Below are positions 1-64,000 of a DNA stretch of 64,000 nt, piece by piece; within the stretch, counting starts at the first letter, position 1; every line of letters begins with the position of its first letter. Below the pieces are notes generated by a model. That model was given only the letters and a program-made list of their open reading frames with translations. It searched no databases and was not told the origin of the DNA. The translations under genes were made by a program, and so were the position numbers. Source of the DNA: a virus (taxonomy: Duplodnaviria > Heunggongvirae > Uroviricota > Caudoviricetes); the IMG/VR virus record IMGVR_UViG_3300026302_000005, positions 209,301-273,300 of that record. One strand, written 5' to 3'.

Positions 1-783
1 CTCACGACCCCACGAGGTGATCGTGCTGTGCTCCCCGGCAGGGATCGAGTATCCCGGCATGATACCGGCATCCGGGTCCATCGGGGCCCCGTAGTAGAAC
101 ATCGCCCCCAGCATACCCACTGCGGTATCAGTGCCCATGAAGTTCACCAGGTGTGCAGCACCGCCCAGCATGGCCGTCTCGTAGCTGCTGGCCCCACGGG
201 AGCCGAAGTCATGCAGACGGAACGGCATCAGACCGGCAATCTTTTCGTCGTCGGCTGTTTCGTTCAACGCTTTCAGGATGATCTGCTTGATCGTCCATGA
301 CAGGGTGCAGACCGTGGTGGGATACCAGATCGCACGGAGCAAACTGGTTTCCACCCAGGTCGGAAGCCACCAGCAGTTCGGATCAGTGTTGGTGATTCGC
401 AGTAGGGCGTTGTGGATCGGCACGACCGTCCCCTCGTCCACCGCATCGATCTTGAGCGGGAGACGTCCGTCCAGCTTCTCGACGATATACATCCAACCGT
501 CGTAGTTGAACGGCTCGCCGTGGGTGGTCCAAAACATCCGGGCGAATTCGACTTCCTGCCGAGTGACACGGCGGCTGAGCTTTTTCAGGAAAGCTTGCAG
601 GCCGAAGAACGTGGTGTTCGGGAATCGCCCACCCCGGGCCTCGATGTAGCTGGACACGAATTTCGTCCCCGGGGGGTATTGCTTCCACATCGACACCTTG
701 TAGCTGTCGGTGTCCAGAACGATGCTCCATTCCGGCATGATACCGGAGAACATGTCGAAGTCTTTCAGATTGATTGCAGTCAT
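1..783 (-). CDS. nadV: Nicotinamide phosphoribosyltransferase (NAMPT); C-terminus runs off the window
   Basis: Not in the ORF track. Hand translation from ATG 783 gives MTAINLKDFDMFSGIMPEWSIVLDTDSYKVSMWKQYPPGTKFVSSYIEARGGRFPNTTFFGLQAFLKK, carrying the NAMPT motifs TDSYK, YIEARGG and FFGLQ. Confidence 0.92.
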   Translation of the reverse strand, partial: MTAINLKDFDMFSGIMPEWSIVLDTDSYKVSMWKQYPPGTKFVSSYIEARGGRFPNTTFFGLQAFLKKLSRRVTRQEVEFARMFWTTHGEPFNYDGWMYIVEKLDGRLPLKIDAVDEGTVVPIHNALLRITNTDPNCWWLPTWVETSLLRAIWYPTTVCTLSWTIKQIILKALNETADDEKIAGLMPFRLHDFGSRGASSYETAMLGGAAHLVNFMGTDTAVGMLGAMFYYGAPMDPDAGIMPGYSIPAGEHSTITSWGRE

Positions 784-829
784 GATGTGATCCTCTCACA
801 GTAGAACCAATGGGACATCCCCATCGGCG

Positions 830-1066
830 TTAGGGTTGTATTTCCTGCCAATCCTGGGATACCCAAACGATGGCAGAAAGTCTTGTGTATCCAAAGGATG
901 GGTCGTCTGAATATCTCCATTCGACGTTGGTGACCATATAGATCACGTCTTTGTAAACGAACGTATCCCACTTCCTTGGAATCGCCGGGGATTTCCCACT
1001 GACCAGAGCATCCAGGATGGTTTTAGCACCCGGTAGTCTGACCTCGTAGTTGATCCCATCGCTCAT
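830..1066 (-). CDS. Hypothetical protein, 78 aa
   Basis: ATGA overlap with upstream gene; lies in the NAD operon. Confidence 0.7.
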   Translation of the reverse strand: MSDGINYEVRLPGAKTILDALVSGKSPAIPRKWDTFVYKDVIYMVTNVEWRYSDDPSFGYTRLSAIVWVSQDWQEIQP

Positions 1067-1476
1067 GCGGCCACCAGGTCATCTTCTGATAGCATCATGC
1101 TGTCGGCCCGGAATTCGAAGTTGTCGAGTTTCCCGGCAAACCCCACCATGCGATCTGGGTCCAGATGCGGGTTGAAGATCGCCCGTCCCCGATACCGGAA
1201 GTGTTCATCCAGTTCGTGCATCTCTGCACTGACCACGGCCTTGTGGGCAGTTCTGACGATCTCGTTGCGGGTCATATGCTGGGACACCAGCATCTTGCCA
1301 CCACGCCACCCCGATACCACCCCGGTCTTGATGTCCCGAGCCGCATCGGCGGTCTCATCAACGCAGACCTGGATGAAGTAGTGACCATTGCCGTCCAGCG
1401 GCTCCACCCGGAATGACCATCCGGGTTTGTAGCTGATCGCCTCAACGACCTCACGGATTTCATCGAACGTGTGCAT
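1063..1476 (-). CDS. Hypothetical phage protein, 137 aa
   Basis: Coupled ORF with protein-like composition. Confidence 0.75.
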   Translation of the reverse strand: MHTFDEIREVVEAISYKPGWSFRVEPLDGNGHYFIQVCVDETADAARDIKTGVVSGWRGGKMLVSQHMTRNEIVRTAHKAVVSAEMHELDEHFRYRGRAIFNPHLDPDRMVGFAGKLDNFEFRADSMMLSEDDLVAA

Positions 1477-1478
1477 GA

Positions 1479-1853
1479 TCAGTCGCGCTCCACCACTGTG
1501 ACGACGGGCCCTTCCATCATCGGAGCGATCCCTTCGATGGTCATGCCATAGCGGGACTTCATGTCATTCGCCATCCGTGCGATAATCCGTTCCTGGGCCC
1601 GAGCGAAAGTCCGCAGAATCTCCACGTATTCGAAGTGGGTCAGTTCCTGCATGATTTCGGGACCCATCTCCAGGGGTGTGGAGCTTCCGTGGGAACCATG
1701 CACGGTCAGCGAAGCCGACAGAGACCGTTGGGCATTCGATCCGCCCGTATTGGCGAACGAGCTAATGCGACTGGACTTCTCAATCGCTGCTGCAACCGTG
1801 GTCGAATCTTTGACCAACTGCTGCATATCGCCGATGGTGATTTTGCCGTTCAT
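1479..1853 (-). CDS. Hypothetical protein, 124 aa (start MNGKIT)
   Basis: GGAGG SD inside the end of the upstream gene; ATG at 1853. Confidence 0.7.
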   Translation of the reverse strand: MNGKITIGDMQQLVKDSTTVAAAIEKSSRISSFANTGGSNAQRSLSASLTVHGSHGSSTPLEMGPEIMQELTHFEYVEILRTFARAQERIIARMANDMKSRYGMTIEGIAPMMEGPVVTVVERD

Positions 1854-1854
1854 G

Positions 1855-2994
1855 TCACTTTCCTCCCGTATGAGCCAGCATCTGCTGGATGATGAAGTAG
1901 TGGTCTGCGAAGAACATCTCAGGCTTGAGACTGCCGATAGGATACCACGCGGCTTTGGAAACTTCAACCCCATCTGGTTGAACATCCCACAATTCTCCAC
2001 CCGGGAAGACAAAGCGGAATGCCGTGGTCAGGTAATAGCCACGCGGATCACGACCGGGCTTGTCGAACCGACGTTCATAGCCGGTGTAACACCCACGCAG
2101 CCGTCCCATCGGAATGGCCTTGCCGCCATTCTTCTCGCCCCACTTGTCCATGGGCGCTGCTTCTTCCATCAGTTCGTGAAGAGCGTTTTCGAAGCTGTCA
2201 CCCTTCCGGGTCTCGACATGCCCACCCGGTAATGCCAGCAGGCCGACACCCGGAACCTGATCGCGGGTCACCAGCAGAATGTGACCGGCCTGGGTGCAGA
2301 CGGCATCGACCGTCACGGTCTGGAGCGGATACGGCAGTTTCGGCCACTTGGCGTGGTGCTTGGCCAGCCCCTCGACCTCGTTCAGAACATACCGGAATTC
2401 ATCCGTCAGCATGAACCGCTTCATGTAGTCGATCACCGGCTCCGGGCACAGGTCGTGCGGCAGGATCGGGGCCTTCTGGAAGTAGTTGTGGCGAACCTGG
2501 GTTGCACTCAGCGTTCCCCACTGTTCCTTGAGCAGGAATTTCTCCCACTGCGGGAACAGGTTCAGGTAGTAGCTGGTCGGGTCTTTCTCAAACCCGATGA
2601 CGCCGATCCGCATGTCCTGCACCCCATCAAGATGCACGGCGGAATGATTGTTGCCGTAGTCGTTGATGGTCTGGGTCAACGTTCGCTGCACATTGGCGAG
2701 CCATGCCGGGTCGTTGTATTCAACGTCATCCAGCGGCATCACGATCAATCGCTCGGGGGAAAGCTCCGGGTAAGCCGAGCGAATCATGGCAGCACGTTCT
2801 TGGAACGTCCATGGATTGCTGTCCGTGCGGGGGCGATTGGCCGAGCCCACCATGACGATCACACGCTTGGAGTTGTTCAAAGCGGTATCGACCACAAACT
2901 TGTGGCCCAGGTGGAACGGCTGAAACCGTCCGATGTAGATGAGAAAATCAAAGGGGTCAGAACCCCCCGAATGTGGGTGATCAACTGCCATCAT
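1855..2994 (-). CDS. nadM: Bifunctional NMN adenylyltransferase / Nudix ADP-ribose pyrophosphatase (NadM-Nudix, NatV-like)
   Basis: GRFQPFHLGH (HxGH), GSAN..NPWT, LSATQVR; C-terminal LALPGGHVE...ELMEE Nudix box; GGAGG SD. Confidence 0.93.
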   Translation of the reverse strand: MMAVDHPHSGGSDPFDFLIYIGRFQPFHLGHKFVVDTALNNSKRVIVMVGSANRPRTDSNPWTFQERAAMIRSAYPELSPERLIVMPLDDVEYNDPAWLANVQRTLTQTINDYGNNHSAVHLDGVQDMRIGVIGFEKDPTSYYLNLFPQWEKFLLKEQWGTLSATQVRHNYFQKAPILPHDLCPEPVIDYMKRFMLTDEFRYVLNEVEGLAKHHAKWPKLPYPLQTVTVDAVCTQAGHILLVTRDQVPGVGLLALPGGHVETRKGDSFENALHELMEEAAPMDKWGEKNGGKAIPMGRLRGCYTGYERRFDKPGRDPRGYYLTTAFRFVFPGGELWDVQPDGVEVSKAAWYPIGSLKPEMFFADHYFIIQQMLAHTGGK

Positions 2995-3044
2995 CAGTCC
3001 TCCTGATGGTATATCCAGCACCGACCTCCGGTGCCTTCACATCT

Positions 3045-3073
3045 TACTTATGCGAATCAGGTTGGATTGTCAA
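3045..3073 (-). promoter_or_regulatory. Sigma70-type early promoter of the NAD operon
   Basis: TTGACA-N17-TAAGTA. Confidence 0.7.
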
Positions 3074-3092
3074 CCCCGACTGGATTCAATCA

Positions 3093-3121
3093 TTGAACTT
3101 CCCCAGGTGTGTCCCTAAATA
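3093..3121 (+). promoter_or_regulatory. Promoter with TAAATA -10 element
   Basis: TTGAAC-N17-TAAATA, ahead of a CAGGAG SD and ATG 3138. Confidence 0.55.
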
Positions 3122-3137
3122 TGCCTGTAGCAGGAGT

Positions 3138-3608
3138 ATGTTGATGACCAATCCTTTCCACCAACTCGTTGAAATCATGCTTGGCGATGATGATGATGAT
3201 GACGCCGTAGCAGAGTTCATCCTCCAGGAATCTGAGAAGGATGACGTCATGTTGGCGTTGGATGGTAACTCCACCTTGATCAACTATATGATGTTGTTTG
3301 AAGAATTCCTTGAGCAGCATGACATCTACTTGTTCAAGGGGTGGGAGAAGGCTGTGTTTGTGTCACAGCCGGTTGTGGAGAAGTTCTGGGTTGTTTTTCA
3401 TCTGATGACCCCACCGAATACCGACCTTCGTGGTGCCAAGCGTGTCAACGACGCAATGAAGCAGGGTGAAGTGGTGTTCCAGGAACAGTCCGATGGCAGG
3501 GCGCTTTTCCGGTTTACCGTGTTGAAGCGGGCATTGGATCAGATCGAGAAAGATACCCAAGATCGGATTGAAAAGCTGTCAACAGATGCGTTGGAGGATG
3601 TCCAATGA
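3138..3608 (+). CDS. Conserved jumbo-phage hypothetical protein
   Basis: SD CAGGAG; FEEFLEQHDIYLFKGW..PVVEKFWV resembles a family I recall near glutaredoxin in T4-like jumbo phages. Confidence 0.7.
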   Translation: MLMTNPFHQLVEIMLGDDDDDDAVAEFILQESEKDDVMLALDGNSTLINYMMLFEEFLEQHDIYLFKGWEKAVFVSQPVVEKFWVVFHLMTPPNTDLRGAKRVNDAMKQGEVVFQEQSDGRALFRFTVLKRALDQIEKDTQDRIEKLSTDALEDVQ

Positions 3609-4267
3609 AGTGGATGGTTCGTCATCGTGCCACGGGCGAGACACTAAAGCCGATCTTTGAGGATCGTGATGCCGCAGCAGTGCATCTGATTCGGATGGGA
3701 CCCGCGTTTGCTCCTCTATATGAGACAATTCCGGACACGAGCGATCCGTGGACATTCCACATCCTCACCGAGGGTTTGGTTTCTGGAGATTTGCGTCGAA
3801 TCGTTCTACCACAAATCAGCATCGACGAGTATGTTCCGGGTGATCCCAACACGGACAATATCGTGATCGCATTCTTCATTCGTGGGGTGCCAGAGGCGGT
3901 TATTCCGTTCCGGGATTTCATCATCAAATGCAAAGGTATCCTGGATGTTGCCTATGGCGACTCTGATACGATCCCCGACACATCCATTGTCTATGCCGAG
4001 ATGAGCCGAGAAAAGTTCCGGTTCGAAGACCTCGAAACCATGATGGAACAGATCGGTATGCTTTGTCAGTTGGAACCCGAAGATTTCACTGTTGTGTTCC
4101 CGACCAGTAGCAAACGCCATCCATATGATCGAGTCGCTATCGAGACCTACTTCACATCCCGTTCTGCACAGAAAAACTGGGAAGAGCAACAACGTGCTTT
4201 GAAGCAGGCAAAGAATCAGGATGATCCTGATCAACAAAAAGATGAAACAGGGGAGCCACAAGAATGA
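3605..4267 (+). CDS. Hypothetical protein, 220 aa
   Basis: ATGA-coupled ORF. Confidence 0.75.
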   Translation: MKWMVRHRATGETLKPIFEDRDAAAVHLIRMGPAFAPLYETIPDTSDPWTFHILTEGLVSGDLRRIVLPQISIDEYVPGDPNTDNIVIAFFIRGVPEAVIPFRDFIIKCKGILDVAYGDSDTIPDTSIVYAEMSREKFRFEDLETMMEQIGMLCQLEPEDFTVVFPTSSKRHPYDRVAIETYFTSRSAQKNWEEQQRALKQAKNQDDPDQQKDETGEPQE

Positions 4268-4497
4268 CCGCCTATACCATTTATGGAAAAGAGAACTGCA
4301 CGTATTGTGATCAAGCTAAGGCCCTGCTGGAGTCCCGCGAACTGGCATATCAATACTTCGACATCATGACTGATCTGGACAAGCGAAATGAGATGTTCTC
4401 ACGAGTGCGTCATCAAATCACCACGGTCCCCCAGATCATGCACGGAGACGCCTATGTAGGCGGATATACGGAACTGGCTGCATCACTGGCTGACTGA
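4264..4497 (+). CDS. grx: Glutaredoxin
   Basis: CTYC active site, TVPQI and GGY motifs. Confidence 0.92.
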   Translation: MTAYTIYGKENCTYCDQAKALLESRELAYQYFDIMTDLDKRNEMFSRVRHQITTVPQIMHGDAYVGGYTELAASLAD

Positions 4498-4510
4498 TCA
4501 TCCCTGCCCA

Positions 4511-4516
4511 TAAATA
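4511..4516 (+). promoter_or_regulatory. T4-like late promoter motif TAAATA
   Basis: 25 nt upstream of a structural gene; no -35 at 17 nt. Confidence 0.6.
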
Positions 4517-4541
4517 CTACCGAATGCTCTGAGGTAGTGTA

Positions 4542-6770
4542 ATGGCCATCAATAACCCCGTTGATTTTGTTGAAAGTCGTCTGACCGCAGCCGATGCTGT
4601 AAAGGTGACCACCACCAGCGTCAAATTCGGACCTCTGACGGTATTTCGTGGGCCATTGGTCCCCCCGGATACATTCGGTCGCAACGGTGATATTTTCATT
4701 CATGATGATACGGCTGGGCCTGGAGAGGGAATCCAGATCAACCGTATCCCGGATACGGCATCTCTGTATCAGAAGCGTCCAGTTCAGGTCCCGGTTGGTC
4801 CCGTGGTGTATCGCACCGGTGGCGGTGGCCTTGTCGTAAACCCCGGAGATGGCATCACCATCAATGGTATCCCCATCGTATTCACCGGTGGCAATCTGGC
4901 TTCTGTCGCTGCTGACATTGGGGCCCAGATGAGTGGCACAGTCGGTGCCACAGTGGTTCCCACATCGCTTTCCGGTATCCCATTCGGATCGGCCATCCCT
5001 GGTGACATCTTGGGGATCGATCTGATATCGGCATTCTATATTGTTGTATTCTCTGGCATCCAATCCCAAGCGCAATCTTTGGTGGATATGCAGTTTGGTG
5101 TTGGCCCCGAGATCATTCTGAACGTGGTCAATGATGCAATCGTCATGACCTGTATGGGTGGTGAACCCATAGCCGTATTGGACTTTTTTGGCACCTCCAC
5201 AACCGACATCGGTTTTGCTCTGAACCTGGTTCAGGGTGGTGCTTTGATTCTGACCGAACACTCCGGTGCCGTGGGCTTCACATTCACCTCGCCGGTTGGT
5301 GCTGGTGGACTCCAATTCTTGTCAATGGTTACAAACCAACCGCCGTCCGCATTGACCACTGGCGGTGAATGGCTAGAGCTTGGTGGGGGTGGTGGTAGCG
5401 CAAACGGCGGGCCGGTAAGAATTGCCTCTGGTAATGGTGGATCGACTGGAAACCAGGGTGGGGACATTATCCTGCAAACTGGGGATGGTTTGTCTGCCGC
5501 AGGAAGATTGCTTCTTTTGGGGGGAACATCGACGTCAGGCTCCGGAGGGGATATCCGTCTCTCCGCAGGAACGGGGGGCGCACCTGCCGGGAACGTAGAG
5601 ATTACTGCCGGAGCCTCAACGCTTGTATCTGGTGGAAATATCACGGTGATGGCAGGGACCGGCTTCACCGATGGTGGTGCCGTCTTGATCTCCAGCGGGG
5701 GTGGAAACACTGGGTCTGGTGATGTCATCGTCACATCACTGACTGCTTTGGCACCTACTGGTGAAGTGTCAGTGGTGACTGGCGATTCTATTGGTGATGA
5801 ATCCGGAAGACTAAACCTGAGAACCGGTAATGGTGTTACTATTGCGGGAGATATAACCATCGCCGGTGGTTCTGCATCCACTCAGGGCGGATCGATAAAT
5901 CTGCGGGGTGGTGACTCTCAAGATAATGGTGGAAACATAGAATTCACCACCGGTGATGCAGCAGCGGCCACTGGTGTCAGTGGTGCGATTTTGGGACGAA
6001 CCGGTAATGCCGGTGATGTCTCCGGGACCATTGTGTTTGTTGTCGGAGACTCCACCACCGCATCAGCCGGAAACATCGAATTGATCGGTGGGGATGGACC
6101 CAACGAAGGTTCAAACATTCGGATCGTTGCCGGTGGATCGATCAACCAGCCCGGTCGGATTGAAATCCATGCCCGTAACGAACTGACCCTGACATCCAGT
6201 TGGGGATACACCAACGGTAGCAACATCAACTTGAACCCGGGTCCAGGTCCAATTCCCTCCCTGAATGGTCGGGTGAAGATCAATGCTCCTGGTTCTGCCC
6301 CAACTCGGCTGGACCTGGTATCGGATACGTTGTTCTCACATGGGTTTGAAGCTCCGGTCGGTATGACCCAGGATGTGGTGATGATCATGCCACCCACTCC
6401 CGGGGCACCCGGTCAGATGCTGACCACTACGACCAATCTCGGTAATACTGAGTGGCAGTATCCCACCTATGCAGTCGTGTCCCAGGTCGTGAATACTGCA
6501 CTACCGGTCATCACGGTGATCCTTCCGTTTCGAACCCTGTTGATGCTGACCGGTGCAGTAGCAGGACCCATCGCGGTTGCCGCCCCATCGATTCAACCTG
6601 GCGTGATCGTCGGTCAGGAGTTGGTATTGGTGAACGAACACAACGACACCATTGATCTGCTTGGTGGGGGCACCGTGAGACGGATGTCTGGTCCACTGGC
6701 CGCAAATGGTGGATCGATTACCATGGTGTGGACCGGTTCGAGGTGGATTGAGATCGCCAACAACGCTTGA
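4542..6770 (+). CDS. Gly-rich virion fibre/spike-like protein, 742 aa
   Basis: Many GG-x-I-x-(I/L)-x-x-G-x-(G/S) repeats; late motif upstream. Confidence 0.65.
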   Translation: MAINNPVDFVESRLTAADAVKVTTTSVKFGPLTVFRGPLVPPDTFGRNGDIFIHDDTAGPGEGIQINRIPDTASLYQKRPVQVPVGPVVYRTGGGGLVVNPGDGITINGIPIVFTGGNLASVAADIGAQMSGTVGATVVPTSLSGIPFGSAIPGDILGIDLISAFYIVVFSGIQSQAQSLVDMQFGVGPEIILNVVNDAIVMTCMGGEPIAVLDFFGTSTTDIGFALNLVQGGALILTEHSGAVGFTFTSPVGAGGLQFLSMVTNQPPSALTTGGEWLELGGGGGSANGGPVRIASGNGGSTGNQGGDIILQTGDGLSAAGRLLLLGGTSTSGSGGDIRLSAGTGGAPAGNVEITAGASTLVSGGNITVMAGTGFTDGGAVLISSGGGNTGSGDVIVTSLTALAPTGEVSVVTGDSIGDESGRLNLRTGNGVTIAGDITIAGGSASTQGGSINLRGGDSQDNGGNIEFTTGDAAAATGVSGAILGRTGNAGDVSGTIVFVVGDSTTASAGNIELIGGDGPNEGSNIRIVAGGSINQPGRIEIHARNELTLTSSWGYTNGSNINLNPGPGPIPSLNGRVKINAPGSAPTRLDLVSDTLFSHGFEAPVGMTQDVVMIMPPTPGAPGQMLTTTTNLGNTEWQYPTYAVVSQVVNTALPVITVILPFRTLLMLTGAVAGPIAVAAPSIQPGVIVGQELVLVNEHNDTIDLLGGGTVRRMSGPLAANGGSITMVWTGSRWIEIANNA

Positions 6771-6844
6771 TTAAATTAGCCATCAAGTTTGAAACCATAG
6801 TAAAATTTAACCAATAGGGGTGGCATACATTCGTCTGCCACCCC

Positions 6845-6850
6845 TAAATA
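6845..6850 (+). promoter_or_regulatory. Late promoter motif TAAATA of the lysis block
   Basis: 25 nt upstream of ATG 6876. Confidence 0.55.
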
Positions 6851-6875
6851 TACCTGACATCCAGGGGTAGTAGGT

Positions 6876-7547
6876 ATGCTTAAAACCGCCATAGAGTTCT
6901 TTACAAAGTATGCCAAGTCCGTTTCCCCGGGGCGTATGCTGTTTCATGTCATCCTGGCATCGATCTTCATCTCTTGGGCCAGTGTTGCAGTCCTGGTGAC
7001 AACGAACTTTCCATTGATCGTCCAGATGTGGGATCGCTATCACAGCGATAACACGGTCCATGTTGAGGATGCATTGATCGTCACCAACCAGGTCAACGCC
7101 CTATTGGATGAACAACAGGTTCGGCTGGGGGTAGATCGCATCTATGTGAGCAAGTTTCACAACGGCAAAGTTGACCTATCCGGGGTTCACTTCATCTACT
7201 TCTCGCGGGTAGCCGAATCCACCGCCCCCGGCGTTAGCAACGAGATCGGCAATACCCAATCACTGCCATTGAGCATCTTCCCGGCCATGCTTACCGACCT
7301 GGCCAACGGCGAATGTCATTACGTGAATTCGGTGGATGACAGCACTGAGAGCTTTCAGTTCTTGCAGAACATGGGTGTCAACAGCATGCTGGTATGTCCT
7401 GTGTGGTCGGTGGATCGACGACTGGTGGGAATTCTGGGGGTCGAGGGCGTCCGGGTTCCTCTAAATACTCTTGATATAGAAGACGTCCAGGCCACAATGG
7501 AAACACTGGCGGGCGTCGTCGGTAGCCTGTTCACAACAAGACAGTGA
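6876..7547 (+). CDS. Holin-like protein: one TMD plus GAF-like C-terminal domain (T4 T-like architecture)
   Basis: TMD around residues 23-48; GAF-like FLQNMGVNSMLVCPVWSVDRRLVGILGV; directly upstream of spanins. Confidence 0.55.
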   Translation: MLKTAIEFFTKYAKSVSPGRMLFHVILASIFISWASVAVLVTTNFPLIVQMWDRYHSDNTVHVEDALIVTNQVNALLDEQQVRLGVDRIYVSKFHNGKVDLSGVHFIYFSRVAESTAPGVSNEIGNTQSLPLSIFPAMLTDLANGECHYVNSVDDSTESFQFLQNMGVNSMLVCPVWSVDRRLVGILGVEGVRVPLNTLDIEDVQATMETLAGVVGSLFTTRQ

Positions 7548-7969
7548 CGGAGACAAAAATGCTTGCTGTAGCTAAACTTGCAATGTCCGCTCTGGGGTTT
7601 CTAAAGGGACCAGTCGGCAAGTTTGTGTCCATCGTTCTGATCGCGATCACCCTGTGGGGTGGTTTCCAATGGTGGTTGGCTCGTCATGATGCTGGCATTC
7701 GTGATGCTGCTCTGACTGAATTCAATATCGCACAGGAAGAGATCGCTGAGAAAATGCGACTGGAATTTGAACAGCGTATGCGGGAGACGCTGGATGCCCA
7801 GGTTGAACTGATCGATGAGATCACCCGCGAACGTGAAGAACTACAACGGAAAGCAGACACCCTGATCCGAGTCATTCGATCCGGCAATCTCCAGGGTGGG
7901 GAAGCATCTGAGGTCCTTCGGGGAACCATACAGATGCTTCAAGAACGGGCCCACGGGGGTGCAGAATGA
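7544..7969 (+). CDS. Inner-membrane spanin (Rz-like)
   Basis: N-terminal TMD followed by coiled coil; adjacent to a lipoprotein gene. Confidence 0.7.
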   Translation: MTETKMLAVAKLAMSALGFLKGPVGKFVSIVLIAITLWGGFQWWLARHDAGIRDAALTEFNIAQEEIAEKMRLEFEQRMRETLDAQVELIDEITREREELQRKADTLIRVIRSGNLQGGEASEVLRGTIQMLQERAHGGAE

Positions 7970-8247
7970 AATACTTGATGATGATCCTGGCAATGGCTGT
8001 GTTGGCTTCGTGTGGCGACAAAGAAAAGCCGCAGTTGATCGTGGAGCGACCGGTGGTGTTCGTTCCCAACGAAGCACTATTCCATTGTCCGACAGTTTCT
8101 GAGTTTCCCGATCCTACCACTCTTACAGACGAAGACGTGGCCGAACTATTGGTTCGACTAGACACATACAATCGCACATGTGCCAACTCATTGAGTGCGG
8201 TTCGTCGTCAACTCTTGGACGCAAAAGCTAGACTGGAACAGCAATGA
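7966..8247 (+). CDS. Outer-membrane spanin lipoprotein (Rz1-like)
   Basis: Signal peptide with LAS-C lipobox; Pro-rich mature part. Confidence 0.75.
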   Translation: MKYLMMILAMAVLASCGDKEKPQLIVERPVVFVPNEALFHCPTVSEFPDPTTLTDEDVAELLVRLDTYNRTCANSLSAVRRQLLDAKARLEQQ

Positions 8248-8759
8248 TCAATATTTTGGCCAAACTCACGGGGTATTCCGGACCCGATGCCATCAGTCGG
8301 CTACGTCGGCTGGCTGCACTGGCGGCTGCGGCGATGCTATTGCTGATCATCAGCACGTTTGTCGGTAGCGGGCTCCTTTATATGGAACTCATCTCCACCT
8401 ATACGGAAAACTACAACGTCCTGGCTGGTGCCGGTCTATCCGATCTGGTGGCATCCCCAACAGTCGTGAGCGACCGTATCCTGCTGTGGATCAGTCTCAT
8501 GCCGTTGTTGAACGCCGGTCTGGTGTTACCGACGTTCCTACTGGCGATCAAAGAGATCGTTGTCCTAAGCCGATCACACCAGCTTATAGACAAAGACGTT
8601 GCTGGGGAAGTTGATGTAGCCAAGGGGTGTGCTGATCAAGTGGCTCCGCAGCCCAGTGCTGTGGTCGATCAATCGATCCTGCTGACGAACCACTGCCAGG
8701 TATTCGTAGAACACACTGAGGCTGGCTCCGAACTGGTTCTCGTCCGTGTCCCCGCCTAG
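8244..8759 (+). CDS. Membrane protein with two TMDs; 3' end overlaps a convergent gene
   Basis: ATGA coupling; two hydrophobic segments. Confidence 0.55.
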   Translation: MINILAKLTGYSGPDAISRLRRLAALAAAAMLLLIISTFVGSGLLYMELISTYTENYNVLAGAGLSDLVASPTVVSDRILLWISLMPLLNAGLVLPTFLLAIKEIVVLSRSHQLIDKDVAGEVDVAKGCADQVAPQPSAVVDQSILLTNHCQVFVEHTEAGSELVLVRVPA

Positions 8760-9206
8760 ACCCTGGTTGACGAACGAAGTCTGAGACTTCGCCACCGGGT
8801 TCTGGTTCGCAAAGAAATCGTCGATGGCAACAATCGTAGGGGCTGTAATAGCTCCAGGAGTGAGCGTGGTGCGGATCGAGTATACGCAGACCAGTGCTTC
8901 CACCCCTGTCTCTTCCCAGGAGAGCCGCCACAGGCCCGTGTCGTTGTCTCGGGTCACCAGATAGCCCGCATTGACAAAGGCGTCCCTGTAGGCGATTTGG
9001 ACCGGTGTGAGGGTGCTACTGGTCATGGGATCACCCGTTGGGTTACCAATGATCCGTGCATCATACAGGGTGTTGAACCGCAGTCGCCCAGCCGCATTAC
9101 GGATGGTTCGTTCAGACAGATCAACTTCACGCTGTAGGTCCAGGTTTTCCTGGGTCGTGATGTTGTTGTTGGTGATCAGAAAGATCGTGGGTGCTGGCAA
9201 TACCAT
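8574..9206 (-). CDS. Late (probably virion) hypothetical protein, 210 aa
   Basis: AGGAG SD; TAAATA at 9224-9229 on the minus strand. Confidence 0.7.
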   Translation of the reverse strand: MVLPAPTIFLITNNNITTQENLDLQREVDLSERTIRNAAGRLRFNTLYDARIIGNPTGDPMTSSTLTPVQIAYRDAFVNAGYLVTRDNDTGLWRLSWEETGVEALVCVYSIRTTLTPGAITAPTIVAIDDFFANQNPVAKSQTSFVNQGLGGDTDENQFGASLSVFYEYLAVVRQQDRLIDHSTGLRSHLISTPLGYINFPSNVFVYKLV

Positions 9207-9231
9207 GGGCGTTCTCCTGCCCGTATTTAGG

Positions 9232-9987
9232 CTACACCTTGCTGTAGAAGATCATCTCTTCCATGGGATTGGCAAACACTGATGGCCCCGGCGACAACCG
9301 GTTCCACTCGATCCGTTCTTTGAGGATAACCAAGCCGAGCCGTTCCTCAGTGATGTTGCTACCATCTGCGGGATGATTCCACATCAGCATGGTGCGAAGC
9401 TTCGAGAACAGTCTGTATCCGTTTGCAGGATTACCTGCGGCCTTGCCATTCATGAGCGTTACCATGCAGGGGCCACCGGATCGATATAGGTTGCCCTTGA
9501 TATACCAGGATGCCTTCATGGTCTCGAATGCATAGCCAGTCACCACGCCATTATGGTGAAACAGTTCGAACTGCTCGAATTGTATCAGACTGGGAATATC
9601 CTCACGATCCTACCCCACCAGTTGCAGAACTGGATTGGGAACTTTGGAATTCGGATCGGGTATGGACTTCTTCCAGTTCAGGTCCAGTCGATCCGCTTTG
9701 AACGATGCTTCGCCAATCCGGAATGGACTTGAGTCGAGTGAATGAAGATCACCATCCTGATTCACCCGGAACGTGAAATTGGTGCATGAGATGGATGTGG
9801 GAAGTTCACCGGTGACAGTGTTGGAATCAGATACCATCTCCACGATCTCTGGATCGAAATCCTTGTGGAATACGGTTGTCACCGTGGGGCGTCGTGCAGC
9901 AGACGGATCAATGCCTCCCGTCAGAAACAGGAGAACGAACGCATCGGTCGATGCAAATTCCAAGAGAGAGCGATTCATAACATCCAT
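9232..9987 (-). pseudogene. Approx. 251-aa HRxxGPA-repeat paralogue interrupted by one in-frame TAG (9610-9612)
   Basis: ORFs 9610-9987 and 9232-9546 share a frame and only this TAG separates them; joined size matches the neighbouring paralogues. Confidence 0.55.
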
Positions 9988-9993
9988 GTGTGT

Positions 9994-10022
9994 AGCATAC
10001 GGATGGATTGGTGATTTGTCAA
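9994..10022 (-). promoter_or_regulatory. Early promoter
   Basis: TTGACA-N17-TATGCT. Confidence 0.6.
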
Positions 10023-10771
10023 GCAGTTTGAGCAGCCCAGATAAACTCGTCCTGGGGATCGGTGAAGTATCTCACTCCAAGTGGGGTGACTGGGCCAGCG
10101 ATGTTGGTTGGAGCTTTCCTGGTGGACCAATGGCATTGGCAACTATCGTAGGCAACATGGACGAGTTGACCTTGGGCATGATACTCCCGGTAACCCCTAA
10201 TGATCACCTGATCAGGACCATTGAACCGAATGGCCTCATTGTGTTGAAACCACCGAGCAATCACACATGATGCATATACCGATGGTTTCCCAGCGGGATG
10301 ATCCAGTCTTCCATCACGATAGGATCGATGTAGCCCTGTAGCGATGATAGATGCCGGTCGATCATCACGATGAAATGTTGGATTGAAAGCCCAGAAATCC
10401 CCAGTCTCACCATTGTAACCCTCTTGTTTGGTGATTACGGCATGTGGTGGGGCTGGTTGTCCAACACTGTCATCATAGTGTAACAGGTCAAATTGATCGA
10501 TGTCGCTGGCCCATACAGCCGCATACGTTGCAGGCTGGCGATAGCCCGACATATACGTCAATACGTGTTGATCGTCGAACATGTTCACCCGTAGCGTTGG
10601 GATATCGACCCGAATCGGGCCCATTACCTTTCCAGGCTCCTCTTCATTCATCTTGTGTAGAAACAGGTGGGTGTCGTGTAGCAGTCCGGTGCCCTCTTCT
10701 GTTGAAAACACAGCGGTATTTCGTAGCACATCCGTCCACAATTCAGTCACGGGAAACCTCGGAGAATGCAA
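10019..10771 (-). CDS. Hypothetical protein with G-x-L-(D/H)-x-x-x-G-x-P repeats
   Basis: GRLDHPAGKPS and similar segments. Confidence 0.7.
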   Translation of the reverse strand: MHSPRFPVTELWTDVLRNTAVFSTEEGTGLLHDTHLFLHKMNEEEPGKVMGPIRVDIPTLRVNMFDDQHVLTYMSGYRQPATYAAVWASDIDQFDLLHYDDSVGQPAPPHAVITKQEGYNGETGDFWAFNPTFHRDDRPASIIATGLHRSYRDGRLDHPAGKPSVYASCVIARWFQHNEAIRFNGPDQVIIRGYREYHAQGQLVHVAYDSCQCHWSTRKAPTNIAGPVTPLGVRYFTDPQDEFIWAAQTA

Positions 10772-11624
10772 ACATCATTTCTTGTTCATTCGGGAACAAT
10801 GGCCCTTCCCACACATTGAATTCAGAGAACAGGTTTGTGCGAATTCGTTCTCTTGTCTTCTCAGTGCTTTTGATGATGTCGCCGTTGATGATCCATTCCA
10901 TTTCATCGATTTGCTCACATCGATGACGGCCAGCCAGACCATCATCGTATTCTCTGGAATATTTGGATGCAATGATCCACCGCAACCTGAATGGATCGGT
11001 GTTGTTGCTTGCACCTTCGCGATTCCAGTTTGCGAACATCCTCTCGGCATGAAATCCCGGCACATCCCGAAAATCCGACAATACGGGTGTTTCTGATGTC
11101 GTTCGGTATATCCGGAAACCGTTCTGACACAACATCGAATGGGGTGCTGGATACTTCGAGGGATCACCCAGGGTAAACCAATAGGCTTCCAGTTCGTCCC
11201 AGGTCTCTACCAGATAGTCTTCCCCCACATCTTCACCGGTGGTCGGGATAGTGCTCTGATAGCGACTGTTACGCAGCACAATACTCGCGGGCCCGGTAGC
11301 AGCATGACGCAGCCCGTTCTGATAGTGGGTCATCTGGGTGGTGAAGGCTTTGTTGTCCCGCACTATCAGGGCTGGCCAGTCATTCCGATGAAGGCGATCC
11401 CCCATGACCCAATACTGGGCCATCCTGGTGTCACCTTCAATGACCTGGAATGAGATCGGAGAATCCTGGTATTCGGGATAGGCCAGATAGAAACACTGAT
11501 CGTTGGCTCGGAGACCCTGTATCTTTTGAACGTCAGCCAGAGTAAAGCGAATGACGGGACAATCTCGACCCTGGTAGACACCGGCCCAATTCAATGCATG
11601 GGCTAGTTCGTCCAATTCCATCAT
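10743..11624 (-). CDS. Hypothetical protein with LHRxxxPA repeats
   Basis: GDRLHRNDWPA, GLRHAATGPAS; ATGA-coupled start. Confidence 0.7.
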   Translation of the reverse strand: MMELDELAHALNWAGVYQGRDCPVIRFTLADVQKIQGLRANDQCFYLAYPEYQDSPISFQVIEGDTRMAQYWVMGDRLHRNDWPALIVRDNKAFTTQMTHYQNGLRHAATGPASIVLRNSRYQSTIPTTGEDVGEDYLVETWDELEAYWFTLGDPSKYPAPHSMLCQNGFRIYRTTSETPVLSDFRDVPGFHAERMFANWNREGASNNTDPFRLRWIIASKYSREYDDGLAGRHRCEQIDEMEWIINGDIIKSTEKTRERIRTNLFSEFNVWEGPLFPNEQEMMFAFSEVSRD

Positions 11625-12265
11625 AGCTGAAACCACCACTCAATGGTGTGTTCTTTTGGGGGAACCAGAACCCATAGATCATCAATCTGAGGATGAATCC
11701 ACACAGACATATTGTTCTCGGCAGCATACCGATCCACTGCTGCTTTGACACCATCCCATGTATAGTCATCACCCATCACTAGACCACCCGGACGCAACAC
11801 ACGAAAGCCGTTGGTTACATCCCGATACACATAAGGCTCATCATGATTGCCATCGACAAAGATAATGTCAAATGTGCGAGCCCCGTTGTTCTCTGCAAAG
11901 AATTCATCGCTGGTCTGGAGCCGGTGTTCGACGTTCGGGTAGATTGCAGTCGTGGCCTTTCGGGTATCCTCGATCAGGCTGGTCCACATGTTCCATGCAT
12001 CAGGATCACCTTTCATCCACTGGAACACCTTGAGATTTCGCTCTTTCAATTCAGTCAGGGTGTATCCCCTACTGGAATCTACGCTGACCACAGTGCCGTT
12101 TGGACAATTCGCAGCCCATGCCACGAGGGATCGACCGGCCCATGATCCAATCTCCAGGATCATTGGATGAGCCGATGTTTCAGATGCCCATTGTGACAAT
12201 GTGCCAAACAATGTCAGCTTGCTGATGTTTGTCCAACCTGGGACACTTAGATCGTAATGAATCAT
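11621..12265 (-). CDS. Class I SAM-dependent methyltransferase (Methyltransf_24-like)
   Basis: LEIGSWAGRS; FDIIFVDGNH; LRPGGLVMGDDY. Confidence 0.88.
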   Translation of the reverse strand: MIHYDLSVPGWTNISKLTLFGTLSQWASETSAHPMILEIGSWAGRSLVAWAANCPNGTVVSVDSSRGYTLTELKERNLKVFQWMKGDPDAWNMWTSLIEDTRKATTAIYPNVEHRLQTSDEFFAENNGARTFDIIFVDGNHDEPYVYRDVTNGFRVLRPGGLVMGDDYTWDGVKAAVDRYAAENNMSVWIHPQIDDLWVLVPPKEHTIEWWFQL

Positions 12266-13044
12266 GCTGCCTCAATCGAGATTTTGTTGCTCACGTGGCT
12301 TCCGAAATACGTCATGGCATCCGGTTCACCAACACGAGGAGTGGATAGCCTATCTATGGCTTTGATTGATTCGACAGCCAGTTTGGCATGTAGGGGATCA
12401 ACCAGCATGGTGGACATCCACCATTCAGATACGATCAACGGCTTGTGCCACTTCTCAGGACCAGACATCTCGGTGGGGCTTCCAAATTTGCCCTTCTTCA
12501 CCAACCGCGAATGCGGCCACACCGCCTGTCGGTTCAGATAGACCATCGTGGTCTTGATGTTCCGGAGCTTTTCCAAATCGGATTCTGCACCTGATTTGGC
12601 GTTCCGGATGATGCTGGTGATTTCTCGCTCGGTGAATCCGACAAAGCTCAGATCACCTTCGGGGCGTTCGAAATCAGCGGGTCGAGCCCCGTCTGAATAC
12701 TTGGCGATGGATTCCAATTCATGCACGGTGTTGCTGCATCTCACAGCATCATCAGATCGATAGTCCGCACCACCCGCTTCGGTCATGATGTAGAGGGTTG
12801 TGCGATCAAACAGCTTGACGGTTCTGCCACCGGCCAGGTGCTTCTCGAATTCTTCAATGATTTCGTATTCATCGGACCGAGAATCACAGCGAACGTTCTC
12901 ATGCAAATTCTCAGCAATCTCATCCGGAACCGTGATGGTCAAATCCATCAACCATTGCGAAAGACCAGCAATGATCGCCAGCCGCTGAACGGTTTCAAGC
13001 CGATTGGTGCGGTAGAACTGGAACTTGGCTTCTGGTGTCATCAT
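12262..13044 (-). CDS. Hypothetical protein, 260 aa
   Basis: Long coupled ORF. Confidence 0.75.
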   Translation of the reverse strand: MMTPEAKFQFYRTNRLETVQRLAIIAGLSQWLMDLTITVPDEIAENLHENVRCDSRSDEYEIIEEFEKHLAGGRTVKLFDRTTLYIMTEAGGADYRSDDAVRCSNTVHELESIAKYSDGARPADFERPEGDLSFVGFTEREITSIIRNAKSGAESDLEKLRNIKTTMVYLNRQAVWPHSRLVKKGKFGSPTEMSGPEKWHKPLIVSEWWMSTMLVDPLHAKLAVESIKAIDRLSTPRVGEPDAMTYFGSHVSNKISIEAA

Positions 13045-13213
13045 GGGTCTCCGTGGGGGTGGCCAGCATCATTGCGATCTGGGCACGAACTATGGCTCTG
13101 AAACCAACATAGTGCGGATGGAAATTCATCGCAACCCCATTCTTGCGCATCTCTTTTTCAAATGCCATCATCGCCGAATTGGTGAGGGAATCAAGGTCGC
13201 GGGTCATGGTCAT
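12995..13213 (-). CDS. Hypothetical protein, 72 aa
   Basis: AAGGGAG SD; first ORF after an early promoter. Confidence 0.55.
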   Translation of the reverse strand: MTMTRDLDSLTNSAMMAFEKEMRKNGVAMNFHPHYVGFRAIVRAQIAMMLATPTETHDDTRSQVPVLPHQSA

Positions 13214-13240
13214 TGCAGGTGCTCCCTTACGGATGACCCG

Positions 13241-13269
13241 GGTATACCAGCCCGCGAATGATTTGTCAA
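13241..13269 (-). promoter_or_regulatory. Early promoter
   Basis: TTGACA-N17-TATACC. Confidence 0.7.
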
Positions 13270-13272
13270 GAA

Positions 13273-13743
13273 CTATGCGAACATATCATCGAATGGCAGT
13301 TTCAAATATCTTGCCCGCACGATCTCTCGTGGGATGTGGAACGTTATCTGGTTGTTCGCGTTTCTCCACTCGGAGTATATCAGATCGACATGAGCCATCA
13401 ACGACCGCCTGGTCTTTTCGATGATTTGATCCAGATGATACCGCAGCACAGCCTGATCTGGATTGGTCACAGCTTCGTTCGCAGCCTGGTAATCCTCAAG
13501 CGTAGATTCGACGGTCAGGACATTTCCTGGATATCCCAGGGAACTGGCCATTTTCCACTTCCACTCGTTGCACTGATGTTGAATGAACCACGGCATGTAG
13601 TAGTTGGAATTCGACATCAACGATGCACTGACCCAGGTTGGGTGTGAGGGCTCGCGATCTATACCACTCATCCACCAGCACGAGTTGCCGGTCCCCCCAG
13701 AGTCCAACCAGGTAAAGTCGATTCGATTGAGGTATTTTGGCAT
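13273..13743 (-). CDS. Hypothetical protein, 156 aa
   Basis: ORF in co-oriented block. Confidence 0.7.
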   Translation of the reverse strand: MPKYLNRIDFTWLDSGGTGNSCWWMSGIDREPSHPTWVSASLMSNSNYYMPWFIQHQCNEWKWKMASSLGYPGNVLTVESTLEDYQAANEAVTNPDQAVLRYHLDQIIEKTRRSLMAHVDLIYSEWRNANNQITFHIPREIVRARYLKLPFDDMFA

Positions 13744-13746
13744 TGG

Positions 13747-14088
13747 CTAGAACGTCGCTGGTTTGGGCACTCCCGTCCAATTCTGCATCGTGTAGTTGTC
13801 CTCGATGGTTTCGTCAGCTTCGCTGTCAGGGACGACGATATTGGAGTAGGCCGGTTGTGGATTTGGTCTCACTTCCACAATGTAGGTATTATCCTCGTCC
13901 GTGTCAAACACGAAAATTCGACGAACATCTGCATTTTCGTCCCGACCGAAGATGCCGTAGCTGTCGCCGATCTCTTCCATGTAGTTGCGGGCCGCATCAT
14001 CCGGATCGTTGCACCAGCTATCGGCCTCCCACCAATCGGATGCAGGATCGTCGGCGTAGTCGGTGATGGGAAGGCAATAGAAGGTCAT
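13747..14088 (-). CDS. Acidic hypothetical protein (start MTFYCLP)
   Basis: ATGA overlap with upstream stop. Confidence 0.7.
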   Translation of the reverse strand: MTFYCLPITDYADDPASDWWEADSWCNDPDDAARNYMEEIGDSYGIFGRDENADVRRIFVFDTDEDNTYIVEVRPNPQPAYSNIVVPDSEADETIEDNYTMQNWTGVPKPATF

Positions 14089-14363
14089 GTCCGGGTCTCC
14101 CAGGCGGTGCCATCCCCAGCGATGATCTTCGCCCACACATCGTCGGATACTTCGACCTCGGGAGCTTCTTGTGGAGTCTGATCGGGTCTGCTGTATTCGT
14201 CAGGAACGATGCCGTTGTCGAGATTTTCCCGAACTGGTTGGTCCCACACCCGGTTGATGAATGCCGCAGCATGCTCTCGGGTTTGGTGCAGGCTGGCCCC
14301 ATCGGGACGAGTGCCCCATCCACGTTCAAATTCGGTCCAGGTGATTCGGATGGCTTTCGGCAT
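14085..14363 (-). CDS. Hypothetical phage protein, 92 aa
   Basis: GGAG SD; WTEFERGWGTRPDG motif. Confidence 0.75.
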   Translation of the reverse strand: MPKAIRITWTEFERGWGTRPDGASLHQTREHAAAFINRVWDQPVRENLDNGIVPDEYSRPDQTPQEAPEVEVSDDVWAKIIAGDGTAWETRT

Positions 14364-14366
14364 GTG

Positions 14367-14885
14367 TTAACTCCAGGGGTTGTTGAACCTTTCTTCGAGG
14401 ACTTTGATGAAGTTGTCAAGCCCGAAAAGGCACACGAATTGCCCCCACCGGGGTCCGCTCGGAGAACGAACCACCAATTCATACAGATACAGAAAGAACT
14501 CTCTGATTGCTGCTTTGTCTTCTCCGAACGTAGCCTTGGCAGCTTCGTAGAACTCGAACTGCACAGCCTCTTCATCCAGTGGTGCTGGTAGGGCCAGGAG
14601 GCGATCCAGGAGCCCTCCCAGGCCCACCAGAAGCTGCTGCACCCGCTGGTGGCTCACGACCTGTTCCTGAGCCCCACGAGGGGCATACCAGGCTTCCATC
14701 ACAGCATCGTATTCCGCCATGTCTTTCTGGTATTGCTGCATGACCCCATCCGAGGCGTTATCCCCGGGCTTACGGGGCTCCTGCATGGGTGGCCGCTCGG
14801 CCATCTGCCAATACAGAAAAGCCGTGATCGTGCCCAGACGAGCCTGTAGTGGGCCGACATCGATGATTCGGTCAGCATCGGTCAT
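14367..14885 (-). CDS. Stand-alone class I lysyl-tRNA synthetase anticodon-binding-domain-like protein
   Basis: C-terminus IREFFLYLYELVVRSPSGPRWGQFVCLFG matches the class I LysRS pattern LRxWFxxLYEVLLGxxxGPRFGxFIALYG; no HIGH/KMSKS domain. Confidence 0.75.
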   Translation of the reverse strand: MTDADRIIDVGPLQARLGTITAFLYWQMAERPPMQEPRKPGDNASDGVMQQYQKDMAEYDAVMEAWYAPRGAQEQVVSHQRVQQLLVGLGGLLDRLLALPAPLDEEAVQFEFYEAAKATFGEDKAAIREFFLYLYELVVRSPSGPRWGQFVCLFGLDNFIKVLEERFNNPWS

Positions 14886-15127
14886 CGTCTGGTTTCCCAA
14901 AAGCTGAAAGCGAGCATAGCCAGACCACCGACGACTGCCAGGATCAGGAATACCAGGAAAAACTTGAAGGCCAGAAAGAATGGCCACAGGATGATCCAGC
15001 CATACGTCCACAGATTGGCCCATTCGGTAGCGGCCAGGTTCATGCTGATGTGCTCGGAAAATGCGGCACCAACGAATAGGCCGATCACAAGATAGGCGAT
15101 GACGGGGATGATGCGAATGCTGATCAT
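14882..15127 (-). CDS. Small membrane protein
   Basis: Two to three hydrophobic segments; GAGG SD. Confidence 0.7.
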   Translation of the reverse strand: MISIRIIPVIAYLVIGLFVGAAFSEHISMNLAATEWANLWTYGWIILWPFFLAFKFFLVFLILAVVGGLAMLAFSFWETRR

Positions 15128-15137
15128 GGTTGACCTC

Positions 15138-15692
15138 TTATGCTCTTTGATCTTCTGTGTGGGCGGTGCCGCCGAAATTCATCCGGTTGTAGTATTCCCG
15201 GATATAGGCTTCATCGTGGCTGTCGCTTTCGAAACTGGTCCACTTGATCATCAGAAACATACGGCGTTCCAGCACGTTCAGTTCCGAATAGAGCAGACCA
15301 AACACCGGGAAGGCATCTTCCAGATACTGCTGGAGAGCCCACATCCGCTGCTGGCCATCGACCAGGATATTCCGGGTCCGGGGATTACCTTTGCCATAGG
15401 TGGGATCGATGTTGATCGTGTATGTGCCAACCGGCATTCCCATCCACAACGATTCGATGAACCGGATCATCTGGGTCTGCGACCATACCAGAGGACGTTG
15501 CCACTCCGGGATCACATAGCCCATGATGGTGCGTAGCCTGAGCGGGTTCATGTAGTCGAGTTCGTCGGTGTTGGCGTCATCCACCGCCGCCTTATAGGCG
15601 GTCCAATTGCAGATGGGAGCACTGAGCATGCTGGCATACTCTTTACCCATGTTGAACCCACGGGGCATACGGCTGATCATCTGTTCGGTCAT
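15138..15692 (-). CDS. DUF262 (ParB/Srx-like, GmrS-type) domain protein
   Basis: IPEWQRPLVW, FIESLWMGMPVG, LVDGQQR. Confidence 0.85.
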   Translation of the reverse strand: MTEQMISRMPRGFNMGKEYASMLSAPICNWTAYKAAVDDANTDELDYMNPLRLRTIMGYVIPEWQRPLVWSQTQMIRFIESLWMGMPVGTYTINIDPTYGKGNPRTRNILVDGQQRMWALQQYLEDAFPVFGLLYSELNVLERRMFLMIKWTSFESDSHDEAYIREYYNRMNFGGTAHTEDQRA

Positions 15693-16192
15693 GCTGCTAC
15701 CGGCTGCTCCACGACCAGGCCCGGATACCGGTCGGTCAGATCGTTCTGATACTGATCACAGTCCACCGGCTGGCCCAGTTGGTTCCGAACCACCCACCGA
15801 CCATTCGGTTCAATCGGGTAGCTGCGGCCATGCAGGACCAGTTCGCCCCGCTCGCGTTGAGCCGTGAACGTGTAGACCCCACCCTGCTTGGTGTAGAACG
15901 TGGGCAGGTATTCGGCAACACCGAACAGGTTGTCGCTGAACGTTGCCATCCGCTTCATGTTCCAGAACACAGCCTCGATCACACCGGTGTCGGGATCGAC
16001 AATAGCCACCAGCTTGGTCGGCTTGCCGGAGTCGAACATCCGCTCGGATGCGACACAGCCGGAGCGGAATGCCGCACGAGCGTTGTCTTCGGTGCGCCAG
16101 AACGACGGCTTGTAGGCGAACACCGCCACGTTGGCCTTGCCCACCGGGGTGTCCACGATCTTTGCGGTCACACGATAGATATACTCGCCCAT
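15689..16192 (-). CDS. Early hypothetical protein (start MGEYIY)
   Basis: AGGAG SD; the longer ATG at 16222 lies inside the -10 box. Confidence 0.7.
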   Translation of the reverse strand: MGEYIYRVTAKIVDTPVGKANVAVFAYKPSFWRTEDNARAAFRSGCVASERMFDSGKPTKLVAIVDPDTGVIEAVFWNMKRMATFSDNLFGVAEYLPTFYTKQGGVYTFTAQRERGELVLHGRSYPIEPNGRWVVRNQLGQPVDCDQYQNDLTDRYPGLVVEQPVAA

Positions 16193-16219
16193 GTCGATCT
16201 CCTGGTTGCGTTGAACCTT

Positions 16220-16248
16220 CATATATCAGGCGTTACACGATTCGTCAA
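16220..16248 (-). promoter_or_regulatory. Early promoter
   Basis: TTGACG-N17-TATATG. Confidence 0.7.
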
Positions 16249-16805
16249 GAAATATTCGATTCAAGAAAGAAGTGTTCCGCCGAAACCCACCCGGCCAGCC
16301 GACCCGCTGCAACCCAATCGCGTTCCAGTGTTCCCATTCCAACCAGAACTACCCGGTCGGCGGGTGTTACCCCCAGAGCCGCCCGTAAATCCTGTGCGGT
16401 TTGACGGAACGATGCCAGCGCATAGGGAGCAGGGTAAGCGGCATCCAAACCGTCGTTCATCACCAGAATCGACGGCGATAGGGGTGCTGATGCCAGCCCG
16501 ATCCTTCCAGCTTGCACCATCTCCAGCTTTTCTACCACCTCGGTCACCAAAGTGGGCATCGAGGCCGTCACTCCTAGTCCATTGGAGGAAAATAGAAACG
16601 CGGACACATCATGACCGGTCTGTGCTCGAATTCCGGCATAGGTCTTGTAGGGTAGACCCAGCGTCTTGGCTCTGGCTACACGCTGGCGTAGAACCTCAAT
16701 CGGTAGGCTCGGCATCAGTTCTTTGCGGGCGACACGCCAACAATGGGTATTCCACCCATTACCACTCGAAATTGACGGCCCCTGATTATGACCGATACCC
16801 GCCAT
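16245..16805 (-). CDS. Rhodobacteraceae-type conserved hypothetical protein
   Basis: MAGIGHNQGP...LPIEV..RV.RA..LGL.Y.TYAGIRA.TGHD..AFLFSSN recalled from roseobacter proteins. Confidence 0.65.
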   Translation of the reverse strand: MAGIGHNQGPSISSGNGWNTHCWRVARKELMPSLPIEVLRQRVARAKTLGLPYKTYAGIRAQTGHDVSAFLFSSNGLGVTASMPTLVTEVVEKLEMVQAGRIGLASAPLSPSILVMNDGLDAAYPAPYALASFRQTAQDLRAALGVTPADRVVLVGMGTLERDWVAAGRLAGWVSAEHFFLESNIS

Positions 16806-16807
16806 GG

Positions 16808-17029
16808 CTACGCGATCCCATCTGGATCGAACACCAGATCGGGATCATTGCGGGCGAAATACCGTTGAACGGTTTCCGGGCCCGGGTTGTCGATCCGACC
16901 ATTGGGTTGTTGGACTTCCCACCGGTTGATCACGGTGTTCTGCGGCAGTGTCAGAAGGCGGGCCCGAATCTCATCCAGGGTGCCGGTGAAGAACTCATCA
17001 TCGAGTTCGATGAATGCTGGTGCGCTCAT
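16808..17029 (-). CDS. Hypothetical protein, 73 aa
   Basis: Coupled ORF. Confidence 0.65.
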   Translation of the reverse strand: MSAPAFIELDDEFFTGTLDEIRARLLTLPQNTVINRWEVQQPNGRIDNPGPETVQRYFARNDPDLVFDPDGIA

Positions 17030-17337
17030 GATTTGTGATCATCCCATCCTTCGCCACCGGCATAGAAAAGCTCGCCCTCACGCTCGCCCCACCCATTGTA
17101 TAGGGGTTCGATGATCCGTGGATTCGACAGCAAATCTTGGCGGTCCTCGTCGGTTCTGCATCGGTCAAGCCGTTGCCACGGAGCACCACGAGATGGCGTT
17201 CGGCCACCAACTGTGGTCTGCTTCGTCGCTTTGCAGCTTTTGGAGCAGAACCGGGCCCATCCCCGATTCCGATCAGCGGTTCGAGCAGTAAAGCTCTTCC
17301 CGCAGCACTTGCATTTGTATTGACCGGTCGATGTCAT
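17026..17337 (-). CDS. Zn-finger protein
   Basis: CKCCGKSF...RFCSKSC; ATGA-coupled. Confidence 0.75.
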   Translation of the reverse strand: MTSTGQYKCKCCGKSFTARTADRNRGWARFCSKSCKATKQTTVGGRTPSRGAPWQRLDRCRTDEDRQDLLSNPRIIEPLYNGWGEREGELFYAGGEGWDDHKS

Positions 17338-17681
17338 GCTGCCCGCCGTGCATGCAGGGTCACGTAGAGACCGGTCTGAGCCTCGAACAGGTCCTTGAGC
17401 ATGTCGCAGTAGATGCCTTCGTGCTTGCTGCATTCGGCGAACTCATAGGTCTTGCGGTTGAACCGCAGGAACTCGACCGTGTAGGTATCCGAAGGGTCCA
17501 GTGTGATCCGGACGTGGGTGCAGCGGTTCTTCAACGGAATCTGGGCCGACGCCGACACCTGCATGGACAGCATATTGTCACCACCAACCAGGTTGCGGGC
17601 CCCGGTCAGGGCCAGGAATTGACGGCCACCCAGTTGACGAAGAATTTCGGTTGCGACTTCCATTGCCATGATCGTCTCCAT
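17334..17681 (-). CDS. Conserved phage hypothetical protein
   Basis: ILRQLGGRQFLALTGA...DTYTV motif. Confidence 0.7.
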   Translation of the reverse strand: METIMAMEVATEILRQLGGRQFLALTGARNLVGGDNMLSMQVSASAQIPLKNRCTHVRITLDPSDTYTVEFLRFNRKTYEFAECSKHEGIYCDMLKDLFEAQTGLYVTLHARRAA

Positions 17682-17726
17682 TTGCTGTTGACCCTGTATA
17701 GCAGGATGCAACGGAGAAGTCAATCA

Positions 17727-18038
17727 TCAATCGTAGTAGGTCTCTCGTTCGGATGGACTCAGGTCGGCCAGGGTGAGATAGTCGTGCTCGGTCCACCCGG
17801 CTCGATCTATACCATTACCGCAACCAACATAATTCCCGTCGGCATCAAAGCCGGAATACCCATACCAGTCGTATCCATCTTCGTCATAGTCACCGAACAT
17901 GGTTTTTTCATCATAGACGATACCGGCGTCATGAAGCTCTTGCGTCCATGGTTCCGGCTCTTGTCCATAACAGTTGAATCGGTATTCATACCCATCCGGT
18001 CTGTGCTGATAGGCAAGGCTGTATTTTCCACGACTCAT
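17727..18038 (-). CDS. Acidic Tyr/Asp-rich hypothetical protein
   Basis: GYDWYGYSGFD..G..DRAG repeats. Confidence 0.7.
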   Translation of the reverse strand: MSRGKYSLAYQHRPDGYEYRFNCYGQEPEPWTQELHDAGIVYDEKTMFGDYDEDGYDWYGYSGFDADGNYVGCGNGIDRAGWTEHDYLTLADLSPSERETYYD

Positions 18039-18054
18039 GATGACCTCATTGTGT

Positions 18055-18225
18055 TGGCACGACAGGCGGGATTCGAACCCCCGGAAACGCCTCTAGGAAG
18101 GCTTGGCCGGTCTTTACGCTACCTTCCACCCAACTACTTGCTCAGACCCCTAGTAGGTCTACACGTCAAGCCCTGGCCCTCACGAGTCCCAGAAGTGGCT
18201 GCTCTATCCAACGAGCTACTGTCGA
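18055..18225 (-). ncRNA. tRNA-Arg-like RNA with an approx. 93-nt insertion in the anticodon arm
   Basis: Acceptor CGACAG/CTGTCG plus G-CCA, D-arm GCTC-GTTGGAT-AGAGC, T-loop TTCGAAT; 171 nt in total. Confidence 0.65.
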
Positions 18226-18228
18226 ACT

Positions 18229-18302
18229 TGGTAGTCCCACCAGGAATCGAACCTGAGTAAAACGCTCATCAGGCGCTTGCTCTACCACTGAGCTATGGGA
18301 CC
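18229..18302 (-). tRNA. tRNA-Ile(GAU), variant loop CU-GAU-GA
   Basis: Cloverleaf; CCA encoded. Confidence 0.85.
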
Positions 18303-18310
18303 GAAATCCA

Positions 18311-18409
18311 TCACGGATTGTTTCTGCCGAACATGCTGGTCTTCTTGAACTCGTCCATTCCCACCTGCCGGATTGCCTGTAGAAATGCCTGATACAGAGC
18401 GTCTTTCAT
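18311..18409 (-). CDS. Small ORF, 32 aa, inside the tRNA cluster (MKDALYQAF...)
   Basis: GAGGA SD; hand translation. Confidence 0.5.
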   Translation of the reverse strand: MKDALYQAFLQAIRQVGMDEFKKTSMFGRNNP

Positions 18410-18423
18410 GTTCGTCCTCGCTT

Positions 18424-18506
18424 TGGAGAACCGGTGGGGAGTCGAACCCCTTGACCATGGATTAAAAGCCCATTGCCAGTCCACACCGACTTTCGTCTAC
18501 CGGTCC
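18424..18506 (-). tRNA. Atypical tRNA-Lys(UUU)
   Basis: Acceptor GGACCGG/CCGGTTC, T-loop TTCGACT, enlarged D region, 8-nt anticodon loop CTTTTAAT. Confidence 0.65.
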
Positions 18507-18511
18507 AATTT

Positions 18512-18586
18512 TGGTAGTCCCAGATGGTCTCGAACCATCGACCCCAGTCTTATCAGGACTGTGCTCTACCCCTGAGCTATGGGACT
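18512..18586 (-). tRNA. tRNA-Ile(GAU)
   Basis: Canonical cloverleaf, loop CT-GAT-AA, CCA. Confidence 0.92.
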
Positions 18587-18596
18587 ATAAAGTGCT

Positions 18597-18671
18597 TGGT
18601 GAACCGGGAGAATTTTGAAATCTCGACCTTGGGTTTAAGAGACCCCTGCTCTGCCTCTGAGCTACCGGTCC
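18597..18671 (-). tRNA. tRNA-Lys(CUU)
   Basis: Loop CT-CTT-AA, CCA; T-arm GAGAT-TTCAAAA-TTCTC is slightly unusual. Confidence 0.85.
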
Positions 18672-18880
18672 ACGAAGCACTCTACTTGTATATCACCTCG
18701 GCGTAGATGCGTTGGTAATACTCATCTTCTTCACGCTCCCCGAGTTTTCGGATCAATCCCTGGTGGGTTTTCAACCACTTTGGGAAATCCTCATTCCGAG
18801 GGTCTTCATACATTCGCCGATACAGATCGACGATGTGGTTCAGGCGTTATGCGTGGTCAATTCGTTATCCTCCAGAAGTT

Positions 18881-18956
18881 TGGTGTCCCCAGCAGGATTC
18901 GAACCTGCGACCTTCGGTTTCGTAGACCGACGCTCTATCCGCTGAGCTATGGGGAC
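18881..18956 (-). tRNA. tRNA-Arg(ACG)
   Basis: Canonical; GGATA D-loop; loop CT-ACG-AA; CCA. Confidence 0.95.
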
Positions 18957-18966
18957 AATTTGATTT

Positions 18967-19042
18967 TGGAGCCCCTGGCAGGAATCGAACCCGCGACCTG
19001 ATCGTTCGAAGCGACCCGCTCTATCCACTGAGCTACAGAGGC
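18967..19042 (-). tRNA. tRNA-Arg(UCG)
   Basis: Canonical; loop CT-TCG-AA; CCA. Confidence 0.93.
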
Positions 19043-19121
19043 ATGTTGGTTTGGAACTGTGTTGAGGGTGTATCACACACGGGTTCCGGAGGCTTGTGGC
19101 TCTCCGGATAAGAGAGCAGCA

Positions 19122-19169
19122 TCAAGCCTTGGATGTAATCCGGCGCTTTCGTTTGTGCTGCATAGCCAT
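19122..19169 (-). CDS. Leader peptide MAMQHKRKRRITSKA of the Arg/Lys/Ile tRNA operon
   Basis: AAGGA SD 8 nt upstream; codon run AAA CGA AAG CGC CGG ATT. Confidence 0.75.
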   Translation of the reverse strand: MAMQHKRKRRITSKA

Positions 19170-19213
19170 GGTGATGGTCCTTCGGTTGACGGGTGATTCC
19201 GTCCTTGCAACTG

Positions 19214-19242
19214 TATTTAGCGTAGACTGCTCGATCTGTCAA
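19214..19242 (-). promoter_or_regulatory. Promoter of the Arg/Lys/Ile tRNA operon
   Basis: TTGACA-N17-TAAATA. Confidence 0.8.
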
Positions 19243-19298
19243 CACCCAATCGGAAAAAACTTTCAGCCCTACCTCTCGGTGCTCATAACCAGGCTGGA

Positions 19299-20000
19299 TC
19301 ACACTATGGCACCGTGGAACACCTCGTCGTAGGTTTGCACCATGGCATCCAACAGCATCCTCGCGGCAGCAGCCTCGTCCCACTCTGGGTAGAACTGTGA
19401 GAGAGGTATCAGATCGGGTATCATTCCTATATGCCGGAAGAAGCTATCAAGCTGATTGTAGTGCAGATCGTGACGATCACTAGATGGGAAGTAGGACCGA
19501 AGCAGCAGAAGCTGATGATGTGTCCGAGCCACATACATAGTGCGTTCCATATTCGGGACCAGGTGGGTAGGCCATTCGATTTCATCCCGGGGTTGATCCG
19601 GTGGTGTATACGACGGCATCTGGTGTTTCCTGGTCTCTGCAAACACCATCACGCTTTTGAGTGTGTCCAACGGATTACGATGAACAAATATGGGTTGGTA
19701 TTTTTTGCTTTGAATGAATGCAGCCAGATACGGGTATAGCCACGTCTGGTTTGTTTGACGAACTGTGATTTTATGGGGGTGCCTCAGACCATCCTCGTTG
19801 GTCTTGTTCCACTTTGCCTCGGTCCACTCCAGAAATGCAGCCGGAGAACTATCATCAGCTTCTGCAAACAATTCACCCTGATACAACCCACCAATAGCCC
19901 GAGCTATGGTGGTGACTAGAACTGTAGTTCCAGATCGACCCGTGCCAATTATGATGTAGTCCTGAGATGGATCATACCACGAAAAGTTATCGGAAAACAT
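19299..20000 (-). CDS. Sulfotransferase-family protein
   Basis: IIGTGRSGTT (5'-PSB loop) and VHRNPLDTLKS (3'-PB motif). Confidence 0.75.
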   Translation of the reverse strand: MFSDNFSWYDPSQDYIIIGTGRSGTTVLVTTIARAIGGLYQGELFAEADDSSPAAFLEWTEAKWNKTNEDGLRHPHKITVRQTNQTWLYPYLAAFIQSKKYQPIFVHRNPLDTLKSVMVFAETRKHQMPSYTPPDQPRDEIEWPTHLVPNMERTMYVARTHHQLLLLRSYFPSSDRHDLHYNQLDSFFRHIGMIPDLIPLSQFYPEWDEAAAARMLLDAMVQTYDEVFHGAIV

Positions 20001-20026
20001 AATTCACCATCACCCGCATGCGCCCC

Positions 20027-20635
20027 TCAGGTCCACAAAGACTTGCGAAGCTTTACAATCTCCAATATAGCCGCATCGCGGCGGAGATCAATCTCTGCAC
20101 TGATAGCCATGGCCTGCTCATACAGGGGTTTCTGATGTGGTGGGCGAACAATCTGATGCACCACCGCGTTGTTCGGTCCAACCTCAACCTTGCGGGTTCT
20201 CGGAACATCCTTATTGGCGTCCCGCCATTGGTTCAGCAGATCAGCCTTTCGAGCCTCCATCTCAGGTTCACCCCGAGTGAACCATTCATAAAGCTCGATG
20301 ACCTTTTCGGTAGTTTCGATCTGCGGTCGAACATCCGTCAGGTCTTCTTCCCACGAAGCACGGATGCCCACCAGATACGCATGGAGTTGAATCAATCCGC
20401 CCATTTCGTCTTCTACGTATCGACGGAGAAGCTTGATCAATGCGGCTTCCATGATCGCATCGATGTCGTAGTATGCGGGTTTCAGATCGGTCCGGATGAT
20501 GTGGTATTGATGTCGTGGCATCAGGCGATACACCACCGACCATGAGAGGTCGTTGGCTCGACGAACAGCTTTGCGAAGCCACTTAGGCCCCCGCTGTGGC
20601 CATTCCAAATACCGCTGGAGCCACGAAAGAATCAC
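20027..20635 (-). CDS. Conserved phage hypothetical protein, 202 aa
   Basis: Coupled ORF ending L..I.K.R..LWT. Confidence 0.75.
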   Translation of the reverse strand: MILSWLQRYLEWPQRGPKWLRKAVRRANDLSWSVVYRLMPRHQYHIIRTDLKPAYYDIDAIMEAALIKLLRRYVEDEMGGLIQLHAYLVGIRASWEEDLTDVRPQIETTEKVIELYEWFTRGEPEMEARKADLLNQWRDANKDVPRTRKVEVGPNNAVVHQIVRPPHQKPLYEQAMAISAEIDLRRDAAILEIVKLRKSLWT

Positions 20636-21018
20636 TGCGTGTCACCACCCATTGGGGCAACCGGGCGGTCCTCGACGCTGAGAAGGGTGCGAGTCCCATC
20701 CACAAGGTTGACCACCCACACCTGACCATAGCCGTTGATGAAGCCTTTCATGCAATCATCGATGCTGCTGGTCTGCTCCTGTTGGCAAATGGTGGTTGCG
20801 GCCTGCATCATCTCGTTGTCTGGGGCTGTATCTCGGACGGTCACCAACTGGTATTGAACCTCGTTGGTGGCTCGGAGGATTTCCCCGTCGAGAACATCGC
20901 CGTGACCCCACCATTTGCCAAGCTCGAACGTGCCTATGATGGCGATGATCCCGACAATCGTGATCACTCCCGGTTTGAAGAAGTCCTCAAAGGACCAGGG
21001 TGCTTTGTATTCAGCCAT
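20632..21018 (-). CDS. Membrane-anchored hypothetical protein
   Basis: N-terminal TMD. Confidence 0.7.
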   Translation of the reverse strand: MAEYKAPWSFEDFFKPGVITIVGIIAIIGTFELGKWWGHGDVLDGEILRATNEVQYQLVTVRDTAPDNEMMQAATTICQQEQTSSIDDCMKGFINGYGQVWVVNLVDGTRTLLSVEDRPVAPMGGDTQ

Positions 21019-21307
21019 TTGCGATTTCCGTTCCTACGGCGGCATCCCGCCATTGCGTTGTGAATGGTGTTAGGCGTTTATGGTTGCTCGGCCAGTCATT
21101 TTGGTCGAGGTCGGTAACCACCCCACACACCGGGCATTTGAACCCCACGGCGGGATCGCTGTCACCCCAGGAACCAGTATCGCTACCCTCCCAGAAACGC
21201 AGATCATCCCGGGATACCCGCAGGAGAGAACCGCATCCTTTTCCGCCGTTTCCCTTGCCAGTGCAAGAGACGTCCATAGTTGGATATTTACGTTCCAGAA
21301 CTTCCAT
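21011..21307 (-). CDS. Zn-ribbon protein
   Basis: C..GCG and CPVCG. Confidence 0.7.
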   Translation of the reverse strand: MEVLERKYPTMDVSCTGKGNGGKGCGSLLRVSRDDLRFWEGSDTGSWGDSDPAVGFKCPVCGVVTDLDQNDWPSNHKRLTPFTTQWRDAAVGTEIANG

Positions 21308-21316
21308 AGTCGATCC

Positions 21317-22231
21317 TCAATACCAGGTCTTGGTGCAGGTGATATCCACCGGTGATACACAAGTTTCGGCACCACATGTGATGGGTTCTATCGGAAACCG
21401 GACGATCTGGTCCCTGACGTTTCCGAGCCGCCCACCCTCACGACACCACCCACGAGATATATCCCCGTTCGTGCGGATGACTATCATCTCCAGACCAATA
21501 TTACAAGTCCAATCTCTCCAATGGTTGAGATTTTCTGCAATGATTCTATCAGGTGTCATGGTGATCTGTTGGTCTGGATAGATCACGGACATTGCACCGC
21601 GATAGGATTGATGCATGCGGGTGCGACTCTTGACGATTAGGTCTTGGATCAAAATGTTACCGGCATCAATGTCAGTCCGTTGCTGCTCAGTCGGAACTTC
21701 TCCGGGAATCAGGTTCAACCCCATCGTGATGTTCCGACACTTCGCTGCAATCTCTTTGGAGATGCGAAGCGCATTGGTGATGTCAGTCAAGGCGAACTCT
21801 ATGTTGACATGTATGTCAACACGATCCGAGGACGTGGATAGCCCTTCGATGAGATGTTCCGGATCATGTTGGTCTACTCGGAACGCCACCACCGCACGGT
21901 TGAGAACATCCCGAACACCAATCCAGAAATCAGCGGTGGGCTCGTGTTGGATATAAACTCCGGTGTAGACTCCGATGGATCGAAGATACGTCAACACCGG
22001 GATAACACGGTGGGATCGAATCAGATTTGACCCGGAGAATTCCACGAATGGAGTCTTCCCCAGGGTATGCCGGTAGTGATGCACCATATCGGAGCAGAAC
22101 CGAATCAGGTCTGGTTCTGGTGCAATTGGATCATCCTGGTCGTCGGAATAATCCCCCAACGACCAGTTGACCACAAAAATGCTGGCATGATCCGGTGACG
22201 CATGCCGGATAGCTTCTGCTTCTTCCATCAA
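21317..22231 (-). CDS. Degenerate radical-SAM-like protein with a SPASM/twitch-like C-terminus
   Basis: FSGSN..; WTCNIG..I..NGDI.RGWC..C....C...DI; CxxxCxxC absent. Confidence 0.55.
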   Translation of the reverse strand: MMEEAEAIRHASPDHASIFVVNWSLGDYSDDQDDPIAPEPDLIRFCSDMVHHYRHTLGKTPFVEFSGSNLIRSHRVIPVLTYLRSIGVYTGVYIQHEPTADFWIGVRDVLNRAVVAFRVDQHDPEHLIEGLSTSSDRVDIHVNIEFALTDITNALRISKEIAAKCRNITMGLNLIPGEVPTEQQRTDIDAGNILIQDLIVKSRTRMHQSYRGAMSVIYPDQQITMTPDRIIAENLNHWRDWTCNIGLEMIVIRTNGDISRGWCREGGRLGNVRDQIVRFPIEPITCGAETCVSPVDITCTKTWY

Positions 22232-23184
22232 GCACTCTTCTTGGCGCTACGTCCACCCGGGACCGGTCCGGTTCCGGCAATCCACTGATCCAGTTCCTCG
22301 ACCGTGAACCAGCCAAAGTTCACATTGTCCTGGTCCTGTGGGTTCAGCCAGTAGATCACCGGGTGGATGGTCCCCCGAGCGGTTTGCTGTTCCTGATCGA
22401 TTGCCCGGGGTGACAGGGCATAGTAGCTGAACGGGCGGGTCCAGCGATAGCTCTGCACTTCGCCATCCTTGGGCTCACCAGCCGCTTCCAACCGCTTCTT
22501 GATGCCGGTGGCTTCATCCATGGCTTCCAGGTCAAGTCGTTCTTGGTCGGCCTTGGCGAAACCCTCGATGATTTCGGCGGGCATGCGGGAGACGATGCCC
22601 AGGACCAGACCAGCGTTCTCGAACGGGTTATCCGGCATGGTCTTGCCCAGCCAGATGGCCACGTCGTTGTTCTGGAATGCCTCATAGAGGTCCTTGAGGA
22701 ATTCGATCTCTTCCGGCTTGCGGGCGAAGACGGCGAAGTCCCCATCGGACCAGGCCGTGCTGAGCGGCATGCTGTCGATTTCATCAGTCCGACGGACACG
22801 ACCCTTCTCGTCCATCTTGCGAACGTAGCCGGAGTAATCAGCCAGTTCCCGCAGCGATGTGGGATCGAGTTCACGATCTTGATCCCATGTATACTTGTTC
22901 AGGACCAGCAACGTGCCGACAAAGCCGATACGGTCGTGGCTGGTTTTGGCCTTCTTCGCCGGTTTCATGGTGAAGTCGCCGATCATCAGTCGGGTATTGG
23001 TTTTCTGCACCGTGCGACCGACGATCCCGATGGGGTCCCGCCCGATCTTGTTGGTGTCGATGCCAAAGGCACGGTAGGTATCCTTGATACCCCATTCATG
23101 CTCGGCCACGTGATCGGCTCCGAAGTTCAGAGCCACCGGAACCCCATTCAGGGAAAGAATCAGACCATCGTTCGAACGACGCAT
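22228..23184 (-). CDS. Conserved phage hypothetical protein (start MRRSNDG)
   Basis: GGAGG SD; long ORF with high GC3. Confidence 0.75.
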   Translation of the reverse strand: MRRSNDGLILSLNGVPVALNFGADHVAEHEWGIKDTYRAFGIDTNKIGRDPIGIVGRTVQKTNTRLMIGDFTMKPAKKAKTSHDRIGFVGTLLVLNKYTWDQDRELDPTSLRELADYSGYVRKMDEKGRVRRTDEIDSMPLSTAWSDGDFAVFARKPEEIEFLKDLYEAFQNNDVAIWLGKTMPDNPFENAGLVLGIVSRMPAEIIEGFAKADQERLDLEAMDEATGIKKRLEAAGEPKDGEVQSYRWTRPFSYYALSPRAIDQEQQTARGTIHPVIYWLNPQDQDNVNFGWFTVEELDQWIAGTGPVPGGRSAKKSA

Positions 23185-23243
23185 GTGCTGGCCTCCAAGC
23201 CAAAGTTGATGTAGTTCAGCGTTACCAGAGTTACACCGGGCTG

Positions 23244-23609
23244 TCAATCACCTTTTCTACGAGATATCCAGGTGGTCGCACGATCACTGATACCACCATA
23301 GGGTTCAATCGTATACGATCCTTGTCCGAGCCCTTTCATGAGACGGTCGGCCACATCGAACGCCATTTGGGTCAGTCTCTCAAACGATGAGGGGAACCGT
23401 GGGTAGTTTATGATCGTCGCAACAAATCCGGCTTCTTCTCCACCGGAGTAGATGTAATCGGTTCGGTGGAGACTGATGCAGGCACCGTTCTCGGAACAGT
23501 AGTCCCGGCACAGGCGACGAGCCGTATCATAGTCACCGGCCATGTGGATGTGGTATCCAAATGTCTGTGCCGTCTTGATGGTGGGGGTTTCCGCGAATGG
23601 ACCGGTCAT
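23244..23609 (-). CDS. Hypothetical protein, 121 aa
   Basis: YIYSGGEEAGF...INYPRFP motif; coupled. Confidence 0.75.
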   Translation of the reverse strand: MTGPFAETPTIKTAQTFGYHIHMAGDYDTARRLCRDYCSENGACISLHRTDYIYSGGEEAGFVATIINYPRFPSSFERLTQMAFDVADRLMKGLGQGSYTIEPYGGISDRATTWISRRKGD

Positions 23610-24235
23610 GCCGCCATCTCCAGTTGATCCAGACTTTCGTATGCTTCCAGGAAGCGTTCTTCGGCGTATTCCGGAGACCAGCTAGGCATGCTGTCCCAGT
23701 TCAGCCTGGGGGGAAGTCCAGTCATGACCGCCTGATCGCCGGTGTAGATGTATTCCCCATCGACCCATACATAAGCACCGTGCGTCTGAAACAGCAAGGG
23801 CATTTCCGTGGCCAGCATGGTTTCGTCGATGAATTTCACAGCCGGAGATTTCTTCTGCGGGATGTTCAGGATCGGATGCAATTGCCGTTCGATCATGTGC
23901 TCGAACTCCGAGAGAGCCGGAATCAGCATCTTGTAGGGTCGAGGAAAATCCACTCCCAGGTAAGCTTCGACCGCATCATGCAGGAGAGCTTCCCGCTTAT
24001 CTTCGGGGCGAGCCATCTCCCAGCAGTAGACGGAGTGTTGTCCGACCGAATATCGGAAATCCGCTTGTCCACCATACCGGCAAATCATCGACAGCCCATG
24101 GGCGATGTCGCGAATATCCACATCTTCCGGACGGATGTCCTGGGGGTAGAATGCTTTGCCGGTCCATGTATGGATCGCATACCCTCGTTGTGGATCATAA
24201 ATGCAGCCTGATGCTTCGGCCATGTAATACCTCAT
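23606..24235 (-). CDS. HD-domain phosphohydrolase (YfbR-like 5'-deoxynucleotidase)
   Basis: IAHGLS..CRYGG, YSVGQHS, ALLHDAVEAY. Confidence 0.88.
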   Translation of the reverse strand: MRYYMAEASGCIYDPQRGYAIHTWTGKAFYPQDIRPEDVDIRDIAHGLSMICRYGGQADFRYSVGQHSVYCWEMARPEDKREALLHDAVEAYLGVDFPRPYKMLIPALSEFEHMIERQLHPILNIPQKKSPAVKFIDETMLATEMPLLFQTHGAYVWVDGEYIYTGDQAVMTGLPPRLNWDSMPSWSPEYAEERFLEAYESLDQLEMAA

Positions 24236-24285
24236 GAACCCGAACTGTTCGGGAAACCCCTACATGGGTGTTGTCCATAAAGGTT

Positions 24286-24603
24286 TCAAGGGGTTTTTAC
24301 AGTGATGGCCTGCGGGGGTGATTCGGAGGGAGGTTGCTCGGATTGTTCCGGCTGAGCCATGGCTTGCTGTTGCTGTAGATCACTGGCCTGCATCATGTTC
24401 AGGAACATCGGGCTGAGTAGTGTCCGATACTGTATGTCATCCAGTCGTTCGCGAAGGATGTTCAATGCCATCCACACGTCCGGTGGAACGTCGGTGGCCT
24501 CGTCGAGGCCCTCAACAATCTGATCAAGGCAGTCGTTAATGTCGAACAGGTCCAACGAAGACGCCTGGGATATGATAGTCGCCATGGTGTGTGTATTGCT
24601 CAT
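24286..24603 (-). CDS. Late hypothetical protein, 105 aa
   Basis: TAAATA-N5-ATG. Confidence 0.65.
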   Translation of the reverse strand: MSNTHTMATIISQASSLDLFDINDCLDQIVEGLDEATDVPPDVWMALNILRERLDDIQYRTLLSPMFLNMMQASDLQQQQAMAQPEQSEQPPSESPPQAITVKTP

Positions 24604-24608
24604 ACCGG

Positions 24609-24636
24609 TATTTAACGGACTGCTGACTCATAAATA
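24609..24636. promoter_or_regulatory. Back-to-back TAAATA late motifs, each 5 nt from an ATG
   Basis: Minus 24609-24614; plus 24631-24636. Confidence 0.65.
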
Positions 24637-24641
24637 CGAGT

Positions 24642-25550
24642 ATGAAACTAAATGGTATCACCGAGGGTTTGTCCCCGATCCTGTATCACTTCACCAGCCT
24701 CTATGGAGCCGCTCGTATCGCTTCGGAGGATCGCTTTCGATTGTCTGCAAGCTTTGCCAACCCCAGCGAGCGAGAAATGGGCCAGGACAAGCTGTTCTTC
24801 CTCAGCACCACCCGATCCGCCAGTGGGGGTTATACCCGAAGAAGCACCTACCAGCGTAACGTGGTGTTGAAACTGGATGGTCGTAAACTGGCACAGCGGT
24901 ATTCGGGACGTCCGGTTCAGTATTTCAGTCGATCCATGATTCGGGTAGACCCCAACTATGACGAAACCGAAGACCGCATATTCGCGGATACTCCGTTCAT
25001 CAAAGATGCGGTATCCTACATCCTGGAAGCCCACGTGTTGGTTGCGGATCAGCAGCTTGAAGATCGAGATCGACAAGCGTTGCTTCGGTTGAAGCTGCGG
25101 AAGATACCGACGTATCTGTATCAGGATGAGAACGCATTCCTCCTTCAAGATACCCGCAAGGCAGTATCGCTGGATGCCTATCAGATGAAGCCTGCGGACA
25201 AGCAACCGAACTACTCTCGGTATGACAGTCGTGCATCTCGAAAGCAGGAATATCGGCGATCTGGTAGTGACAAACTCCAATATGGGATTCAGCGTTGGAT
25301 CGAGTTCATGACCAGACCGGTCGAACAGTTCGAGACCATGCATTATAGCAAGAAGCAACTCATTCGAGAATTGGTTCGTGGCTATACTAGGGATGCCAAA
25401 GAGACGTTGGGTGCTGATCTACACAATGCCAAGAACGATGCATCATGGACATCCAGGCTGGCACCGCTGTTCAAGCGGTATGGATTGCGGACGCCAGAGG
25501 ATGTCATTCAGTTCATCGCGAACCGTTGGAAGACTGTGGCGGCAGATTGA
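24642..25550 (+). CDS. Late, probably packaged protein; possible ADP-ribosyltransferase-like fold
   Basis: MKLNGITE start; ILYHFTS ... FFLSTTRS; TAAATA-N5-ATG. Confidence 0.5.
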   Translation: MKLNGITEGLSPILYHFTSLYGAARIASEDRFRLSASFANPSEREMGQDKLFFLSTTRSASGGYTRRSTYQRNVVLKLDGRKLAQRYSGRPVQYFSRSMIRVDPNYDETEDRIFADTPFIKDAVSYILEAHVLVADQQLEDRDRQALLRLKLRKIPTYLYQDENAFLLQDTRKAVSLDAYQMKPADKQPNYSRYDSRASRKQEYRRSGSDKLQYGIQRWIEFMTRPVEQFETMHYSKKQLIRELVRGYTRDAKETLGADLHNAKNDASWTSRLAPLFKRYGLRTPEDVIQFIANRWKTVAAD

Positions 25551-25551
25551 A

Positions 25552-25584
25552 AACGACCGGTGGGGACTGGCCCGACCGGTCGTT
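25552..25584. terminator. Hairpin between convergent genes
   Basis: AACGACCGGT...ACCGGTCGTT, 10-bp stem. Confidence 0.55.
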
Positions 25585-25625
25585 CTGGGAGTGCTGATGG
25601 TGCTTCTACGAGTGGGACCGATCAA

Positions 25626-26228
25626 CTAATTCTTGGTGCTTCCTAGCCGACTACGAATTGTATCTATGTCGATCTCATGTTTTGCAATGACATGAACGAT
25701 TACCCCATTTTGTTCACATACTCGTGATATCTTATCTTCATCTTTTTTGATCAGATAATCATTCTTGGTATCGAAAAATACTGATCCGATTTGAAAATCC
25801 GGGTAATATCGATGATCATTTCCGTCGCCGTCGCACCAGATGAGCGGAGGTGGCCGACGCCATTCAATGTCATGGTCTTCCAATATCGTAGCAAACATCA
25901 CCTCATACGAGGATTGAAGGAATACGATATTACCGTCTTTTCTTTGAAACCGAACCGACCGTTTAGAGGTGTGACCACCCAGACCCCTAGCCTTTGCTAC
26001 CTCAGATAGTCGCTGTCTGGATGCCGATGACCACTGCTGATTCGGAGTTACGGCAGCAATTTTAGCTCTGGTTTCATCCGACATACTATATCCGGGATTA
26101 GACCATTGGTTTGCTTTAGTTTTGTAGGTAAGGGTAATCTTTGCCGGGTTGTCTGCACAATGTCGGGTGTGATTCGAAGCTGAAATTTTACTCTCAAAGC
26201 TCCGACCACAGAACCTACAATCTATCAT
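25626..26228 (-). CDS. Homing-endonuclease-like protein (Zn finger plus PD-(D/E)xK)
   Basis: CRFCGR...H...C; SSYE, YYPDF, FFDTK. Confidence 0.75.
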   Translation of the reverse strand: MIDCRFCGRSFESKISASNHTRHCADNPAKITLTYKTKANQWSNPGYSMSDETRAKIAAVTPNQQWSSASRQRLSEVAKARGLGGHTSKRSVRFQRKDGNIVFLQSSYEVMFATILEDHDIEWRRPPPLIWCDGDGNDHRYYPDFQIGSVFFDTKNDYLIKKDEDKISRVCEQNGVIVHVIAKHEIDIDTIRSRLGSTKN

Positions 26229-26247
26229 GAGACCACGCAGAAAATTT

Positions 26248-26325
26248 TGGTGCCCCAGGAGGGATTCGAACCCCCGACCTTCCGCTTACAAGACGGCTGC
26301 TCTGACCGGACTGAGCTACTAGGGC
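26248..26325 (-). tRNA. tRNA-Thr(UGU)
   Basis: Cloverleaf; loop CT-TGT-AA; CCA. Confidence 0.93.
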
Positions 26326-26338
26326 GATGCAAGGGTAT

Positions 26339-26680
26339 TTAGGCTTCTTCGGTGCCTTTGTCAACACCAATGTATTCGGGCCAGTCCGAAAAGTCCCCGA
26401 CATCCCAATCGCGGATGAAATACACCACCGTGTGATCATCTTCCAGTGGATCATCCGCCAGCTTGAGGGCAAACCGAAATGCCCGCAGTGGATCGCAAGG
26501 ATCGGTCTCCATGGCCGCGATATCCACCACCCCAACGAGTTCATCGGTCGAACCGGGTTCCAGCCATTGGGTGTAGCCATTCTCAATGGCCTTGTCCATG
26601 GACGCAGCATGGATGTAGGTATGATCGATCTTGCCGTTTTTCCGGATCGATACCCGATATTGCTTGAACTCACCAGCCAT
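26339..26680 (-). CDS. Hypothetical protein, 113 aa
   Basis: GGAGG SD; coupled. Confidence 0.75.
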   Translation of the reverse strand: MAGEFKQYRVSIRKNGKIDHTYIHAASMDKAIENGYTQWLEPGSTDELVGVVDIAAMETDPCDPLRAFRFALKLADDPLEDDHTVVYFIRDWDVGDFSDWPEYIGVDKGTEEA

Positions 26681-27233
26681 CTACAGCCTCCGCAGGGTTA
26701 TCCGGCCACTCTTGCTCTAGTGCCGGTATGGGTGGATAATACCAGGGTTCTGGTGGTCGTTTCGGTCTGAACCGATCTAGCCATTTCTGTTGACGGGCAT
26801 CTGGATGATCATGGAACCACCAAGGATCGACCAGCTTGGTCAACTTCCGCTGGAATGGCTCCGTCAGGGCTGGAAGTGTCAGAACCAACCTTTCTCGCTT
26901 CATCGGAATGGGATCGACTCCTGGCCCACAGTTTGCGTAAAACTGATCAACCTCAATATCCAGGCAGGTGACGATATCTCGACTGGTGATCATCCATGGG
27001 GTCAGGTCGATCAACTGCACTGAAAGTAGCGTGGTGGGATCGATCTCGATCTCGGCCACCGGCTTTTCCGAATCCTGATACGGCTCTGACAGATACCGGC
27101 ACTTGGTCAGTGCGGCAGCTTCATCATCGGTCAGTTTGGCCATGGTGGTATAGTCGGGACGATCATATCCGGACCACTCCCGCCGTATGATCCGGAATGA
27201 TCCAGGAACGCCCTTGAGTTCGAACGTATCCAT
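26670..27233 (-). CDS. Hypothetical protein (start MDTFEL)
   Basis: GGGG SD at the end of the upstream gene. Confidence 0.7.
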   Translation of the reverse strand: MDTFELKGVPGSFRIIRREWSGYDRPDYTTMAKLTDDEAAALTKCRYLSEPYQDSEKPVAEIEIDPTTLLSVQLIDLTPWMITSRDIVTCLDIEVDQFYANCGPGVDPIPMKRERLVLTLPALTEPFQRKLTKLVDPWWFHDHPDARQQKWLDRFRPKRPPEPWYYPPIPALEQEWPDNPAEAVDGW

Positions 27234-27235
27234 GA

Positions 27236-27985
27236 TCAGCCCCCGTTGGTAAAGCGTTGATAGACGATCCTGTCCACACCCACGGCGAGTTCGAACACCT
27301 TGAGGTTCTTCTCGACCGCACCCTTGTTGGTCTTGAACGAATAGGTGCCGGGGAAGTCCGTCCGGATACTGGCGGATGCGATTTCCATCCACCGTTGTGC
27401 CATTTCGTCATACACCTCGATGTCCAGGGTGGACTCGGCATAGGCCGGAATGCGATCCGATTCGATGACACGCACCTGGATGGCCGCACAAAGATTTTGG
27501 ATCACCGGAGCCACACGTTCCAACACCACTGACCGATAGTCGTTCTTGGTATCCTCAGTGTAGATGCACTGGAATTCCTGTTGATAGAATTCCTTGAGCC
27601 GCATGAACTTCGTGGGCTGTTCCTGTTCACGCCGGAACGACTTGCCGACTTGCCAGAAACAGACGGGTGGTCTCCATGCGGATTGGACGTCAAATACGGC
27701 CCGTGCGTAGGCGTAGGTGCTCGGAGTGGTCTCCGGTCGCAGAACCAGCGGAACAGCCGTCTCCGAGCCGCTCTGTGCGTATACGTCGGCATCAGTGTAT
27801 TCCTGGTTGATGATCGAACGCGGCACCAGAACGGTGCCCTCAATCTGCTCGAATGCCCAGGCTTGGTTCTGGCTCCATAGCGTGTTCTGAACACGGCGAG
27901 CAATCTGTTCCACAGCATGTTGCCGGAACTGAATGTGGGCACCGGTCCAGAAGACCAGGCCATTGATGTTGTGAATGTTATGCAT
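27236..27985 (-). CDS. Class II aminoacyl-tRNA synthetase catalytic core (alpha2 GlyRS-like), no anticodon-binding domain
   Basis: LRPET; motif 2 WQVGKSFRRE..RLKEFYQQEFQ; WMEIAS; motif 3 AVGVDR. Confidence 0.85.
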   Translation of the reverse strand: MHNIHNINGLVFWTGAHIQFRQHAVEQIARRVQNTLWSQNQAWAFEQIEGTVLVPRSIINQEYTDADVYAQSGSETAVPLVLRPETTPSTYAYARAVFDVQSAWRPPVCFWQVGKSFRREQEQPTKFMRLKEFYQQEFQCIYTEDTKNDYRSVVLERVAPVIQNLCAAIQVRVIESDRIPAYAESTLDIEVYDEMAQRWMEIASASIRTDFPGTYSFKTNKGAVEKNLKVFELAVGVDRIVYQRFTNGG

Positions 27986-28496
27986 CGAGTTTCTCGACCT
28001 CATAGAAAGCGGGGGTTTCACCATAGGTCTGGAAGAATTCCATCCTGGCAACACGATAGATATCGTTGGGGTCCTTGTTCGGGTAGGGGGTCCCCAGAAA
28101 ATCCCCCTCTTCCAGGATCATATCTTCCCCCCATGGAGCTTCGAATTTCACAGTGGGGCCCGTGTAGAAGCCACCGATGATCTGGCCCTTGGCAGAGACC
28201 TTGAACCAGGTCTGACCTTCTACCATAAGAACTTCATCAGAGCGATCATACCGATTCACGAACTTTTCGCCACTGATCGGGTAGCGTTCAGCCGAACTGT
28301 TGATCATGATGTTCTGGATCACCCAGTCCCCGGCGAACGTAGGCTTGAGCGTTTCGATGCGACCGGCAACGACTGTGATGACGGTCTCACCTGGCTGGGC
28401 GGGGCGGGCCAACATCACCCCCTGCTTCTGATAGACCCCACCCGCGTTGATGCGGTTGAACAGTTCGATGATCTTGTCTTTCGGCAGATAGTCCAT
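27978..28496 (-). CDS. Hypothetical phage protein
   Basis: GDWVI..E.YPI..F motif; coupled. Confidence 0.7.
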   Translation of the reverse strand: MDYLPKDKIIELFNRINAGGVYQKQGVMLARPAQPGETVITVVAGRIETLKPTFAGDWVIQNIMINSSAERYPISGEKFVNRYDRSDEVLMVEGQTWFKVSAKGQIIGGFYTGPTVKFEAPWGEDMILEEGDFLGTPYPNKDPNDIYRVARMEFFQTYGETPAFYEVEKLDA

Positions 28497-28560
28497 GAAA
28501 AAGGCCCCAGGTTGAGTCACCCAGGGCCTACATGATTCTCTCGATCAGTGCAAGAGGGAT

Positions 28561-28815
28561 TTACGGGCCAGTCTGACCGGCCATCAACGCTTCATACTGG
28601 GCCACGACATCTGCCAGTGGTGCCAGGTTGGATGCGATCACTGCGATGGCCTCATCCGCCATCATGTAGCTGAACACGTTGTCCGGGCTATCCGGAAAAT
28701 ACGCATCACGGATGAGATTCTTGAGAGCTTGCTTACGAGATGCAGCCTCGGCCAACTCTTGAGAGGCCCAAAGTGTGCCGTCTTCGGCACGATACATGGT
28801 TACGGTTTCGGTCAT
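28561..28815 (-). CDS. Hypothetical protein, 84 aa
   Basis: YRAEDGTLW motif; GGAG SD. Confidence 0.7.
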   Translation of the reverse strand: MTETVTMYRAEDGTLWASQELAEAASRKQALKNLIRDAYFPDSPDNVFSYMMADEAIAVIASNLAPLADVVAQYEALMAGQTGP

Positions 28816-28817
28816 GA

Positions 28818-29045
28818 TTATAGGGCTCCCAGGTATGCTGCCACGGTAGAGGCATTCAGTTTGATTCGATCCATGATTTCAGATGCGGATAGTAAACGCA
28901 ATTCACCCACGTCGGTCAGACCTTCCCCAATCATTTCGAACATATCGTTGTGATATGTGGATTGTTCATCACCGGCTTCGGCGTCGGGCTGCGAAGAGTA
29001 GATACGACCTTCCGTATCGGTCCAGTATGTGATAGATGTGGCCAT
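28818..29045 (-). CDS. Hypothetical protein, 75 aa; N-terminus resembles the neighbouring gene
   Basis: AGGAG SD; TAAATA at 29072-29077. Confidence 0.7.
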   Translation of the reverse strand: MATSITYWTDTEGRIYSSQPDAEAGDEQSTYHNDMFEMIGEGLTDVGELRLLSASEIMDRIKLNASTVAAYLGAL

Positions 29046-29087
29046 AACCCAGTCTCCTTGGTGGTTCGTTGTATTTAGTCTGGGTAG

Positions 29088-29267
29088 TTATCCCAAAAGG
29101 ATTTCACGCTTCTGAATCTCATGGGCTTCTTTCAGCACGGCAATTCCGGATACCTGAACCTTCCAACGACCCCCTTCATAGGCGATGATCGTTCCGACCT
29201 GTTTGGTGGCGGATACCATCACGGTGTCCCCGATACGGAAGGCGCTGTTGGTGGTTTCTTTAAGCAT
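29088..29267 (-). CDS. Small SH3/KOW-like protein, 59 aa (MLKETTNSAFRIGDTVMV...)
   Basis: Hand translation; AGGAG SD; TAAATA at 29287-29292. Confidence 0.7.
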   Translation of the reverse strand: MLKETTNSAFRIGDTVMVSATKQVGTIIAYEGGRWKVQVSGIAVLKEAHEIQKREILLG

Positions 29268-29289
29268 GATGGTTTCTCCTCACGAATAT

Positions 29290-29877
29290 TTATCGCTTTC
29301 GGGTTTTCCTACCGGGTAGAATCATCTCCGGAGCATATCTCGATGTGGTATCGAACCAGTAGGGGATGGCGTTGGGGATGTTGACGTGCCCGTGAATGTC
29401 CAGTGGGGAGTAATCAGATGCTACGCCGGTATGAATGGCGATCTCATCGAACAGCCCTTCCATCGTGTAGTAGTGACTGACGATCAAGAGTGTCTGATCG
29501 GTATCCCAGATCGGAAGTAGTTGTTCTGTGAAGAACGAATGAATGCGGACACGGAAGTCACCCTCGGTCTCGTATTCATACCAATTCATAGTCCCCGGGG
29601 CGTCCCAGCACCACTCGTTCAGTCGTGCATCCTGTCGATACGTCCGTTGCCAGTCGTTGATCCCCTGCATGACAATCGAGGCTGTATGGCGGGATCGGGT
29701 GAGGTCTGACGTCCACACGGTATTAACCCCATCGGGTGCCAGATCGAGGACCTGGTATGATGCCAGGTCGGCCTGTTTGGCTCCACGAAGCGACAAGAAG
29801 TTCATCTTGTCGTCTTCATACATACCACCCCAGACGTTGGCTTTTGATTCGCCATGGCGAAGGAAAATGACTTTCAT
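29290..29877 (-). CDS. Histidine phosphatase (phosphoglycerate mutase family)
   Basis: LRHGES, SDLTRS..TA, RLNE, IVSH. Confidence 0.9.
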   Translation of the reverse strand: MKVIFLRHGESKANVWGGMYEDDKMNFLSLRGAKQADLASYQVLDLAPDGVNTVWTSDLTRSRHTASIVMQGINDWQRTYRQDARLNEWCWDAPGTMNWYEYETEGDFRVRIHSFFTEQLLPIWDTDQTLLIVSHYYTMEGLFDEIAIHTGVASDYSPLDIHGHVNIPNAIPYWFDTTSRYAPEMILPGRKTRKR

Positions 29878-30575
29878 GATTGTCCTGTTGTTTGCATGAT
29901 CTGGCCTGGATGTATGCGACCCAGATCGACTTGTTGACGGTTACCGGACCCCATTATCGGGATATCAGCCATGGGATCGATCATGGCTCCCTCTTCGCCC
30001 TCCGGCAATAGAGGTTCAGCCAGTTGGAAGATAGCTTCATACGCGAACAGCAAAAGCTGATCCTGCACATCCTGCACCAGGGCCGCACTGACCTTGCCGA
30101 TCCAGTCGGGGATGATCGGAAGGAATTCCTGATTGTGGCTTTCGTCAACCACGATGGTTCCAGCTTCGGGATCGTATTGCAGCACGAACCGGAAGTATGG
30201 TTGCCCCTGTAGGCTGGCCCAGACACGCCGCAGGAAACTGATGTCATATACGGGTTGATCCAAGATCACTTTTGGTTTGACACCAGTTTGCAACTCGACG
30301 GATGCGAAGATAGTTTCCATATCGGATCGACTGATCAGTCCGTTGGTGAACCCCAACATGCGGGCCTTTTCAGTCACAAGCTCGTCATCCGTGAATGGCT
30401 TGACGGAGGTGAACTTGAACGATTGAGCCTGAGTTTTGCCTTCGGCCATAACTTCCCCGTAAACCCGCAGTTGGTTCTCCGGAGTTTGCTCGATCTGAAT
30501 GACGTTCTCCAGCCGATCCAGTCGGATGATCTGACCCCATTTGGGTCCAAGGTCAATGAGGATACCTGCGGTCAT
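29874..30575 (-). CDS. Hypothetical protein, 233 aa
   Basis: Coupled ORF. Confidence 0.75.
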   Translation of the reverse strand: MTAGILIDLGPKWGQIIRLDRLENVIQIEQTPENQLRVYGEVMAEGKTQAQSFKFTSVKPFTDDELVTEKARMLGFTNGLISRSDMETIFASVELQTGVKPKVILDQPVYDISFLRRVWASLQGQPYFRFVLQYDPEAGTIVVDESHNQEFLPIIPDWIGKVSAALVQDVQDQLLLFAYEAIFQLAEPLLPEGEEGAMIDPMADIPIMGSGNRQQVDLGRIHPGQIMQTTGQS

Positions 30576-31081
30576 CAGATTTCTCCCTTCATGATACGAT
30601 CCATCATTTCGAGTGCATCGGTGTGGTTCTGCATGGTGATACCGTTGTAAGCATCAGTGTGGATGAACCGTGGCTTCTGCTCTTCCATCATGTCAGAGTC
30701 ATCATCCAGTATCATCCATCGGGTTTCTTCGGGATGTTCCAGCAACCAGTCGCGGATTTGGAACCCACGGATGTCAGTGATCCCGTTGATGGTCATCCCC
30801 GTATACCGGGTGGTCCAATCCTTATGTAGGGTTGGATACAATCCGATGGCACCCAGCAGTTGAGAGATACCCACGTAGTTCTGTCCGATTCGCCAGGTCG
30901 ATGAGAACACAATGTAGGTATCCTCTTGCCATGCATCGGCAAGGTATCGAACCCACTTGTTGACCAACCCGACCCCGACGGGATCGATGGCCGCGAATGG
31001 ACTGGACTGCACACCACGGGTGATAGCAGACATAGCACGGCCCGTGCAGAGCACCCCATCCATGTCAAGGAAGATGATCAT
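30575..31081 (-). CDS. HAD-family phosphatase (Swiss-Army-knife RNA-repair-like HAD)
   Basis: FLDMDGVL, SSTWR, ILDDDSD. Confidence 0.85.
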   Translation of the reverse strand: MIIFLDMDGVLCTGRAMSAITRGVQSSPFAAIDPVGVGLVNKWVRYLADAWQEDTYIVFSSTWRIGQNYVGISQLLGAIGLYPTLHKDWTTRYTGMTINGITDIRGFQIRDWLLEHPEETRWMILDDDSDMMEEQKPRFIHTDAYNGITMQNHTDALEMMDRIMKGEI

Positions 31082-31338
31082 TCTTTGACATCCACCGAAT
31101 CGGCATACATCAGTAGCCAGTAAGCCAAGGTTCGTGCTTCTTCCTTGGTATGAACGGATACACGGTTCTCATCGGAGTCACCATTGCTCATTTCCAAGGT
31201 GATGGGGGCGGTATCTCCAGACACCGCGTATACCGTGACCGTCTCATCGCCCCCATCAATCGAGATCGATTTCGGTAGCTGAAATGAGACTGTCGGCTGT
31301 GGTGGCAGGGGTTCTGCCAGGATGGTTGGCGTGGTCAT
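31078..31338 (-). CDS. Hypothetical protein, 86 aa
   Basis: Coupled ORF. Confidence 0.7.
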   Translation of the reverse strand: MTTPTILAEPLPPQPTVSFQLPKSISIDGGDETVTVYAVSGDTAPITLEMSNGDSDENRVSVHTKEEARTLAYWLLMYADSVDVKE

Positions 31339-32126
31339 TCTCGGGTCTTCCTATGCACAATGGTTAGCTCATGGCGGGCGAATGCGGTATCCACACATAG
31401 CTGAATGGCTTTTTCAGCCAGTCGTGCTTCTACCGTCTTCTCTTCATCCTGGGACTGCGAAATCCCACGGAGAAGCTGATCGGAGTTTACCGCTACGTTG
31501 AATGCCACGGATGGATCATCCATGACCACGGGGATGTTCAGGACCATGCTGGTGCTGTGTGAGGATACGTTCCCACCAAACTCCATCGACACGGACTCAT
31601 GACGGGCGGAGATCGTGACGATATCTTCACGACCAGAGCTTGGGGCCGCAGCGTGAATCCGCTTGATCTCGGAAAACTCTTTGATCGCATCGATGTCCCA
31701 CATGAACATGACCGGCCATTTTTCGATGGTGACCGACTTGGGTTTGGTGATGCTGGCCCGGAACGGATCGGTCGTCACATAGACCATTTCGGTTCGGGCA
31801 TTTGGACGGAATACCAGAGAGCCCGCGATCACCCGCTCGTTTTGCTCCCTCACCATGACATCGACCGTCCCGGCACCGGCCTTGGCGATGGATGATCCCA
31901 GGAGTTGGTTCAGATACCCCAGGTTGCCCAGACATGCACGGCTACCCTTGATACTGATGGGGTTCTTGGATACCGAATTGAAGTGGATCGATCCATCGGT
32001 GGCCGAAGCCTTTGCCAGCAACGTTCCATCCGGTTGTTCTTTCAGGTGGACGAACTGGATGATGGAACCGAACGCGGTTACCCGGCTGACCACTTCACGA
32101 AGGAATGGCACAAGATTGTCAGTCAT
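31335..32126 (-). CDS. Probable DNA polymerase sliding clamp (gp45-like)
   Basis: About 263 aa, alpha/beta pattern, directly after polB; motif match is weak. Confidence 0.5.
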   Translation of the reverse strand: MTDNLVPFLREVVSRVTAFGSIIQFVHLKEQPDGTLLAKASATDGSIHFNSVSKNPISIKGSRACLGNLGYLNQLLGSSIAKAGAGTVDVMVREQNERVIAGSLVFRPNARTEMVYVTTDPFRASITKPKSVTIEKWPVMFMWDIDAIKEFSEIKRIHAAAPSSGREDIVTISARHESVSMEFGGNVSSHSTSMVLNIPVVMDDPSVAFNVAVNSDQLLRGISQSQDEEKTVEARLAEKAIQLCVDTAFARHELTIVHRKTRE

Positions 32127-33042
32127 AGAAGTCATCTACCTCTTCTGTTACTTCGGCGGCACAGTTTGTGGGTGGAGTAAAGTTCCAACCCAACACGTCC
32201 CCGATTACGTTGAACAGCTTTTTGTCCAACAGCTTCTCTTCCATTCGGGCTACATCAAACGGCAACCGACTGAACCAGTCTGGGATATAGAGTTCCCCAG
32301 TGCGAATTGCAACAGCATCCATCTGTTCTGGATTCGGTAACAGGTAGATAACCCCAACCTTGTCCCCATCGTGGATGCTATCCCATCGGGTTTCTCCATA
32401 GTGTTCGATCAACCGATTCGTGTTCAACGCGGCCTTGACCGTGAAGTGCATCTGATCGACCTTATCGCCGTATTCACCAGCTTCGACCTGTTCTTCGAAC
32501 ACCCGGTAGGCTTTGGTATGAACGCTCAGGTTTTTCACCCGACCTGGACTAACCTGTTGCCACGGCGGCATGGCCCGGAACGTCTTGCGGAATTCATCCA
32601 CCCGGGCCCGAACCTCATCATACGTCTTGTCCTGTTTGATCACCAGTTCGATGCACTCGGACAAGAAGTCCTGAATGAACGCGGGGGTATCGGAACGCTT
32701 GGTTTCCATACCCATGACTTTGATCTTGTCCGCAGATCGACCTTCGGAGTTGACCACGTGGATAGCGTATCGCTTCTTCTTATCCTTGAACAAGGCTTTG
32801 CGACCGACGTTTTCCCGACCTGGCTTCAAGATGGCCAGGTCCTTCGGAGAACTTAGGAATTTCCTTGATAGAATGTCGGGTAGCTCTGACTCAAGACGGG
32901 CCTGCAACCGGTCAGCCAGTGCCACCATGTTGTCAACCGTCTGTTCAATCCCATGCTTCTCCGCGTGTAGGTCTAGCCGCACGTAACTTGAGTCGGTGTC
33001 CCCCATGAGGACGTGTGTGAATCCGGAACTAGACAATTTCAT
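32119..33042 (-). CDS. Family B DNA polymerase, C-terminal part (motif C, palm/thumb)
   Basis: MGDTDS, KKKRYA, KVMGMETKRSDTP. Confidence 0.85.
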   Translation of the reverse strand: MKLSSSGFTHVLMGDTDSSYVRLDLHAEKHGIEQTVDNMVALADRLQARLESELPDILSRKFLSSPKDLAILKPGRENVGRKALFKDKKKRYAIHVVNSEGRSADKIKVMGMETKRSDTPAFIQDFLSECIELVIKQDKTYDEVRARVDEFRKTFRAMPPWQQVSPGRVKNLSVHTKAYRVFEEQVEAGEYGDKVDQMHFTVKAALNTNRLIEHYGETRWDSIHDGDKVGVIYLLPNPEQMDAVAIRTGELYIPDWFSRLPFDVARMEEKLLDKKLFNVIGDVLGWNFTPPTNCAAEVTEEVDDFYD

Positions 33043-34999
33043 CCTCCAGCAGATGTTCTGCATGATCAGCCATGGCCGATAGGCAGATACGACCGCTCAT
33101 CGTAACGCTGGCACCCATACGAGGATCATAGAACAGACAGAAGGCGTTGAGAAGGGCTCCATAGGTGGAGTTCAGGAAAATCTTCTGAACCTGTTGACGC
33201 ATGTCAAAATAGGCGACTTCAACCTTGATCGTTTCGAGATCGTTCGCCCTGTTTTTCTCAGCCTGCTCCAGCTTGTCCTTGGCGGCTTTCATCTTGCCCT
33301 GGAAATCTTTCCGTTGCAGATACCACTTCTCCAAGCAATACGGGATGATACCTTGTTTGCTACGATCCAAGATCAATCCGAATGCGGTGATGGCCCAGCC
33401 ATTGGCGACGATTTCCTCGTAGAGGTCGGCACCAGTAGTCTCAATCCGTTTGTCCGGATCATCATCCGCCAGATGCTCTTGCACGAACACGACCGGTTCA
33501 TTCGACTGCTCGATCACCCGGTTGTATTCGATGGTGCCGGGGAAGTGTGACCAGGCTTCGGCTGAGTCCATGCCGTTGGCAATCATTGCCATCAGTTTGG
33601 CGATGGTTTCGATAGGATCGATGAACCCGATGATGCACTCCGGGCTGATGTTCAGCATCCGGATCACAGTCGGATACAGGGAGTTGAAGTCAAAGCTGGC
33701 CAGCCAGTTATACAACCCCTTTTGTGGATCAAGAACGAATGCCCCCGGGATCGGGTAGGCCCGCTCTATGGACTTTCTGTCAAAGCACACCAGACCCTGC
33801 TTGTGCAGTTCCTTGAGGATTGCCTGTTCGATAATCGCCACCGAGCCCAGGACCTTATCCAAGGTCACTCCGGCCATGTGTGCCATGGAGTTGGCAAGCC
33901 CAATCATCTTACGCTTGTCATCAATCGCACTCAACCCCATGACGTCTTGGCGGTTGTATGCGGTGAACCGACGGATGTCCCACCGGTATAGCTGATCCAG
34001 CGATCCCTCATAGGGGATTTTCTTCTGCTTCACTTCATGACGAAGAATAGCATCCAGCGAGTAGCTGTGCAGTTCTTCATACGTAAACTTCCGATACAGA
34101 TCGAGGTAGTCCAGGTGAACCCTACCATGCAGGTTGTAGGTCTTTTCCATGTTGCCGTAGTGTTCGACCATCCGCATTGACGGCGGGCAGTCGAAAAGGC
34201 AAAGCTGGTTGATCCACAGTTTGGATTCATCAGTCGGTTGGTATGGGTATTCCTCTGATCCATCTTCCCGAGAGATCACATCGATGGGCTCTCCCCCCAA
34301 CACGATACGAATACGCTGAATCAGATAGGGAAGGTCGAAGAACATACTGTTCCAGCCCGAGATGACATCTGCGGCCTGCATGAGGGCGATGGTCATGATC
34401 AACAGTTGGGCTTCATCCTCAACCACAAAGTAGTTGTGGCCTTCCGTCATGGGCCCCCAGTCATCATCCGGCTGTGGGATATCTGTGAAATCACCACGAA
34501 CGTCCTGATAGTATTTGCCTTCCAGCAAATCCCTGGTCTGCTCTATGGTGAGATTTTCCGGGGGGACAATGATCGTGTCGGCAATGCCGGTGGTCTTGTC
34601 CAAAATGGTAATGGCGTTGATCGGGGCGTATGGATAGTCAACCCGAGAGAACCCCTTCTTGGGGTCCTTATCGACCTCGAGGTCGATCAGTTGAATGGTG
34701 AGCGGTGGACCATCTTCACCTGGATACAACTTCTCCAGCAACCGGTTTACCGGATCGATGTCAGTTTCAAAGACCTGGGTTCCAGAGTCCTGGAACGCCC
34801 TGACAGTCTCTTTCAGTTCTTTGCGGGTAGTGGCAACATACTTCCGGAGTTTGTGGCCGTCGATGCTGGTGTGAGACCCATCCGGGGCCTCAAAATACAT
34901 CTCATACCGAACAGGATGGGTCTTGATCTGACGCTTCCCCTGAGCATCACGCTCGGAGATGTAGATTCTACCCCCTATCTGTTTGGCATCGATATACAA
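33029..34999 (-). CDS. Family B DNA polymerase, N-terminal part (exonuclease, motifs A and B)
   Basis: IDLEV, SGWNSMFFDLPY, YNRQDV, SFDFNSLYP, KIFLNSTYG. Confidence 0.93.
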   Translation of the reverse strand: MYIDAKQIGGRIYISERDAQGKRQIKTHPVRYEMYFEAPDGSHTSIDGHKLRKYVATTRKELKETVRAFQDSGTQVFETDIDPVNRLLEKLYPGEDGPPLTIQLIDLEVDKDPKKGFSRVDYPYAPINAITILDKTTGIADTIIVPPENLTIEQTRDLLEGKYYQDVRGDFTDIPQPDDDWGPMTEGHNYFVVEDEAQLLIMTIALMQAADVISGWNSMFFDLPYLIQRIRIVLGGEPIDVISREDGSEEYPYQPTDESKLWINQLCLFDCPPSMRMVEHYGNMEKTYNLHGRVHLDYLDLYRKFTYEELHSYSLDAILRHEVKQKKIPYEGSLDQLYRWDIRRFTAYNRQDVMGLSAIDDKRKMIGLANSMAHMAGVTLDKVLGSVAIIEQAILKELHKQGLVCFDRKSIERAYPIPGAFVLDPQKGLYNWLASFDFNSLYPTVIRMLNISPECIIGFIDPIETIAKLMAMIANGMDSAEAWSHFPGTIEYNRVIEQSNEPVVFVQEHLADDDPDKRIETTGADLYEEIVANGWAITAFGLILDRSKQGIIPYCLEKWYLQRKDFQGKMKAAKDKLEQAEKNRANDLETIKVEVAYFDMRQQVQKIFLNSTYGALLNAFCLFYDPRMGASVTMSGRICLSAMADHAEHLLEDEIV

Positions 35000-35000
35000 T

Positions 35001-35345
35001 TCAGTCTGCCTCTTTCATCCATTTCGGCTCTGGTTCATTCGGATCATGCATACGTCGCCAGAAATACGCAGGCTCGTTGATCGCAGGATATGGATTTCCC
35101 ATGAGCCAGTCTTCTGCCCCGCAGGTATCACAGGTTCGTTTGGCCGTATTACCGGAGTTTTTGGACCATCGACATTTTTTCCGGTTACCTGGGCATACAT
35201 TATTGCTTGTCCAATCGGATGGAGGTCCATCATCGTTGGATCGTCCAGATTGTTCGGTCAATGTAACGTAGGTTGCTACGTCAGAGTTTGTAATCCTGAT
35301 AAACCATTTGGCGAGTGCCCGTATGGCTCGTTGGAGTATGCTCAT
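35001..35345 (-). CDS. Hypothetical protein with a Cys cluster
   Basis: Coupled ORF. Confidence 0.65.
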   Translation of the reverse strand: MSILQRAIRALAKWFIRITNSDVATYVTLTEQSGRSNDDGPPSDWTSNNVCPGNRKKCRWSKNSGNTAKRTCDTCGAEDWLMGNPYPAINEPAYFWRRMHDPNEPEPKWMKEAD

Positions 35346-35695
35346 TCAGTAGGTTCTCCATCTGCCGCTGGGGCTTTGAAACGATCCCAGGCACTTCCAA
35401 CCCGATCCACCACGGTGGCAGCACCATCACCGATAGCAGCACCGGCTTCGCCCGCATTCTCTTGCAGAGCTTGACCGACTTCGGCAATCCCCTCGGGACC
35501 AACCTCGACCAATGCCAGGATACCCTGAACCGACTCACTCACCGACTTGGACAGTTCGGTAAGACGCTCGATCTGGTTACCAATGTAGATAGTGGCGACA
35601 CCGGCGATGATCAAGGTGAAGATCGATCCAGACCAATGGATCAGCATCTGTTGCCAGAAGCGTTTTCCGAAGAATGATTCGTTATCGGTGCTCAT
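35342..35695 (-). CDS. Membrane-anchored coiled-coil protein
   Basis: Single TMD. Confidence 0.7.
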   Translation of the reverse strand: MSTDNESFFGKRFWQQMLIHWSGSIFTLIIAGVATIYIGNQIERLTELSKSVSESVQGILALVEVGPEGIAEVGQALQENAGEAGAAIGDGAATVVDRVGSAWDRFKAPAADGEPTE

Positions 35696-36045
35696 GCTGC
35701 ATACTCCAGGATGGGGAGCCCCTTGCGTTGGGCTCGGGTTTTCATGTCGTTGGTTCCGGCACCCCCGGGGAATGCCACGAGGATGTCGGGGTTTTGATCC
35801 AGCATCGTTTGGTTCCTACGATGGCCAGCCATTCGTCCGTATCTGGTCCAGTCGGATTTTGCAATAGGGAACGCCTTGGTGGGTATCCCTCGGGACTCGG
35901 CCCATTTGGCACAGATCGTGTCGGCACCGGTAGCGTCTCCGTGGATCAACATCGTGATGGGTTCCTCTGCGTGGATAGCATCCATCCAGGCAAAGGTCTC
36001 ATCTCTCTGTGCCCACCATCGGCCACCGGTAACCAGAACGATCAT
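35692..36045 (-). CDS. SLOG family protein (YspA/DUF2493-like)
   Basis: LVTGGR, IHGDATGAD, AGHRRN..ML, VAFPGGAGT. Confidence 0.88.
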   Translation of the reverse strand: MIVLVTGGRWWAQRDETFAWMDAIHAEEPITMLIHGDATGADTICAKWAESRGIPTKAFPIAKSDWTRYGRMAGHRRNQTMLDQNPDILVAFPGGAGTNDMKTRAQRKGLPILEYAA

Positions 36046-36530
36046 GCTGCACCCGCCTGCACCAGAGCATGAGCGACTTTGAATAACACTTCATCACCCC
36101 AATCGGATCGAGCTAGATTGACCGCAAAACACACTATTCTTACATTGTCTTTCGTATACCCGACACTGGGGATGATACGGTCGAGTGATGGTGTGAGTGG
36201 GTGTGTTTTATATTCACTGGATGATTCGCGAACAAACGGAATTCCAGTCATTTCGCAAACACCCGATTCTAGTTTTTTGGCTACCCATTCAATGTCTAGG
36301 TCGAACGGTAAGCCCATTCTCTTCGCTCGATATTTCGCCCCGCCAAACAGCATCGTTATAGTCCCCGCTGTGGTATTGGAATATTTCGTCCACTGCTGAC
36401 GAACTCGATCTGGGTGTTTGTGAAAAAACCGTCTCGTTCTAACGGCACCACTACACTTTCTACTACAATACACCGCATCAGACCTTCGCCCGATAACAGG
36501 GTTTTCACAACGGGGGCATATCTTAGCCAT
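36042..36530 (-). CDS. HNH-like endonuclease with N-terminal Zn finger
   Basis: CPRC..YCSRKC; CEMTG...SLDRI...GY...NV. Confidence 0.75.
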   Translation of the reverse strand: MAKICPRCENPVIGRRSDAVYCSRKCSGAVRTRRFFHKHPDRVRQQWTKYSNTTAGTITMLFGGAKYRAKRMGLPFDLDIEWVAKKLESGVCEMTGIPFVRESSSEYKTHPLTPSLDRIIPSVGYTKDNVRIVCFAVNLARSDWGDEVLFKVAHALVQAGAA

Positions 36531-36933
36531 TTGTAATAGACTTAACTCCCCACATGACGGTTTCTTCAATGGCAATTCGCATGTCACGAGTCGTTGTCAT
36601 CGACACCATCTCGGTCTCGAAGTCAATGTCCATGCCAAACCCACTGGTAATCCGGTCCAGTGCAATGGCACCTTCGCGGTTGTTCGGGTCAAGATTCGAC
36701 AGCATGGCTTGCAACAGCGCAATTGCATCCTCTTGAGATCGAGTGATGGAGTCGATCAGAACCTGTCCACGATCCTTGATCAGATCGACGGCCTGTTTCT
36801 CTGCATCCGTCAACGTCCGGTAAGTGTGACGGACAGCCGACGCTTTGACGCGATCATCCCCGGTGCTGGTGACGGTCTCGGTAGTCTCTTCCGGGCCAGG
36901 ATATGCATCGGCTCCGCTTCGTCCATAGTTCAT
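36523..36933 (-). CDS. Acb2/Tad1-family helical-hairpin anti-defence sponge-like protein
   Basis: VRHTYRTLTDAEKQAVDLIKDRG ... IEETVMWGVKSIT. Confidence 0.65.
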   Translation of the reverse strand: MNYGRSGADAYPGPEETTETVTSTGDDRVKASAVRHTYRTLTDAEKQAVDLIKDRGQVLIDSITRSQEDAIALLQAMLSNLDPNNREGAIALDRITSGFGMDIDFETEMVSMTTTRDMRIAIEETVMWGVKSITNG

Positions 36934-36937
36934 CGAA

Positions 36938-37597
36938 TCAGTCCTTCTTTCTGATGTTCTTTCTTACCCATTCTGGGCGAATGGTTGGTTTGTCCAGATA
37001 CAATGCTTTGTCCAGCATTAGCTGTTCCGCATACACTGGATCATCGGTCTGATCCAACCACGGGCTCCCGATGCACACGGTGATTTTTTCCACAGACGAT
37101 GGATCAATGCAGTGTGGATGACCTCCATCCAGCACATAGCATCGCTGTGTGGGATCGACGTGGACATGCTCCATCTTTTCGTTGATGAAGTATAGGCCGT
37201 CTATTTCGCCGTGTAGAACCAGTCGCCACTTGTGTTGAATTGTCCCGACCTCTTTGGGGGAACAATCGATGTGTTCCGCCATCATGGTCTGTGGTGGGGT
37301 TCGGAGAACCGTCACTCGTCCATGGGGCTTCATCCAGGACATAACGTGCTTCCTGATGTAAGCGATGAGATTGGGGCAATACTGGATTGCTGCCGATGAA
37401 AATTCCTTATCACCGACAAACTCCAGCTTGTATTCCCCAATCCCATCCTGCTGGTTATAGAATGCCAGCATTTGGCAATTTCTGAACTCATCGAAGTGCC
37501 AGTGTTCGTCTGGGACTGACCGAACTTCGGCGAGGAATTGTTCAACCTCCGCTTCGGTGATTCCAGAATGAACGGGGCAATACGTAAAGTTCATCAT
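36938..37597 (-). CDS. 2OG-Fe(II) oxygenase (Asp/Asn beta-hydroxylase-like)
   Basis: GRVTVL..P....HID ... LDGGHPH. Confidence 0.7.
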   Translation of the reverse strand: MMNFTYCPVHSGITEAEVEQFLAEVRSVPDEHWHFDEFRNCQMLAFYNQQDGIGEYKLEFVGDKEFSSAAIQYCPNLIAYIRKHVMSWMKPHGRVTVLRTPPQTMMAEHIDCSPKEVGTIQHKWRLVLHGEIDGLYFINEKMEHVHVDPTQRCYVLDGGHPHCIDPSSVEKITVCIGSPWLDQTDDPVYAEQLMLDKALYLDKPTIRPEWVRKNIRKKD

Positions 37598-37603
37598 CGT
37601 GGG

Positions 37604-37852
37604 TTACTCCATGCCGAGAGCGGCCAGGTAGATTTCCAGGATGGCGGCTTCTTCTGCCCGCTGATCCGGCGATTTCTTGCGTTCCGCGATGATCTTCTTG
37701 ATGATCTTCGTGTCGTATCTGCGCCCCTTGGCTTCGGCCATCACTTCCTTCTGGGTTTCGGTGATGTCGGTCTTTTCGGACTCAAGCTGTTCGTAACGTT
37801 CGATGAACTGGCGAAGCTCGTCGGCGGTGACCGAGGTGTTGGTATCGTTCAT
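37604..37852 (-). CDS. gapR: GapR / UPF0335 (DUF2312) DNA-binding protein
   Basis: ADELRQFIERYEQLESEK...EAKGRRYDTKIIKKIIAERK. Confidence 0.92.
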   Translation of the reverse strand: MNDTNTSVTADELRQFIERYEQLESEKTDITETQKEVMAEAKGRRYDTKIIKKIIAERKKSPDQRAEEAAILEIYLAALGME

Positions 37853-37916
37853 GGGTAGTCCCTTCTAGGTTGGTTGAACCGAATACATGTGGATGGCGTA
37901 GGGTTGGTTCAAGCCC

Positions 37917-38861
37917 CTATGCTGGAAGAAGTGGCACCAATAGTGTAGAATTTTCATAGGGGCGATCATCAATCACAAACAGACCGGCTGTGATCGTTGC
38001 ACCAGGGTATGCATCCTGGAAATGCTTCACAGCGGCATCCACCTTGGATGTGCTATCCAGGGGATATCCGTCGGCCAGACAGAACCGGCTATTGTCGGCA
38101 AAGAACCGGTCGAACATCTCCAACAGGATGGTGTAACGAAATGCCCCTGGCCATTGCTTCTGCTTGCTCTGCGGAACCATGTCTACAAGCTCTATAAAGC
38201 TGTTTGCAGAGCCACCATAAACGACCGCATCGATCAGTATGGGATACTCCAGATCAGACTGTCCAAGCATCTGAGCGAAGTGTGGAGCTATCTGTGCGGT
38301 GAAGTGTCCGAGGATGTCGGAGTAGTCCATCGCATATACGGTGATCGAGTCTGCCCACACCACGATCACCACGTGATCGGAGTCTTCTGCAATCGGATAA
38401 AGCACTCCGGGGACTTCGGTCAATCCCATCCCGATTCGATCTTTCCGTGTCGCCGGTCGCATCATGCTCAGACCAACACAGTCAGTGAGCCATTCACAGA
38501 ACATGTTCGTGGTGACCCCGGGAAAGGGCTTTCGTTGCAACACGGGTTGGTAACGCTGCTCCCATACCTCCCTGGTGCAATTGGTAGTGAACTTCACAAC
38601 CAGATTGGTTAGGGCACTATCGGTGATTGTAGGCCCCGTCACGACCAAGTAATCCAACAACCTGAGGAATATCTCATCGGTTGCCCGGTTCTCAGTTGCA
38701 AACTTCGGGGGGCTATCAAAGGCGAACTTTACCCGATCCGGTATCCAATGACGATAAATCCGCGACCCCACCTTGGCAACAAATTCATTCGTCTCCCGTG
38801 GCGGGATGGTGATGGCTTCTAGATCGTCGGCAATCATAGCCCCAATGTCGTCGTGATTCAT
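37917..38861 (-). CDS. Hypothetical protein, about 314 aa
   Basis: ATGA-coupled long ORF; only a faint resemblance to a DNA-ligase N-terminus. Confidence 0.7.
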   Translation of the reverse strand: MNHDDIGAMIADDLEAITIPPRETNEFVAKVGSRIYRHWIPDRVKFAFDSPPKFATENRATDEIFLRLLDYLVVTGPTITDSALTNLVVKFTTNCTREVWEQRYQPVLQRKPFPGVTTNMFCEWLTDCVGLSMMRPATRKDRIGMGLTEVPGVLYPIAEDSDHVVIVVWADSITVYAMDYSDILGHFTAQIAPHFAQMLGQSDLEYPILIDAVVYGGSANSFIELVDMVPQSKQKQWPGAFRYTILLEMFDRFFADNSRFCLADGYPLDSTSKVDAAVKHFQDAYPGATITAGLFVIDDRPYENSTLLVPLLPA

Positions 38862-40060
38862 ACTGCCCACACAAACGTATCAACCGCCCGAGTCATAGCC
38901 GTGTATAGCCACCGCTTTCGCGACTGTCTATTGAAGCTGCAAAACTGATCGTCTACCAACACAACGCTATCCCATTGGGAACCTTGTGACTTATGAACGG
39001 TAACTGCATATCCGAGATCGAACTGGAACAAGAACAGGTTGTCGTCGGTTCGATGTTCCTGGTAAGATCGATCCAGTATCTCCAGGTCCATCCGTTTCTC
39101 GTCATCTGTTCGTGGACTCCAGTTGTCCTGGAATGCCCCCATGTGGAGACGCTTGGGCCCGAATTGCTGCCGCCACCGGATACCTTCCTCCACCTGGACG
39201 CCCTGGGTGATGTATCGCTCTTTGACATCGATCATGCTGGCATCCACCACATGCGTGGTTCGCCCTATCATACCATTGAACAGTCCGTTGCGCTGGTTGT
39301 TCTTCAAGCAGATCACCTTGATCCCCGGCAACATGGGGTAACCAACCTCGAAGCCTTCGGCTTTCATCATCAGTTGGTTCAGTCCCCACCGGGTTTCGTT
39401 CTTGCCGGTCAGCACCTGGTCCGCAGCAATCAGATCGAGGTCACTCAGTTCATCGAACCGCATCTTGATGACCCCACCATGATCACCCATTGGGATCGGG
39501 ACATCATTCCGAATATCCTGCGACAGGCGGATGATGCTGTTCTCCAGAGCTTGGCGGTGAATCTCAGACAGAAAATAGTCTGGTGTGCCTCGGGTGAAGT
39601 ATCCGGACTTGGCACCTTTGATCGGCTCTAGCTGACCAGGATCGCCCAGAACCAGAATTTTCACATTGAACCGCAGAAGGTCTTCGGCGATGTCGTCACC
39701 AATCATCGAGCATTCATCAAGAACCAGCAGTTTGGCATCTCGGAGTTCGGAATCCCAGTTCAGGCCGAAAATCAACTCACCCAGCTTGTCTTCTTTGAGC
39801 GTATAGATCAGGCTGTGGACCGTGTTAGCGTCCATTCCCTTGCGGGTCATCACCATCGACGCTTTGCCCGTGTAGGCAGCGTATTTTACCTCACTACCCT
39901 CTGGGTCCAGGCCACATGCCTCGACTGCCAGGGTGGCTATCGATGACTTTCCACTACCTGCGTAACCCGCCAGATAGAAGAATGGTTTTGGGCTGTTTTT
40001 GAACCAGTCGCCGATCTCATAGATGGCTTCGGCTTGCTGGAAAGATGGGGTAATCGACAT
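38858..40060 (-). CDS. SF1B DNA helicase (Dda/RecD-like)
   Basis: GYAGSGKS, LDECSM, GDPGQL, YAVTVHKSQGS, YTAMTRA. Confidence 0.93.
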   Translation of the reverse strand: MSITPSFQQAEAIYEIGDWFKNSPKPFFYLAGYAGSGKSSIATLAVEACGLDPEGSEVKYAAYTGKASMVMTRKGMDANTVHSLIYTLKEDKLGELIFGLNWDSELRDAKLLVLDECSMIGDDIAEDLLRFNVKILVLGDPGQLEPIKGAKSGYFTRGTPDYFLSEIHRQALENSIIRLSQDIRNDVPIPMGDHGGVIKMRFDELSDLDLIAADQVLTGKNETRWGLNQLMMKAEGFEVGYPMLPGIKVICLKNNQRNGLFNGMIGRTTHVVDASMIDVKERYITQGVQVEEGIRWRQQFGPKRLHMGAFQDNWSPRTDDEKRMDLEILDRSYQEHRTDDNLFLFQFDLGYAVTVHKSQGSQWDSVVLVDDQFCSFNRQSRKRWLYTAMTRAVDTFVWAV

Positions 40061-40063
40061 GCA

Positions 40064-40261
40064 TCAACGATCAATCTGGGTGGCGACAATTTCCTGCCGT
40101 GAACCGGCTGACGCGCCCTCATCATCATATACTTGGACGTTTCCGATCAACACATCAAAACGCATCTCTTCTGGGACGCCATAACGTTGGCGGAGGAAAT
40201 CCGTAATTATTGCATTGATGTCGGCCTTGTCGAAGCGGTATACGTGGGTCTGTTTGACCAT
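40064..40261 (-). CDS. Hypothetical protein, 65 aa
   Basis: GGAG SD. Confidence 0.6.
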   Translation of the reverse strand: MVKQTHVYRFDKADINAIITDFLRQRYGVPEEMRFDVLIGNVQVYDDEGASAGSRQEIVATQIDR

Positions 40262-40292
40262 CAGGAATCTCCGGGTTGTTCTCCATCATAGA

Positions 40293-40481
40293 TGGTCGGA
40301 GTAGCCTGAATTTGCAAGGGGGAAGTTACGACGCGGGCAAGTTTTTGGACTGGACGTTTTACGCGCTCTACCACTAAGCTACCCCGGCCATACTTAACGT
40401 TTTGGTGGCGGGGAGAGGATTCGAACCATCTGCCTCGGTCTTCATGCAGGACAATAACCCATTCCGGTCGGCCCGCGTCGT
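40293..40481 (-). ncRNA. Composite tRNA-like structured RNA (element A)
   Basis: Own promoter; 11-bp closing helix; T-arm+CCA half precedes a D-arm half; shares a motif with 46644-46760. Confidence 0.6.
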
Positions 40482-40487
40482 TCTTCA

Positions 40488-40516
40488 TACATATGCGATT
40501 CGAATTGGGTTGTCAA
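40488..40516 (-). promoter_or_regulatory. Promoter of element A
   Basis: TTGACA-N17-TATGTA. Confidence 0.7.
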
Positions 40517-40752
40517 CCCCTGGGCCAAGAAGTATGTTCCAGGACGATTTCACGTGTCTGTGGGGGGAACATGAAATTCCAGTTGAGTTGGAGCCACTCA
40601 CGAGGACGATCAAACTCGTAGATCACTCGTGAATAACCACCACCCAGGTCCACCCGGGATACCTCGGTGCGAATCGGTTGCTCGTAATGTGCATACCATC
40701 CTCTGGATTTCGGATCGAACGACATCTTGATGACTGCGATTTCTTGTTTCAT
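40513..40752 (-). CDS. Hypothetical protein, 79 aa
   Basis: TGATG-coupled start MKQEIA. Confidence 0.6.
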   Translation of the reverse strand: MKQEIAVIKMSFDPKSRGWYAHYEQPIRTEVSRVDLGGGYSRVIYEFDRPREWLQLNWNFMFPPQTREIVLEHTSWPRG

Positions 40753-41102
40753 CACACGTCGAAGGTGATATTGTGGGAACGGACCCCGACCTGTGTCAGA
40801 ACCTCCAACAAAGCTTCCCTGGTCGGAAATCCCACGGTGCTCACCATCCGGGTCTCCCACTCCTCATCATCCGGATCGTCGGAAGTCTGGACATCATCAC
40901 AAAACTCGGCGTTCCACCCGGCGAATGGGGGTGCATCATCTGGATCGTGGGTGATCACGACCGATGCGACGTGTGGCGAGATGCCCACCTCGTCCAGAGC
41001 TTGCCGAAGCTGTTCCAGATTTGCGGGTTTCGGATCACCGAATGCCGACCGGAACATGCCAGTGCCATCGGTTCCGGGCGGGGGGAGGTGGAAGTCATCC
41101 AT
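40752..41102 (-). CDS. Acidic hypothetical protein
   Basis: AAGGA SD. Confidence 0.7.
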   Translation of the reverse strand: MDDFHLPPPGTDGTGMFRSAFGDPKPANLEQLRQALDEVGISPHVASVVITHDPDDAPPFAGWNAEFCDDVQTSDDPDDEEWETRMVSTVGFPTREALLEVLTQVGVRSHNITFDV

Positions 41103-41105
41103 GGA

Positions 41106-41456
41106 TCAGTCCTTCTGATGATGTTGGACGAATTCTCCCAGATGTGAGAAGAAGTCGTCGGTGTTGCGGTCCATTCCCCGAACTGCCGCAGCAAGCTCTG
41201 GGTCACGGGGGCTCTTAGCGGAATTCTTCATCATCGTCAAGAGACCAAAGCACAGTGGGGCCTCTTGTGCCCGTTCCTGGCTGGTATCGGATTCCCAATT
41301 CACGGTGAGATGACAGGGAAGGGGACGATCAGCCTGCCAATGCGGGCCGATGAACTCCATGGGTTTCCCCGAAGACTCACCCAGCCATCCTGGTAGGGAA
41401 GCCCGCCGAAACGGACATTCCCGACAGGCTTGCTTGACACATCGACGTTCGCTCAT
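41106..41456 (-). CDS. Cys-rich metal-binding hypothetical protein
   Basis: C..CPF..GWLG, PCH, LCFG. Confidence 0.75.
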   Translation of the reverse strand: MSERRCVKQACRECPFRRASLPGWLGESSGKPMEFIGPHWQADRPLPCHLTVNWESDTSQERAQEAPLCFGLLTMMKNSAKSPRDPELAAAVRGMDRNTDDFFSHLGEFVQHHQKD

Positions 41457-41698
41457 GCTGTCACCTTGGATTTCTTGATGTCCGTGATGTGGTCCGGGCT
41501 CATGGTGAAATACACCACGGGTTTGACCTCATACTGCCATCCACGACGAGCAGACCACGACCGCACCACCACCATATCTTCGTCCACAATGGCACGGATA
41601 TGGTAGCGGCGGGTGTTGGGGCTCTTGGGGCCGTAGTTTTGCAGGAACGAGACGCCCACCACGACCCATGCAGGCATGATCCAGAGGGCGTCATCCAT
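41453..41698 (-). CDS. Hypothetical protein, 81 aa
   Basis: Coupled ORF. Confidence 0.65.
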   Translation of the reverse strand: MDDALWIMPAWVVVGVSFLQNYGPKSPNTRRYHIRAIVDEDMVVVRSWSARRGWQYEVKPVVYFTMSPDHITDIKKSKVTA

Positions 41699-41700
41699 GA

Positions 41701-41997
41701 TCAGGCCCGGACGGTGATCTTGCCGTGGGCGGGCTTGCCATTGGCGGGAACGATCAGGTAGACGCGGCCACCCTCGGCGTTCTTGTTGGTGGTCAGCACG
41801 AAGCGGATCGGACCCTCGCCACCAGCAGCCTCGACGGAAGCAGCGGTCAACGACACACGGAAGGACTTCTCGGCATCACGCTTGGCCACGCCCGCACCCT
41901 TCACGCCGGAGATGGCATTGCCATCCAGGACGAAGCGGTCAGCAGCGGTCAGGTTCAGGGTATTCGCGGATTTCGAAACGGTCAGGTCGCCACGCAT
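41701..41997 (-). CDS. Small basic early protein with strong codon bias
   Basis: GGAG SD; early promoter immediately upstream. Confidence 0.75.
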   Translation of the reverse strand: MRGDLTVSKSANTLNLTAADRFVLDGNAISGVKGAGVAKRDAEKSFRVSLTAASVEAAGGEGPIRFVLTTNKNAEGGRVYLIVPANGKPAHGKITVRA

Positions 41998-42035
41998 GTC
42001 GGTCACTCCAGGTTGGGTTGCATCTCGATGAACCC

Positions 42036-42064
42036 TGTATACCCGGATCAAAACGATTCGTCAA
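42036..42064 (-). promoter_or_regulatory. Early promoter
   Basis: TTGACG-N17-TATACA. Confidence 0.75.
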
Positions 42065-42079
42065 GAAAAAAGTGAACCT

Positions 42080-42712
42080 TCACCAAAACGGAGCATCACC
42101 GTTCAGTTTGTCCTGGGCGAGTTTTATGGTAAGATCGATACCACCCAAAATGGATGTCCACCAGTAGGCAGCATCAGATGGTGTAGTGGTGCGGTTCTGC
42201 TCTACACGAACGCGGAGCCCTTCCATGAACCTAACTGATCCGGACGCAAACGCATCAGGTGACATACCATAAAGGTAGAAGGATTCCTGTTGCAGGAGTC
42301 CGTAGTTGATTCGGGTCTGTTCCGGATTCATTAGATCAGCTAAGTCCAGCAAGATCATCCGGGGATCACCGAAGTCATTCAGGTGATGTTCGGTGTCCAT
42401 GATGAGTTCATACGCCTTGATGGGATCAACACGCGGGATCGGACCCATCGCGGCATAGACGACCTCGAACAGCTTGGCGGATCGAAGTTCTTTCAACGGC
42501 TGGCTGTCATAGACGGCATCGTGGAACATGATGGCAAGGTCCAGGTTGGGATCATACGGGAACCTGAATGTGTGCTTGGCATGCCAATAGAGCCGACAGA
42601 TATGGGGGTTCCACCCATGGTAGACCCGCCTCCCATCAGTGTCATGGAATGCTCGGGCGATCTTCCCTATGGGCTGATCGATCAGTTGCGACCAGGATGT
42701 ATCAATTGTCAT
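42080..42712 (-). CDS. HD-superfamily phosphohydrolase (COG4339-like)
   Basis: RVYHGWNPH, FHDAVYD..ELRSA, DLADL. Confidence 0.8.
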   Translation of the reverse strand: MTIDTSWSQLIDQPIGKIARAFHDTDGRRVYHGWNPHICRLYWHAKHTFRFPYDPNLDLAIMFHDAVYDSQPLKELRSAKLFEVVYAAMGPIPRVDPIKAYELIMDTEHHLNDFGDPRMILLDLADLMNPEQTRINYGLLQQESFYLYGMSPDAFASGSVRFMEGLRVRVEQNRTTTPSDAAYWWTSILGGIDLTIKLAQDKLNGDAPFW

Positions 42713-44220
42713 CGGTTGTATCCCCCTACGTATGTTATCTCTGGCACCACAGCGGCGAAGTAGTTGATCTTCATGCTTTCGGCCAGTCGATATCGGTCGG
42801 CGTAGAATTCCGGAGTCAAGAGCACGGCCATGGAATGTTGGACGAAATAATCTGGGTCTGGGTGAAGCGATTGCACCATGGGTAGGGCAAACCCGGCCAA
42901 ATACCGATTTTCCAGGTGCTCTGCATTCATCTTATTGGCAACCCGCGATGCGATCTTGGAATTCATGAACTCATTTTCCCACCAACTGGCATGTGTCTCA
43001 CTGGTGGTGTATCCGTATTGCTCGGGGGATTGATTGAATTCCGACACATGGTGTTTGTTTTGGTTCTTGCTGTGCATTGCCAGACCATACCAAACCCAGT
43101 CATGCAGTAGATGACCCTGACCGATCAGTGCATTGGTTTCTGCCACCGATCTCAGGTCTTCGTAGGGCAATCCAACGATGAATGATCCAAACAACCGCAT
43201 GTGTGGATAATTCTGCCGGATGTGCAATATGGTCTCTTCGATCTTCTCCCACGGCATACTCTTACCAATGGCTTTCAAAGCCTCTGGGTGACGTGATTCG
43301 ATACCGAGGTGCATGGTGATCAGTCCGATATCATCCATGAGTTCCAGCATACGCGGAAAACGGGCTATGAGGTCAACACGGACAAATGAATTGAACTTGG
43401 GACGAAATGGTAGCCGGTCGGTAACGGACTTCAACATCTCTAATTTCTGGATAGTATCGTTCAGCGTGTCATCGATCAAAATGAACCTGGTGACTCCAAA
43501 TCGTTCGTAAAGACCCATGATTTCCTGATAGATGTCATCAGGATCGCGTAGATAGTCCAGCTTCTTCTTACCACGGAGAACGTGAGAACAAAACTTGCAA
43601 TTGAAGATACATCCACGACTGACTTCAATGGGTATCCATTCGTGAGACATGATGTGATGCTCAGGCCCCCAATCGACTGACAGTCTCGACAAGTCGGTGA
43701 CCGGCCACATGACGTCGGGTCTGATAATTTTGGGATTTTCTGGACCGATATCGTCGTAACCACCATCGCGAATAGCAGCGGCAATACCGACAATAGCACG
43801 ATCTGCATGGCCCATCACGAACATATCAGCGAAATATTGATCACGTCCATATACGTCCAAAGCACCCACGAGCACTTTGGCTTTGGGCGATCTGGCTTTG
43901 ATCGCGTAATATATCTGCTTCTGTTCTTCCCGTGTGAACCTGGTGGTTTTGGCGTTATCTTTGACGAGTTTACCAGTATCATCCATACTCACATCGCTGA
44001 GAAATGTGGCCGACCATCCCACGATCAGCGTGTTTTCGTCACAACGGGTATTGATGATAGTGATGATCTGATCCAGCGATAGGACCGATATGAAATCTAT
44101 CACATCACATGTATACCCCGCACGACGAAGCTCGGTTTGAATGCGATATGTGCCCAGTCCCCGCGACCAGGATTGAACAGTCATCCCAGAGTGATCGGTG
44201 AATAATACAGCCTCAACCAT
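42709..44220 (-). CDS. Cobalamin-binding-domain radical SAM enzyme
   Basis: EVSRGCIFNCKFC; DDTLN; GIES; FIVGLPYE; N-terminal B12-binding-like Rossmann domain. Confidence 0.88.
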   Translation of the reverse strand: MVEAVLFTDHSGMTVQSWSRGLGTYRIQTELRRAGYTCDVIDFISVLSLDQIITIINTRCDENTLIVGWSATFLSDVSMDDTGKLVKDNAKTTRFTREEQKQIYYAIKARSPKAKVLVGALDVYGRDQYFADMFVMGHADRAIVGIAAAIRDGGYDDIGPENPKIIRPDVMWPVTDLSRLSVDWGPEHHIMSHEWIPIEVSRGCIFNCKFCSHVLRGKKKLDYLRDPDDIYQEIMGLYERFGVTRFILIDDTLNDTIQKLEMLKSVTDRLPFRPKFNSFVRVDLIARFPRMLELMDDIGLITMHLGIESRHPEALKAIGKSMPWEKIEETILHIRQNYPHMRLFGSFIVGLPYEDLRSVAETNALIGQGHLLHDWVWYGLAMHSKNQNKHHVSEFNQSPEQYGYTTSETHASWWENEFMNSKIASRVANKMNAEHLENRYLAGFALPMVQSLHPDPDYFVQHSMAVLLTPEFYADRYRLAESMKINYFAAVVPEITYVGGYNR

Positions 44221-44235
44221 GAATTCTCATCCTCA

Positions 44236-44838
44236 TTAAATCGAGTCTATCATCCGGTGTTGTGCATGGCGATTCCGATACAGTGCGTCGAACGCATTTT
44301 TGATTTCGATGGGATCACCGGGAACCCATACGAAGTAGTCTCGGAAATTATCAACTGCTACATACTGATCATCGTGGAGCAACATGGCTGCACGATCTCC
44401 GGCATTGGTCCCTACATAGGTAAGCCAGAATCCGTCTGCATTTGCAGCAGGTATGAGAGTGTTACCCATGGCCCGCCTGGTAGATTTTGCGATTTTTGAT
44501 TGGGCTCGAACAAGCTGGACCTTGACCTCATGCTCTACCTCCAGCATGGGGCCGGATTGACGTTCCACGGTCGGTGCGTCTGCCAACTGGGATAGAAGCT
44601 GATCCGCAGTTTGAATGGGAAAGTCTTTCAGACTGGTGGCTTTGATAGTGGTGCTACCCACCGTGGGGGTCACCGTGTGTTTAACACCAGCAAACTCGAC
44701 ATCGTATGGGGTTGGGTCGTCTACCCGGCCCATGTGGATCAGATATTCTGCAACTCGACCTTGCACGTCGATCCAGTCGATTACGTTGTGACCAAAATGG
44801 GGATTCCGGTCGGGGAGGGTGTTGGTGTCCAACGGCAT
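44236..44838 (-). CDS. Protein containing T4 gp23 (major capsid)-like segments
   Basis: SKIAKSTRRAMGN and LTYVGTNAGDRAA resemble gp23 NxIAxxTRRGxGN and xGYKGxxExDAxA. Confidence 0.45.
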   Translation of the reverse strand: MPLDTNTLPDRNPHFGHNVIDWIDVQGRVAEYLIHMGRVDDPTPYDVEFAGVKHTVTPTVGSTTIKATSLKDFPIQTADQLLSQLADAPTVERQSGPMLEVEHEVKVQLVRAQSKIAKSTRRAMGNTLIPAANADGFWLTYVGTNAGDRAAMLLHDDQYVAVDNFRDYFVWVPGDPIEIKNAFDALYRNRHAQHRMIDSI

Positions 44839-45026
44839 GGGTTGATCTCGATCTCGTTCAGGATTTCCAGCTTTCGCTCATCGCTGAATTTAGTCCATCC
44901 TGCGATCTCTTCAAGGGTCCGACGACATCCTTGACATACACCGGTGAGTTTTGAGGGTTTGGTTGATTTCTGACAGGATCGTTTTTCGATCTTGCAGTTC
45001 TTTACACATGGAGATGCAACAGCCAT
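44781..45026 (-). CDS. DUF1289-like small Cys protein
   Basis: SPCVKNC...CQGCRRTLEEIAGW...RK.EIL. Confidence 0.7.
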   Translation of the reverse strand: MAVASPCVKNCKIEKRSCQKSTKPSKLTGVCQGCRRTLEEIAGWTKFSDERKLEILNEIEINPCRWTPTPSPTGIPILVTT

Positions 45027-45088
45027 CAACGATTCTCCCAGACGATGCATCGTATTTAGTGGGAGATTGGTCAAGGTGACAGGGATGT

Positions 45089-45166
45089 TGGTCAGCCATA
45101 CAGGACTTGAACCTGCGAACCTCCTGGTTCCCGACCAGGCGCTCTACCAAACTGAGCTAATGGCTG
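45089..45166 (-). tRNA. tRNA-Pro(GGG) with atypical loop UC-GGG-AA
   Basis: C1-G72, A73, CCA; stem CCTGG/CCAGG. Confidence 0.7.
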
Positions 45167-45175
45167 CTCATGTTG

Positions 45176-45204
45176 TATTTAGAGCAACCCTTCTTGACTG
45201 TCAA
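45176..45204 (-). promoter_or_regulatory. tRNA promoter
   Basis: TTGACA-N17-TAAATA. Confidence 0.75.
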
Positions 45205-45227
45205 CCCCACATAGCTATGTATGAAGC

Positions 45228-45776
45228 ATGTATATTGGCTCAGATCATCACAAGCGAAACCTGGATCGTGCTCGTGCCGCACAGAAGCGTGACAAACCCT
45301 GTCTGCACTGTGGTGCTATGTATTTTCAGAGTGGTATAATCAAGCATGAACGGTCATGCCGGTCAAACCCAGAAAATCAACGAGTCTGCGAGGTGTGTGG
45401 GAAATCCTTCACCGGTAAAGGTGTCACTTGCTCCCATGGATGTGCCAACACAAAATTCCGCACCGGACCCGATCATGGGAACTGGAAAGATGACAGCTAT
45501 CGATCAACGTGCTTTCATTATCACGAGAAGAAGTGTGTGGTGTGTCCAGAGACGGTCATAGTCGAGGTCCATCACCTGGATGAGGATAATACCAACAATA
45601 GTCCGGAAAATCTCATACCGCTATGCCCCACACACCATCAATACTGGCATTCGCGGCACCGACACCTGATTGAAGATCAAGTGATCAGCTATCTGAATTT
45701 ATGGAAGGAATTGGTCAGTGTGAGAGGACTCGAACCTCCGGCCTGTAGTTCCCGAAACTACCGCTCTACCGCCTGA
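45228..45776 (+). CDS. HNH homing endonuclease inserted antisense between tRNA-Pro genes
   Basis: Zn knuckles; EVHHLDED.TNN..ENLIPLCPTHH. Confidence 0.85.
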   Translation: MYIGSDHHKRNLDRARAAQKRDKPCLHCGAMYFQSGIIKHERSCRSNPENQRVCEVCGKSFTGKGVTCSHGCANTKFRTGPDHGNWKDDSYRSTCFHYHEKKCVVCPETVIVEVHHLDEDNTNNSPENLIPLCPTHHQYWHSRHRHLIEDQVISYLNLWKELVSVRGLEPPACSSRNYRSTA

Positions 45777-45787
45777 GCTACACACTG
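45712..45787 (-). tRNA. tRNA-Pro(CGG)
   Basis: Loop TT-CGG-GA; CCA. Confidence 0.92.
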
Positions 45788-45800
45788 ATGGAAGAGAGCT

Positions 45801-45887
45801 TGGCAAGGGTGACAGGATTCGAACCTGCTTAACCTCACGGTCCCAGTTTTGGAGACTGGCCCAACCCTCCCGCGTTGGCGCACCCCT
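45801..45887 (-). tRNA. Atypical tRNA-Trp(CCA) with long variable arm
   Basis: A1-U72, G73, loop CT-CCA-AA, 5-bp D-stem, variable hairpin GACC-GTGA-GGTT; 87 nt. Confidence 0.7.
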
Positions 45888-45911
45888 GCAAAACTCTCTT
45901 CGAAGATGGCT

Positions 45912-45990
45912 CGGTCAGGGCGGTCGGATTCGAACCGACGATACTCCTGTTTCCAAAACAGGCGGATTAACCAGACTTTCCCACGCCCTG
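45912..45990 (-). tRNA. tRNA-Pro(UGG)
   Basis: Loop TT-TGG-AA; ends A-CCG (CCA not fully encoded). Confidence 0.88.
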
Positions 45991-46010
45991 ACGGAACCAT
46001 CTTACGGCTG

Positions 46011-46039
46011 TATTTAGAGGATCACGCCGATCCTGTCAA
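46011..46039 (-). promoter_or_regulatory. Promoter of the Pro/Trp tRNA cluster
   Basis: TTGACA-N17-TAAATA. Confidence 0.75.
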
Positions 46040-46096
46040 TAGACGATTGCAATCTTTTCCAAATCATCTACATTGACCTCAACAAAGGAGTTTACC

Positions 46097-46447
46097 ATGA
46101 CAGCTACCACCCCACCCGATACCCAGTTGATCTATGATGAGGGCGGGACCGTGATCGCATCCATTCCATACGAGGTGGAACGCATCCCGGTCTTAGCCAA
46201 ATCCCGGGCACTGTCCGCAACATGGACATGCGAACGACCACAGGTCCTCACAGCGGTCTTCGGTGGCATCCCTATCCGTGAAGCCTGGGCTATGCCGGTG
46301 CCACCCGGACTGACGCTGTGGCAGCGTATCAAGCGGCGTGTGCGTATCCTGATGGGTCGGTTCGGGATTGAAGACGTGCTGGCCGAAACGTTGGCGGCTG
46401 AAATCACCGCAGAGATCGACCGTGAACTGATCAATCGGCTACGCTGA
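46097..46447 (+). CDS. Short protein made of T4 gp23 (major capsid)-like segments
   Basis: AKSRALSATWTCERPQVL.AVFG and LAAEITAEIDRELINRL; AAGGAG SD. Confidence 0.65.
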   Translation: MTATTPPDTQLIYDEGGTVIASIPYEVERIPVLAKSRALSATWTCERPQVLTAVFGGIPIREAWAMPVPPGLTLWQRIKRRVRILMGRFGIEDVLAETLAAEITAEIDRELINRLR

Positions 46448-46455
46448 AACGACGA

Positions 46456-46479
46456 AGGCCCAGGATCGCTCCTGGGCCT
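46456..46479. terminator. Hairpin between convergent units
   Basis: AGGCCCAGG-atcgct-CCTGGGCCT. Confidence 0.6.
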
Positions 46480-46489
46480 CAACATCTAT

Positions 46490-46564
46490 TGGCGGTCTGC
46501 ACGGGACTCGAACCCGTTTTCTCAGCGTGACAGGCTGATGTAATAACCCGTATACCAGCAAACC
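46490..46564 (-). tRNA. tRNA-Asp(GUC)
   Basis: Loop CT-GTC-AC; G73; CCA. Confidence 0.92.
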
Positions 46565-46568
46565 GTGT

Positions 46569-46643
46569 TGGCGGAAACGACGGGGATTGAACCCGCGACC
46601 TTCGGATCGACAATCCGCTGCTCTACCACTGAGCTACGCTTCC
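46569..46643 (-). tRNA. tRNA-Asp(GUC), variant loop UU-GUC-GA
   Basis: Cloverleaf with a different body; G73; CCA. Confidence 0.85.
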
Positions 46644-46760
46644 AAACATGTTCATCAAGACCATCCCATTGTCAGAGGGAGGTAGGTGACGGGCAAGTGA
46701 ATGGCGTTGGGGTTTCACTGTGTGCAATACAATAACCCAGTGCCTTCGGCCCGTCTCGAA
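46644..46760 (-). ncRNA. Structured leader or ncRNA (element B) between promoter and tRNA-Asp pair
   Basis: GACGGGC/GCCCGTC helix; motif shared with element A. Confidence 0.5.
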
Positions 46761-46762
46761 TG

Positions 46763-46791
46763 TATTTAGGGCATCGTTTGTGATTCGTCAA
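46763..46791 (-). promoter_or_regulatory. Promoter of the Asp tRNA unit
   Basis: TTGACG-N17-TAAATA. Confidence 0.75.
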
Positions 46792-46900
46792 TAGGGTTGT
46801 AGTAGATTTCTGGGATAATCACTCCGACAAGGAGAATGAACCCTAAAACCAACGATACGATCAACCCCACTGGGGGTTCAGGTTTGCGATGTCTAGACAT
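46766..46900 (-). CDS. Small single-TMD protein, 44 aa (MSRHRKPEPPVGLIVSLVLG...)
   Basis: Hand translation; TAAATA 7 nt upstream; stop codon lies inside the next -10 box. Confidence 0.55.
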   Translation of the reverse strand: MSRHRKPEPPVGLIVSLVLGFILLVGVIIPEIYYNPIDESQTMP

Positions 46901-46913
46901 GGTGGAGTATTTA

Positions 46914-47405
46914 TCAGCGGGCGGTCCCGAACGTGGCCAGCCGGTGCGTCAGGCTGTCCAACTGCCGCTTGAGGTCATCGTCTTCTGAGGAGTCCGAATC
47001 GACCGGCTCTGCAACACCATACCTGGCTCGAAACGCGGCTTCATCGGCACGAGCTTTTTCTTTCCGCTCCATCTCGCTTCGGGCACTGGAGATTGCACGT
47101 TTCACGATACGCTCACACAGGGTGGTTGCGGCTTTTGTGACGTGCTGCTCCAGGTCGGGGGAGTGCATCTTCCAATCGAAAGTCCCATCCGTGAATGTCA
47201 AAATATGCCGACCTTCCACCCACACCGCAATGTGCTTCTCATCGATATCGTCATATGTGAAACTGAACTTCACATTGTCGATGTGAGGGCGGAACAGACT
47301 GCCAGATCGGGTGCTGTGACGATATTCATCATCCATGTCACCAGCGGCATCCGCATCGTAACCGGCTTGAATGATTTCCAGCAGCATGGTAGCGAGAGTG
47401 GTCAT
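46914..47405 (-). CDS. Hypothetical protein (start MTTLAT)
   Basis: AGGA SD; ATGA-coupled. Confidence 0.7.
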   Translation of the reverse strand: MTTLATMLLEIIQAGYDADAAGDMDDEYRHSTRSGSLFRPHIDNVKFSFTYDDIDEKHIAVWVEGRHILTFTDGTFDWKMHSPDLEQHVTKAATTLCERIVKRAISSARSEMERKEKARADEAAFRARYGVAEPVDSDSSEDDDLKRQLDSLTHRLATFGTAR

Positions 47406-47776
47406 TGATTTGTTCCTGATTTGACGATGGAGCAGAAGGTGCAGAACCGAGTGGTTCTCATTTGAACCAACTGGGCTTCCAGTTCTTTGATTTCGATGGT
47501 GCGGGCGTCCCAGTCGGCCTTGGCCCGAGTGTGCCACTCAAGAGCCCGCTCATACGATGGGAATACCGCAAGCACCTGTTCTGGGGCCACCAGATCGCGT
47601 CCATGATATGGGGTAACCAGTGACAGGACTTTCTTCCCGACGGTCTTTACCTGGCGGGGGCGGGGATAGATACCCTTCCGATCATCCGTATCATAGCCCA
47701 TGAATCCCACACCACAGTTACCGGTGGCATAGACGATCCAATCGTCGGGTTTGATCTGATCGAGAGTGTAGGTCAA
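47402..47776 (-). CDS. Hypothetical protein, 124 aa
   Basis: Coupled ORF. Confidence 0.7.
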   Translation of the reverse strand: MTYTLDQIKPDDWIVYATGNCGVGFMGYDTDDRKGIYPRPRQVKTVGKKVLSLVTPYHGRDLVAPEQVLAVFPSYERALEWHTRAKADWDARTIEIKELEAQLVQMRTTRFCTFCSIVKSGTNQ

Positions 47777-48000
47777 TATTCAATCTCCCATCTTCCCACT
47801 TCCAGCCTGCCGAGATACTCGTGGCGATCCATCCACCGCGATCCCGACACATAGCCGAATTGCGACGACCGAATGTGAACCTCGTCTGTGAACGGGTCGT
47901 ATCCGATGTGGGCCCATCCCACACCGGAGTCAAGGTTGTAGCTGAAATCCGGATGGTTCAACCAGAACCGAATGCGTTCGAGAATGGTGCGGAACATCAC
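47773..48000 (-). CDS. Hypothetical protein, 75 aa
   Basis: Coupled ORF. Confidence 0.6.
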   Translation of the reverse strand: MMFRTILERIRFWLNHPDFSYNLDSGVGWAHIGYDPFTDEVHIRSSQFGYVSGSRWMDRHEYLGRLEVGRWEIEY

Positions 48001-48143
48001 AAGGGCCCTCGTATTACTCGTTCATAGAAACACCGGGTGCAGACTTCGATGTCCGACCGATAGCTCATGCTGGCCATTACGTTCTCATGGACGAACCGAT
48101 GGAACCCAATCCAACATTTGATGCGGGACCACAACCGATGCAT
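47997..48143 (-). CDS. Small protein, 48 aa (MHRLWSRIKCWIGFH...)
   Basis: TGATG coupling; C/H...CxxC. Confidence 0.55.
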   Translation of the reverse strand: MHRLWSRIKCWIGFHRFVHENVMASMSYRSDIEVCTRCFYERVIRGPL

Positions 48144-48298
48144 CACGATTTCCTCGGAACATACGGGACGCCCGCCCGGGTTTTCGGTCGAGGAATCAGG
48201 CCCGCCTCGATCAGCTTGTTCCAACGAATCCGCTCGATGACAATACCGATGACGATGCCAGCCAGGAGACCGATAAGTCCTACCAGAAACATATCCAT
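48143..48298 (-). CDS. Small membrane protein, 51 aa
   Basis: Hand translation; GGAGG SD; one TMD. Confidence 0.65.
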   Translation of the reverse strand: MDMFLVGLIGLLAGIVIGIVIERIRWNKLIEAGLIPRPKTRAGVPYVPRKS

Positions 48299-48312
48299 GA
48301 TGATCCTCCAGA

Positions 48313-48672
48313 TCAAGCGTTGTAGGCCGCACCATGCGGGCCCATACGGGCGATGCCGTTGTTGGCGTCGAAGATATTGCCACGGGCACCACGGGCAGGC
48401 GAAGCCCAGCCATCGGCCTTGAACACGTCACCGGCTTTCCACGAACCCATCTTCTTGTTCGATCCGTCAGCAACCGCCACGAAGCAGTGGGCGGAGTCGC
48501 CCTGGCCACGATCCGTGCGAATCACGCGGATGAACGTCTTGCCGCCGACCGAAGTCGAAATCTGGGGCTTCGGCAGGGTGGAGAAGTTACGCTCCATATA
48601 CATGTCCGAGATGGTCTGGCATCCGGAGACGAACGAATTCAGAGCGGCGGTGAAGTCCATCGATGCGTAGTT
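48313..48672 (-). CDS. Conserved early phage protein
   Basis: GDVFKADGWASPARGARGNIF motif; strong codon bias. Confidence 0.8.
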   Translation of the reverse strand, partial: NYASMDFTAALNSFVSGCQTISDMYMERNFSTLPKPQISTSVGGKTFIRVIRTDRGQGDSAHCFVAVADGSNKKMGSWKAGDVFKADGWASPARGARGNIFDANNGIARMGPHGAAYNA

Positions 48673-48701
48673 CATGATCATCTCCATGTTTCGTTGCACC
48701 T

Positions 48702-48730
48702 GGTATACCAGGATTACGTTGATTCGTCAA
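48702..48730 (-). promoter_or_regulatory. Early promoter
   Basis: TTGACG-N17-TATACC. Confidence 0.75.
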
Positions 48731-48739
48731 GAACTACTT

Positions 48740-48931
48740 TCAAGACGCCTCAATAAGGCTGGTTAGGGCGTCGATTTCGGCTTGATAACCCGCCCTGATC
48801 CGTTCCGACTTGAACTTGTTCAGTTGCCGCATTGCAAGGGTAATCTCCCGTGACAGATCGCACCCGGTGTCTTTGCAACGTTGCGCGAATTGGGCTGCGT
48901 CTTTGAGTTGCTTGGGGGTCGGATATTCCAT
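48740..48931 (-). CDS. Hypothetical protein, 63 aa (MEYPTPKQ...)
   Basis: GAGGAG SD; promoter-like TTGACA at 48982-48987. Confidence 0.65.
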   Translation of the reverse strand: MEYPTPKQLKDAAQFAQRCKDTGCDLSREITLAMRQLNKFKSERIRAGYQAEIDALTSLIEAS

Positions 48932-48983
48932 GGAACATCTCCTCACTTCGTTGAACCCTATATGCCACGGGCACCGTGATTTG

Positions 48984-49196
48984 TCAAGAAAAATATGCGA
49001 TCTGACTGATCTCATCTCGAACAAACTGGTAGTTCGAGTGTAATGCATTGGTCCCGAGGTTCCAGGAATATCCCCATGCGATGTTCCAGATGGCATCCAG
49101 CACATTCTGGGGTGCTCCAGGAAGGCCATACTCGGCCTCACACGTGGCACGAAGCGAAGCCTCTCGATCCCGTATTGCGGTGGTGATATCGCTCAT
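48984..49196 (-). CDS. Hypothetical protein, 70 aa
   Basis: Coupled ORF. Confidence 0.65.
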   Translation of the reverse strand: MSDITTAIRDREASLRATCEAEYGLPGAPQNVLDAIWNIAWGYSWNLGTNALHSNYQFVRDEISQIAYFS

Positions 49197-49585
49197 ACTG
49201 GGTCATCCGGGTTCGTGTGAATCGGCATCGGTTGGAACGGTTGGAGCCGCACCGGTTTCAGGTTACCAGGGTGGGATACCCAGGGAGAATCCGGAGCCCC
49301 ATAGACGTCTTCCCAACTCTGGTGAACCCAGTTTGGCTTGTCATCGATCCAGATGTCAATCGAGCGTCCCAGTTCGAGGCTGGTGTGGTGTTTTGCGGTT
49401 CCTGCCGTATAGATGATTTCGTCACACACCGCATGGTAGTGTTCACAGGTGATCTCCTGTTCCCGGTTTCGGAACGTCACACCAATGATGGTGAACCCGG
49501 CCTGTTTGAGCAACCGCAGAGCAGCCGCCCAAACCTCGGGGTTGACCGAGAAGGTGTCATCGTAGTCAACCCCGATGGTTCTCAT
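49193..49585 (-). CDS. HAD-like phosphatase
   Basis: IGVDYDDTF, VTFR, IDIWIDD. Confidence 0.75.
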   Translation of the reverse strand: MRTIGVDYDDTFSVNPEVWAAALRLLKQAGFTIIGVTFRNREQEITCEHYHAVCDEIIYTAGTAKHHTSLELGRSIDIWIDDKPNWVHQSWEDVYGAPDSPWVSHPGNLKPVRLQPFQPMPIHTNPDDPV

Positions 49586-49935
49586 GCTGCCACCAGGTCC
49601 AGGTTCTGGGCCCGCTCGGTGTCGTATTGCTCGACGATCCATCCGTTCTGGACCCGATATTCGGCCACGAATGCTTGCACCCATTCATCGATCCCAATCA
49701 GGATTTTTGCCCGAGCCACTTCCCGGTCATATTCCGACGTGATGGTGCCATCGACGCGGCGGGTTGCAGCGATACGAATCTCACCCTTGGTGTAGGGAAC
49801 CAGCCGATAGGTGGCGGCGTTTCCCCACTCCGCAAATAGCCGGTCGATGGATCGAATCAGAAGATGCGGATACTGGTAGGCCCAGAGTGCGCTGATTCCC
49901 AGGGTGCTGCTGCTGGTGGAGGGATGAATGCTCAT
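49582..49935 (-). CDS. Hypothetical protein, 117 aa
   Basis: Coupled ORF. Confidence 0.65.
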   Translation of the reverse strand: MSIHPSTSSSTLGISALWAYQYPHLLIRSIDRLFAEWGNAATYRLVPYTKGEIRIAATRRVDGTITSEYDREVARAKILIGIDEWVQAFVAEYRVQNGWIVEQYDTERAQNLDLVAA

Positions 49936-50081
49936 GCTGCTTTCCTTTGGTTCTGTTCCTGCCGCAAGCTTTTCAGCATGGCCGACAATTCGGTGCTGGT
50001 GCGGGGAAGCTTTTGTTTCTCATCACGGCCCAGGTCAAGCAGGGCCAGACGGATGTGGATGCAGAGGTCACGGTTTGTCAT
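49932..50081 (-). CDS. Small protein, 49 aa (MTNRDLC...)
   Basis: Hand translation; ATGA overlaps on both sides. Confidence 0.6.
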   Translation of the reverse strand: MTNRDLCIHIRLALLDLGRDEKQKLPRTSTELSAMLKSLRQEQNQRKAA

Positions 50082-50302
50082 GCTGTCACCTTTTCGGTAA
50101 TGATACCGGCTTCGATCAGATCACGTGCGGTGCGACCGAACCAGCCTTGGAGTTGCCATGCCAGCCCGGTATCGACCAGGAACTGCCATGCCTCGATCAC
50201 CTCTTGCTCATCCTCGGCGTCGATGAAACCTTCGGCCAGTCCGACGGCCCGGTAGTTGGTCATCACTTCACGGGGTGCGGGGGTATCCAGAATATCGCTC
50301 AT
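50078..50302 (-). CDS. Conserved small phage protein
   Basis: AWQFLVDTGLAWQLQGWFGRTARDLIEAG; GGAGG SD. Confidence 0.8.
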   Translation of the reverse strand: MSDILDTPAPREVMTNYRAVGLAEGFIDAEDEQEVIEAWQFLVDTGLAWQLQGWFGRTARDLIEAGIITEKVTA

Positions 50303-50328
50303 TACTTGCCTCCGGTTCAGGTGAGCCA

Positions 50329-50357
50329 GATATACCGGAATGATCATTGTTTGTCAA
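50329..50357 (-). promoter_or_regulatory. Early promoter
   Basis: TTGACA-N17-TATATC. Confidence 0.7.
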
Positions 50358-50483
50358 GAACTAAATGTGTCGCATTTTTGTAACACTAACCATGATGGGA
50401 TTGATCCGATCTTGCAACCCCATGATGTGTGACCTAAATCCATCCGTAGCGGCAATGACCGCACAACCCTGTTTGGAGTTCCC

Positions 50484-50981
50484 ATGAAGAAAATTCTACT
50501 CGTATCGGCTCTGGCCGCACTGACCTCGACTTCTGCGTTTGCTGGCGGTTTGACCTATGGCCTGGATGACCCGGAAGTTCTGGCTCCTGCTGCTGATCTG
50601 TCCTGGACCGGTCTGTATGCTGGTGTGAGCCTTGGCTCGGAAGTCGAAGGTGGCGCAAATGACGCCTCGGTCGGTGTCCATCTCGGCTACCGCTATGATC
50701 TCGGCAACGTCGTCCTGGGCGCAGAAGGCAGCTATGCCACCGAGTTCAACAATGGCAGTGATGACCGGTCGGCTCTCGAAGCATCGGCTGGCTATGACTT
50801 CGGCGATATCCTGACCTACGGAAGCGTCGGCTATGCCTGGGACAATGGCGAAGGTGCCGTGTATGGCGTCGGTGCGGACTATCGTCTGGACGCGAACAAC
50901 GTGATCGGCGTCAAGGCGACCTATGACGACTTCGGCACGAACGAAGTCAACGTATCGGCTCGCTATTCGTTCCAGTTCTGA
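50484..50981 (+). CDS. Outer-membrane beta-barrel protein (Omp25/RopB-like), copy 1
   Basis: Signal peptide AFA, WTGLYAG, alternating aromatic strands, C-terminal YSFQF. Confidence 0.85.
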   Translation: MKKILLVSALAALTSTSAFAGGLTYGLDDPEVLAPAADLSWTGLYAGVSLGSEVEGGANDASVGVHLGYRYDLGNVVLGAEGSYATEFNNGSDDRSALEASAGYDFGDILTYGSVGYAWDNGEGAVYGVGADYRLDANNVIGVKATYDDFGTNEVNVSARYSFQF

Positions 50982-51001
50982 TCTTCGGATCAATGATGCC
51001 A

Positions 51002-51031
51002 AAAGGGGCCCGGGAAATCCTGGGCCCCTTT
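51002..51031. terminator. Intrinsic terminator
   Basis: AAAGGGGCCCGGG-aaat-CCTGGGCCCCTTT. Confidence 0.8.
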
Positions 51032-51172
51032 CATTATGCTGATACATTTTTATCACACCAACTGGTTCATTCAATTGGTAGTCAATCTATTGGTTGCATA
51101 GTTGAATGAAACCGTGTAGGTAGTGGGAAGCGGCGAATGGGCCGTGGATAACAACCCTATGGAGCTTTCCAC

Positions 51173-51646
51173 ATGAAGAAACTTCTGATCCTCTCCACCC
51201 TGATCGGCTCGTTCGCCACCGCATCGTTCGCCGAAGACGTTGATCTCGGCCTCGACTTCTTCCCGTCCTGGAACGGCGTCTATGGTGGCGTTTCGCTGGG
51301 CGGTGATGTCGCTGGCGGCAACGATCTGGACTTCGGTGCCCACCTGACCTATCGCCACGAAGTCACCAACGAATTCCTCGTGGGCGTCGAAGGCAGCTAT
51401 GCAACGTCGCTTGGCGGCAATGGCGATGACCGTGCGGCCCTGGAAGCGATGGCTGGCTACAACTTCGGCCCCCTGGTGACCTACGTCAGCGCCGGGTATG
51501 CCTGGGACAACGGTGAGGGCGGCGTCTATGGCGTGGGCGTGGACTACCGCACGGTCTCGAAAGACGTGATCGGCGTCAAGGTCACCTACGACGACTTCGG
51601 CTCGAACGAAACGAACCTGTCGGTTCGCTATTCCTTCGACTTCTGA
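51173..51646 (+). CDS. Outer-membrane beta-barrel protein, copy 2 (paralogue)
   Basis: Signal peptide; shared LTYxSxGYAWDNGEGxVYGVGxDYR; C-terminal YSFDF. Confidence 0.85.
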   Translation: MKKLLILSTLIGSFATASFAEDVDLGLDFFPSWNGVYGGVSLGGDVAGGNDLDFGAHLTYRHEVTNEFLVGVEGSYATSLGGNGDDRAALEAMAGYNFGPLVTYVSAGYAWDNGEGGVYGVGVDYRTVSKDVIGVKVTYDDFGSNETNLSVRYSFDF

Positions 51647-51665
51647 TCGACGCATACCATCGATG

Positions 51666-51697
51666 AAAAGGGCCTGGGAATTTCCCAGGCCCTTTTT
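51666..51697. terminator. Bidirectional intrinsic terminator
   Basis: AAAAGGGCCTGGGAA-t-TTCCCAGGCCCTTTT. Confidence 0.85.
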
Positions 51698-52344
51698 CAT
51701 TTGCTCCAGTCGATCAGGGGAAGGTGGTGATCAGCAAAGAACCGATTGGTTTTGGAGAATATCCGGGAGCCAATGAATCCGCCACCGGTGCCGATCCGAG
51801 TCGGTCCATTACAGGATATCACCAGGTGATTGCGGGATAGCACGGTGGGGGCGATCAGCCGTGGTAAATCCCCAAGCTTCACTATGACCAGATGCTCCAC
51901 CAGGGCCACAGCAGCCTCGATTGCTTCCTGTATTAAGCCGTGCCACCCATGATCCACTGGAACGCTCAGGGAGCAGTTCAGCAGCAACACGCCCTGTTGG
52001 GCCCATCCCGTTAGCGATCCATTATGGTGATGATCTACACCGGTGTCCAATAGAAGCTCATCGAACAGGCTGATCAGTCCACCAGGAAGCGGGGATACAG
52101 ATGGAGCAACTGAAAACGCCAAACCATCGGATACCCCCGGGGTATCATATGGGGCTTCGCCCAGGATGATCACACGGGTTTGGTCTGGGCTGAAATACCG
52201 AAATGGCTCCAACAGGTAATCGACCTGTGGAACCGGTGGTCTATTGGAAAGCTCTTGCTGGGAAAGTCGGTGCATCACCCCATCGTAGTTCGAAGACTCA
52301 AACCATGGGAGAAGACTTACCCACTCATTCAGGTGATCGGTCAA
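51697..52344 (-). CDS. Family 1 uracil-DNA glycosylase homologue with altered catalytic motifs
   Basis: VIILGEAPYD, GLAFSV, WAQQGVLLLN. Confidence 0.8.
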   Translation of the reverse strand: MTDHLNEWVSLLPWFESSNYDGVMHRLSQQELSNRPPVPQVDYLLEPFRYFSPDQTRVIILGEAPYDTPGVSDGLAFSVAPSVSPLPGGLISLFDELLLDTGVDHHHNGSLTGWAQQGVLLLNCSLSVPVDHGWHGLIQEAIEAAVALVEHLVIVKLGDLPRLIAPTVLSRNHLVISCNGPTRIGTGGGFIGSRIFSKTNRFFADHHLPLIDWSK

Positions 52345-52582
52345 TCTGTAGGTCCATCACGCCGATCTGAACAGCGATATGCTGAGCGATCTCTGCATTA
52401 TCGTAGTCACCATCGCTGGAAAAGAAATCGGCCTGCTCCAGAAGCCAGGACTGCATCTCTTCCACCGTTTGAGGCAACACAACCGGGGTCACGTCATCCA
52501 TTGTATCATCCTCCAGATCAGGCTCGATACCCCTGCCGTGAAACACGGCGGCACACAGATCGATAAAGAAATCGATAATCAC
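52325..52582 (-). CDS. Acidic hypothetical protein
   Basis: Coupled ORF. Confidence 0.6.
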   Translation of the reverse strand: MIIDFFIDLCAAVFHGRGIEPDLEDDTMDDVTPVVLPQTVEEMQSWLLEQADFFSSDGDYDNAEIAQHIAVQIGVMDLQIDRSPE

Positions 52583-52902
52583 GACGACACCCGGTTTACA
52601 GCATACCGAGCCAGGTCTTCCGTAACCATCTCGGTAACCCTGGACAAGATCGCCGGATCAAGATCGCCTCGGGGAATATACCCGGGTGACGACATGCGGA
52701 CGTATTCGGCCAGTGCTGCAAGCTCTGTGGTATCTATTCCGGGATTTGTGGTTTTCATCTTGGAGACGAACCGGGCACCGTTTTCTGCGATCACCCGCCA
52801 CATCATATCCCGGTTCACCGACTGCCCCACCCGTAGGCCGAGCCGAGCCATCACCTCGGGAAAAGATTCCACGGATGATCCGTTGTGCATGACATATGCC
52901 AT
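52579..52902 (-). CDS. Hypothetical protein, 107 aa
   Basis: TAATG coupling. Confidence 0.7.
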   Translation of the reverse strand: MAYVMHNGSSVESFPEVMARLGLRVGQSVNRDMMWRVIAENGARFVSKMKTTNPGIDTTELAALAEYVRMSSPGYIPRGDLDPAILSRVTEMVTEDLARYAVNRVSS

Positions 52903-53327
52903 TATGCCACCTCTGCGGCTTTCGGAAACAACGTGGCCTGCCCCTGCTCGACCTGACGAATCGCTTCCACGATGTTTGCCAGTGCCCGCAGGGTGCCTTG
53001 ATCGGCAAGTGCCCGCATCGGATTGGTCGAGGCCGATGTTGACGTGGCCTTGTTCATCAATTGCTGGGTGGCATGATCCCGCAGTCCATCGATCAGATCA
53101 TTCTGGGACAGCGGCGGTGCAGTCTCCATACGCTTCACCAGGCTCTCGTATTCCATCCCCTCGGCTGCGAGGCGGGAGATGTCAGCGGCGTCCCAGTTGA
53201 ACCGGGATTCGAAGCCAACAATGGAGGTTTCCGCCACCAGCTTTTGGGTGAACCCATGCAGCGTTGCCCGAACGTCCATCAACGAGGTCTTGGCCCAGTC
53301 CAGCAGATTGTCACGAACGAAGATCAT
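52902..53327 (-). CDS. Early hypothetical protein, 141 aa
   Basis: GGGAG SD; early promoter upstream. Confidence 0.75.
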   Translation of the reverse strand: MIFVRDNLLDWAKTSLMDVRATLHGFTQKLVAETSIVGFESRFNWDAADISRLAAEGMEYESLVKRMETAPPLSQNDLIDGLRDHATQQLMNKATSTSASTNPMRALADQGTLRALANIVEAIRQVEQGQATLFPKAAEVA

Positions 53328-53356
53328 CTTGTTGCTCCCGAGTTGCGTTACACATG

Positions 53357-53385
53357 CATCTATCAGGATTGGGGCAATTCGTCAA
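53357..53385 (-). promoter_or_regulatory. Early promoter
   Basis: TTGACG-N17-TAGATG. Confidence 0.65.
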
Positions 53386-53395
53386 GTCTTATATT

Positions 53396-53471
53396 TGGCT
53401 GGAGACCCCGGCTTCGAACCAGGCCCTTCCTGCTTCAAAGGCAGGTGCTCTACCAACTAAGCTAGTCTCCA
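53396..53471 (-). tRNA. tRNA-Gln(UUG)
   Basis: U1-A72, G73, loop CT-TTG-AA, CCA. Confidence 0.9.
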
Positions 53472-53481
53472 ACAGGTAGAT

Positions 53482-53556
53482 TGGCTGGGGCGGTAGGATT
53501 CGAACCCACGTATGTCGGAATCAAAGTCCGATGCCTTACCACTTGGCGACACCCCA
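53482..53556 (-). tRNA. tRNA-Gln(UUG), different body
   Basis: TGGGGTG.., loop CT-TTG-AT, G73, CCA. Confidence 0.95.
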
Positions 53557-53568
53557 ACGGTGTTGTTT

Positions 53569-53644
53569 TGGCTGGAAGTCCAGGCATCGAACCTGGGCCC
53601 TCGACATTCAGAGTGTCGCGCTCTACCAACTAAGCTAACTTCCA
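53569..53644 (-). tRNA. tRNA-Gln(CUG)
   Basis: U1-A72, loop CT-CTG-AA, G73, CCA. Confidence 0.92.
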
Positions 53645-53647
53645 AGA

Positions 53648-53675
53648 AACGAAAAAGCCGCCCCGGGGGACGGCT
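53648..53675 (-). terminator. Intrinsic (attenuator) terminator upstream of the tRNA-Gln genes
   Basis: AGCCGTCC-cccg-GGGCGGCT followed by TTTTCGTTT. Confidence 0.85.
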
Positions 53676-53703
53676 GTGAGGGATCGATCAGATAAGCCTT
53701 TGC

Positions 53704-53745
53704 TTAACCGCCGTATCCCTCACGATGTTGTTGCTGCTTGCGCAT
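53704..53745 (-). CDS. Attenuator leader peptide MRKQQQHREGYGG
   Basis: AGGGA SD 8 nt upstream; CAG CAA CAA; overlaps alternative helices. Confidence 0.85.
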   Translation of the reverse strand: MRKQQQHREGYGG

Positions 53746-53785
53746 GATCGAATTCCCTATGAGCGTGATTCGCTCTGTCACAACC

Positions 53786-53814
53786 TATTTAGTCCAAGTC
53801 CTCTGATTTGTCAA
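53786..53814 (-). promoter_or_regulatory. Promoter of the tRNA-Gln operon
   Basis: TTGACA-N17-TAAATA. Confidence 0.8.
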
Positions 53815-53983
53815 CCTCTATCGAGAAGAGTTTTTTGAACGTCGCCGCAAACAGGCCGAGACCGATAACATGGCTGACGAATGACACTCCGTATCCAACC
53901 ATCGTGGTTGAATACCCCAGCACAAATGTCGGGACACCCAGTCCCAGTAATGCTGCAAGTGCATAAGATATAGTCGAGATCAT
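53789..53983 (-). CDS. Small membrane protein, 64 aa
   Basis: Two hydrophobic segments; GAGGA SD. Confidence 0.65.
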   Translation of the reverse strand: MISTISYALAALLGLGVPTFVLGYSTTMVGYGVSFVSHVIGLGLFAATFKKLFSIEVDKSEDLD

Positions 53984-54133
53984 GTGTTTTTTCCTCACTG
54001 ACATGTCTTTTTGTATAAGTATTTGGGGGATATCAGTATGACACATGCATCCTACTAGATGATGTGTTGAGCAAATTTTCATTATTTTTCAGGGTCTTGA
54101 CGAATCAATACCTTATCGGAGTTGATTCGCCCG

Positions 54134-54808
54134 TTAGTGCTGCGATACCCATTCCCGCAGGGCCGAATCCAGGCTATCCTGGTGGTGCTGCTGAGCCTGC
54201 TCCAGTGTATCGAACGGAGGCACACCCGCTTCCCAGGCGATATACTTCCCATCCTTGGACAGGTGGACCTCGTAATCCCAGAACGGACCTTCGGCTACCC
54301 AGATAAAGGGGGCAAAGTCAACAGTGGACAGGCTTTTGACCTTCCAGTCCAGCTTCTGAAATTCAATCGGTGCGGTAGGTGTTTTCGCCGCACACTGCTT
54401 GCTATAGGCAGCAGCAAATGCACTGGCCATCGCCAACCGGTGAGCCCGAACTGCTCGCTCGTTCATCTTGAGCATCGCGGTTAGTTCGATCCATTCAACC
54501 CTCTGGATCAGGTCACTCACCGTATTTGGAATCACCATTCTGATAAACCGCCATACCCCCCGATTCCAGGAGTTCTTGTATTTCCGAACTGCCAGGTCAT
54601 AGCAGTCCGCATGAACTTGCTGGTGCCGCCGTATGATGGCATCAGGTCCTGCGGTGCGAAGTGCGTATTCGCCAAAATAGTCACCCGTCAACAGGGCTCG
54701 GGCAAGGGTGGGCCAACTGAAATCATCGACCATGTGGAGGGCCACCTCTTCGGTGATCGATACCCCGGTCGGAAAGATGTCAAGAAACTCTTCGGTCGTG
54801 TATGTCAT
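54134..54808 (-). CDS. Hypothetical protein (start MTYTTEE)
   Basis: AGGAG SD. Confidence 0.7.
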   Translation of the reverse strand: MTYTTEEFLDIFPTGVSITEEVALHMVDDFSWPTLARALLTGDYFGEYALRTAGPDAIIRRHQQVHADCYDLAVRKYKNSWNRGVWRFIRMVIPNTVSDLIQRVEWIELTAMLKMNERAVRAHRLAMASAFAAAYSKQCAAKTPTAPIEFQKLDWKVKSLSTVDFAPFIWVAEGPFWDYEVHLSKDGKYIAWEAGVPPFDTLEQAQQHHQDSLDSALREWVSQH

Positions 54809-55125
54809 TTCTGTGCTCTCCTGGCTTTCTCTTCTTCCCACCACACCATGAGCTTGGTCACCCGGTCGGCCTGTTCAGCCATGAATTGGGCTTTCCAGGC
54901 TTGCCATTCTGGTGTTGCTCGTATTGCGGCCCGCCCTGGCTCCCCATCGATCCATTCTTGACGACGACGCTCGGCCTCTACGATGGAAGCCAAACCAGGA
55001 TTGTCCTTGTCACCGGTTAGAATGTGTCTGATCTCTGAGATACGAGCCCGATGGACTCGTATCTCAGCCTCAAGCTGTTTCTGTTCAGCTTGCAGTTCGA
55101 TCAGGCGCTGCTGGTCAGGCTGCAC
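54805..55125 (-). CDS. Coiled-coil hypothetical protein
   Basis: Coupled ORF. Confidence 0.65.
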   Translation of the reverse strand: MQPDQQRLIELQAEQKQLEAEIRVHRARISEIRHILTGDKDNPGLASIVEAERRRQEWIDGEPGRAAIRATPEWQAWKAQFMAEQADRVTKLMVWWEEEKARRAQK

Positions 55126-55342
55126 GGGCCTTACCCTTGCTCTTGGCTGGCTTCGCCTCCACCTCGGGCTCCACCGGCTTGGCAGCAGCCTTCTCGGCAG
55201 CTTTGGAAGCGGCCTGGGCCGTAGCCCGTTGAGCCTTCCATGCGGACTTCGGCGAAAACTTCGCCCGACCGGCGTTCACATCGACCTGGGCCTTTTCGTC
55301 CGATACCCGGGTGATCTTGCCATTGACTTCGATACACTTCAT
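55115..55342 (-). CDS. Small basic Ala/Lys-rich protein
   Basis: GGAG SD; AKP-rich tail. Confidence 0.75.
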   Translation of the reverse strand: MKCIEVNGKITRVSDEKAQVDVNAGRAKFSPKSAWKAQRATAQAASKAAEKAAAKPVEPEVEAKPAKSKGKARAA

Positions 55343-55442
55343 TGCGATTCGCTCCATGTGGGTTGGCGAAAATGCCAACGCCCCCAGCGTATCTCTACGA
55401 GGGGGCGTTGTCAACCATCAATAGCCGGGATTTTGTCTAGGA

Positions 55443-55697
55443 TCACGATTCGTCTATTGGCACCAACCCACCTTCATCCCCTGGAACTTCGGGTCCGGTT
55501 GTTTGGCTTGCAGGCCCCCTTGCGGTATCAGTGGTAAAACGGCTTTCGCCTCCCACAGGTTCCGGGCCTGTCCCGAGCTTCCTCTCCGTGGAGCCGTGAC
55601 CTCGATGGATTTCTGTGCCCTGTCGAACCCCTTCCAGCCCCTCACCATACGAGGTCATCTGTCGGGTTGTTCGCAGGATAGTCTCAAGCGTGAGCAT
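55443..55697 (-). CDS. Possible hypothetical protein, 84 aa
   Basis: TGATG coupling only. Confidence 0.35.
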   Translation of the reverse strand: MLTLETILRTTRQMTSYGEGLEGVRQGTEIHRGHGSTERKLGTGPEPVGGESRFTTDTARGPASQTTGPEVPGDEGGLVPIDES

Positions 55698-55939
55698 CAG
55701 ATGTCGTTCCAGTCCAGGATGCCCTGGCCGACGTTTCGACAGATGCTGTTGGCGGTCTCAGCCGACATCCCCTCGGGCCGTGCAATCGACCGATCCCACT
55801 CCACGAGTTCATGCGTGTAGAGTTGGCACACGATGGTGCCCTTGGGGGTTTCCACCACCACGGGGTCAGATTCGAAATCCTGTGGAGAACACGCCGTGAT
55901 GGTTGCCACGACCAGAAGTGCAAGTGCGATACGTGTCAT
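55697..55939 (-). CDS. Rhodobacteraceae-type small lipoprotein
   Basis: ITA-C lipobox; PVVVETPKG.IVCQLYT..V.WDR.I.RP.GMS...A..IC. Confidence 0.75.
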   Translation of the reverse strand: MTRIALALLVVATITACSPQDFESDPVVVETPKGTIVCQLYTHELVEWDRSIARPEGMSAETANSICRNVGQGILDWNDI

Positions 55940-55947
55940 GGTGATCC

Positions 55948-56685
55948 TCATACGACCAATGCGGTCTCTTTGGGTTTCAGCAGCATTCGTGCTGCTACCG
56001 TGCTGTCCGGTCGGTCAATCAGTTCCGGAAACAGTTCGAGTAGTTCGGTTCGGGTCTGAATATCCAACGTGCTGAGTGAACTCTTCCCGGGAAGGAAGCT
56101 CTCAGTCATCACATCATCTGCAACCACCACTTCATGGCGACCGGTCATCAGATGAATATACGTGGTATTCCGGGGAATGTCCATGACGATTCGTTCACCA
56201 TCGATCAGTCCCTTGGCGGATGCAAGGACTTCACGTTCTCCAAAGTGGAGTGCGGCTTTGTCACTGATCAACAGGAACCGATGCTGCTGGGATACCGTCA
56301 TGTCCCGACTGGGCATACCAGGTCCGAACGCATCCTTGCGAACGATCACCCCGAGCAGGGCCGGGTTCGTGTTCATCGAGTAGCGGCTCACCCGCTTCTT
56401 GCCGATCCACTCAACCTGTTGATATCCATTGTCGCGAGTGAACACCTGATCGCCAACGACAATCTGATCGACATCGATCAGGCCGTGTTTGGTCATCACT
56501 TGGCTACCCGGGGTGAAACAGATGCATCCACCCCCACCACCGCCCCCGTGACTGGAACCGTGGCTTCCGTGGCTTCCGTGGCTTCCTTTTCCACCACGTC
56601 CACGACCATCATCGTCATCTTTCAGGAAGTTGACGATACCTGTTTGTTGTTCATCATTCTGATCGCTGCTCATTTTGTTCTCCAA
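55948..56685 (-). CDS. Hint_2 (hedgehog/intein-like) domain protein with a short Gly/Ser/His-rich N-peptide
   Basis: ICFTPG, GD.V.TRDNG.Q.V.WIG, FGEREVL, Y.HL...HE, TESFLPG. Confidence 0.9.
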   Translation of the reverse strand: MENKMSSDQNDEQQTGIVNFLKDDDDGRGRGGKGSHGSHGSHGSSHGGGGGGGCICFTPGSQVMTKHGLIDVDQIVVGDQVFTRDNGYQQVEWIGKKRVSRYSMNTNPALLGVIVRKDAFGPGMPSRDMTVSQQHRFLLISDKAALHFGEREVLASAKGLIDGERIVMDIPRNTTYIHLMTGRHEVVVADDVMTESFLPGKSSLSTLDIQTRTELLELFPELIDRPDSTVAARMLLKPKETALVV

Positions 56686-56706
56686 GTTCAGCCCCCACCA
56701 CGGGTC

Positions 56707-56955
56707 TTAGTTGGATTTACTCGATTCCCGATGCACCATCGCGTTCAATACGAAATGGGTATACCAGGATAGTCTCACATATCCAATCGGTCTTGCCACC
56801 GTCCACCGGTTCGTGACTATCGGCTTTACAAGCTCTAGCCCATCCTCGTGTAAGATGAAACGACCGTGATCTCCCACAGCCCAACGTTCCGGTTCCAACC
56901 ATAGCGACTCACGTATGGCTTTGTCCAGACTTTTATAGTGCCCAATTGCTGACAA
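56707..56955 (-). CDS. Hypothetical protein, 82 aa
   Basis: GGAG SD. Confidence 0.6.
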   Translation of the reverse strand: MSAIGHYKSLDKAIRESLWLEPERWAVGDHGRFILHEDGLELVKPIVTNRWTVARPIGYVRLSWYTHFVLNAMVHRESSKSN

Positions 56956-56978
56956 TCTGTTTCTCCAAATGCCAGTAA

Positions 56979-57173
56979 TCAGGCGATGTCAGTCTTGTGC
57001 AACTTGTGATCGCGGTTGGACCGCTGTTCGTTTCGCTCATCGAGTTTCTTCCGGACCTGATCACCCTGATCGACAATCCACAAAACCCCCACGATGATAA
57101 ACAACAATCCGATCATTCCAAAGTCCATATCAGGTTCCCATCCATACTGTGTCATGACCCGGGTTCGAGTCAT
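56979..57173 (-). CDS. Small membrane protein (start uncertain)
   Basis: Single TMD. Confidence 0.55.
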   Translation of the reverse strand: MTRTRVMTQYGWEPDMDFGMIGLLFIIVGVLWIVDQGDQVRKKLDERNEQRSNRDHKLHKTDIA

Positions 57174-57768
57174 ACCAGCAATACTCGATCATCTTTCGAC
57201 CAATGTCAAGTCCTTGAGATGACAACCACAAAGTCTTTTGATGGACGGAGGTCAGAAATTCCGCACGATCCATATCATACCCGCGTTGGGTCAACATGAA
57301 CCCAACATGGGTTGGAGTTTGTTTGGCCGAATTGCGAGACAGATACTGGGATGGGATCGTGTAGATATACCTGCGGAATTCATCGACCGATTTCACCGGC
57401 ACCGAGAGTTCCAGGTGGGCTTCCCAATATCCACCCGGGTGGTCAGCACGAGCGATATCAGACGGCGATGTCTCGATCTTTGCGCGAACCGGACTGACCC
57501 GGGCCAGGATCATCCTACACATGATCCGCTCGGCTTCATCCCGGGCCTCATCATAAGTTCCACGAAATTTGTGCGAGGTCATTGCTTCATCATGAACCAA
57601 TCCATCGCGGCGGTCGGTGTGGACGAGAATCGGTTTGATCCCCAACTTCCGACAGACCTCCGGGAACGCCTGGTTGTCTTCCGGTCGCACCGTGATGTGA
57701 ATTTCATGGTGATCCAGTGGCACGTCCTGGTGCTGGAATGTGCAATCAATGCATCCAGCACAGGTCAT
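57130..57768 (-). CDS. Hypothetical protein, 212 aa
   Basis: Coupled ORF; HEIHITV and EAHLEL duplicated motifs. Confidence 0.75.
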   Translation of the reverse strand: MTCAGCIDCTFQHQDVPLDHHEIHITVRPEDNQAFPEVCRKLGIKPILVHTDRRDGLVHDEAMTSHKFRGTYDEARDEAERIMCRMILARVSPVRAKIETSPSDIARADHPGGYWEAHLELSVPVKSVDEFRRYIYTIPSQYLSRNSAKQTPTHVGFMLTQRGYDMDRAEFLTSVHQKTLWLSSQGLDIGRKMIEYCWYDSNPGHDTVWMGT

Positions 57769-58103
57769 TCGGTTTTACCCGGTTGGTTGTGCATCCAGTC
57801 GGCGGATTCCGAATTGGTAACCCCGTCGATGACAATCGGATATATGGTCGGATATACGTCAATGATGTCATAGACCGGGCCGTCGATCAGCACGAAGTTC
57901 GGTTTGTCCGGTGCCGCATCACGCCATGCCGCGAGTTCTTTCGGGGCCATGCAAATCCGACGTTCGACCTGGCCCAGACCATCCAACAACCATTGGGGTA
58001 GATAGCCGACCGACTCGGCCCGACCAATTAGGTCGTCGAGTTCCGCAATTGCGCCAACAGATGCAGCATGCACCAGGTTTCGTCTCATGTATTCGTTCGA
58101 CAC
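57765..58103 (-). CDS. Hypothetical protein, 112 aa
   Basis: AGGAG SD. Confidence 0.65.
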   Translation of the reverse strand: MSNEYMRRNLVHAASVGAIAELDDLIGRAESVGYLPQWLLDGLGQVERRICMAPKELAAWRDAAPDKPNFVLIDGPVYDIIDVYPTIYPIVIDGVTNSESADWMHNQPGKTE

Positions 58104-58105
58104 GT

Positions 58106-58429
58106 CTATCTCCTGGTATCTGCCGCTACAGCCGAAGCATAGCTCGATCCGATCAGCTTGTAAAGATCATTCGGATGCATCCCGGGTTCCCAGATGGTGC
58201 CGCCACTGATGTGGAACTGTTCGGCTTGCATGTGATGGGTCGGGCATAGACTGATGCCGTTCTGGAGCACATAGCCGCCGTTCGGCATCAGATGGCGATC
58301 CGTGATATGATGGGCGTCCAGATCGGTCTTGGAATCACAAAACCGGCACGTATGCCGGTCTCTGGAGAACACCGCGTCCCGAAACGCCTGTCGGACTTTT
58401 TTCTTGTTGGAGACTGCGATCTTGGTCAC
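58106..58429 (-). CDS. HNH endonuclease
   Basis: VFSRD..TCRFC...DAHHI...NGISLCPTHH. Confidence 0.85.
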   Translation of the reverse strand: MTKIAVSNKKKVRQAFRDAVFSRDRHTCRFCDSKTDLDAHHITDRHLMPNGGYVLQNGISLCPTHHMQAEQFHISGGTIWEPGMHPNDLYKLIGSSYASAVAADTRR

Positions 58430-58446
58430 GGTAAAGCCTCGGTAAA

Positions 58447-58523
58447 TGGTGGGCCCGGGAGGACTTGAACCCCCAACCAAGGCGTTATGAGCGCCCCGCT
58501 CTAACCAATTGAGCTACAGGCCC
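58447..58523 (-). tRNA. tRNA(CAU), most likely Ile2 (lysidine type) rather than Met
   Basis: GGGCCTG G1-C72 body, loop CT-CAT-AA, CCA; no initiator features. Confidence 0.85.
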
Positions 58524-58528
58524 GGAAG

Positions 58529-58615
58529 TTACTTCGCGGCTATCGCGGCATCAAGCTCGGCCAGCACAGCAGCCAGCGGGCGAACCACGACGATCTTGGT
58601 GTCTTTGCGAGCCAT
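58529..58615 (-). CDS. 28-aa leader ORF with a single ATA codon, ending 5 nt before tRNA(CAU)
   Basis: AAGGA SD; MARKDTKIVVVRPLAAVLAELDAAIAAK. Confidence 0.65.
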   Translation of the reverse strand: MARKDTKIVVVRPLAAVLAELDAAIAAK

Positions 58616-58648
58616 GATGGTGTTCCTTTGCGCTTCGTTCACTTGACC

Positions 58649-58677
58649 TATGTATCAGCTTCAAACTGATTCGTCAA
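58649..58677 (-). promoter_or_regulatory. Early promoter
   Basis: TTGACG-N17-TACATA. Confidence 0.7.
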
Positions 58678-58678
58678 C

Positions 58679-59053
58679 TTATATCTGATCGTGGGTGCAA
58701 AGATTCAGCAGTTCCAACTTTCGATCCTGGTAGTCGGCTCGGAACACCAGGCCGATGTGCTGGCTCTTCAAGTGAGCCCACAACGTGCCTTTGGGATACG
58801 ACTTGAGCGGGTGGACGTAATGCTCGTGTGGATACTCATCCAGCTTCGGCTGTCGGGGTTGGTTCGTGATGAATCCAAGCAAGTCACGGAGGGCCGTCAT
58901 TACCCGTTTATCGGTCTGGTATTTGCCCATACCCTTGCGATAGGATTTGGTTTCACCGACCGACCAGCCGGAATCCTCCAACAAGGTCCACTCGATGATC
59001 TCCAGTGGGCCCAGTTGATGATATTCGAGAAGTGATTCTACCAGCGATGTCAT
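58679..59053 (-). CDS. RelE/YafQ-like fold protein, late and probably leaderless
   Basis: VHPLKSYPKGTLWAHL...LVF...LELLNLCTHDQI resembles YafQ HxL..G..H...L.Y...L..GTH; TAAATA-N5-ATG. Confidence 0.55.
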   Translation of the reverse strand: MTSLVESLLEYHQLGPLEIIEWTLLEDSGWSVGETKSYRKGMGKYQTDKRVMTALRDLLGFITNQPRQPKLDEYPHEHYVHPLKSYPKGTLWAHLKSQHIGLVFRADYQDRKLELLNLCTHDQI

Positions 59054-59061
59054 GCTGATAT

Positions 59062-59859
59062 TTAGGCCCGTGATTGCTCAACCATGTTGTTGATCGCATC
59101 GACCACATTGGCGATGTTACAGGCATACAGACCAGCGGAGTTGAATCCGTTGTATTCGATCACCTTGAGTTCCCCATCGACCTGGCCGATGTCGATGACA
59201 TATGCCGGGGCCGGGTTGTGCAGCGCAATTGCTTTTGCTGCACACTCCAGGACTTCATCATAGATTTCCCGCGACGGCATGACACGACGCCACTGCCGGT
59301 AGATGGAATAATCCACCACACGACCGTCCACCACCGGAAGACGCCATTCGATGCCGATCTGCTTGATTGAACTCACACAGACGTTGAACTCGTGTTTGTC
59401 CCACATGTTGGCGATCAGGGCTTCCATGAAGAACGGATACTTCTGTGGATCGAACACCGTGCCGGGGAATTCCTTGTCGTCGGTGTCGGGTTTGGCAAAG
59501 AAGTATTCCCAGCCTCGCTCCAGGGCCACCTGGGTGGCTTCCATGGCTGGAACCACCTGGAGGTCAGCATTCATGTAGAGAGGCCCCAGGGCGGCTGCTA
59601 CGCGGCTCTCACGCACATCCTCGACATCCCATATCCCAGGGGTCCATCCGTTGCGGTCCACCACGGTGCGGATCGCGGTGCTACCAAAGGCCACGACCGG
59701 ACCTTCGATGATGGGATCACCACCGACTACAGACCGTTCAAATGGAACGATCTGAATCTCCACCCACTTGTGGCCGGTCTGTTCGACCCGCTCGATGATC
59801 TTCTGGTTGACGTCGATGCGATGCTCTTGTGAAGATCGCTCAAGAACCCACGTGATCAT
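59062..59859 (-). CDS. ATP-grasp protein (DUF4343/R2K-like)
   Basis: FAKP, EWR..VVDG, YVIDI, KVIEYN.FNSAGLY. Confidence 0.85.
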   Translation of the reverse strand: MITWVLERSSQEHRIDVNQKIIERVEQTGHKWVEIQIVPFERSVVGGDPIIEGPVVAFGSTAIRTVVDRNGWTPGIWDVEDVRESRVAAALGPLYMNADLQVVPAMEATQVALERGWEYFFAKPDTDDKEFPGTVFDPQKYPFFMEALIANMWDKHEFNVCVSSIKQIGIEWRLPVVDGRVVDYSIYRQWRRVMPSREIYDEVLECAAKAIALHNPAPAYVIDIGQVDGELKVIEYNGFNSAGLYACNIANVVDAINNMVEQSRA

Positions 59860-60221
59860 TCGTGGCCCCCTTCATCTTTTGGCAGGATGCGGCCATACCG
59901 AAGTTCCAGCTTGGGTGTTCGATTCTGTATCTCTTCAATCGAGAGGACGGTGTGGGCCTCATCGATAAGTCTCCAGGTGTTTCGATCCATCGGAATGGTT
60001 GCCCAGTCCGCAAAACCAGCAATGGCTTCACCGACGATCTCTATCAGATCACAGAAAAACCCTATGATCCGGTGAATCAATCCCAACACCAAAAGCACCG
60101 CGATGCAGGGTGCCGAGACAATCCAATACAGTGTTCTCCAGAGATAGACTCGGATGATATGGGATCGAATTTCGGGGCAGGTTTTGAACACCTGGTAGTC
60201 GTTTCTTGGTCGAACAAGCAT
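59856..60221 (-). CDS. Membrane hypothetical protein
   Basis: Hydrophobic segment; GGGGA SD. Confidence 0.6.
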   Translation of the reverse strand: MLVRPRNDYQVFKTCPEIRSHIIRVYLWRTLYWIVSAPCIAVLLVLGLIHRIIGFFCDLIEIVGEAIAGFADWATIPMDRNTWRLIDEAHTVLSIEEIQNRTPKLELRYGRILPKDEGGHE

Positions 60222-60222
60222 G

Positions 60223-60708
60223 TCAGTTTCCCCCAATAGGCCATGGGTCTCCGTCTGATGGTTTCCAGTATTCCCACGGATCGCTGACCGAGGTGCAACC
60301 GATGCATATCCCCAGTAGACGATAATCCGGTTTTATAGCTGCGGAACGATAGTCTTCCGCGATGGCCCGCCAGTGGTTGGCCCGATCTGGAGCCCAGGGT
60401 TCGGATAGTTGTGCGAACTCTTCCAGTAGCACCGCCCCATCCATGAGTCTATCGACCGGGCAATATGACCAGTCGAAGGTTGCCAGCAACGCAAATCGCT
60501 CACAGGCTCGAAGCCGTGTGTCCCGTTGTAGAGCCCATACATCCTTCATCTGTCCGGTGATGGCCCGGGAATACGGCATCGGTGGCAGGTAGTGATGCTC
60601 TAGGTAATCCCACACGACCGGTGCAGAGCCCCAGGAATTGCGGTGCTCCCGAATGGTGGTGACCTTGGTCTTGAACAACCGGTAGGTGGTGGTATAGCTC
60701 ATGGTCAA
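60223..60708 (-). CDS. Hypothetical protein, 161 aa
   Basis: Coupled ORF. Confidence 0.7.
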   Translation of the reverse strand: MTMSYTTTYRLFKTKVTTIREHRNSWGSAPVVWDYLEHHYLPPMPYSRAITGQMKDVWALQRDTRLRACERFALLATFDWSYCPVDRLMDGAVLLEEFAQLSEPWAPDRANHWRAIAEDYRSAAIKPDYRLLGICIGCTSVSDPWEYWKPSDGDPWPIGGN

Positions 60709-60977
60709 CCTTTCATACGTTCTTCAAACTCAATGGCTGTTTCGCAGTTGTGTGGAATTTCACCATCAACTAGAATTTCAATACCTTTGGTCCGAAGCGC
60801 AATTACCAACAGTTGCTCCCAACCGTAATTCATGTTATCCCAGCAACCTGCAATTGGGGAGTAAGAAAACACTTCTTCCCCATCTATCAAAACGGAACCA
60901 CCGGAATCATAGTTCGTTCCACAGGTTTCACAATCAGAGGAGACATCCTCTGTATGGATTTCAATTTTCATACTCAT
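60705..60977 (-). CDS. Hypothetical protein with CxxC
   Basis: ATGA-coupled. Confidence 0.65.
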   Translation of the reverse strand: MSMKIEIHTEDVSSDCETCGTNYDSGGSVLIDGEEVFSYSPIAGCWDNMNYGWEQLLVIALRTKGIEILVDGEIPHNCETAIEFEERMKG

Positions 60978-61387
60978 TTGCCAATCCACAGACTGTAGGG
61001 TTGGACCGCGATGAACGACTGCCACCCGTGATCCTTGATGCGACCATTCCAGGTATCAACGTAGACCCGCCATCCGTAGCCGAGCCAGATTTCGGGATCG
61101 TCGGTCGGGGTCCATGCATCCTTGGGCAGAGCCCGTAGCCAGTCCCATGCATACTCTGCCATTCGGTTCGTGTCGATGGGTGTCGGAAATGGATTGAACC
61201 CTGGATTCATGACAGTCCCATCTTTGTTGGGATTGGTCCAGAAGAACACCATACGGTGGGGATTGGTATCAATCGCCCATCCAACAGCCGGAGATTTCAA
61301 CGCCAGTGACATGGCGGTGATCAGCCGATCCTTGGATTCGCCATTCACCGAAATGACAGGGTTGTCATAGATTTCACTCAGATTCAT
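60974..61387 (-). CDS. Conserved phage hypothetical protein
   Basis: Coupled; GW.VY..W...I.V.P.W.GK ending. Confidence 0.75.
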   Translation of the reverse strand: MNLSEIYDNPVISVNGESKDRLITAMSLALKSPAVGWAIDTNPHRMVFFWTNPNKDGTVMNPGFNPFPTPIDTNRMAEYAWDWLRALPKDAWTPTDDPEIWLGYGWRVYVDTWNGRIKDHGWQSFIAVQPYSLWIGK

Positions 61388-61620
61388 TCGTCACTTCTCC
61401 AATCACATTCGGTGCATTCCATCCAACCATGCTCGCAATTGCTACATGGGGGCATACGACATGCCGAACAATAGCAGGGTTCCTGGTTTATCACAAGATG
61501 TCCGGTGCAAAAATCACGCCGACACAAATCACCCTCGTCTTCACCAACCGGATCGGTCGTGAAAGACATACCTTTCCCGAAAACGTAATTGTAGTTGATT
61601 TCCGGAATCTGTTCGGACAT
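61384..61620 (-). CDS. Cys-rich Zn-binding protein
   Basis: Multiple CxxC. Confidence 0.7.
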   Translation of the reverse strand: MSEQIPEINYNYVFGKGMSFTTDPVGEDEGDLCRRDFCTGHLVINQEPCYCSACRMPPCSNCEHGWMECTECDWRSDE

Positions 61621-61623
61621 GCC

Positions 61624-62115
61624 TCACCACTCGTCGATGTGATCCATGATGTAGTTGACAGCCTCGAACAGCGATGAGACTTGTTTGATACCGTAACGAT
61701 CACAGACGATATCGACGTTCCCCTTGCGCCAGAACCCATCCGGGCAGATCACGATGAGCTTCTCCGGGAACAGACCCGCACACAGACCAAGCTCCAACAG
61801 ACTGATGGGGGATTTGGTGCCAGACTGGAAATACAGAATGACGACATCTGCTTCCTCGATTTCATCGAGTTCCCAGGTGACCTGGGTGACAAAGTTCTCG
61901 TCATCAATCGACTGCTTCCAGGATGAGTCCCAGTCTTTGCGACGTGGGTTCATCATGCTGATCGGTCTGATCTGCGGCTTCTCGGCGTTCCGAAGAAGTT
62001 TGGCCAAGTGTGGTTGCCATTCCTCGGCGGTGTCCATCTCGATAGAACCACCGGCGAAGACACGTAGGTCAACGCGGTCAGTTTTGGGCGGGTGGGGTGG
62101 ATTGAACTCTTTCAT
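61624..62115 (-). CDS. Nucleoside 2-deoxyribosyltransferase-like protein
   Basis: VFAGGSI, NPRR, QV.WE, SPISLLELGL, FWRKGNV. Confidence 0.88.
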   Translation of the reverse strand: MKEFNPPHPPKTDRVDLRVFAGGSIEMDTAEEWQPHLAKLLRNAEKPQIRPISMMNPRRKDWDSSWKQSIDDENFVTQVTWELDEIEEADVVILYFQSGTKSPISLLELGLCAGLFPEKLIVICPDGFWRKGNVDIVCDRYGIKQVSSLFEAVNYIMDHIDEW

Positions 62116-62147
62116 GATTCTCGTCTACAGGGTTACGTGAGTGTCTG

Positions 62148-62684
62148 TCAATAGGATAGACCCAATGCCGTCGCAAGTGTTGCAGCATACGATTGATCGG
62201 ACAGCTTTCGGCTGGTGTATCGGGAGGATTCACGACGTGGCACGGCGTATGCCAGGTGATCACCAACCGGGGGAATGAGCACATCAGGGACCTTCATCCC
62301 GGGTGTCATCTCCGCCTCAGCCATAATCCAGTAGATGGTGTTTTCTTTGGTTCGGAAGAAATCGATGTCCCAGGTGATGTCCCGGTCTATGATCGTGTAA
62401 CGATCCTTGATCAGGACTTCATCGCACAACGGAAACATGCGTTCGAAACATGCCTGATCGATGATCTACTCGAATTCTTCCACCTCGCCCGTGGGCAAGG
62501 GTAGCTTGTAGGTGAACGTATAGGATGTGGTTTCCCCAAACCCGATGGCCCGGAACCGAGCATCTCGTTTGTAGTAGCATTGTGTGATGCTACACCTGTT
62601 GGCGGGCCCCAGCACGGTTGGATAGTCGGCAAAGCTTTGAAGTAGTGTTGGGTTCAGCACAAACTTCAATTCATTCTCGATCAC
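62148..62684 (-). pseudogene. CYTH-domain triphosphatase/cyclase-like gene interrupted by an in-frame TAG (62466-62468)
   Basis: MIENELKF, Q.Y, R.R, EFE*II, K.RY, DIDFF, AEAE, SRKL; both ORFs share one frame. Confidence 0.7.
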
Positions 62685-62699
62685 GGCGATCTCCTACAT

Positions 62700-62924
62700 T
62701 CATACCCCTGATGTAGGTCTCTTGATCAGCAGATTCAACTCCTCGGCAGCAGAAATAGCCGCGTCGAATTGCTCCGGAGTATCCGCCATCATGGTGGCCC
62801 ACCATAGCTGATCATAACTGACCCCGCTATGGTAGGCATTACCTATGCTGGAGCGAATCCAGTGGAACGGATTGACCTCACCGTAGATATGGTGAGATCG
62901 ATCTGGCTCGTCTTCGTCATGCAT
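62700..62924 (-). CDS. Hypothetical protein (start MHDEDE)
   Basis: Coupled ORF. Confidence 0.6.
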   Translation of the reverse strand: MHDEDEPDRSHHIYGEVNPFHWIRSSIGNAYHSGVSYDQLWWATMMADTPEQFDAAISAAEELNLLIKRPTSGV

Positions 62925-63336
62925 CTTCTTGCTTGCGTCCGAGAGCCCCTGCCACGACCGCACCAAATTTGTTCACAATTGATGCCAATCGCGACTGCCG
63001 AGCTTTCTCGGCGAGTCGGTGTTCTTCGCGCTTTCCGGCCCAACCGGATACAACCGCCACCGGCAACCGGAAGATCGACCCATGTGCGGCCAGGGCACCG
63101 TAGGGGATTTCCTGACGAATCAGCAACAGCGTGGCGATATTGCCTTCGATATCCAGCAGGCGGGCCGAGCAGTGTTCATCGGCGGAACCCGGACTGGTGA
63201 CATCTTTGCGATCCAGGCCATGGCCATGCACAGCATCATTGGAATAGCCGATGCCATCGGTGATCCAGAAGAACTCGCCAACCTGATAGGTTTCGCCGAT
63301 GATCAGGCCGGTGTAGGGGACGGGAAGCATATTCAT
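62917..63336 (-). CDS. Hypothetical protein (start MNMLPV)
   Basis: GAGGA SD. Confidence 0.7.
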   Translation of the reverse strand: MNMLPVPYTGLIIGETYQVGEFFWITDGIGYSNDAVHGHGLDRKDVTSPGSADEHCSARLLDIEGNIATLLLIRQEIPYGALAAHGSIFRLPVAVVSGWAGKREEHRLAEKARQSRLASIVNKFGAVVAGALGRKQEDA

Positions 63337-63343
63337 GATTTCC

Positions 63344-63589
63344 TCATGCGTTGGGGTTTTGACGAACAATCTGGATGATCAACGGATCATCAGGGTCTTC
63401 GGTATTCGGCCCATACTGGAGGGCCGAGGTATCTTTCGGTAGTTCATCCGGCTTCGGGGCGATGAGCGACAGGAAATAGTCAAGCTTACCCGGGATCAAC
63501 CATATTGGCTTCTTGTTCAGGTTGACATAGCTGCGGGCTTCCCGAAACTTCGCCGCAAACAGTTCGGTGGTCAGGGGGCTCTTGGGCAT
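63344..63589 (-). CDS. Hypothetical protein, 81 aa
   Basis: AGGAG SD; TGATG coupling. Confidence 0.6.
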   Translation of the reverse strand: MPKSPLTTELFAAKFREARSYVNLNKKPIWLIPGKLDYFLSLIAPKPDELPKDTSALQYGPNTEDPDDPLIIQIVRQNPNA

Positions 63590-63915
63590 CAATTGCTCCT
63601 GTCGGCTTGGAGAGCATCGAAGTGGGCTTTCCGCTCCGCATCTTGTTTCAACCATCCAGCTTCGGTGGCAGCTTCTCGATCCCGATCTGAGACCACGAAG
63701 TCACATGAGATTGCAGTCCGGTTGTAGGCCCGCTGATACAGCCACGGCTTACCACGGGCCAGTGCCTCGTCATAGGCAGCATCAGCCTCAGCATGGGCCG
63801 GGGCCCGTGGGTTGTTGGCGGCGAAGGCGGAGAGCCAGATTTGCATCTCGGCTGTTTCCACGAATTCGTCATCCGATTTGGATGCCCAATCGATTGGTGT
63901 GTGATCCATGCCCAT
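63589..63915 (-). CDS. Hypothetical phage protein
   Basis: WLSAFAANNPR motif. Confidence 0.7.
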   Translation of the reverse strand: MGMDHTPIDWASKSDDEFVETAEMQIWLSAFAANNPRAPAHAEADAAYDEALARGKPWLYQRAYNRTAISCDFVVSDRDREAATEAGWLKQDAERKAHFDALQADRSN

Positions 63916-64000
63916 CCTCACATATTGAAGCCGACGATCAGCATGTATTTGGACCATGCTGCACCAACCGGGTAGAACCGATGATTCGGGTCGTTTTTCG

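Follow-up and report, generated by a model that had tools for sequence, protein, structure and literature searches.

A putative leader-peptide attenuator ahead of the tRNA-Gln genes of a giant phage, with a codon-swapped paralog ahead of its tRNA-Glu genes

Background

Why would a phage place a strong intrinsic terminator directly in front of its own tRNA genes? Such an arrangement is seen on the minus strand of a giant phage genome, where a small open reading frame (ORF) with three consecutive glutamine codons and a terminator precede three tRNA-Gln genes. Leader-peptide attenuation, known from the trp operon onwards, is a textbook mechanism, and an initial reading of this DNA, made from the sequence alone and hereafter called the sequence-only reading, had proposed that it operates here as a complete trp-style attenuator. 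Our full-text literature search returned no description of leader-peptide attenuation controlling tRNA genes. Here we bring together evidence from the genomic context of the locus, its promoter, a paralogous leader in the same genome and RNA folding under simulated ribosome footprints. We argue that the tRNA-Gln genes are probably gated by an attenuator that senses the translation of its leader peptide, albeit with a switch that would differ from the one originally drawn.

The tRNA-Gln locus and its genomic context

The window, i.e. the whole stretch of 64,000 nt that was analysed, corresponds to positions 209301-273300 of IMGVR_UViG_3300026302_000005, a 375,937-bp IMG/VR virus record (CheckV completeness 93%; G+C 53%). 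It codes for a family B DNA polymerase, a helicase and radical SAM proteins, and the cultured phages nearest to it by polymerase similarity, with 31-34% identity, are jumbo phages of 340-470 kb from Xanthomonas, Ralstonia, Salicola and Sinorhizobium. ARAGORN detects 48 tRNA genes along with a tmRNA in the phage genome, and these tRNAs are mostly clustered by amino acid (Glu x3, Gln x3, Pro x3, Asp x2, His x2, Asn x2, Tyr x2 and others). Two tools, ARAGORN and Rfam, agree on three tRNA-Gln genes at the locus under study:

53569-53644, minus strand: tRNA-Gln with anticodon CUG (ARAGORN and Rfam, 64 bits)
53482-53556, minus strand: tRNA-Gln with anticodon UUG (ARAGORN and Rfam, 63 bits)
53396-53471, minus strand: tRNA-Gln with anticodon UUG (ARAGORN and Rfam, 58 bits)

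Searches with the flanking proteins (236, 141 and 693 aa) recovered no relatives in viral contigs or in a set of 5.8 billion proteins, and exact and degenerate DNA patterns derived from the leader, the terminator and the tRNA had no match in viral or metagenome contigs. Two other metagenome contigs that carry the neighbouring gene, from JGI sample 3300003770 and run SRR5423074, are 100% identical over the whole 6.7-kb locus, including the leader and the tRNA-Gln genes, and so offer no variation to analyse. Relatives in IMG/VR that are linked by DNA polymerase B at 24-27% identity have few or no tRNAs, and Sinorhizobium phage Phosso possesses mixed tRNA arrays with no terminator directly ahead of them. 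In the Ralstonia phage RsoM2USA a single Asn/Gln-rich ORF of 37 codons and a terminator are found before a Met-Ile-Asn-Asn-Gln-Lys series of tRNAs; folding of this leader predicts no switch, and we treat it as a lead only, and an ambiguous one.

A promoter class of the tRNA units

Upstream of the leader, on the same strand as the tRNA genes, lies a promoter that the sequence-only reading had located accurately:

53786-53814, minus strand: promoter, with TTGACA at 53814-53809, a 17-nt spacer and TAAATA at 53791-53786

Measured against the sigma-70 consensus, the -35 box and the spacer of this promoter are perfect, while TAAATA is without the conserved final T, which is why a consensus promoter scan skips it. 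The TAA within this -10-like box doubles as the stop codon of a 64-codon ORF upstream, and transcription is predicted to start near 53779. A search of the whole genome with the pattern TTGAC[AG]-N16-18-TA[ACT]A[AT]A yielded 23 copies, as against about one expected, and in 18 of these a tRNA follows on the same strand at a distance of 9-211 nt; the stretches of up to 250 nt ahead of a tRNA or the tmRNA make up only 1.3% of strand positions. The promoter-to-tRNA distance is 8-60 nt in most tRNA units, with long leaders being seen in a few. The genome also shows a bias in its -10-like elements: CTAAATAC shows a 4-fold excess and TATAAT, the consensus for sigma-70, is 6-fold depleted, and therefore the -10-like box may be read by a phage-adapted polymerase or sigma factor.

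This promoter class is essentially reserved for tRNA units, and the Gln promoter therefore serves the tRNA-Gln genes. It belongs to the tRNA-Gln unit, and its transcripts must cross the strong terminator before they reach the first tRNA. A strong terminator that stands 1 nt ahead of the first tRNA makes sense only as a conditional element.

Architecture of the Gln leader

Between the predicted transcription start and the first tRNA the following elements are discernible:

53761-53775, minus strand: small 5' hairpin of the leader transcript (GAGCG-loop-CGCUC), present in all folds
53746-53758, minus strand: Shine-Dalgarno (SD) region AGGGAAUUCGAUC, with the SD AGGGA at 53758-53754; also complementary to the protector 3' arm at 53689-53679
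53704-53745, minus strand: leader ORF of 13 codons plus stop, encoding MRKQQQHREGYGG, with ATG at 53745, CAG CAA CAA at 53736-53728 and TAA at 53706-53704
53676-53723, minus strand: protector hairpin, with a basal helix of 9 bp (53723-53715 with 53684-53676), inner pairs and an apical AAGC/GCUU hairpin
53710-53719, minus strand: candidate antiterminator 5' strand GGGAUACGGC, able to pair with 53674-53667; the best complement of the terminator 5' arm within the leader
53645-53675, minus strand: intrinsic terminator, with a stem-loop at 53675-53656 and a U-rich tail at 53655-53645

The minus-strand reading of the SD, the ORF and its Gln codons agrees at every coordinate with the sequence-only reading, as does the perfect 9-bp match between the two protector arms. 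The SD AGGGA is separated from the ATG by 8 nt, which is the commonest spacing among the genes of this phage; only about 10% of the genome's ATGs have a comparable SD at about 8 nt. A run of three Gln codons is present in 0.1% of the genome's 4,997 small ATG ORFs (p = 0.001), and in this instance the codons CAG CAA CAA precede tRNA-Gln genes with the anticodons CUG, UUG and UUG.

The last seven leader codons and the first base of the stop codon constitute the protector 5' arm, with the remaining stop bases being placed in the apical hairpin. The minimum-energy fold of the leader is exactly this protector hairpin abutting the terminator (-57 kcal/mol, z = -4.7), and none of 200 shuffled sequences is as stable; the protector duplex itself, at -20.6 kcal/mol, ranks in the top 0.13% of random genome windows. 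The terminator has a stem of 8 pairs, 6 of them G-C, and a 4-nt loop followed by TTTTCGTTTCT, and its U-tract stops one base before the first tRNA, which starts at 53644. Its position shortly before the first tRNA-Gln, as originally read, is borne out by an independent terminator scan over 52500-55000, in which it is the best match.

The candidate antiterminator helix (53719-53710 with 53674-53667) comprises 4+4 bp around a 2-nt bulge, at -13.9 kcal/mol. When the best complement to the terminator 5' arm is sought anywhere within a leader-sized stretch, 11% of random genome stretches reach -13.9 kcal/mol, and by this measure the complementarity is not above chance (p = 0.11).

A further complementarity, which was absent from the sequence-only reading, is that between the SD region and the protector 3' arm, and it may be termed an anti-protector. 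The resulting duplex, at -13.4 to -16.3 kcal/mol, falls in the top 0.3% of random genome windows.

A Glu paralog and other codon-matched leaders

A paralogous leader precedes three tRNA-Glu genes of the same phage (genome positions 8766-8886). The two leaders have 75 identical positions out of about 115 (z = 8), a score that is matched by none of 2,000 random windows, and their similarity holds without the terminator too. The layout of the Glu leader is that of the Gln leader: an SD, a 13-codon ORF whose end lies within the 5' arm of a hairpin, an equivalent protector helix (with a GGGA/UCCC core common to both paralogs) and a terminator, here of 9 pairs, that ends at the first tRNA-Glu. When the two leaders are aligned, TGT GAA GAA of the Glu leader falls opposite CAG CAA CAA of the Gln leader, and the switch in tRNA identity is tracked by two first-position changes, from CAA to GAA. 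Upstream of the Glu unit lies a divergent gene; therefore the terminator of this unit cannot belong to a preceding gene and acts only on transcripts from the tRNA-type promoter. Comparison of the two paralogs revealed no compensatory changes, and covariation between them is uninformative because the cross-pairings are as strong as the cognate ones. No third paralog of these leaders was found in the phage genome.

In all, four long leaders carry an SD-led small ORF with codons that match the tRNAs behind it:

Leader peptide MRKQQQHREGYGG: followed by tRNAs for Gln (CUG, UUG, UUG)
Leader peptide MMNKCEEQRRGTE: followed by tRNAs for Glu (UUC, CUC, UUC)
Leader peptide MAMQHKRKRRITSKA, with the run KRKRRI: followed by tRNAs for Arg (UCG), Arg (ACG), Lys (CUU) and Ile (GAU, x2)
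Leader peptide MKETTMLHHFYLNLTERAAV, with the run LHHFYLNL: followed by tRNAs for Phe, Tyr (x2), Asn (x2) and His (x2), and further on by those for Leu (CAA, CAG, GAG)

With the 4,997 small ATG ORFs of the genome as the reference, the p-values of the cognate runs are 0.001 (QQQ), 0.013 (EE..E), 0.0008 (KRKRRI) and 0.0046 (HHFY). The last value refers to the HHFY run against the Phe/Tyr/Asn/His set alone, without Leu, which counts as a match of LHHFYLNL only if the unit extends to the Leu tRNAs situated 0.5-2.5 kb further on. Fisher's combined p for the four leaders is 1.2e-7, and for each of the four peptides it is its own tRNA set that gives the highest score. In each of the four, an in-frame ATG follows an SD at the modal spacing, and the ORF closes with an in-frame stop. 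A canonical terminator is absent from the Arg/Lys/Ile and Phe-unit leaders, so these two may work differently or not at all. The stretch after the Arg leader is C-rich and G-poor.

The sequence-only reading had also remarked that the codon count of the Gln leader (one CAG, two CAA) mirrors the gene count. This match recurs in the Glu unit, where two GAA and one GAG codons are followed by two UUC and one CUC tRNA genes, but it is not statistically meaningful because each leader contributes three codons, given the codon usage of the phage.

Folding of the leaders under ribosome masking

In these models the ribosome was represented by a mask that began 15 nt upstream of the first base in the A-site codon and ended 8-14 nt downstream of it, with the remainder of the RNA being folded. 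The readout was how often the terminator 5' arm pairs with upstream sequence before its 3' partner exists. This sequestration took the following values:

E. coli trpL (control): baseline 0.14; 0.65-0.72 at the Trp codons and 0.14 again at the stop
E. coli hisL (control): baseline 0.25; 0.74 across the His codons
Phage Glu leader: baseline about 0.1; about 0.6 with the A site at GAA7/CAA8
Phage Gln leader: baseline 0.23; 0.38-0.46 at the CAA codons

Both controls, trpL and hisL, show their known switches in the masking pipeline, and the switch that it predicts for the Glu leader is comparable. With nested masking the Gln leader gives a weak switch signal only, and the partner of the terminator arm in this signal differs from the antiterminator helix of the sequence-only reading. 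In that reading, a ribosome stalled at Gln codons 4-6 would favour this helix. We found that the masks at codon 5 and beyond open the protector hairpin; of the three Gln codons, a ribosome at codons 5-6 reaches the protector and one at codon 4 barely does. For each of the ribosome positions and footprints examined, the antiterminator costs at least 4.5 kcal/mol more than the most stable competing nested structure, and no nested minimum-energy fold contains it. Likewise, when the full Gln leader is folded under the constraint of the ribosome footprint, the terminator forms at every ribosome position. A purely nested three-helix switch is therefore not supported, with the terminator forming regardless of where the ribosome stands and the antiterminator being disfavoured. 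What the analysis supports of the "complete trp-style" attenuator is its anatomy, i.e. an SD-led leader ORF, cognate codons and a terminator, but not its three-helix nested logic.

A different picture is obtained when the SD region is considered as a pairing partner. With the A site at CAA6, the SD region is just out of the ribosome and the base of the protector is inside it. The antiterminator and the pairing of the SD region with the protector arm together make a pseudoknot, which ordinary folding cannot represent. If this pseudoknot is allowed, sequestration of the terminator arm is predicted to be about 0.7 with the A site at codons 6-8, and 0.27-0.5 at the stop, depending on the footprint. 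The pseudoknot state is estimated at -36 kcal/mol versus -26 to -31 kcal/mol for the nested folds, by a calculation that leaves out steric and entropic penalties as well as the bulk of the stalled ribosome. In the full-length leader it lies within about 2 kcal/mol of the terminator state, a near-equality reminiscent of classical attenuators, in which the outcome depends on the order of synthesis; when no ribosome is present, the protector outcompetes it. These estimates suggest that the antiterminator helix would be competitive only if the SD region also captures the protector 3' arm, and that a four-strand version, with the SD region as the fourth strand, would give a trp-like logic.

Proposed mechanism and alternatives

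The interpretation that we favour, and regard as rather probable, is that a ribosome-mediated leader-peptide transcription attenuator gates the three tRNA-Gln genes of the phage. It accounts best for the observations mainly because of the codon-swapped paralog, the match between codons and tRNAs in four leaders and a promoter specific to tRNA units. The same lines of evidence lend strong circumstantial support to the core of the sequence-only reading, namely that a translated leader with cognate codons and a conditional terminator gate the tRNA-Gln genes. Within this scheme we infer the translation of the leader, the read-through induced by stalling and the identity of the antiterminator helix.

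In its proposed form, the mechanism would begin with the tRNA-type promoter starting a transcript near 53779, on which a ribosome would translate the 13-codon leader. By default transcription would stop at the terminator (53675-53645), releasing a leader RNA of about 130 nt and no tRNA. Should charged Gln-tRNA(Gln) be scarce, the ribosome would wait at CAA codons 5-6, and its front edge would open the base of the protector. The newly exposed SD region could then capture the protector 3' arm, and the freed GGGAUACGGC would pair with the terminator 5' arm before the terminator 3' arm is synthesized. RNA polymerase would consequently read through into the tRNA genes, and RNase P would trim off the leader. 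As tRNA-Gln builds up, the ribosome would again run to the stop codon and cover the antiterminator strand, and termination would return. The net effect would be homeostasis of the tRNA supply, amino acid by amino acid, during infection.

A more general proposition, to which we would give about an even chance of being correct, is that giant phages regulate tRNA supply per amino acid, or per small group of amino acids, by means of codon-matched leader-peptide attenuators that read the decoding speed of host ribosomes. Such attenuators would act as sensors of tRNA shortage, turning on the matching phage tRNAs when those of the host are scarce or destroyed, for instance by anticodon nucleases. The Gln and Glu sensors would then have arisen by duplication and been retargeted by single-base changes in two codons.

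The features of the locus can also be accounted for in other ways. A minority possibility, unlikely in our judgment but to be taken seriously, is that the leader is an independent small gene, specifying an RNA of about 130 nt and/or a 13-residue peptide, with the tRNAs being derived from transcripts that leak constitutively past the terminator or that arise upstream, and with the Gln codons being incidental. Such a gene would leave unexplained that four leaders spell out their own downstream tRNAs, at the combined p-value given above, and that the Gln and Glu paralogs differ in exactly two adjacent regulatory codons; moreover, the tRNA-Gln and tRNA-Glu clusters would alone be left with no usable copy of the tRNA-type promoter. 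It would nevertheless sit well with the formation of the terminator at all ribosome positions in nested folding and with an antiterminator that is not above chance, and the ORF and terminator before the tRNA cluster of RsoM2USA, with no predicted switch, may likewise be an ordinary gene. There is also precedent for products of this kind in Sinorhizobium, where terminated attenuator RNAs and leader peptides are reported to be able to function in trans (PMC6614838, PMC7298713).

Alternatively, translation of the leader might be coupled to tRNA output by some other logic, such as ribosome availability or infection stage, RNA processing or stability, or protection from Rho. This is to our mind a slim possibility, which could apply especially to the Arg/Lys/Ile and Phe units that are without a terminator. 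The pairing of the SD region with the protector 3' arm could, for example, shut off initiation after the first ribosome, and the weak Gln switch in nested modelling, the want of a canonical terminator in two of the four codon-matched leaders and the C-rich, G-poor region after the Arg leader are all consistent with such a coupling. Yet a general sensor needs no cognate codons, and codon identity tracks the downstream tRNAs in all four leaders. The codon matching could in principle also reflect direct sensing of tRNA without a ribosome, in which CAG CAA CAA, being complementary to the anticodons of the encoded tRNAs, would pair with the tRNA-Gln anticodons in the manner of a T-box specifier. 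We consider this highly improbable: no T-box or other Rfam riboswitch matches the leader at E-values up to 10, and all four leaders keep an SD, an in-frame ATG and a stop that would be superfluous for an RNA-only sensor.

If the attenuator reading is correct, phage tRNA sets would be demand-regulated rather than merely constitutive patches for codon usage, and the ribosome itself would be the sensor. Phage tRNAs would be connected, directly and in a testable way, with those defences of the host that deplete tRNAs. The Gln/Glu pair would amount to a natural experiment, with the swap of specificity being testable by means of very small constructs, and leaders of this kind would represent compact amino-acid-specific sensors of decoding speed for synthetic biology.

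Comparison with known systems

Searches of the leader against the Rfam families for the Trp, His, Leu, Thr and Phe leaders gave no match at the gathering score or at E-values up to 10, and the T-box family (RF00230), typified by a specifier loop in stem I and a conserved T-box sequence, was likewise without an Rfam match in the Gln leader. T-box elements resemble the phage leader in that genes of translation supply are tuned to one tRNA species by conditional termination; however, they bind uncharged tRNA directly without a ribosome, and the phage leader does not have their features. Stand-alone tRNA genes with a strong promoter are represented by E. coli pheU and pheV, which we considered as a possible precedent for an attenuator leader. 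Their promoter directly abuts the tRNA, with no leader ORF or terminator, and therefore they do not constitute one.

Further parallels are offered by attenuators that act on protein-coding genes. The pheM leader-peptide attenuator of E. coli pheST, which encodes phenylalanyl-tRNA synthetase, senses one charged tRNA species and, like the phage leader, attenuates a component of the decoding supply; the controlled product is a host synthetase protein in pheST and the tRNA genes themselves in the phage. More generally, where other attenuators precede biosynthetic enzymes or a synthetase, the next genes here are three for tRNA-Gln. Multivalent attenuators are known in thrL, with Thr and Ile codons, and ilvL, with Ile, Leu and Val codons. 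The KRKRRI and LHHFYLNL leaders of the phage are similar to these in that mixed codons match mixed downstream products, but their products are the tRNAs for the leader codons, and these two sister leaders are without a canonical terminator.

There is also a close likeness to E. coli trpL (RF00513): both have, near the promoter, an SD-led ORF of 13-14 codons in which the regulatory codons are adjacent, and in both a hairpin that spans the distal ORF and the stop codon is followed by an intrinsic terminator upstream of the regulated genes. In trpL these genes code for biosynthetic enzymes, whereas in the phage they are tRNAs. The switches would differ too: in contrast to the 1:2, 2:3, 3:4 chain of trpL, the phage candidate pairs the protector 5' arm with the terminator 5' arm, and its antiterminator seems to need a fourth strand, supplied by the SD region.

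Codon-matched leaders and other leaders of tRNA units

The following features bear on the leaders of other tRNA units (genome coordinates are those of the 375,937-bp phage record):

Genome 8648-8886 (locus L002), plus strand: tRNA-Glu unit, comprising promoter, tRNA-like element, leader ORF, protector, terminator and three tRNA-Glu genes
Genome 8693-8763, plus strand: degenerate tRNA-like element of this unit, scoring 25 bits to the tRNA clan
Genome 8855-8875, plus strand: 9-pair terminator of this unit
Window 19043-19242, minus strand: second codon-matched leader, of the Arg/Lys/Ile unit, with promoter, SD AAGGA and ORF MAMQHKRKRRITSKA
Genome 284422-284630 (locus L003), minus strand: leader MKETTMLHHFYLNLTERAAV, upstream of Phe, Tyr (two), Asn (two) and His (two) tRNAs
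Window 58524-58677, minus strand: SD-led ORF of 28 codons, ending 6 nt from a tRNA with anticodon CAU
Window 46644-46790, minus strand: leader of the unit with two tRNA-Asp genes
Genome 316782-316892, minus strand: leader of the Ala/Val unit

In the tRNA-Glu unit the promoter is followed by the degenerate tRNA-like element, which shares an identical 3' half with the window's tRNA-Thr(UGU), and then by the leader ORF, the protector, the terminator and the tRNA-Glu genes. The Arg/Lys/Ile ORF MAMQHKRKRRITSKA contains the codons AAA CGA AAG CGC CGG ATT, and downstream of it lie tRNA-Arg(UCG), Arg(ACG), Lys(CUU) and two copies of Ile(GAU). Alternative hairpins are present in this leader, a U-tract terminator is absent from it, and a C-rich, G-poor stretch precedes the first tRNA. 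The Leu codons TTG, CTC and CTG of leader MKETTMLHHFYLNLTERAAV correspond to the next three Leu tRNAs (CAA, GAG, CAG), which sit 0.5-2.5 kb beyond the Phe/Tyr/Asn/His unit. Its SD is poor, a large hairpin holds the end of the ORF in its 5' arm, and the T-run that follows has just a weak, irregular hairpin before it.

The CAU-anticodon tRNA behind the 28-codon ORF may be a lysidine-type tRNA-Ile2, because it has G1-C72 together with the pairs C4-G69 and C5-G68. The ORF carries a single ATA codon, four codons ahead of its stop, and this locus lacks a terminator. The Asp and Ala/Val leaders have in common a conserved, ORF-less structured element of about 75 nt, in which an outer helix (GACGGGCC...CCCGTC) encloses nested helices. 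An Rfam match to a nematode sRNA family within the Asp leader (window 46686-46758) is probably spurious.

Non-canonical tRNA-like genes, promoter-like motifs and genome ends

Three non-canonical tRNA-like genes were detected solely by relaxed ARAGORN settings or a weak Rfam match; they are listed with a further tRNA:

Window 45805-45887, minus strand: Trp(CCA)-like gene with a long extra arm, between Pro tRNAs
Window 18055-18225, minus strand: Arg(UCU)-like gene whose anticodon loop carries a 79-nt insertion
Window 18427-18506, minus strand: Lys(UUU)-like gene, or an odd tRNA, in which the D region is enlarged
Genome 301027-301103: tRNA with anticodon CUA (amber suppressor type)

On the minus strand of the window, the third tRNA-Gln lacks a terminator downstream. 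The motif GATGCATGTGT occurs at about 54035-54020 and 53360-53345 of the same strand, each time about 30-40 nt upstream of a protein-coding ORF (64 codons, 53982-53789; 141 codons, 53327-52902), and may represent a second promoter or operator class. Across the whole genome, TATAAT is depleted six-fold (19 found versus 120 expected) and CTAAATAC is enriched four-fold; the TAA of the TAAATA box often doubles as the stop codon of the ORF upstream. About 65 bases at the end of the genome repeat those at its start, the promoter-like match at 63 recurring at 375873, and this repetition suggests a terminal repeat or circular permutation.

Comparison with a cultured jumbo phage

One locus of Ralstonia phage RsoM2USA, a distant cultured jumbo phage, was compared:

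MG752970.1 about 87180-87440 (43180-43440 of locus L019), minus strand: 37-codon ORF starting MFNAFNNNQRQNQ, with a canonical terminator

No ribosome-dependent switch is predicted here. The terminator lies about 10 nt upstream of a Met-Ile-Asn-Asn-Gln-Lys tRNA cluster, and the locus offers a possible entry point for experiments.
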